From Promethearchaeota archaeon (GTDB taxonomy: Archaea > Asgardarchaeota > Lokiarchaeia > Sigyniarchaeales > SOKP01), in NCBI GenBank assembly GCA_029838195.1, contig JALGVJ010000034.1, positions 1-37,539 of the forward strand: a stretch of 37,539 bases of DNA, given 5' to 3'. Positions 1 to 37,539 of this stretch are shown here, one piece after another. The position numbers and the translations under genes were made by a program. Numbering within the stretch: position 1 is the first letter of the stretch; every line of letters starts with the position of its first letter. The notes under the pieces are model-generated. The model ran no database searches and was not told the origin of the DNA. It worked only from the letters and a program-made list of their open reading frames with translations.

Positions 1-113
1 AAGATGATATTTTACGGCTAATTAGGACAAGTAAAATAATGTCGGTTTGAATATCAAGACTAATCCATGCTAAATTTTAAAAAAAATAATATCTTATAAA
101 GTCAAGAAATTAT

Positions 114-1109
114 TTAATTGTTTGTTTTTTCTTTTAATTTGTTTAGAAGGGTATTTAAATAATTAAAGAGTTCGGGATAAAAAATCTTGAATAAGCGGAG
201 CCAATCTCTTCCTAAAAGAGCGCCCGATGAGAAACAAAAAATGAATCCTAATGAAATTATTTCTTCATTATGTAAGTGAAATATTGCCTTAGGCAAAAAA
301 TCAGTGCCATGTATCATGGCATTAATGGAAAAACTTAATAAAGCAATTCCTATAGGAAATATCATTTTTTTATTCAATTTATAAAAGGGAATATCTTTAA
401 TTTTTATTTGAATCTTTCCTTCAAAATTAAAATTTTCGGGGATACTATCTTGAGAATTAAAATCTTTATGGACAAACTTAAAATGCAAAATATCATTAAT
501 GTCCCTGAAGATTAAAAACCCCGCGAAAAATAAGAATAAAAGGATAAAAACCTGGAGGAAAGAAAGGATTATGACCGTTTCAATTTTTTTATAGCCTGCA
601 GGTATTAATGTCGAGCGATAAATCAATAAGCATGCTGCGATGAGTAAAATAATTAATCCTACAAAACCTTCGTGAAGGCTATATCTCCCGTAGGACACAT
701 ATCTTCTTATAGTACTTGAATGAGTTCTAATATAATATATAGTAAAAGAGATTATTCCTGGGCCTAATAGAGAATATATTATTAATTTAAAAAGTTCATA
801 ATAAATCTCTAAGGTACTTATTACCCTTCGTAAATCTAAAATGATAAAAATAACCATCAAGCTCCAAAAACTTACACTTATTGAAAATAAAATATAGAAT
901 AGTTTCTTAAATAGGTTGAAATCTATTAAAAATAAAAAAATATTGAAGAAAATACTAGTTATTATGATTGTGATCATTCGAAAGAAATTTATAGTGAAAG
1001 AATTATGGATTTCTACTAAATTTAAAATCAAAAATAAACCTAAAATCGAAATGGTAGTTCCACCAAGAAGAATTAAACTAATACGTTTAATTTTCTTATT
1101 AACAATCAT
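114..1109 (-). CDS. Hypothetical multi-pass membrane protein
   Basis: 331-aa ORF with about 8 hydrophobic segments; no family motif recognised. Confidence 0.7.
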   Translation of the reverse strand: MIVNKKIKRISLILLGGTTISILGLFLILNLVEIHNSFTINFFRMITIIITSIFFNIFLFLIDFNLFKKLFYILFSISVSFWSLMVIFIILDLRRVISTLEIYYELFKLIIYSLLGPGIISFTIYYIRTHSSTIRRYVSYGRYSLHEGFVGLIILLIAACLLIYRSTLIPAGYKKIETVIILSFLQVFILLFLFFAGFLIFRDINDILHFKFVHKDFNSQDSIPENFNFEGKIQIKIKDIPFYKLNKKMIFPIGIALLSFSINAMIHGTDFLPKAIFHLHNEEIISLGFIFCFSSGALLGRDWLRLFKIFYPELFNYLNTLLNKLKEKTNN

Positions 1110-1149
1110 TACTTTTTATAAAATAAAATATTATTTATAATGGTTTATC

Positions 1150-1782
1150 TTGAAAGAAATTCCCTTTTTTTGCGCATTTGAAGGCATTGATGGATGTGGC
1201 TCCACCACCCATGCTAAATTATTGAAGGGTTTTTTAACTAATTTAGGATTTAAAGTACATTTAACACGGGAGCCTTCTGATTCTGAGATAGGACATTTAT
1301 TGAGAAAGTTTTTATCGGACAATAGTATCCCCCCTACTACAGATGCTCTTCTTTTTGCCGCTGATAGAGATTATCATTATCATGTTGAAATTAAAAAGAA
1401 ATTAGAAGAAGGATATATCGTTATTTCGGATAGATACGTGGAATCATCTATTGTATATCAATCCCTCCAAATCCCAGAAATCTCTGTTAAATGGGTCGCA
1501 GAAATTAATAAATTCGTGGGAAAGCCGGATTTGACAATTGTTTTAGATATCGATCCAAAGATTTCATTGGAACGTAAACGGGGAGAACCCTTAGAAAAAT
1601 TTGAAGATATTTCTTTTTTGATAAAAGTTCGACAATTGTATTTAGAACGGGCTAAAAACGAAGGATATGAAATCATTAATACAAATGATATCATTGAATT
1701 AGTACAAGAAAAAATACAGCAAATTGTATTGAAAAAATTGGAATCTGTGGGGGTCGATATTCAGACCCAAAAATTTGGATAA
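1150..1782 (+). CDS. tmk: Thymidylate (dTMP) kinase
   Basis: FEGIDGCGSTT P-loop (Ser where Lys is usual), TREP, LLFAADR and SDRY..SS..YQ motifs; TTG start. Confidence 0.92.
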   Translation: MKEIPFFCAFEGIDGCGSTTHAKLLKGFLTNLGFKVHLTREPSDSEIGHLLRKFLSDNSIPPTTDALLFAADRDYHYHVEIKKKLEEGYIVISDRYVESSIVYQSLQIPEISVKWVAEINKFVGKPDLTIVLDIDPKISLERKRGEPLEKFEDISFLIKVRQLYLERAKNEGYEIINTNDIIELVQEKIQQIVLKKLESVGVDIQTQKFG

Positions 1783-2069
1783 ATCGAGCTCACCAGTTCA
1801 TGGAAACATTAATGTTATTTTTTATTGAATCTTGTAATAATGAATAACCGAATCATATAGAAAATAGCATTATTTAAGGATTAGCTTTTGAGATCTTCCA
1901 TTTTTAATCCGTTCTTTATTCATGCTGAAATGAACCGTTCTTTTATCTTCTTGGATAAATTTTATCATGATCCATCTAAATATTAGTAAAATAAATATAA
2001 AAGATGATAAATCCTCAAAATAATATTTATATAAGATTAAAAAAATAAAGGAAAAATGAAAAATTAGTA

Positions 2070-3338
2070 ATGAGTGAAATCATAAAAAATTTTAAATTTG
2101 ACGAGAGGAGGATTTTTGAGTACGTCCAAAAATTTAGTTTTCCTCGCTTGGCTGGTACTGCTGGTGAAAAAAAAGCTGTTGAGCTGGCGATTCAGACCTT
2201 TAAGGATTTAGGCTTTAAAGAAGAATCCATTATAAAACAAGAATTTGAATTTTCAGATTTTTATTCCACTACTTTAATTAAATTAATCATGGTTCTCAAT
2301 CTGACGTTTAGTTTCTTTCTATTATTCTTTATTTATATTTTACCAATAATTTCTTTCATAATAATAGGGGCTTTTGCTTTAATTTTATTGTGGATTATTA
2401 AAGGTGTTCAAAGACCGGAAAACCCTGGTTTTTTTGCCAAATATTATGGTAAAAAACTTTCTGCTACAAATGTAATAGCTAAGATCCCTCCCTTAAAAAT
2501 GAGTGAATCTAACTGTGGACACGTGCTTATTTCAGCCCATTTGGATAGCAAATCTCAAACTATAAGGACGGCTTGGCGAGTGACTTTATATCGTTTTTGG
2601 TTATATAATGGAATCATTTTGGCGATATTTTTCATCATGTTAATGATGGATGTATTTCTAAACTTAGGCTTGGCGAGAGATATAATTCTCCTAGGAATAT
2701 GGATATCAACTCTACTCATTTCGTTTTCTAATATTATTTTAATGTTGGTGGATACCGGTAATGAATCTCCTGGGGCTCTCGATAATGCTTCCGGCATGGC
2801 AATCGTTTTTGAATTAGGTTCGTATTTTTTAAAAAATCCATTGAAGCATTTTAATCTCTGGGTTTGTCAGTTTTCTGCAGAGGAACTTGGCACTATGGGA
2901 TCGAGATTTTTCGTAGATGCACATGAAGCCCTCTTTCTTAAAAATCCATCGTTCCAGTTTAATTTTGAAATGGTTTCCTTAGCTACACGAAACAAAAAAG
3001 CAAATAAAATTCAATATTTAAAATCATACGGAGTTTTTCCGAGAAAAGCCATCGCCCCTATTTTAGAAAAATACTTAAAAAAGGCCGCTAGAGAAGAAAA
3101 TATTGAAATCGAGGGATTTCACGTTTCTACGGGCGCCCATACTGATACAGTCCCATTTCACCAAAGGAAACTTAATGCGATTGATATAGTCACGAAAGAT
3201 TCTGCTTTTTGGACCCATTCTAAGGAAGATACGCCTGATAAAGTGGATCCAAAAGTGATTGCAGAAGCATGCGTGATCGTGGCAAAAGCTATTCGCTTAC
3301 TGGATAACGATTTCGAAAAACTCAAAATTCAAAAATGA
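2070..3338 (+). CDS. Membrane-embedded M28-family metallopeptidase
   Basis: Zn-site motifs SAHLDS, GALDNASG, AEELG, HTD and HSKEDTPDK, interrupted by transmembrane hairpins; ends in TGA. Confidence 0.85.
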   Translation: MSEIIKNFKFDERRIFEYVQKFSFPRLAGTAGEKKAVELAIQTFKDLGFKEESIIKQEFEFSDFYSTTLIKLIMVLNLTFSFFLLFFIYILPIISFIIIGAFALILLWIIKGVQRPENPGFFAKYYGKKLSATNVIAKIPPLKMSESNCGHVLISAHLDSKSQTIRTAWRVTLYRFWLYNGIILAIFFIMLMMDVFLNLGLARDIILLGIWISTLLISFSNIILMLVDTGNESPGALDNASGMAIVFELGSYFLKNPLKHFNLWVCQFSAEELGTMGSRFFVDAHEALFLKNPSFQFNFEMVSLATRNKKANKIQYLKSYGVFPRKAIAPILEKYLKKAAREENIEIEGFHVSTGAHTDTVPFHQRKLNAIDIVTKDSAFWTHSKEDTPDKVDPKVIAEACVIVAKAIRLLDNDFEKLKIQK

Positions 3339-3375
3339 TTTTATTGTAATGGAGTTACTTTATCTTTAGATTATC

Positions 3376-4635
3376 ATGTCAATTGCGGAAAAAATTTTAG
3401 CAGACCATTGTATTAATCAAATGAATGTGAGACCAGGTCAATTTATAGAGTGTAATGTAGATCTCGTCATGGTCCACGAACAACTAGGGGGAAGGATTCA
3501 TGTGGAATATGAAAAGCTAGGATTGGACCACGTGTGGGATCCTGAAAAAATTTTTTTTATTCTCGATCATTGGGTTCCTGCTCCTACAATAGAGTCGGCT
3601 CAAATGCATCAAGATTGTCGGAAATTTGCTAAGAAATATAAATTTGTACATGATATGGGGATGAATCAAGGAATTTGCCATCAAGTCCTCCCAGAGAAAG
3701 GCTTTGCGCTACCGGGCATGTTAATTGTAGGTTCGGATAGTCATACAACGACGTATGGAGCATTTAATTGTTTATCTACGGGAATAGGAGCAACGGATGT
3801 AGCCGTTGTCTTTGCGACGGGCAAATTATGGTTTCGCGTGCCTGAATCGTTTAAAATTATTCTTTCAGGGCAATTGAAGCCCGCAGTGCAGTCTAAAGAT
3901 TTTATTTTGACATTATTAGGGGAGCTCACCACGAAAGGTGCAATCTATAAATCCATAGAATTTCATGGGGAGGCTATTTCTTCACTTTCTATCGATTCCC
4001 GCATGACCATTGCTAACATGGTAGTTGAAGCTGGTGCAAAATTTGGTGTATTCATGCCCGATAAGAGGTTAAAAGAATGGTTGAGTAGTCGAACGCTTGA
4101 GTCTCATAAGGAAATCTTTCCCGATAAAAATGCAGAATATGAAAAAATTTTTCAATATGATTTGACAAAAATAGAACCCGTCATTGCAAAACCATATAGC
4201 CCTGATAATGTGGTTCATGTTAATGATATTGCAGGTTTAGAGATTGATCAAGCATTTTTAGGGAGTTGTACAAATGGACGCTTGGAAGATTTAAGAATTG
4301 CCGCAAGAATATTAAAAGGTAAGAAAATCGCTCCTAACGTGCGCATGATAGTGATTCCCGCTTCCAGGGAAATATATAAACAAGCATTAAAAGAAGGCTT
4401 AATTGAAATTTTTATTAATTCTGGAGCTGTTGTTGGAAATCCTACATGTGGCCCTTGTATTGGTGCTCAATTAGGCGTGTTAGGGTCCCATGAGGTGTGT
4501 ATTAGTAGTACAAATCGGAATTTTAAAGGAAGAATGGGAGATCCCTCATCAAAAGTCTACTTAGCATCTCCAGCTTCTGTAGCGGCTGCAGCATTAAAAG
4601 GATATATAACAGATCCGCAAGAGGTGTTTAATTAG
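3376..4635 (+). CDS. leuC: 3-isopropylmalate dehydratase / homoaconitase family, large subunit
   Basis: GICHQ, GSDSHT, FLGSCTNGR, CGPCIG and STNRNFKGRMG motifs with [4Fe-4S] cysteines; LeuC versus HacA specificity cannot be resolved here. Confidence 0.88.
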   Translation: MSIAEKILADHCINQMNVRPGQFIECNVDLVMVHEQLGGRIHVEYEKLGLDHVWDPEKIFFILDHWVPAPTIESAQMHQDCRKFAKKYKFVHDMGMNQGICHQVLPEKGFALPGMLIVGSDSHTTTYGAFNCLSTGIGATDVAVVFATGKLWFRVPESFKIILSGQLKPAVQSKDFILTLLGELTTKGAIYKSIEFHGEAISSLSIDSRMTIANMVVEAGAKFGVFMPDKRLKEWLSSRTLESHKEIFPDKNAEYEKIFQYDLTKIEPVIAKPYSPDNVVHVNDIAGLEIDQAFLGSCTNGRLEDLRIAARILKGKKIAPNVRMIVIPASREIYKQALKEGLIEIFINSGAVVGNPTCGPCIGAQLGVLGSHEVCISSTNRNFKGRMGDPSSKVYLASPASVAAAALKGYITDPQEVFN

Positions 4636-5127
4636 TTGGGAAAAATTAAAGGGCTCGCATATCTCTTGGGAGATGATATTAATACAGATGATATAATACC
4701 CAGTCATGTTTTAACAGCAAGAGATCCAAATGAAATGGTAAAATATGTTTTAGAATTCAGAGATCCTGATTTTGTTAAAAAAAAACAAAAAGATACGATT
4801 ATTGTTGCCGGAGAAAATTTTGGAACTGGAAGTTCAAGAGAAGAGGCAGTTCACGTGTTTAAAATGATGAATATTAGCGCGATCATAGCTAAATCTTTCG
4901 CTCGAATTTATTTTAGAAACATGATAAATTTAGGAATTTTACCCATTCTCTTAAATTGGGAGAAAAACATATTTAATAACGGAGATTTATTAGAGATCTA
5001 TCCCAAGGAGGGTAAAATCGTTAATATCACTAAAAAATTAGAATATACTTTCGAAAAAATTCCTCCGTTTTTGATGAAATTCATGGAGGCAGGAGGAATT
5101 CTAAATTATTTAAAAAATAAACAATAA
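4636..5127 (+). CDS. leuD: 3-isopropylmalate dehydratase / homoaconitase family, small subunit
   Basis: DDINTDDIIP, NFGTGSSRE and SFARIYFRN motifs; its TTG start abuts the large-subunit TAG. Confidence 0.88.
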   Translation: MGKIKGLAYLLGDDINTDDIIPSHVLTARDPNEMVKYVLEFRDPDFVKKKQKDTIIVAGENFGTGSSREEAVHVFKMMNISAIIAKSFARIYFRNMINLGILPILLNWEKNIFNNGDLLEIYPKEGKIVNITKKLEYTFEKIPPFLMKFMEAGGILNYLKNKQ

Positions 5128-5135
5128 AACTTGAT

Positions 5136-5672
5136 TTACATTAAATCTAGAATTTCTTTTTGAATTTTTTTTATTCTTTTTTCCGATTTAACCAAAATTT
5201 TACTTTTCCCATATTTTTCAAACCACCTTTTAAATCGCTGTTCAATAGAAACCTCTTTCGTGCCCATGGACATCTTATCTGCTAGGCAAACTATTTTTTC
5301 CTCGATACTATGTGGAAGATAATCTTTTTCGGGCAAGCCTAATTCCTTAGCATCTTCTTTATCCAACCCTCCTAATATATGGGTTTCGCATATCCTCGCC
5401 AGTTTTTCGGGTAATCCCTTTTCCCGGAGTATTTTCCCCCCTATTAAGGCGTGTTCAAAACCATGGGTTCTGGCTCTTCCAATATCATGTAAAATTCCTC
5501 CTATTACCACTAATTCAGTATCAACTTTCACTTTTCTAATTTTTTTAGCTATTGCAAGAGCTTTATTAGCCACGCGGATGGAATGTCTACGGATAGATCC
5601 TGGTAACTTTTCTTTTCTCAATAAAATGAGAGCAAATTCCCTTGATGGCACTATTTCTTCTTTAATATCCAT
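5136..5672 (-). CDS. HDIG-domain metal-dependent phosphohydrolase (archaeal TIGR00295-like)
   Basis: HS..V, LHDIGR, HGFEH, ETHILGG and EEKIVCLADK motifs. Confidence 0.85.
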   Translation of the reverse strand: MDIKEEIVPSREFALILLRKEKLPGSIRRHSIRVANKALAIAKKIRKVKVDTELVVIGGILHDIGRARTHGFEHALIGGKILREKGLPEKLARICETHILGGLDKEDAKELGLPEKDYLPHSIEEKIVCLADKMSMGTKEVSIEQRFKRWFEKYGKSKILVKSEKRIKKIQKEILDLM

Positions 5673-5815
5673 TATAAAATTAAATTAAAAATAATGTTTA
5701 AGTTTTAGTTTTAACGAGATTTCTCGGGAAAAATGAGAAATTTAGCAAATAATCATTGCGAAAACATGAAATTTACAAGAAAAAATCGAGGAAATGCATT
5801 TAAGAGAGCAAATTT

Positions 5816-6304
5816 CTAAAATTCTTCATGTGGACCGCTGACTACACCCCCTACCACGCCTCCTATCAAGCAACCCAATACGGATGATATAATTCCTCCT
5901 AAAGTTGCAATCAATTGCCTGCCTTGGAACATTGCCATGAGATCCTCTCCCGAGATTATATTTAGCATTATCCATATTAAAGTCACGATCACGATTATCA
6001 AGGTTGAAGCGAAAAAGCCCCTCTTTATCCCTTTTGAGATCGTCCCTGAAATATATCCAATAAAAATCCACGATAAAAATTGAGGATTTAATAATTCAAA
6101 AAGGTCAAAAGTTTCTGATGTGAAAAAACCGATAATGTTGAACTCAAAATTAGCATCCATGAGAAACACGAGACTCTTAATTATATTATTTCCGGCATAA
6201 TTCTCTATAAATTGGAATATCGACCACATGGTAAGTAGGGATACCATAAAAAAGCTTAAAAAAATGCCAATGACAAGCCCTATAAGAAATCTTTTATCAA
6301 TCAT
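5816..6304 (-). CDS. Hypothetical membrane protein with Gly-rich transmembrane helices
   Basis: 162 aa, 3-4 hydrophobic segments, GxxGG repeats near the C-terminus. Confidence 0.7.
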   Translation of the reverse strand: MIDKRFLIGLVIGIFLSFFMVSLLTMWSIFQFIENYAGNNIIKSLVFLMDANFEFNIIGFFTSETFDLFELLNPQFLSWIFIGYISGTISKGIKRGFFASTLIIVIVTLIWIMLNIISGEDLMAMFQGRQLIATLGGIISSVLGCLIGGVVGGVVSGPHEEF

Positions 6305-6477
6305 CTTGTTTTTCTTTCTGATATTTTAAATGAAAATAAGATTTATAAGGTATAAATAGTTTAGGACTATTTATCCTTTCTTCTTTAATGAGAAAAATAT
6401 TAAAGTTAAGAAGTATTAAATCACATGTTTTTACTAATAAAATTTGTGAATATTATAAACTCTCACTAGTGTGCCTC

Positions 6478-7311
6478 TTGTCTCCAAAAAAAAAAGAAGA
6501 AAAGGAACATGAGAAAGAAAGTTCTAAGGAAGATACCAAAGACGATATTTTAGAGGATTTCGAAGAAGATTTCGATGAAGATTTTGAAGAAGACTTGGAT
6601 ATTGAAGAAGAACTAGATCTATTAGACACGGAAGATATAGATTCCGAGCTTACTACTCAAGAAACCGTCATTGATAAAGATGAGGAACTCAAGCAGTTGT
6701 ATTTAAGTTCAGGTATTCATATCGGGACAAAATTGCTTACTGGTGATTTTCGGTCGAGGAATTGGCAATATAGAATCACGAATTATGGCCTCTGGGTAAT
6801 CGATCTAGTTAAAACGAGCGAGCGAATAAAAATCGCAGCAAAATTCCTAAGTAAATTCATTGAAGAGGGAAGTGACAGCGTGATTGTTAGCTCCGTTCGC
6901 AGATATGGAAAGGAGCCAGTTAAGAAGTTTTGCGAAGTATTAGGTTGTAAGGCAATCATTAATAGATATATTCCGGGAAGTTTAACCAACCCGCAATTAC
7001 CATCTGACTATTACATTAAAGATCCTAAAGTAATTTTTATCGTAGATCCTCACGCTGACAAAGTAATCTTAAAAGAAGCCCAATTAGCACGAATTCCTGT
7101 GGTTTCAATAATTGATACGGACGACGTCTTAACAAATGTTGATTTAGCAATACCAGCAAATAATCGGGGTAAAAAAAGCTTGGGTTTAATTTTCTTTCTT
7201 CTGGCAAGATATATAATGTTAGAATTAGGAAAAATTGCCTCTGAAGAAGAATTCCCTTATACTATTGAAGAATTTACTTCTAAAATCATTCCTTATTACA
7301 GACAGCAATAA
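6478..7311 (+). CDS. rps2: 30S ribosomal protein uS2 (archaeal type) with long acidic N-terminal extension
   Basis: LSSGIHIGTK, RYIPGSLTNP, DP..D...L.EA....IP and IPANNRGKKSLGL motifs. Start is uncertain: TTG 6478 or GTG 6469 seem more plausible than ATG 6388. Confidence 0.9.
   Translation: MSPKKKEEKEHEKESSKEDTKDDILEDFEEDFDEDFEEDLDIEEELDLLDTEDIDSELTTQETVIDKDEELKQLYLSSGIHIGTKLLTGDFRSRNWQYRITNYGLWVIDLVKTSERIKIAAKFLSKFIEEGSDSVIVSSVRRYGKEPVKKFCEVLGCKAIINRYIPGSLTNPQLPSDYYIKDPKVIFIVDPHADKVILKEAQLARIPVVSIIDTDDVLTNVDLAIPANNRGKKSLGLIFFLLARYIMLELGKIASEEEFPYTIEEFTSKIIPYYRQQ
6556..6600 (+). repeat. Imperfect 12-bp coding tandem repeat (DFEE-DFDE-DFEE-DLD)
   Basis: GATTTCGAAGAA GATTTCGATGAA GATTTTGAAGAA GACTTGGAT. 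Confidence 0.75.
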
Positions 7312-7544
7312 TTTTTAAGATAATTTTAAATCCTCCTTTAATATTCCCAAGATTAACAACTCCAAGCAAAATTATTGCGAGTTTTAATTCAAGGGAAAAA
7401 AATTTAATGATTTATTAATTATTAAACTCTTGAAGGTTTAATTTAATTTCATTTAATTATTATTCTTTTTACCTTTTAATTCATAGATAATAACTTTTTT
7501 AATTTCAACCCTTTTCATTTAATATGAAAAATTAATAATTATAG

Positions 7545-8330
7545 GTGAACAAAATGAAGAAAGTGATAAGCTTTAGTGGAAAGGGCGGAGTTGGCAAGAC
7601 TACAAGCCTAGTTCTCTTTTTAAAATATATATTAGAAAAGAATGGTCATATAAATATTTTGGTCATTGATTCTGATCCCGATGCTAATATTGCAGATGTT
7701 ATCGGACAAAATATTCACTTTTCTGATACAATTGGAGGAAAAATGAAGGTTTTGAAGGAAAAAATTCAAAAACGTCAATTGCCCTTAGATGTCCCAAAAA
7801 ATCAAATTATTGAAGGGGATGTGTATAAATCCATAATCGAGCTTGATAAGTTCGACATTATTGAAATGGGGAGAACAGAAGGAGAAGGGTGTTATTGTTA
7901 TATTAATTCCGTGCTGAAAAATGTAATTGACACTTTATCGAAGAATTATGAGATTACTCTAATAGATTCTCCCGCTGGTTTAGAACATTTTGCACGAAAA
8001 ACAGGGCGGAATGTTACGGATTTAATCATCGTTACGGATCCTTCTAAGATGGGACTCCATACCATGAGGAGGATTTTAGAAATTACAAAAGAAGTCAACC
8101 TTCGATTTGAAAATATATGGGTTCTTGGCAATCGATTTCCTGATAATTTAACCGAAAATCTAGAAAAAGAAATTGAAAAGCTAAATGATGATCACGTGAA
8201 ATTTTTAGGAGTATTACCCAATGATGATGAGATTAGTGAATTTAACATGAAGGGAGAAAATCTTTTAAACATTTCCCAAGATAATCTTACTTATCAAAAA
8301 GCTAAAGAAATTTTTTCAAAAATTCTTTAA
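7545..8330 (+). CDS. cooC: CooC/AcsF-family nickel-insertion ATPase (CODH/ACS maturation)
   Basis: Deviant Walker A GKGGVGKT, DSDPDAN, EGEGCYC Ni-binding CxC and DSPAGLEH. Confidence 0.85.
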   Translation: MNKMKKVISFSGKGGVGKTTSLVLFLKYILEKNGHINILVIDSDPDANIADVIGQNIHFSDTIGGKMKVLKEKIQKRQLPLDVPKNQIIEGDVYKSIIELDKFDIIEMGRTEGEGCYCYINSVLKNVIDTLSKNYEITLIDSPAGLEHFARKTGRNVTDLIIVTDPSKMGLHTMRRILEITKEVNLRFENIWVLGNRFPDNLTENLEKEIEKLNDDHVKFLGVLPNDDEISEFNMKGENLLNISQDNLTYQKAKEIFSKIL

Positions 8331-8387
8331 CGTGCTCATTTAAATCTCACGCCGTTTTTCCTCTTTTTAAATAAAAAGATATAGATC

Positions 8388-9785
8388 TTATTCCGCACAA
8401 CAAGTCATTTTGGAGATATCTCGTTTGAAACTTTGAGCCGCTAATTTAATTTGTTCCGATAAAGTAGGAAAAACGTGGATAGTATTAATTACATCATCCA
8501 ATTTCATCTTATTTTTTAATATCATCGCACCTTCATGAATAATATTTGAAGCATTGGAGCTTAAAATATGAACGCCCAATATTTCTTCCGTTTCTCGGTT
8601 AATTACCATTTTTATCGCGCCTTTAGTCTTTCCCATTATCCTTGCTTTTGGTACCAATTCAATAGGAATAGTATTACATTTACATTTAAAACCTCTCTCA
8701 TTCGCTTCAAGATCTGTGAGTCCCACGCTCCCAACTTGGGGGTCCGTGAAAATTGCATGAGGTATCACATCATAGTTCATCTCAATTTTCAATTCAGATA
8801 CAATATTATGCGCAGCAATCATTCCTTCTCGAGCTGCAATAGTTTCTAATATGGGCTCTCCTGTTACATCTCCAGCTGCCCAAATGTTATCTCCCGCCCA
8901 CATTTGTTTATCTACTATAATCTCCCCTTTTTTTCCTATTTTAAGATTTAGCTTTTCTAATCCTAAATCATTGATATTTGCCGTTCGTCCGGAAGCTATT
9001 AAAATTTTTTCTGCTTTCAATGTTTCGCTCTCTCTTCTTATGAGGCACTCAGCATTTATTTCTCCACCTATTTCATTAATTTCATTAACCGTGCAATTTA
9101 GATGAATATCAATTCCCTCCTCTACTAAATATTGATAGAGAAGATTCGAAATTTCTGGTTCTTCATTTGAAATAATATTCGGTAAGGCTTCCAATAAGAT
9201 TACTCTCGAGCCGAATCTTGAAAATAATTGAGCAAATTCTAACCCTAACGCACCTCCTCCCAAAATTAAGATAGATGCCGGAATCTTTTTTAATTGTAAG
9301 GCTGAAATGTTTGTTAAATAATTAACGTCTTCTAATCCTTGAATGGGAGGAATATAAGTAGAAGAACCCATTGCTATTATAAAATTTTTAGCGGAATAAG
9401 TCGTTTTTCCTATAAGAATTTTTTCTGGCGAAATAAATCGTGCCTTTCCATTAAGATATTCAACATGCTCTAAATTCTCCAATATTTTTTTGTATTTTTG
9501 CTCTCGTAAATAAGCTACCAATCTTTCCTTACCTTTCATGATCTGAGCAAAATCAAAAGAACTTGAAGTATTTAAACCTAAAAATCTCGGATGATTATTG
9601 TCATAAACGATTCGTGCAATATTAAGCAAATATTTGGTAGGCACGCATCCCACGTTAACGCATGTCCCTCCAATTCCAACAATATCATCATTAATTAATA
9701 AACTTCTAATTTTTAATTCATTTAATTTCATGGCCGCTGCGAATCCTGCTGCGCCCCCTCCAATGATTATTATTTCATATCGCAA
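8388..9785 (-). CDS. merA: Mercuric reductase, lacking the N-terminal NmerA domain
   Basis: GGGAAG FAD fold, redox-active GGTCVNVGCVP, GGGALGLE NAD(P)H fold, FTDPQVGSVG, and the diagnostic C-terminal vicinal Cys pair (MTCCAE). Confidence 0.88.
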   Translation of the reverse strand: MRYEIIIIGGGAAGFAAAMKLNELKIRSLLINDDIVGIGGTCVNVGCVPTKYLLNIARIVYDNNHPRFLGLNTSSSFDFAQIMKGKERLVAYLREQKYKKILENLEHVEYLNGKARFISPEKILIGKTTYSAKNFIIAMGSSTYIPPIQGLEDVNYLTNISALQLKKIPASILILGGGALGLEFAQLFSRFGSRVILLEALPNIISNEEPEISNLLYQYLVEEGIDIHLNCTVNEINEIGGEINAECLIRRESETLKAEKILIASGRTANINDLGLEKLNLKIGKKGEIIVDKQMWAGDNIWAAGDVTGEPILETIAAREGMIAAHNIVSELKIEMNYDVIPHAIFTDPQVGSVGLTDLEANERGFKCKCNTIPIELVPKARIMGKTKGAIKMVINRETEEILGVHILSSNASNIIHEGAMILKNKMKLDDVINTIHVFPTLSEQIKLAAQSFKRDISKMTCCAE

Positions 9786-9926
9786 ATGTAAAAATCACGC
9801 TCTTTTAATTCTTTAATTAAATAAGTTTCTTTTTAAAATCCTGCCAGTAAATTAATAAATTCCTAACAATTTTTAATAATTTTTAAATTAATCAAATAAA
9901 ATTTTAATGAGAGCTTGCAATCTCTT

Positions 9927-9962
9927 CTCACTCGATAACTATAATTTGCTTATCGAGATCAT
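9927..9962 (-). promoter_or_regulatory. Putative eukaryote-like SECIS element (3' UTR selenocysteine insertion sequence)
   Basis: Minus strand reads AUGAU-CUCGAUAA-GCAAAUUAUAG-UUAUCGAG-UGAG: an AUGA/GA tandem core, a perfect 8-bp helix and AAA in the apical loop, about 30 nt after the TAA of a gene with 4 in-frame UGAs. Confidence 0.75.
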
Positions 9963-9991
9963 CGATCTTTCATCTTATTCTTTTCTTTCTC

Positions 9992-19320: not shown

Positions 19321-20991
19321 TTAATCGATATATGCTCCATGCTTAGCCGAACTTACAATTTTTCTATAGGTTTCTAAATACCCAGGAGCTGGTTTTATTT
19401 TGGGACCTTTCCACTCCATTAATCTATTTTTAATTTCTTTTTCTTCTATTAATAAATTTAATCTTCTATTATCAATATCGATTTCAATTTTATCTTCCTC
19501 CTCAACGATCGCAATGGGCCCTCCTTCAAATGCTTCGGGACATACATGACCTATACAAGGTCCTCTCGTCGCTCCTGAATACCGTCCATCCGTTATCATG
19601 GCTACTAACTCTCCTAATTCCATGCCCACTAGAATTGCTGCAGGAATAGATAATTCTCTCATTCCAGGTGACCCTTTTGGCCCCTCATACCTAATCACTA
19701 AAACATCTCCCTCTTCTGCTTTATTAGATAATAAAGCCCTTTTTACTTCCTCCTCACTTTCAAATACTCTCGCCGGCCCTATATGGTGGCGCATCTTGGG
19801 ATTTACCGCACTTTGTTTAATGATCGCCCCTTCAGGAGCCAAATTTCCTGTTAAAACTGCAATTCCTCCTTCTACTGCAATAGGATCTTTTAGGTCTCGG
19901 ATGATTTGATAATCCGTGACGTGGATCAAATTTAGATAATCTTTAAGTTCTATTCCAAGCACCGTTTTCGTAGATAGATCCAATTTCGAAGAGAGTTTCT
20001 TCATGAGGACTCCCACGCCTCCGGCTTCATGAAATTCTGAAAGATTATATTCTGATGCGGGCTTGAATTTAGCTAACAAGGGTATGGATTTACTTAATCT
20101 ATCGAAATCAAAATGAGACAAATCTCCCCCAATTTCATGAGATAATGCACACATGTGGAGTATCATGTTAGAAGAACCCCCAAAAGATAAGGCTACTTTA
20201 ATAGCATTTTCAATGGATTGATGTGTGATGATATCCAAGGCTCTAATATTTTCCTTCACTAAATTCATGATTGTTCTCCCGGTTTCTCTACTTAAATCTT
20301 CTCGTATCTTACTGACGGCACTCATAGTGGCACATTTTGGCAAGGAAAGTCCCATGGCTTCCACAATACATGCCATTGTATTGGCAGTCCCCATCATATT
20401 GCAAGCGCCTGGTGTCCAACATGTTTCTGACTCAATGAGAAAAAATTCTTCACGTGTTATATTTCCCGCATTAAATTGACCAATGGCTTCCTTGATATCA
20501 CTTGTCACGAACGTTTTTCCTTTTAATGGTCCTTCTGTAAACGTTTTTGGTTCCATGATGCCCCCCGTTAGAAAAATGGTAGGGATATTACATCGTGCCG
20601 CCGCTAATAACATTCCAGGAATGATTTTATCGCAAGAGCAGAGCATGACCATGCCATCAAATCCATAAGCTTTAATCGTGCATTCAATAGATGAGGCAAT
20701 TATTTCTCTTGTTGGAAGGACATATTTAGAAAAATTTCCTGAATTTGCAATACCATCACATGTTGCTATTGTATTAAATTCCATGGGAACTCCCCCTTTT
20801 TCTCTGATTCCTTCTTTTACCCATTGACTCAACTTTCTTAAATGTACGTGTCCTGGATTTATTTCATTCCAAGAATTTACAACAGCTATTTTTGGTTTAG
20901 TTAAATCCTCATAAGAATATCCACAAGCGTGAAAAAGAGCCCTTTCATAAGCCTTTTCGGGAATTAAATCTTCTTTTTTCAACGATTGCAA
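19321..20991 (-). CDS. ilvD: IlvD/Edd-family dehydratase (dihydroxy-acid or sugar-acid dehydratase)
   Basis: CDGIA, CDKIIPG, GAC..MGTANTM, GNLAPEGAIIK, RYEGPKGSPGMRE and TDGRYSGATRG. Confidence 0.88.
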   Translation of the reverse strand: MQSLKKEDLIPEKAYERALFHACGYSYEDLTKPKIAVVNSWNEINPGHVHLRKLSQWVKEGIREKGGVPMEFNTIATCDGIANSGNFSKYVLPTREIIASSIECTIKAYGFDGMVMLCSCDKIIPGMLLAAARCNIPTIFLTGGIMEPKTFTEGPLKGKTFVTSDIKEAIGQFNAGNITREEFFLIESETCWTPGACNMMGTANTMACIVEAMGLSLPKCATMSAVSKIREDLSRETGRTIMNLVKENIRALDIITHQSIENAIKVALSFGGSSNMILHMCALSHEIGGDLSHFDFDRLSKSIPLLAKFKPASEYNLSEFHEAGGVGVLMKKLSSKLDLSTKTVLGIELKDYLNLIHVTDYQIIRDLKDPIAVEGGIAVLTGNLAPEGAIIKQSAVNPKMRHHIGPARVFESEEEVKRALLSNKAEEGDVLVIRYEGPKGSPGMRELSIPAAILVGMELGELVAMITDGRYSGATRGPCIGHVCPEAFEGGPIAIVEEEDKIEIDIDNRRLNLLIEEKEIKNRLMEWKGPKIKPAPGYLETYRKIVSSAKHGAYID

Positions 20992-21247
20992 ACCTTTTTT
21001 TATTGATGATAATAAATAAATTAATTAAATTAAAAAAAGAACTTAAACACTCCTTTAATAAACTTTAAGTTCACGAAGATTCAGGCATTTACTTTTTAAC
21101 CATGAGTATAAACATCTTTTAAAATTAAGAAATTAAACCGTCAATTAAAAAAAAATGGTCTTTTATTTTTTCATTTACTATTATAAGAAATAAAATCTTT
21201 TTAGGGTTTGGAAATTTCTTTAAATAAAATCGATTGAAAAACATTGC

Positions 21248-22390
21248 GTGAGAAAAGTAATGGCCATGAAAAGTGACATGCTAAAAGTAGGAATCATCGG
21301 AACGGGAACAATTTTCGATCTTAATGTTCTTGGTTATTTGAATAGAGATGACGTGAAAATCACTTGCTTGTGTAATAGGACCATCAAAAAAGCTGAAGAA
21401 AAAAAAGAAAAATTTCACCTTGAGAAAACCACCTCCATTTATTGTGATTATAAAGAAATGGTGGATGAAGAAGATTTAGATATCGTGGTAATTCTTTTAC
21501 CCCATGATTTACATGCTGATGCAACAATCTACGCAGCTAAGAAAAAGATAAAAGGTATTTCCGTACAAAAACCCATGGCTGTTAATTTAAAAGAAGCAGA
21601 TGACATGATTACTGCTTGTAAGAATTCGGGGTCAATTTTATCCATATTTGAAAATTTCGTGTTTGCTCCTCATATCATGAAAGCTAAAGAATTAATTCAT
21701 AAGGATTATATTGGAGATGTTGCATCGATTAGAATTAAAGTTGCGATGGGTTCCCATGGAGGTTGGGAAATACCGGAAAGTGCAAATAAATGGAGAAAAG
21801 ACCCGAAGAAAGTAGGAGGCGATCCTAAAAAAGGATCACCCATTTTGTTGGATAATGGATGGCATGCATTTACCCTGGGATGGTGGCTTTTTAATGAAGA
21901 GATTGAAAAAGTATTTGCGTGGACCGGAGCTTTTCAAGGTCTTGATACCCCCGCTTTTGTCATGTGGAAGTGTAAGAATAAGAAAGACCATTTAGTCCCA
22001 AAATATGGAAATATGGAATTCTCCTTGATGCCAGAAATGAAAATCCCATCTCGTTATTATCCCACGGATGAATTTATCGAAATTATCGGGAGCAGGGGAT
22101 TAATGAAGATTAACCAATGTACCTCCATTGGAAATGAGATGACGTCCTCAGAGATCTTTCCTCCTTTAATGATTGTTAGAGACGGAAAAGTTGAAACCTA
22201 TAGGGAGTTTCAAAACGATTGGAAATATAGCTTCATTAATGCAACGCATCATTTCATAGATGCTGTGAAAGAAAATAAACCCCCCATGTTATCCGGAGAA
22301 CAAGCAAGATATATCTTGAAATTTAATCTTGCGGCAATACAATCTTCAATTACGCATGAAGATGTTTATTTAGATGAGTTGGAAGAGTAA
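21248..22390 (+). CDS. Gfo/Idh/MocA-family NAD(P)-dependent oxidoreductase
   Basis: GIIGTG Rossmann fold, PHDLH, QKPMA and LDNGWH; start may be ATG 21266. Confidence 0.88.
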   Translation: MRKVMAMKSDMLKVGIIGTGTIFDLNVLGYLNRDDVKITCLCNRTIKKAEEKKEKFHLEKTTSIYCDYKEMVDEEDLDIVVILLPHDLHADATIYAAKKKIKGISVQKPMAVNLKEADDMITACKNSGSILSIFENFVFAPHIMKAKELIHKDYIGDVASIRIKVAMGSHGGWEIPESANKWRKDPKKVGGDPKKGSPILLDNGWHAFTLGWWLFNEEIEKVFAWTGAFQGLDTPAFVMWKCKNKKDHLVPKYGNMEFSLMPEMKIPSRYYPTDEFIEIIGSRGLMKINQCTSIGNEMTSSEIFPPLMIVRDGKVETYREFQNDWKYSFINATHHFIDAVKENKPPMLSGEQARYILKFNLAAIQSSITHEDVYLDELEE

Positions 22391-22400
22391 AAATATATAA

Positions 22401-23666
22401 TTATAAATTATATTCATATTCAAAAGTCTTGTGTTTTAATCCTTGTTCAATTCCTTTTTTTAAATCCTTTTTCTTCCTCATGTTATATTTAACCATCCCC
22501 CTTCCTGCTGAAGGTGGAGGTGGCTCAATGTAGCACGTTCCCTTTCTTTCCGCTTCCGCATTAATTTCCTCCCATTTTACGATACGTCCTTCTTGATGGG
22601 AAATATAGGGCATCTTCCCGAAAATGACCAAGTTTTTACCCTCCTCTCCTGTATATATGGGTTTTCCCTTTCCCGTCTTTACCACGTCGATAAAATGCAT
22701 CGTGGAATTTATAAAAGAATATCTCCAATCTCTTGGTAAATCCTCCCCGTATTTTTTCACTTTTCCATTGACATATACCACTATTGGAGGATATTGAGGT
22801 GTTTTAGAAAGAAAATTCCCTCCAGACGTGCATTGATTTATCCACATGATGCCTTTAGTTCCTGATATTTCAATGAATTCATCTATCCCGTAATAATTAC
22901 TGGGAAAATATAAATTAGAAGCAAAAGTAAATTCCATGGAACCAAATTTGGGAGGACTATCCGGAGATTTTTGCGGATATTTCCAAATAATATTTGCCGG
23001 CGAATCAATGGCACCTGTAAAATAATTTATCCATCCATACACTTCCTCTACTCGTTGTTCATCCATTAACCATAATGCGACTGAGAGTTTATGTTGTCCG
23101 TCATCAAAAACTTCGGGTCCCCCTCCACAAGTTTCCACGTTTATCCTCCATGAGTAAGCACGCAACCCCACGGGCATGCTAGGACCTCCCGTTAATATAT
23201 TTACAATTCTGAAATTCAAGGGTTCTCCAATTATCTTCTCATCTAATAATTCTTTTGCCCTGAGATATATGGGATAAAATCGAAAATTCTCAAAGACTTT
23301 TAAAATTGTATTCTCCTCTTTACACATTTGGATGATTCTATCGCAATCTGCGATGGTATGAGCCATGGGCTTCTGCAAGGAAATGGCTTTCACTCCAGCT
23401 CTTGCGCAATATTCTGTCATGGGTGCATGTAAATGATGAGGGGTTAAAATCTCTACGATGTCTAAATCCTCTTCATCCACCATTTCTTTATAATCTTGAT
23501 AATATTTTAAAGTTCTGAGCCCCCATCTCTCCAATTTATTGGTAGCACAAGCTTTATCAACGTCTGATACTGCCACCAATTCCGTATCTTGAGAAAAAAT
23601 ATATCCCAAAACATTCAAATTGGAAATATCCCCGCAGCCAATAATTCCTACTCTCAACATTTTCAT
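22401..23666 (-). CDS. Gfo/Idh/MocA-family oxidoreductase (convergent paralog)
   Basis: GIIGCG, TPHHLH, QKPMA and FDDGQH; shares the blocks DYKEMVDEEDLDIV, DEFIEI.G, INQCTS and DW.YSFIN with 21248-22390. Confidence 0.88.
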   Translation of the reverse strand: MKMLRVGIIGCGDISNLNVLGYIFSQDTELVAVSDVDKACATNKLERWGLRTLKYYQDYKEMVDEEDLDIVEILTPHHLHAPMTEYCARAGVKAISLQKPMAHTIADCDRIIQMCKEENTILKVFENFRFYPIYLRAKELLDEKIIGEPLNFRIVNILTGGPSMPVGLRAYSWRINVETCGGGPEVFDDGQHKLSVALWLMDEQRVEEVYGWINYFTGAIDSPANIIWKYPQKSPDSPPKFGSMEFTFASNLYFPSNYYGIDEFIEISGTKGIMWINQCTSGGNFLSKTPQYPPIVVYVNGKVKKYGEDLPRDWRYSFINSTMHFIDVVKTGKGKPIYTGEEGKNLVIFGKMPYISHQEGRIVKWEEINAEAERKGTCYIEPPPPSAGRGMVKYNMRKKKDLKKGIEQGLKHKTFEYEYNL

Positions 23667-23754
23667 AATTCGAGTATTTTTTTTATCATGGGTCTTAAAA
23701 TCGTGGCAAAATTATAAATTTTTATATTTAAGGAGTTTAAATTATAAAATAAGT

Positions 23755-23945
23755 TCATTTCAAGGGATATTTTGGTCTTTTCTTTTCAAAAAAAGCGCTC
23801 ACTCCTTCTAAGACATCTTTAGTTGTCGCAGCTAACATTTGTGCCCTATTTTCCAACTGGGTTATAGTATCCATGACCGGGAGAATCCATCAATAAATAA
23901 TTGCTTCTTTTGTCATTTGCAACCCTAAAGCGTTCTTTTCCAGAA
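23755..23945 (-). pseudogene. Frameshifted 3' remnant of an enoyl-CoA hydratase (crotonase)
   Basis: Pieces in different frames: EKNALGLQMTKEAI and PVMDTITQLENRAQMLAATTKDVLEGVSAFFEKKRPKYPLK*, matching the crotonase C-terminal D..EG..AF.EKR.P.Y pattern. Confidence 0.7.
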
Positions 23946-24127
23946 AGGCCATGAAAATAATCCTTTTTTAGGGACTTATAACTTCTACGAGTGAACCCGA
24001 CATGATTTAACACGGGATAGAGTGAGTTCTTGTCGGTTATCGATAAACGATGTTTAATTTCCATCAATTTTAGAGAATCAAAAATAGGCTCTCATGAATT
24101 AAAAACTAAATAAAAAAAAATTCAAGG

Positions 24128-25219
24128 TTATTTATTAAATAATTTTTCTACAAACGATTTCACGTGATTTATCGAATCTTGAGCTTCTGGTAAAATATTT
24201 AAACCAAACACTTGAAAGCCATGGGGAACGTCGTCCCAGGTTTCAAACGTGACGTCCACGCCGGCTTCTCTTGCTTTTTCATAAAATTTTTTGGCTCCGC
24301 TATATAGCATTTCCGATGTACTTGCTTGTATCAATAAGGGCGGAAGACCTCTGAGGTCTGCCAAAATGGGCGATATATAAGGATCATTTGGATCCTTACC
24401 ACCCAAATAAGCCGGAATGCACCACAATAAAAGACCTGAATCTGCTAAAATCGGATCTGTACGAGCATTCTCATAAAATAAATCATCCGTGCTTTCTTCT
24501 CTCAAATCCGTGGCAGGTGATAAACAAATCCCTCCACGAGGTAAGGGCATGCCGGCATCACGGGCTCTCAAAAGAGTGGTGATGGTATAATATCCTCCCG
24601 CAGATAATCCTCCGATAATGATATTTTCTGGTTTAATACCATTTTCAATTAACCACTGGTATGCTTTGAAGCAATCTTCTTGACCAGCAGGATGTGGATG
24701 TTCTGGCGCTAAGCGATAATCCACGCTCAATACCTTCATTTTAGTAGCCCCTCCCAGAGCCACAGACAGGTAGCGGGAATTTCGAGGAGAACCTATTACC
24801 ATCCCGCCTCCATGAATATATAAAAAAACCCGTTCATCCATTGCCTCGGGCACGATTTGCCATTCCGCAGGGACTCCCTTGACCTCAACATTTTCAATTT
24901 TCACCTCGGCCGGCAATGGATTTTCTTTTTCTTGCAAGTCAGAGGTGTAATCAAAAGTAAATTGAATAATTTTTGCAAGTAAAATGCGTTCTTCGTGAGT
25001 GGTCAACTCATTTAAATCCTTATACGTCAGATCTTTTCCTTTAGAGTCTATCCACCGCTTATTTGCATCCATTAGTTTGGTCCAGAGATCCCAGAAATTA
25101 AACCCTTTATTCTCTTCTCGTTTGAGGAATTCTGTAATTGCCTTCAGCTGGATCTTTTGATATTCAGCCATCAATTTCTTAACAATCGGCGTGAATTTTG
25201 ACCTATCAGATACGGACAT
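24128..25219 (-). CDS. HSL-family (family IV) esterase/lipase
   Basis: YIHGGG, DYRLAPEHPHPA, GLSAGG, SE.L and HGF. Confidence 0.9.
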   Translation of the reverse strand: MSVSDRSKFTPIVKKLMAEYQKIQLKAITEFLKREENKGFNFWDLWTKLMDANKRWIDSKGKDLTYKDLNELTTHEERILLAKIIQFTFDYTSDLQEKENPLPAEVKIENVEVKGVPAEWQIVPEAMDERVFLYIHGGGMVIGSPRNSRYLSVALGGATKMKVLSVDYRLAPEHPHPAGQEDCFKAYQWLIENGIKPENIIIGGLSAGGYYTITTLLRARDAGMPLPRGGICLSPATDLREESTDDLFYENARTDPILADSGLLLWCIPAYLGGKDPNDPYISPILADLRGLPPLLIQASTSEMLYSGAKKFYEKAREAGVDVTFETWDDVPHGFQVFGLNILPEAQDSINHVKSFVEKLFNK

Positions 25220-25448
25220 CTTCTTTCACTTCTTGATAATTAATTTGGATTAATAGATATTCTTAGTTTGAAAATTTTAATTAAAAAAATTTCGCATGCG
25301 CGTTATATTAAAAATAGAGAAATAATGTATTAAAAATTACCATTCTACTCCAAGAGAGATCTTCTTCAAAGTTCCTCTTAATCAAAAGCAAAGAATAGGA
25401 AATATAGAAATAAAAAGACTTGTTTAATAATTCAATTCTCCGTGAATT

Positions 25449-26066
25449 TCATTTAGGGTGCTCGTTTTTAATAATCGTTGCCGTAGACATTCCCAAACCC
25501 ACACACATGCTCAAAATGGCATATTCTTTCCCCGAATCTTCAAGCTGGTGAAGATTAGTGCCGATTAAATGGCAGCCCGTCATGCCCGCTTTTTTCATCC
25601 AAACTTGCCCCATATCATGAGCTGATTGAATTTGTCCGACCCAACTGGTTTTAAGTTCCTTTAGTTTTTGCTCGCAACAGGGATGTTTTTGCTCGCATGG
25701 CTTGCAATGCGCTGATTATTGCTTGAGCTCCACTAGCACACTGTCTATTTATAGAGAAACCGGGTATGCTAATGGGTATGTGAGCCGCTAAAACCGCAAT
25801 CCTTCCAAGATCAAGGGCACATTCTCTAATTTTACAATTTGACTATTGCATGAAACGATGGAGTCTCCTATCATTTCTGGGACAAAATCATTTCTTTTAA
25901 GAAGGGTCTTGTAGCAATGAACGATGAGATCATCTCCACGGTTTCTCACGATGGTCCCATCTTTTTTATCAATGGGTCTCATCACGTAATCGACAAGTAC
26001 GGGTTCTCGCCTAAGGTCTTTAAAATAATTTTCATACATGCTAATTGGTTCTGAAGTCATACTCAT
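25449..26066 (-). pseudogene. Acetyl-CoA acyltransferase (thiolase) pseudogene with frameshifts and internal deletion
   Basis: The N-terminal ORF shifts frame after CNSQI into ECALDLGRIAVLAAHIPISIPGFSINRQCASGAQA (catalytic Cys motif). A later frame gives ...GMTGCHLIG...SMCVGLGMSTATIIKNEHPK*. Total about 620 bp, roughly half a thiolase, with the GHP motif missing. Confidence 0.85.
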
Positions 26067-26685
26067 TCTCGTGTTTTTTTTAATAAAAGGCTTATTTCTT
26101 TATTGATAATCATCAAAAATAGAAGCCCCCTTTAAACCTTATTAAAAACTATTTAATTTACAAGCAATATCAACATTAATATTTCAAAAAGAAAATGGAA
26201 TCGGGTTATCAAGGAAAAATTTCAGAGAATGAGTAAATAAAAATCAAACCAATGGAAAATTTAGGGGATGATCATGATAAGATTTTAAAAAATCTTTTCT
26301 TTCCATTCTTCTTCTTTTTATTCAACAATACAATAAAATTAATTTAATCAAATCATGGTGTTCCTTCATTCATTTCAAGCTAAAAAAAAAAGGTTTTTTA
26401 AGTTTTTGGAGGTGGAAATTACTTCAAACCTTTTTTTTTACTTTTCTTGGATCACCTTCATCATGTATTTGTAGTGGGGATCAAAAAAAACATCCCAATA
26501 TTATAATTAAAAAAACATCTATATAAATATGTGGTTTTTTAAGATAAAGTAATTATATATCAGAAATTCAAAAGAATCCAATGGCATGTAATAAGAAAAA
26601 GCCCATTTTCTTAAAAAATGTAATAGATATCGCCAATAAAATTAAATTTTAAAAAAAAGAAAGCAAAAAAACTAATTTTAGAAGG

Positions 26686-27336
26686 TTAATTCTCCATTCC
26701 TAATAATCTTTTAATGTGTTTAACCCCATCTACAGCATCCTCGGCAAAATCATCTGCTCCCAGCTTTTTAGCAAGTTCCATGTTTAAAGGCGCTCCTCCT
26801 ACAATTAATTTCACTTTATCTCGCAAGCCTGCTTCTTTAAGTGCCTCATGGACCACTTTTATTTGTTCTACCGTCATGGTTAAAAGGGAGCTCAATGCAA
26901 CAACCTCCGCATTCGTCTCTTTTACTTTCTCAACAATATCTTGCGCATCCACATCCATGCCTAAATCATAGAGCTCAAAGCCACTACTTAAAAGCAATGA
27001 CGCTAATATATTTTTCCCAATATCGTGATTATCGCCTTTAACGGTAGCTAATATAATTTTCTTCTTTTCTTCCGATTTATCAGCAGCAGCTAGAGCTGGT
27101 TTTAATACATTAAAGGCTTCTTTCATTGTTTCACCAGCTAAAACAAGCTCGGTTAAATAATATTCTTTAGCCTCGTATCTACGTCCTACTTCATCCATTC
27201 CTTTCGTGAGAGCGTTTAAAATCTCAAATGGATCTTTTCCTTCCTCTAGTGCCTCCTTAACTGCGTCAGCGATATCATCTACTTCTAATTCAACAATTAA
27301 CTCGGTTAACTTTTCAAAATCCATGATAATATGCAT
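26686..27336 (-). CDS. Methyltransferase corrinoid (B12-binding) protein, MttC/MtaC-like
   Basis: Cap domain LTKGMDEVGRRYE..EYYLTEL, GDNHDIGKN (DxHxxG), SSLLT and VGGAP; start may be 27324. Confidence 0.9.
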   Translation of the reverse strand: MHIIMDFEKLTELIVELEVDDIADAVKEALEEGKDPFEILNALTKGMDEVGRRYEAKEYYLTELVLAGETMKEAFNVLKPALAAADKSEEKKKIILATVKGDNHDIGKNILASLLLSSGFELYDLGMDVDAQDIVEKVKETNAEVVALSSLLTMTVEQIKVVHEALKEAGLRDKVKLIVGGAPLNMELAKKLGADDFAEDAVDGVKHIKRLLGMEN

Positions 27337-27450
27337 TAATTTTTTACTCTTCTTAAATTTTCGTAATGCCTTGATGATTAGGATAATCTATCCTAATTCT
27401 AGTAAGAAATTCTCGACCATGATTTAAAAATTATGATTTAAAAATAAAAA

Positions 27451-30171
27451 TTAAGTAATGTTCCATTTTAATGGCTCATTGATTTTAGTTTCTCCTATAA
27501 ATTGTATTTTATCTCCTTTCTTGGTTATATCCTGTTTCATGCCATTAATCGAGATGGTTTGGAAACGATTTAATTCTTCAGCCGGTAATTTAATAGATAT
27601 TTTCCACGTTCCTTCTCTTTTAGGATCATACCAACCAGAATAGCCGGTTTTTGATTTTTTGACACCAATAAGGGGAGTTGAATACTCAAATTCTTCAAAA
27701 GGTAATACGGGATAAATCTCGACACCTTCTTTAGTAAATTCAATGCCAACTAAATGTTTTGTATTGAATAAGGGCCATGCATGAGGATGTAAGTTTAAAA
27801 CAGGCCAATCCGTCCAATTTAATCCTCCTAATTCGAGGTCAGCAGAAAGCGAACGATCTTCAGGGTTTTTGGTTAAAAAATACTCGTCAAAAAGGGTTTG
27901 ACCGGGGTATTTAGAAAATTTCGAGTTAAGGGTATCAGGACCACTCCATATTCCGTACCAGATCTCCGGATATTCCTCAGCGTGTCGTGCTAAACTGTTT
28001 TTTTGCCATTCGTCCCAAGCCATGTTACCATCAACTAAACTAAGCGCCCAGATAAGCGTTCCATTAATAGAGGGCCAAATTCCTGCATTCGTACCCCTAC
28101 CCTGAGGATTTTTTATTTGATCGAAGGGAGTACTATGTAAAAAGGCTCCAATTTTAGATGGTTTTCGTACAAGCTCATTAATGGAATTCGTGAGGATTTT
28201 CGTTTGTTCAGCATCGGTGGATTTACTGATAATGGCCCATGGCTGTGGTTCTAGCCACATTCTCTCTTTTCCTCCAATCCATCCGATTTCATCGGTTAAC
28301 CATGCTCGCTTAAACCACTTTCCCGTCCATTGTTCTTGAAAAGCCTTTTTTAAAGATGACGCATATTCTAAAATCTCCTCGGAAAGCTCTTCTTCTCCTA
28401 TAAAATTTAGCATTTCTGCGTAATATGATAATACTTTAATGGCCATGGCAGTATTTAGCATGCTTTCTGCATTTTTTCTTATTTCAGCTTCTTGTTCTGG
28501 CGTATAACTTCCAACTACGACCATATCATTCCAATCGCCATTTGAAAGCCTTTGTAACCCATGCTTGCCCGTTCCCGTGATTTTAGTTAAGTGATCATGA
28601 CAAATTTGTAACATCTCTTTTACGGTAGATTTTCCTGCTTTTCTTCCATGAACCGGATAAGTGGGAATTTCTTCATTGAGGAATTCCGTGTCCCGCGTGG
28701 AAAGAACATATTCACTTGCAACCCATAAAAGCCACAATTCTAAATCGCTTGGTTTCCAAGGAGAAGGCGCGATCATTCCATTTCCCGTAATTCCATAAGG
28801 TATCTCTCCATCTTCTTGAACTTCTTTTAAAGTATATCTAATAATTTCTTTAACAATTCGCGAATCACACAAAAGGAAGGGTAAGACATGTTGTAGGGGG
28901 TCACGGGCGGCTCCTTGAAAACCAATGATGTATTGATAAACATGTCCTTGAGAAAGAATGTGTTCCATGAAAAAGCTATCGTAGGTCATGGCTCCCCTTA
29001 GATAATAGTAATGCCAGTGGAGTTCTCGATCCACCCATTCCATGTTTGGAATTTTTAATTCGATGCGGTTTTTTTTCCATTTCTCACAAGATTGTTCGAA
29101 TAAAGTTTGAATATTTTGTTCATACTTAGAAATGAGTGAGTCTAAATCCTGATCTTCAGGAAGATATCCGTAGGCAAAATATAACGTCTTTTGTTCATTG
29201 GGTTCTAATTTGACTTTTCTTACCATTATCAATGAACTTTCGGGGCCTCTAGCATTCATGATAGTTTCCTTTAATGAGGTAATTCCCTCCGGTTTTTTAA
29301 TGCCACCGCTTCCAAAATATTTTTCACCGTCCGTGATAATTCGTTCTACTTCTCCATTTAAAGATATGAGAAATATGGGAGCGGGATATCGATCTTCAAA
29401 ACTAGGGCGTTTTTGTTTCAGGCGTTTATCTTTGATTAAATTTAAAGCCTCTTCGAAGTTTTCGGGGATTTCTAGTTTTGAATCATGCTTAATGTTAATA
29501 AGACATCGTCCCTCATGATGAATGAAAAATTCATTAATCAATTTCTTACTTTTCTCTCGTCTGAGTTGATATGCGACGGCAATATCTTTTTCTTTTATTG
29601 CTGCCATTATTCCCTCAAAAGACAATTGATGAATGAATCCTCCCCAATATTCGTGCCACTCCACTTCAACGGGAACAGCTTTTTTGTTTTTAATGGTCAC
29701 CCGTGAGATCAAGAGAGGATCATCTCCATGGGGAGCAAAAAGATATTGATCAATATCATATTCATCGTGCGAATATTTCTTCAGGAAATACCCGACGCCA
29801 TAAATTCTTTCGAAATCTTGTTTTTCTTCATCATGAAACGTGCTAATGATGTTTTCTCCATCGTATAAATATCCAAATCCTCCCGCATATTGATTTATTT
29901 CCGGATAAAAATCATTCAAAAATTTTGGGTTTCCTTCATCTTGGCGCACACGAATATATCCAAAATTAGAGGCCACGCCTACTATTCTGTCATTTCCTAC
30001 TAAAAATATATGTTCATTCGGTTTGGTGATTTTAGGATTCACGGGAGTAAGGGCTTTAAGATCTTCATGTTGATTGCATGTATAATGATAAGCGGGTAAT
30101 CCAAACTGGTCTTTAATCCATTTACCAAAATATCCCGATCCGTAGCTATAATCTAATGCAGTTTCTTTCAT
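27451..30171 (-). CDS. Large GH94-like glycoside phosphorylase/hydrolase
   Basis: 906 aa; ARDPLQH, SDLELWLLW, GKHGL...GDWND (GH94-type catalytic Asp context), WLEPQPWAI and NAGIW motifs. Confidence 0.7.
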   Translation of the reverse strand: MKETALDYSYGSGYFGKWIKDQFGLPAYHYTCNQHEDLKALTPVNPKITKPNEHIFLVGNDRIVGVASNFGYIRVRQDEGNPKFLNDFYPEINQYAGGFGYLYDGENIISTFHDEEKQDFERIYGVGYFLKKYSHDEYDIDQYLFAPHGDDPLLISRVTIKNKKAVPVEVEWHEYWGGFIHQLSFEGIMAAIKEKDIAVAYQLRREKSKKLINEFFIHHEGRCLINIKHDSKLEIPENFEEALNLIKDKRLKQKRPSFEDRYPAPIFLISLNGEVERIITDGEKYFGSGGIKKPEGITSLKETIMNARGPESSLIMVRKVKLEPNEQKTLYFAYGYLPEDQDLDSLISKYEQNIQTLFEQSCEKWKKNRIELKIPNMEWVDRELHWHYYYLRGAMTYDSFFMEHILSQGHVYQYIIGFQGAARDPLQHVLPFLLCDSRIVKEIIRYTLKEVQEDGEIPYGITGNGMIAPSPWKPSDLELWLLWVASEYVLSTRDTEFLNEEIPTYPVHGRKAGKSTVKEMLQICHDHLTKITGTGKHGLQRLSNGDWNDMVVVGSYTPEQEAEIRKNAESMLNTAMAIKVLSYYAEMLNFIGEEELSEEILEYASSLKKAFQEQWTGKWFKRAWLTDEIGWIGGKERMWLEPQPWAIISKSTDAEQTKILTNSINELVRKPSKIGAFLHSTPFDQIKNPQGRGTNAGIWPSINGTLIWALSLVDGNMAWDEWQKNSLARHAEEYPEIWYGIWSGPDTLNSKFSKYPGQTLFDEYFLTKNPEDRSLSADLELGGLNWTDWPVLNLHPHAWPLFNTKHLVGIEFTKEGVEIYPVLPFEEFEYSTPLIGVKKSKTGYSGWYDPKREGTWKISIKLPAEELNRFQTISINGMKQDITKKGDKIQFIGETKINEPLKWNIT

Positions 30172-30314
30172 TGATTCTAATATCCTCTATAAAATGGTTT
30201 ACCTTAAATTTATATTAATGTAAATTAATAATAGGACTTTTTAAAATTTTTTCTTTTAAGCCTTTTTCTAACTTGAGATTAAACTCATTCATGTAGCGAT
30301 GCTTTTATAACAAG

Positions 30315-31475
30315 TTAATACTCTCGAAATTCATTTAATGCATCAAACATTGCCACGATATTTTCTGCATCAACCTCTGCCGTGATATTGTGAATGTTAG
30401 CTGCAATATATCCTCCCCCCGGTTTTAAGCATTCCAGATTCTTGCGAACCTCCAGCTTAATTTGGTCAGTCGTTCCAAACGGTAAGGTTTTTTGTGTATT
30501 ACAAACACCGCCCCAAAAAGTAATAATATCACCGAATCTTTTCTTAAGGCTACAAGGTTCCATGTCGTAAGCGGAAATTTGTACGGGATTTACCGCATCA
30601 TATCCAATTTCTGAGAAATGAGGTATAAAGAGGGGAATAGATCCACAACAATGATAATTAATTTTAACATCAGCTAACTCATGAATCTTTTGAGCAAGCT
30701 TTTTTTCCACGGGTTTAATTACTTTTTCATAAATTTTTAGGCTCATGATTGGACCAGCTTGTTCTGCTAAATCCCCGTTTACACAAACAACATCTAAGTA
30801 TTCTCCTACTTCATTCAAGAAGGTTTCATTATAGTCGGACCAATATTTTAATAATCCTTCCATGGCAGCAATAATGAGTTCGGGTTTTTTGCTAAGATAT
30901 CTCAAGGCTTTTGTAAACCCGAATAAAAACGTGGTATATTCATAGATGCATCCCGTGGGTTGTGTAACGAGGGCATAGTCTGTTGTTTCTCTCAATTTTT
31001 TAGCATGTTCTCGCAATCCTTTGAAGGGAGATTTATCCGTTCCATCCGGCCAATCATAATTTTCAATTTCTTGAACGGTTTTAAACTCTGCAAAGGGATG
31101 AATGACGGGATCATAATATAAGATTTCTTCTATATCCTTATCGGCAAAATTTCCCCAGAAAACTCCGAATTGGTCGTACACGCCCACATATTTTCCTTCA
31201 TGTAACGGTTTAAAATCTTTTATCTTTACCATGCCTCCCAGAGGGCGAATATAGCGGGTATCCACGTGGAATCTCTCAAGTAAATCTTCACATGGAACAG
31301 CTAATTGTTGCACAAAATCATAAGTTGATATTTCTTTATCTTCAATTTCTAAATAATCTAAGAGTTTTTTATACGCTTTAATATGGATACCGGATTGATT
31401 CCCTCCTAAATCAATGGGAACTTTATCGGGTTCCTTATGATTTAAAGCGGCATTCACCCGTTCTCTTGAATTCAA
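30315..31475 (-). CDS. UroD/MtaA-superfamily protein (probable corrinoid-dependent methyltransferase)
   Basis: N-terminus MNSRERV..AL.HKEPDKVPID, HCCG (HxC), NPVQ, FWGG..TQ.TLPFGT and GGGYI...HNI. Confidence 0.82.
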   Translation of the reverse strand: MNSRERVNAALNHKEPDKVPIDLGGNQSGIHIKAYKKLLDYLEIEDKEISTYDFVQQLAVPCEDLLERFHVDTRYIRPLGGMVKIKDFKPLHEGKYVGVYDQFGVFWGNFADKDIEEILYYDPVIHPFAEFKTVQEIENYDWPDGTDKSPFKGLREHAKKLRETTDYALVTQPTGCIYEYTTFLFGFTKALRYLSKKPELIIAAMEGLLKYWSDYNETFLNEVGEYLDVVCVNGDLAEQAGPIMSLKIYEKVIKPVEKKLAQKIHELADVKINYHCCGSIPLFIPHFSEIGYDAVNPVQISAYDMEPCSLKKRFGDIITFWGGVCNTQKTLPFGTTDQIKLEVRKNLECLKPGGGYIAANIHNITAEVDAENIVAMFDALNEFREY

Positions 31476-31692
31476 TTTTTCTAGACCTCCTTGAAAATTA
31501 CAAATTTAATAAAAAACATGATTTTTTAGATATTTTAACATTGCTTTATTTTTTAAATCTCTGATTTAATTTTCATTACAATGAATTTCTTTGAGTATAG
31601 ATGTAAATTTGATTTATTTAGTGATAATTTTTTACATTTAGAAAATATATTAAAAATATTATTTTAGCGCTAATAAAAATTAACTAAGCATC

Positions 31693-34311
31693 ATGAAACC
31701 GATTGAAATTTTCTCGTTAAATGGAACGTGGAGATTAAAAAGAGAAAATGGAAAGGAAAAGCTTTCAGCAGAAGTTCCCGGCTCTGTATTTGAAGCATTA
31801 CTCCATCAAAACATCATTAAAGATCCATTTTATGGGGTAAATGAACAGAAAATGGCTTGGATTCATGAATCCAATTGGAAATATGAAAAAGAATTTACCA
31901 TCTCAAGAGAATTCTTGACTCATCAACATGTAACATTATGCTTTAAAGGAATTGACACGATTTCAAAAATTTTTCTTAATGGCACGTATATTGGTTCAAC
32001 AAAAAACCTGTTCATGGCCAATGAATTTGAAGTAAAATCGCTCCTACGTGAAGGAAACAATAAACTTGAAGTAATCATCTATAGCCCAACGCAAGCGGCT
32101 CAAGAATTAATGAAAATCCACGGGAAATTAGTAACGGATGAAACGGCATTACCAGGTATAGAATATTTGAGAAAAGCCCAATATTCCTTCGGGTGGGATT
32201 GGGGGCCCAAGCTTCCCGATATGGGAATTTGGAAACCCATAGAACTCATTGGGCATGATGGAATCAGACTTGAATCATATTATATCATGCAGGAATTTGA
32301 ACATGATAATTCAAATACGCAATCTGCTCCAAAAATTAAATCCGTGCATTTAAGCATTATCGTTAATGTCGACGCTAATAAGGAGTTGCTTTCTACGAGA
32401 GAATGCAAAATTAAAGTTGAACTAATAGATCCTGAAGGACTTCCAATAATGGAAAAAGAACAACGCTTGAAAACTCTCTCGACCAAGTTCGATTTTACTA
32501 TCATCGCTCCTAAATTATGGTGGATTCATGAACTTGGCGCTCCTAATCTTTACCAAATAAAACTCTCTCTTCACGAAAAAGAATTAATAGAATCTCTTCA
32601 AGGGCATTTTGGAATTAGAGAGCTTAAATTGATTAGAAATCCCGATAAATGGGGAGAAACCTTCTATTTTTCTCTTAATGGAATTCCCATCTTCGCCAAA
32701 GGAGCAAATTGGATTCCGGTGGATAGCTTCATCCCACGAGGCAAAAAATTAGGATTGTACGAAAAAAATTTATTAAATGCTAAAAAGGCAAACATGAACA
32801 TGCTGCGCGTGTGGGGCGGGGGTATTTATGAAGATGACCTTTTTTACGAAATATGCGATAAATTAGGAATTCTCGTGTGGCAAGATTTTCCCTTCGCTTG
32901 TCGAATTTATCCCGCTTATGAAGAATTTTTAGAGAACATGCGTTCAGAAATTATTCAAAACGTAAAAAGATTAAGAAACCATCCAAGCTTGGCATTATGG
33001 TGCGGAAACAATGAAATAGAACAATTATGGAAATATTTACTCTTGAGAATCGAAAATCAAAATCCTGACCGAATTCATTTATGTGAACGAGGATATATAA
33101 AAATATTTGAAGAATTAATTCCCAATTTTTTAAAACAACTAGATCCTCAACACCCTTATTGGCCAAGCTCTCCTTCTAATGGATTCGTGAATAATAATTT
33201 AGGAAAAATTGATTCTAATTCCCCTGATCGGGGCGATAGTCATTTCTGGAGCGTGTGGCACGGGGGCAGATCTTTTAAATCGTATAGAAAATTCAATTCA
33301 CGCTTCATGTCTGAATTTGGATTTGAATCCTTTCCTTCTATGAAAACCATAAAAGAGTTTTGCCCTCCAGAACAATTTAACATCCATTCGCCTATCATGG
33401 AAAGTCATCAGAAAAACCCAGCAGGAAACAAAAAAATCTTGAATTACATGAAACGCCGGTTTAAATTGCCCGAACATTTCGAAAAGCAAGTCTGGTTATC
33501 TCAAATCATGCAAGCAGAAGCCATTGAATATGGCGTGGAGCATTGGAGACGCCAAAGAAATGAATTTCATTGCATGGGCTCTCTTTATTGGCAGTTAAAT
33601 GATTGCTGGCCCGTTTGCAGCTGGAGCTCCTTGGATTATTTTAATCGATGGAAAGTTCTCCATTATTTTGCTAAAAGATTTTACGCTTCCTTATTTCCAA
33701 GCGTGGAAGAAAAGAAAGATGAAATAAGCTTCTGGGTTTCTAATGATTTAAAAGAAGAAAAGAGCATTCTCTATTCGTGGAAAATATTAAATTGCGAGGG
33801 CAAGATAATCGCAAAAGGCAAGTATAATACCAAGATCAGCCCGCTCTGCTCTTTAAAATTAGGTTCTGTAGATTCCGAATCCTTACAACTAATTTCTAAC
33901 AATCCTCATGACTATGTTATCTTTTATGAATTAAGCCTCGAGCAAGAAGATCAAGAAATGGAAAATCTCAATGTTCTCTCGGGATTTCGATTATTAACAG
34001 CTCCAAAAAATTTTTCCCTTAAAAATCCCGAATTATCCATCACATTTCTCAATGAACATGAAAACAAAGACCTCCTCGACGAATTTCTGCTGGAAATAAA
34101 GAGTAAAAATGTTGCATTATACGTGTTTATTGAATCTGATTTGATTGATTTTATCGCATCAGACAATTTCTTCTCCATGGAACCCAATAAGAAAAAAATC
34201 GTGAAAATTAATTATATAAAACCGTTGAAAAACGTAAAAATCTATTCCCGTGAAGAAATCAAAAAATCCTTTATCGTCAGCTCGCTTTTTGACATGTTTT
34301 CGGAAAAATAA
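31693..34311 (+). CDS. GH2 beta-mannosidase-like glycoside hydrolase
   Basis: RKAQYSFGWDWGP, KGANWIP, NMLRVWGGGIYE, WQDF, WCGNNE (acid/base), SEFG (nucleophile) and YWQLNDCWP. Confidence 0.9.
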   Translation: MKPIEIFSLNGTWRLKRENGKEKLSAEVPGSVFEALLHQNIIKDPFYGVNEQKMAWIHESNWKYEKEFTISREFLTHQHVTLCFKGIDTISKIFLNGTYIGSTKNLFMANEFEVKSLLREGNNKLEVIIYSPTQAAQELMKIHGKLVTDETALPGIEYLRKAQYSFGWDWGPKLPDMGIWKPIELIGHDGIRLESYYIMQEFEHDNSNTQSAPKIKSVHLSIIVNVDANKELLSTRECKIKVELIDPEGLPIMEKEQRLKTLSTKFDFTIIAPKLWWIHELGAPNLYQIKLSLHEKELIESLQGHFGIRELKLIRNPDKWGETFYFSLNGIPIFAKGANWIPVDSFIPRGKKLGLYEKNLLNAKKANMNMLRVWGGGIYEDDLFYEICDKLGILVWQDFPFACRIYPAYEEFLENMRSEIIQNVKRLRNHPSLALWCGNNEIEQLWKYLLLRIENQNPDRIHLCERGYIKIFEELIPNFLKQLDPQHPYWPSSPSNGFVNNNLGKIDSNSPDRGDSHFWSVWHGGRSFKSYRKFNSRFMSEFGFESFPSMKTIKEFCPPEQFNIHSPIMESHQKNPAGNKKILNYMKRRFKLPEHFEKQVWLSQIMQAEAIEYGVEHWRRQRNEFHCMGSLYWQLNDCWPVCSWSSLDYFNRWKVLHYFAKRFYASLFPSVEEKKDEISFWVSNDLKEEKSILYSWKILNCEGKIIAKGKYNTKISPLCSLKLGSVDSESLQLISNNPHDYVIFYELSLEQEDQEMENLNVLSGFRLLTAPKNFSLKNPELSITFLNEHENKDLLDEFLLEIKSKNVALYVFIESDLIDFIASDNFFSMEPNKKKIVKINYIKPLKNVKIYSREEIKKSFIVSSLFDMFSEK

Positions 34312-34532
34312 AAAGGTAAAATCTTGAGAAACACTCTTTTTTTTACCATTTTAATAGAAAAATTAAATTAAATGCTGTATTATTTTATGGTCGTACTAAT
34401 GATAATTATCTTCAATCATAATTTTATCCTCTATGGAATCCATTTTTGAAAATTAATTTTTGTTATTTAAATTACTATATTTTAACCGTTTTCTAATATC
34501 ATGGATTTAATATTCCTTTAAAAAAAAGATTC

Positions 34533-34562
34533 CCTTAATAAGAAATTCCTTAATAAGAAATT
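34533..34562. repeat. 15-bp perfect tandem duplication
   Basis: CCTTAATAAGAAATT x2 in the convergent intergenic region. Confidence 0.7.
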
Positions 34563-34587
34563 TATAATCTCTATTTAAGAAAATCTA

Positions 34588-35049
34588 TTAAGTTATTAAT
34601 TCCTCTCCTCTCGCATCTATAGTATTTTTTCTTTCTTTTAATACAATCGAAATGTATTCCCGAATCTTATTAATCAACTGCCTTAACTCAAATTGTATGA
34701 CACCAAGATTTAACGAATTTGGAAATATTATCGCTATAATAAAATCTTTTGAAATTACTTCTATGAGAATTTCAAATCCATCATCATCTATTTGATGCCC
34801 CGCTTGAATCGATACTTGTTTTATATGATATTCATTATCAAAATTAATAAGTCCTTGTTCTGCCAAGGCTATAATTCCTGCGGAAATCGCCGCAATTGAA
34901 ACACATTTTTCGTCATCGTTCGAAAATCTTTTATAGTCATTAGCAATACAAAGCCCATCTTCGGTAAACAAAATAGACCCAAAAACATTTGTTCTTTCTC
35001 TAAATTTTTTTAAAATTATTTCCAAATCCTCTTCTTTAAAAAAAATCAC
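34588..35049 (-). CDS. Roadblock/LC7 (MglB-like) domain protein
   Basis: GSILFTEDGLCIA, IAAISAGIIALAE and NLGVIQFELRQ pattern; lies 3 bp downstream of a small GTPase gene. Confidence 0.78.
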   Translation of the reverse strand: MIFFKEEDLEIILKKFRERTNVFGSILFTEDGLCIANDYKRFSNDDEKCVSIAAISAGIIALAEQGLINFDNEYHIKQVSIQAGHQIDDDGFEILIEVISKDFIIAIIFPNSLNLGVIQFELRQLINKIREYISIVLKERKNTIDARGEELIT

Positions 35050-35052
35050 TGT

Positions 35053-35736
35053 TTAAACAGTCACCTCTTCTTCCTTTGAAATTTGAGATTCATATTTTTT
35101 ATTTACGATTTGTTTTAAAAGATCAATTATTGCATCTTTGATCCCAATATTAAACTTCCCTGAACCTTCATATACTTCTTTTCCTATTAGATCTGCAATC
35201 ATTTCACAACCTTGAAAATCTTCCTTATCTGATTTATTCGCAATAATTCTCATCGGAATATTTTTTCCCAATGCTACTTTTGTTTCTTCTAAAACAACTA
35301 AAGCATTTCCAATATTTCCTAAATCGCAGCCATCAATCAAGAAAATAACGCCATCACTCCCTTTTGCTAAGATTTTTCTTACTGTTGAAAATTGCATTTG
35401 ACCAGGACATCCTTTTAACTCAATTTCGGTTATATACCAGCCTTCATATTCATTTTTATCCTTTAGAAATTCTGATTTGCTCATTATTACTCCTTCTGTT
35501 TTACTTTCTAAATTAGGTCGTGCCCATATTAAATGCCCTAAATCAAAACCAGTTGTAGTGTGTGTTTTTTCCTCATTAAATGCTTTAAATAATTTTTTTT
35601 CCATATGAATTGAATTTTTATCAAGTGTATGAATTAAAGTACTCTTTCCTGAATTAAAAAACCCTGTTATAAATATTTTGACTATTTCTTTTTTACTCAT
35701 TTTTTTCCCCCTATTGTTTTTTTTAATTTCACTCAT
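35053..35736 (-). CDS. Small GTPase, MglA/conservon CvnD-like
   Basis: G1 GFFNSGKST, G2 TTTGFDLG, G3 GCPGQMQF, G4 ANKSD; real start may be ATG 35700. Confidence 0.85.
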   Translation of the reverse strand: MSEIKKNNRGKKMSKKEIVKIFITGFFNSGKSTLIHTLDKNSIHMEKKLFKAFNEEKTHTTTGFDLGHLIWARPNLESKTEGVIMSKSEFLKDKNEYEGWYITEIELKGCPGQMQFSTVRKILAKGSDGVIFLIDGCDLGNIGNALVVLEETKVALGKNIPMRIIANKSDKEDFQGCEMIADLIGKEVYEGSGKFNIGIKDAIIDLLKQIVNKKYESQISKEEEVTV

Positions 35737-37300
35737 TTTTTCCCCTTATTTTTTTTTAAAAACTTTTTTATATTTTTTTAATATTTTTTAATAATTTAAA
35801 TTTTTGGAAATAAGTATTATAAAGATTGAGTTGTAAAACAAAAAGATTTTTTAAAAACTTTAAAATAATTTTTGAAATTAATCAGTTATCTCTGAAAGCA
35901 TCTCTTTAAAACAACGAGTTTCATTATATAAAAAATATAAATATAAAATCACGGATTCTTCTAAAAATTCCAAGTATTCATTTAGAATATATTCTAAATT
36001 ATTAAGAATTAACAAACAAGTAATTCTCATTTTGAATATCTGTCTATGAAAGTTTTTATTTTTTAATTCTTCCCCCCGATCTAATGAAAAAATTTCTTTT
36101 TGAAGAACTAACTCATAAAACTCATTATAGTTAAAATTAACAAAAAATTCACACTCAATATCATTAATCATTTTGAAAAATCTATTATTAAAATTTATAA
36201 ACCCTCAACCCCTTTTTAAATTTTTTTGTAATCAATTTTCGAGTTTCTGTTTTTATCTTATAATTTTTTAAAACCAAATTAATGATTTTTTTTATGTATA
36301 TAAATTTTTGTAAATGAAAAATTTGAGTAATTTCACAAATGAATGAAGAATTATAAATATTTTCGTGGCTCTTCATTCATTGACGTGTTCTTCCCATCCT
36401 TCTTTCTCTTTCCTCTAATCTACCACGCAATATGAAATATCCTTCTCGGGATTTTGTCGCTTTGCATGAATTCACATTTTTCTCCTAGCAGCATCTTGAA
36501 ATCTGCAATATAACAATCAAAAACCTAATTTAAAACTCCTTCATTTTCTATATTCATATCAGGAAGAAAGAAAAAGAAATATAAACCTCTCTGGAGAACA
36601 ATAACGGCCCACAGTCAGAATGAACCCTCCATTTATTTAGTAAAAAATCTTTTTTTTTCTTGCCGGGTCGTTCACATATTTATTTTCATCCCGAATTGGG
36701 ATTCCTTTTCCCCATTTGAGGGAAATCCTTATGTTTTCTTTCCCTTATATTTCTTTTCTAATATCATGAAAGCCTTTTTCCCCATCCTCACCTCGAGAGC
36801 TTATCAGAAATGGTTTCATCTTTTTTTTTTTAATAAAGGGGAAAGGAAGCTTTCTATATAAATATCATGGGATTATGCATTTTTTAAATTTATCAAGTGG
36901 AATTAATAATAATTTTTAGGATATCCAAGTTTGTCCTATTTTTTTGCTAACTAGTAACGACTGTAATGGAGCTTGCCAGCTTATTTAAATTTAAAAATTT
37001 TAAATTTAACTTATTATTTGGAATTATTTCTTAACTTTCATTATAATATCTTTTCATATTAAAGGTTTTATGAATATTTTTAACAATTTTATATTATAAA
37101 GTTTTAGTTTAATTGTTTATATTTTTTAATATTTCTAAATTCCAATAAGAACCTTTAATATTTCTGATTTACGAAAAAGAAAAATTTATAAAGAAAATGG
37201 ATTATCATTAATTTAACAAAACCAATAAAAATATAAATATAAAAGGTTCATAAAAGCCAATTTAAAACATTAAAATTTTTCTAAAAAGAGGTTAAAAAAA

Positions 37301-37539
37301 ATGGTTAGTTATAAACAACTAATTGATATTTCAAACGCAACGATTTTATCGTTGTTTAAAGCAATGAAAAATTTGGGGATAAATTTTGATATCGTCTGGA
37401 ATGAAATGGCTTTTACATTCAGAGGTTTATTAAAGGATACGGATCTCCTTTTCGAAGGATCAAACGTTAATGAGATTGCAAATAGCTTCGCAGCAAAGAT
37501 GAAGGAAATCGGCCTTTGTCAAAGAGTTGAGCTCGAGGA
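37301..37539 (+). CDS. Hypothetical protein, truncated at the window edge (possibly V4R-like)
   Basis: Open frame MVSYKQLIDISNATILSLFKAMKNLGINFDIVWNEMAFTFRGLLKDTDLLFEGSNVNEIANSFAAKMKEIGLCQRVELE... preceded by AGAGGT; family assignment is tentative. Confidence 0.65.
   Translation, partial: MVSYKQLIDISNATILSLFKAMKNLGINFDIVWNEMAFTFRGLLKDTDLLFEGSNVNEIANSFAAKMKEIGLCQRVELE

Follow-up and report, generated by a model that had tools for sequence, protein, structure and literature searches.

The described RNA closest to the hairpin of this study is the lokiSECIS, described for the HdrA-VhuD, VhuU and PrxL genes of Lokiarchaeota (Mariotti et al. 2016, PMC4989117). As defined in that paper, it comprises an AUGA, a 9-bp stem, an 11-nt loop, and GA or AA after the stem. 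The loop starts A-rich and ends with an ultraconserved G that is usually preceded by A, and the element is located near the stop codon. Its upper helix was described as shorter than the eukaryotic one. The same class appears as type I eSECIS-like in Huang et al. (2024, PMC11227280), who allowed a stem of 7-15 bp with at most two mismatches and a loop of 8-20 nt. The SECIS of Methanococcales and Methanopyrus is different in build, with two GC-rich stems and an invariant GAA/A bulge between them (PMC4989117). In the fruA gene of M. maripaludis, the natural gap between UGA and SECIS is 88 nt (PMC9622424). According to the account in PMC4989117, no binding partner is known for any archaeal SECIS.

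In this work, we analysed a 37,539-nt stretch of DNA from a Promethearchaeota archaeon (contig JALGVJ010000034.1); "the window" denotes this stretch at its full length. Judging from its sequence, a hairpin on the minus strand is very probably a lokiSECIS, i.e., an Asgard type I eSECIS-like element, and would add one more case to an RNA element that has already been described. We estimate at about 90% the probability that it is the SECIS of the 62-codon gene directly upstream and recodes the UGAs of that gene.

The hairpin and its neighbouring genes

The minus-strand RNA element spans positions 9962-9928 and is composed of AUGA, a stem of nine positions, the 11-nt loop GCAAAUUAUAG, and GA (Table 1). 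An earlier note on this DNA had pointed out the AUGA/GA core, a perfect 8-bp helix, and AAA in the loop, and the minus-strand letters bear out all three. The main stem is AU-rich and uninterrupted, with neither a GAA/A asymmetric bulge nor GC-rich stems. In the loop, A occupies only three of the first five positions, and the first two bases are GC. Folding, which the note had proposed as a check, returned the helix (a U·U pair followed by eight Watson-Crick pairs) but no sign of unusual stability: compared with dinucleotide shuffles, the fold was not more stable, with z = 0.06 for 96 nt and z = 0.03 for 61 nt. Because z was close to 0 at both lengths, stability was dropped as evidence for the hairpin. 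The U-rich tract that follows may be an oligo-U terminator, or the lower-helix strand pairing with 9972-9980; neither role is supported.

Table 1. Features of the element and its surroundings, with positions in the window.
Feature	Position	Strand	Description
62-codon ORF with four in-frame UGAs	9995-10180	minus	GDCCVxC-family zinc-ribbon small protein; probable client of the element
UGA codons 25, 47, 49, 59	10108-10106, 10042-10040, 10036-10034, 10006-10004	minus	from the translation
TAA stop	9992-9994	minus	29 nt before the AUGA core
C-stem, 5' strand (U9965, C9964)	9964-9965	minus	2-bp stem; covariation in alignment A4
3-nt bulge (G9963-A9962-U9961)	9961-9963	minus	between the C-stem and the G·A pairs
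AUGA core	9959-9962	minus	invariant in 31/31 aligned elements
Main stem, 5' arm, UCUCGAUAA	9950-9958	minus	U·U at the base, then 8 Watson-Crick pairs
Apical loop, 11 nt, GCAAAUUAUAG	9939-9949	minus	AAA at loop positions 3-5, U9 and final G invariant
Main stem, 3' arm, UUAUCGAGU	9930-9938	minus	from folding and alignment
Core GA	9928-9929	minus	GA in 28/31 aligned elements, AA in 3/31
C-stem, 3' strand (G9927, A9926)	9926-9927	minus	directly after GA; covariation in alignment A4
Side hairpin (third arm)	9909-9925	minus	AGAG 9925-9922 with CUCU 9913-9910, loop AUUGCAAG
U-rich tract, UUUUAUUU	9894-9901	minus	possible archaeal oligo-U terminator, or 3' strand of an AU-rich lower helix
merA	8388-9785	minus	TIGR02053 MerA, 511.9 bits, model positions 1-465; context only

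The product of the ORF at 10180-9995 reads MKSTSNVKCPSCGH...GDTPUYGI and is matched by NCBIfam NF041374 at 41 bits, with a cut-off of 40. The four UGAs precede the A of AUGA by 143, 77, 71 and 41 nt. In the alignment with the Cys-forms, U25, U49 and U59 fall on columns of invariant Cys, and U47 misses the fourth Cys by one residue. All four UGAs and every zinc-ribbon Cys are intact in the ORF. The passages of PMC11227280 that name the seven Asgard selenoprotein families do not include the GDCCVxC family. In the relevant part of a 2026 review, its sole entry is 'GOS_B', a metagenomic family with one Sec. The 79-codon ORF upstream of the gene (10322-10561, minus strand) has no Pfam match. In the interval separating this ORF from the four-Sec gene, a TATA-like TTTAAATT precedes the ATG of the latter by ~ 20-27 nt, a position that suggests a short-leader or leaderless mRNA.

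We also considered whether the element serves merA on its other side, and rejected this. The merA gene is a full-length ORF with no in-frame UGA, and among the 27 homologous loci just 7 have it next after the small gene. Since merA is adjacent in so few loci and is complete without UGA, the hairpin was assigned to the small gene.

Specificity within the genome

The genome of the window comprises 4.5 Mb with 33% G+C. A strict pattern scan of this genome found the same architecture behind seven other ORFs with in-frame UGA, and the loops of these elements share the consensus nnAAAUnnUAG. Three of the seven seed ORFs are FlpD/vhuD (Pfam 142-150 bits), with two in-frame UGAs each. The genes with such an element behind them (vhuD, small zinc-ribbon genes, and one with a CUU motif) are unrelated, and their sole shared trait is the in-frame UGA.

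We built covariance model R1 from the seven other hairpins, with the candidate left out. Searched against the window with filters off, R1 found the candidate at 36.8 bits (E = 1.6e-6), and the next best match scored 17.9 bits. Scaled to 9 Mb, the E-value of the candidate is about 2e-4. A genome-wide R1 search, in which 150 of 5,564 first-look candidates were scored (this hairpin not being one of them), gave 26.9 bits as the best non-seed match. Moreover, we scanned all 71,847 ATGA sites of the genome exhaustively with a simple loop profile and a stem model. The candidate scored 22.0 and ranked seventh, among seven seeds at 21.4-30.7; the next site scored 13.8, i.e., 8 bits below the candidate, and all others scored at most 10.9. 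The model that the earlier note had called for, built from this genome's other elements (three of them behind vhuD), therefore recovers the hairpin, and like hairpins do follow bona fide selenoprotein genes, namely the three FlpD/vhuD genes with two UGAs each.

The 13.8 site of the scan (locus L017, G000:C34:75832, plus strand) is a real element located 41 nt after a 37-codon zinc-ribbon ORF. It has two stem mismatches and a 10-bp lower helix. The final codon of the ORF before its TAA is UGA, and the gap from this UGA to the core is 44 nt. A lokiSECIS-like element with ACGA replacing AUGA was observed at locus L019 (G000:C90:60597, plus strand), 13 nt after a 147-codon ORF with HADUU...U. Its stem is otherwise perfect, the loop reads AUAAACCUUAG, and both GA and a side hairpin are present. 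With only the bulge base changed, this may be a variant of the core that still functions. The second-best R1 match in the window (32822-32881, plus strand; 17.9 bits, E = 0.056) has GAUGA and an imperfect stem. It lies within an 872-codon ORF (31693-34311) and is probably due to chance.

The class assignment rests on R1 and the published description; Rfam gives no match. At gathering thresholds, Rfam found no SECIS or other meaningful family in the whole window. At E ≤ 10, no SECIS family was found in the 151 nt of 9860-10010, where the sole match on the hairpin strand was snoU30 (14.1 bits, E = 3.7). This snoRNA U30 match is at chance level and reflects the GAUGA/UGA kink-turn boxes. A box C/D sRNA identity was rejected, as guide regions are lacking and the only such match is the chance-level snoU30. 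Rfam appears to be without any lokiSECIS model.

The hairpin itself displays every published lokiSECIS feature: the AUGA/GA core, the 9/11 geometry, A residues and the final AG in the loop, and the position after a stop codon. The earlier note had read it as a eukaryote-type 3' UTR SECIS, similar to those reported for Lokiarchaeota and unlike the methanogen type, and this reading is supported by the geometry, R1, conservation, and the genes that host such elements. The caveat attached to it, that the upper helix is short, turned into its opposite, as the 9-bp stem with an 11-nt loop is a diagnostic lokiSECIS trait (PMC4989117).

Homologous loci and covariation

A six-frame search with the protein recovered 27 further loci, all from the same order, with three to five in-frame TGAs; 25 of the 27 have exactly four. 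In 22 of these UGA-keeping loci, R1 matched directly after the stop at E ≤ 0.005. Weaker matches (14.8-18.3 bits) with 12-nt loops were found at the same place in three loci. One locus (L036) carries a type II-like element with a mini-stem, and in another (L039) the status of the hairpin is ambiguous. The R1 scores of the homologues range from 14.8 to 42 bits, with the 36.8 bits of the candidate in mid-range.

The gapless alignment A4 contained 31 elements: the candidate, eight further ones found in this genome, and 22 taken from relatives. Two-sided changes occurred at all nine stem pairs, and 92% of the stem cells were paired. Pairs 2-9 were formed in at least 94% of the sequences, and the first pair was non-standard in 17 of 31. 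The invariant loop columns were A24-26, T30 and G32. For twelve pairs (the stem plus three tested closing pairs), the covariation score was 0.87, compared with 0.23 for shuffles, of which 0 of 500 reached 0.87, and at most 0.21 for slid partners. Unguided RNAalifold on the homologue alignment returned the same helix. Compensatory changes, named in the earlier note as a check, are therefore present in the homologues, and the hairpin is conserved with such changes where the four TGAs are kept.

Cys-form homologues come from other families of the phylum and carry Cys (GDCCVFCSYGDTPC). In 20 Cys-form loci, R1 gave no match above 13.8 bits. On these searches, a hairpin that goes with the UGA-forms and is absent from the Cys-forms is the expected pattern, though the contrast is confounded with phylogeny, every Sec-form lying within one order.

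In three relatives (L033, G045:C159, 1359-2377; L032, 1403-1765; L044, 789-1770), we observed the four-Sec gene clustered with one or two paralogous genes. These are about 150-175 codons long and encode adjacent Sec-Sec (GCUU, HADUU or SAUGUU motifs). Each clustered Sec-Sec gene has its own lokiSECIS 2-7 nt past its stop. The Sec-Sec paralogues in the genome of the window sit elsewhere, at C34:12266 and C90:60597.

Kink-turn consensus and side hairpin

The kink-turn consensus comprises a C-stem, a 3-nt bulge, tandem G·A/A·G pairs, and a non-Watson-Crick 3b·3n pair. Kink-turns of the Kt-7 and box C/D types are joined by three-way k-junctions, in which a third helix lies next to the C-stem. In our element, this sequence consensus is present throughout: the C-stem, a 3-nt bulge (N-A-U), G·A/A·G, and a non-Watson-Crick first stem pair. 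The inner C-stem pair (-2/+1) was formed in 31 of 31 elements (CG 14, GC 11, AU 4, UA 1, UG 1), and the outer pair (-3/+2) in 27 of 31; a third C-stem pair, tested on the 31 elements of A4, was not supported. By analogy with known kink-turns, G9960 and A9959 would be placed for tandem sheared G·A/A·G pairs with A9928 and G9929. The hairpin is thus predicted, from its letters, to adopt a kink-turn fold.

Directly 3' of the C-stem lies the side hairpin. A side hairpin of -3 kcal/mol or better within 26 nt after the GA was found in 29 of 31 elements, compared with 15% of random 26-mers, and it was also predicted by RNAalifold on the homologue alignment. Its loop holds (U/G)GC in 28 of 31 elements, as read by eye from the folding output. 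No copy in the family is weaker than the one here (4 bp, -3.2 kcal/mol), but it keeps the common register. A pairing of the apical-loop GCA with the UGC in the loop of the side arm was considered and rejected, as most homologues begin the apical loop with AA or AU.

The eight further elements of this genome, like the more distant homologues, have a lower helix that closes a three-way junction. In this element and most of its close homologues, it is absent or merely AU-rich. The pairing of 9972-9980 with 9894-9902 was not supported: it came from a single-sequence fold only, is AU-rich, and is absent from most homologues of the same family. The weak lower helix GAUC/GAUU proposed in the earlier note was also given up, because GAUU lies within the conserved side hairpin and the pairing is lost in the homologues. 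In the text of PMC4989117 and PMC11227280, figures aside, there is no covarying 2-bp C-stem, 3-nt bulge, side hairpin or three-way junction.

Spacing between the UGA codons and the core

The last UGA is located 41 nt before the A of AUGA in our element, and the corresponding distance in 24 loci is 38-65 nt, with a median of 44 nt. The loci differ in the length of the tail encoded past the last Sec (3 to 15 codons) and in the distance between stop and core (-4 to 29 nt). The tail here ends YGI-TAA where the closest homologue, L028, has FGIQ. Without that TAA, the frame would continue to the UGA within AUGA, which is where it leads in two relatives; the early TAA leaves the UGA-to-core spacing unchanged. 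The spacing may therefore be kept by descent, with the coding tail acting mainly as a spacer.

Two further small genes of this genome have UGA-to-core gaps of 37 and 44 nt. In four relatives (L046, L043, L051, L038), the terminal codon of the four-Sec gene is itself a UGA, placed either 12-18 nt ahead of the core or within AUGA. Presumably, these UGAs are too near the SECIS to be recoded and terminate translation. Such loci would bracket the lower distance limit for recoding between about 18 and 37 nt, which fits the idea of a minimal distance in PMC4989117.

Selenocysteine machinery of the host

The genome encodes tRNA-Sec (Rfam RF01852, 53.9 bits, above the gathering score), with the SepSecS gene (483.6 bits) adjoining it. 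SelB scored 255.6 bits, above the cut-off, and a PSTK-like gene scored 153.6 bits, below the curated cut-off. The selD gene (187 bits, above cut-off) contains one in-frame TGA. A full-length actin match (443 bits) was found together with three actin relatives, and these matches, taken together with the remaining evidence, are consistent with a Loki-type Asgard host. A search for the L7Ae family returned only two matching genes, both ORFs of ~ 125 aa, and no large SBP2-like L7Ae protein in the genome. For Lokiarchaeum, Mariotti et al. likewise reported no SBP2-like protein in their account (PMC4989117).

Proposed role and alternative explanations

The earlier note took the hairpin as support for Sec recoding of the adjacent gene, and this is now backed by the class of the element, its specificity in the genome, the covariation, the Sec/Cys pattern, and the machinery. 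In the mechanism that we propose, the 3' UTR element would form a 2-bp stem, a G-A-U bulge, sheared G·A/A·G pairs, U·U, and eight further pairs, with the side hairpin directly 3' of the core and the 11-nt loop displaying AAA and UAG. When a ribosome reaches a UGA 41-143 nt upstream, the element would recruit the archaeal SelB·GTP·Sec-tRNA(Sec) complex, either directly or via a kink-turn-binding protein such as L7Ae. The UGA would then be decoded as selenocysteine and not as a stop. Both Sec insertion at all four codons and a binding partner of the element are predicted here from sequence.

We must also consider that the hairpin arose by chance in an AT-rich spacer. Its stability equals that of shuffled sequence, and loose pattern scans yield dozens of ATGA hairpins in the genome; however, a rank of 7 among 71,847 ATGA sites, 8 bits clear of the following one, the R1 E-values both in the window (1.6e-6) and scaled to 9 Mb (~ 2e-4), and the compensatory changes across homologues effectively refute a chance origin. 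It is very unlikely, in our judgement, that the element is a conserved kink-turn RNA with another job and that the UGAs are recoded independently of it. Such a job might be L7Ae-binding control of mRNA stability or termination, or of translation of merA, which shares the strand and follows after 140 nt. L7Ae ligands in general have the kink-turn consensus, a U-rich tract comes after the element, and the account in PMC4989117 gives no known binding partner for the archaeal SECIS, all of which would suit that job. It would leave the occurrence of the same element behind unrelated UGA-containing genes (vhuD, CUU-motif, zinc-ribbon) to be explained, however. Moreover, the element tracks the four-UGA gene and not merA (adjacent in 7 of 27 loci), and it is absent from 20 of 20 Cys-form homologues.

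Less credence still goes to the view that the hairpin is a SECIS by descent, belonging to a gene-element pair that is decaying or inactive, with translation now ending at the first UGA. The C-terminal tail is indeed shortened (YGI-TAA vs FGIQ in L028), no member of the family has a weaker side hairpin, and a clear lower helix is lacking. Decay is nevertheless hard to reconcile with four UGAs, zinc-ribbon Cys residues, AUGA/GA core, invariant loop bases, and C-stem that are all intact, with an R1 score of 36.8 bits that is mid-range for the homologues (14.8-42), or with an early stop that keeps the UGA-to-core spacing. We retain the assignment of the hairpin as, very probably, a working SECIS of the 62-codon gene.

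As a tentative extension of this assignment, the lokiSECIS could be a kink-turn set in a three-way junction, with the (U/G)GC side arm docking a SECIS-binding factor or SelB, and with a lower distance limit on recoding. By the same extension, which we regard as more doubtful than probable, a UGA at least 37 nt upstream would be recoded, one at most 18 nt upstream would terminate, and the K/E/Q-rich tail would be a spacer of ~ 44 nt. A tail that is a mere spacer would explain why the early stop is tolerated in this genome.

Comparison with known systems

On the sequence evidence, the element supports a 62-residue four-Sec protein, missed by gene callers, as a client of the Asgard Sec system. 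The known Asgard selenoproteome would thereby widen beyond the seven families set out in the respective part of PMC11227280. The current picture of SECIS evolution is unchanged by the element. The gene family also provides a compact natural test bed: the four UGAs span no more than 105 nt, a single SECIS lies only 41 nt past the last of them, and ~ 27 natural variants exist. It is suited to questions about the minimal UGA-SECIS distance, processivity over several UGAs, and what the kink-turn and the side arm each contribute.

With the euryarchaeal SECIS, our element has in common the 3' UTR location, an archaeal Sec system, and the lack of a known binding protein. In contrast to it, there is no GAA/A bulge here, and the gap to the UGA is 41 nt, compared with 88 nt in fruA (PMC9622424). 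The likeness to eukaryotic SECIS form 1 (SECIS_1) lies in the order AUGA...AA...GA, the 3'-UTR site, action at a distance on several UGAs, and the expected kink-turn core. Unlike the eukaryotic element, it has a shorter upper helix (nine positions), a host without SBP2, and a last UGA only 41 nt from the core. Compared with Kt-7 and the k-junctions, the C-stem, the 3-nt bulge, G·A/A·G, the U·U that comes next, the regular helix, and the third helix beside the C-stem are all alike; however, the C-stem backed by covariation is only 2 bp long here, and the likeness is one of sequence consensus and covariation.

The agreement with lokiSECIS extends to one element serving several UGAs, the archaeal Sec machinery, and a position a few tens of nt past the stop. 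The element differs from the described lokiSECIS in its client, a small GDCCVxC-family protein with four Sec, and in its loop, which starts with GC and not with A.
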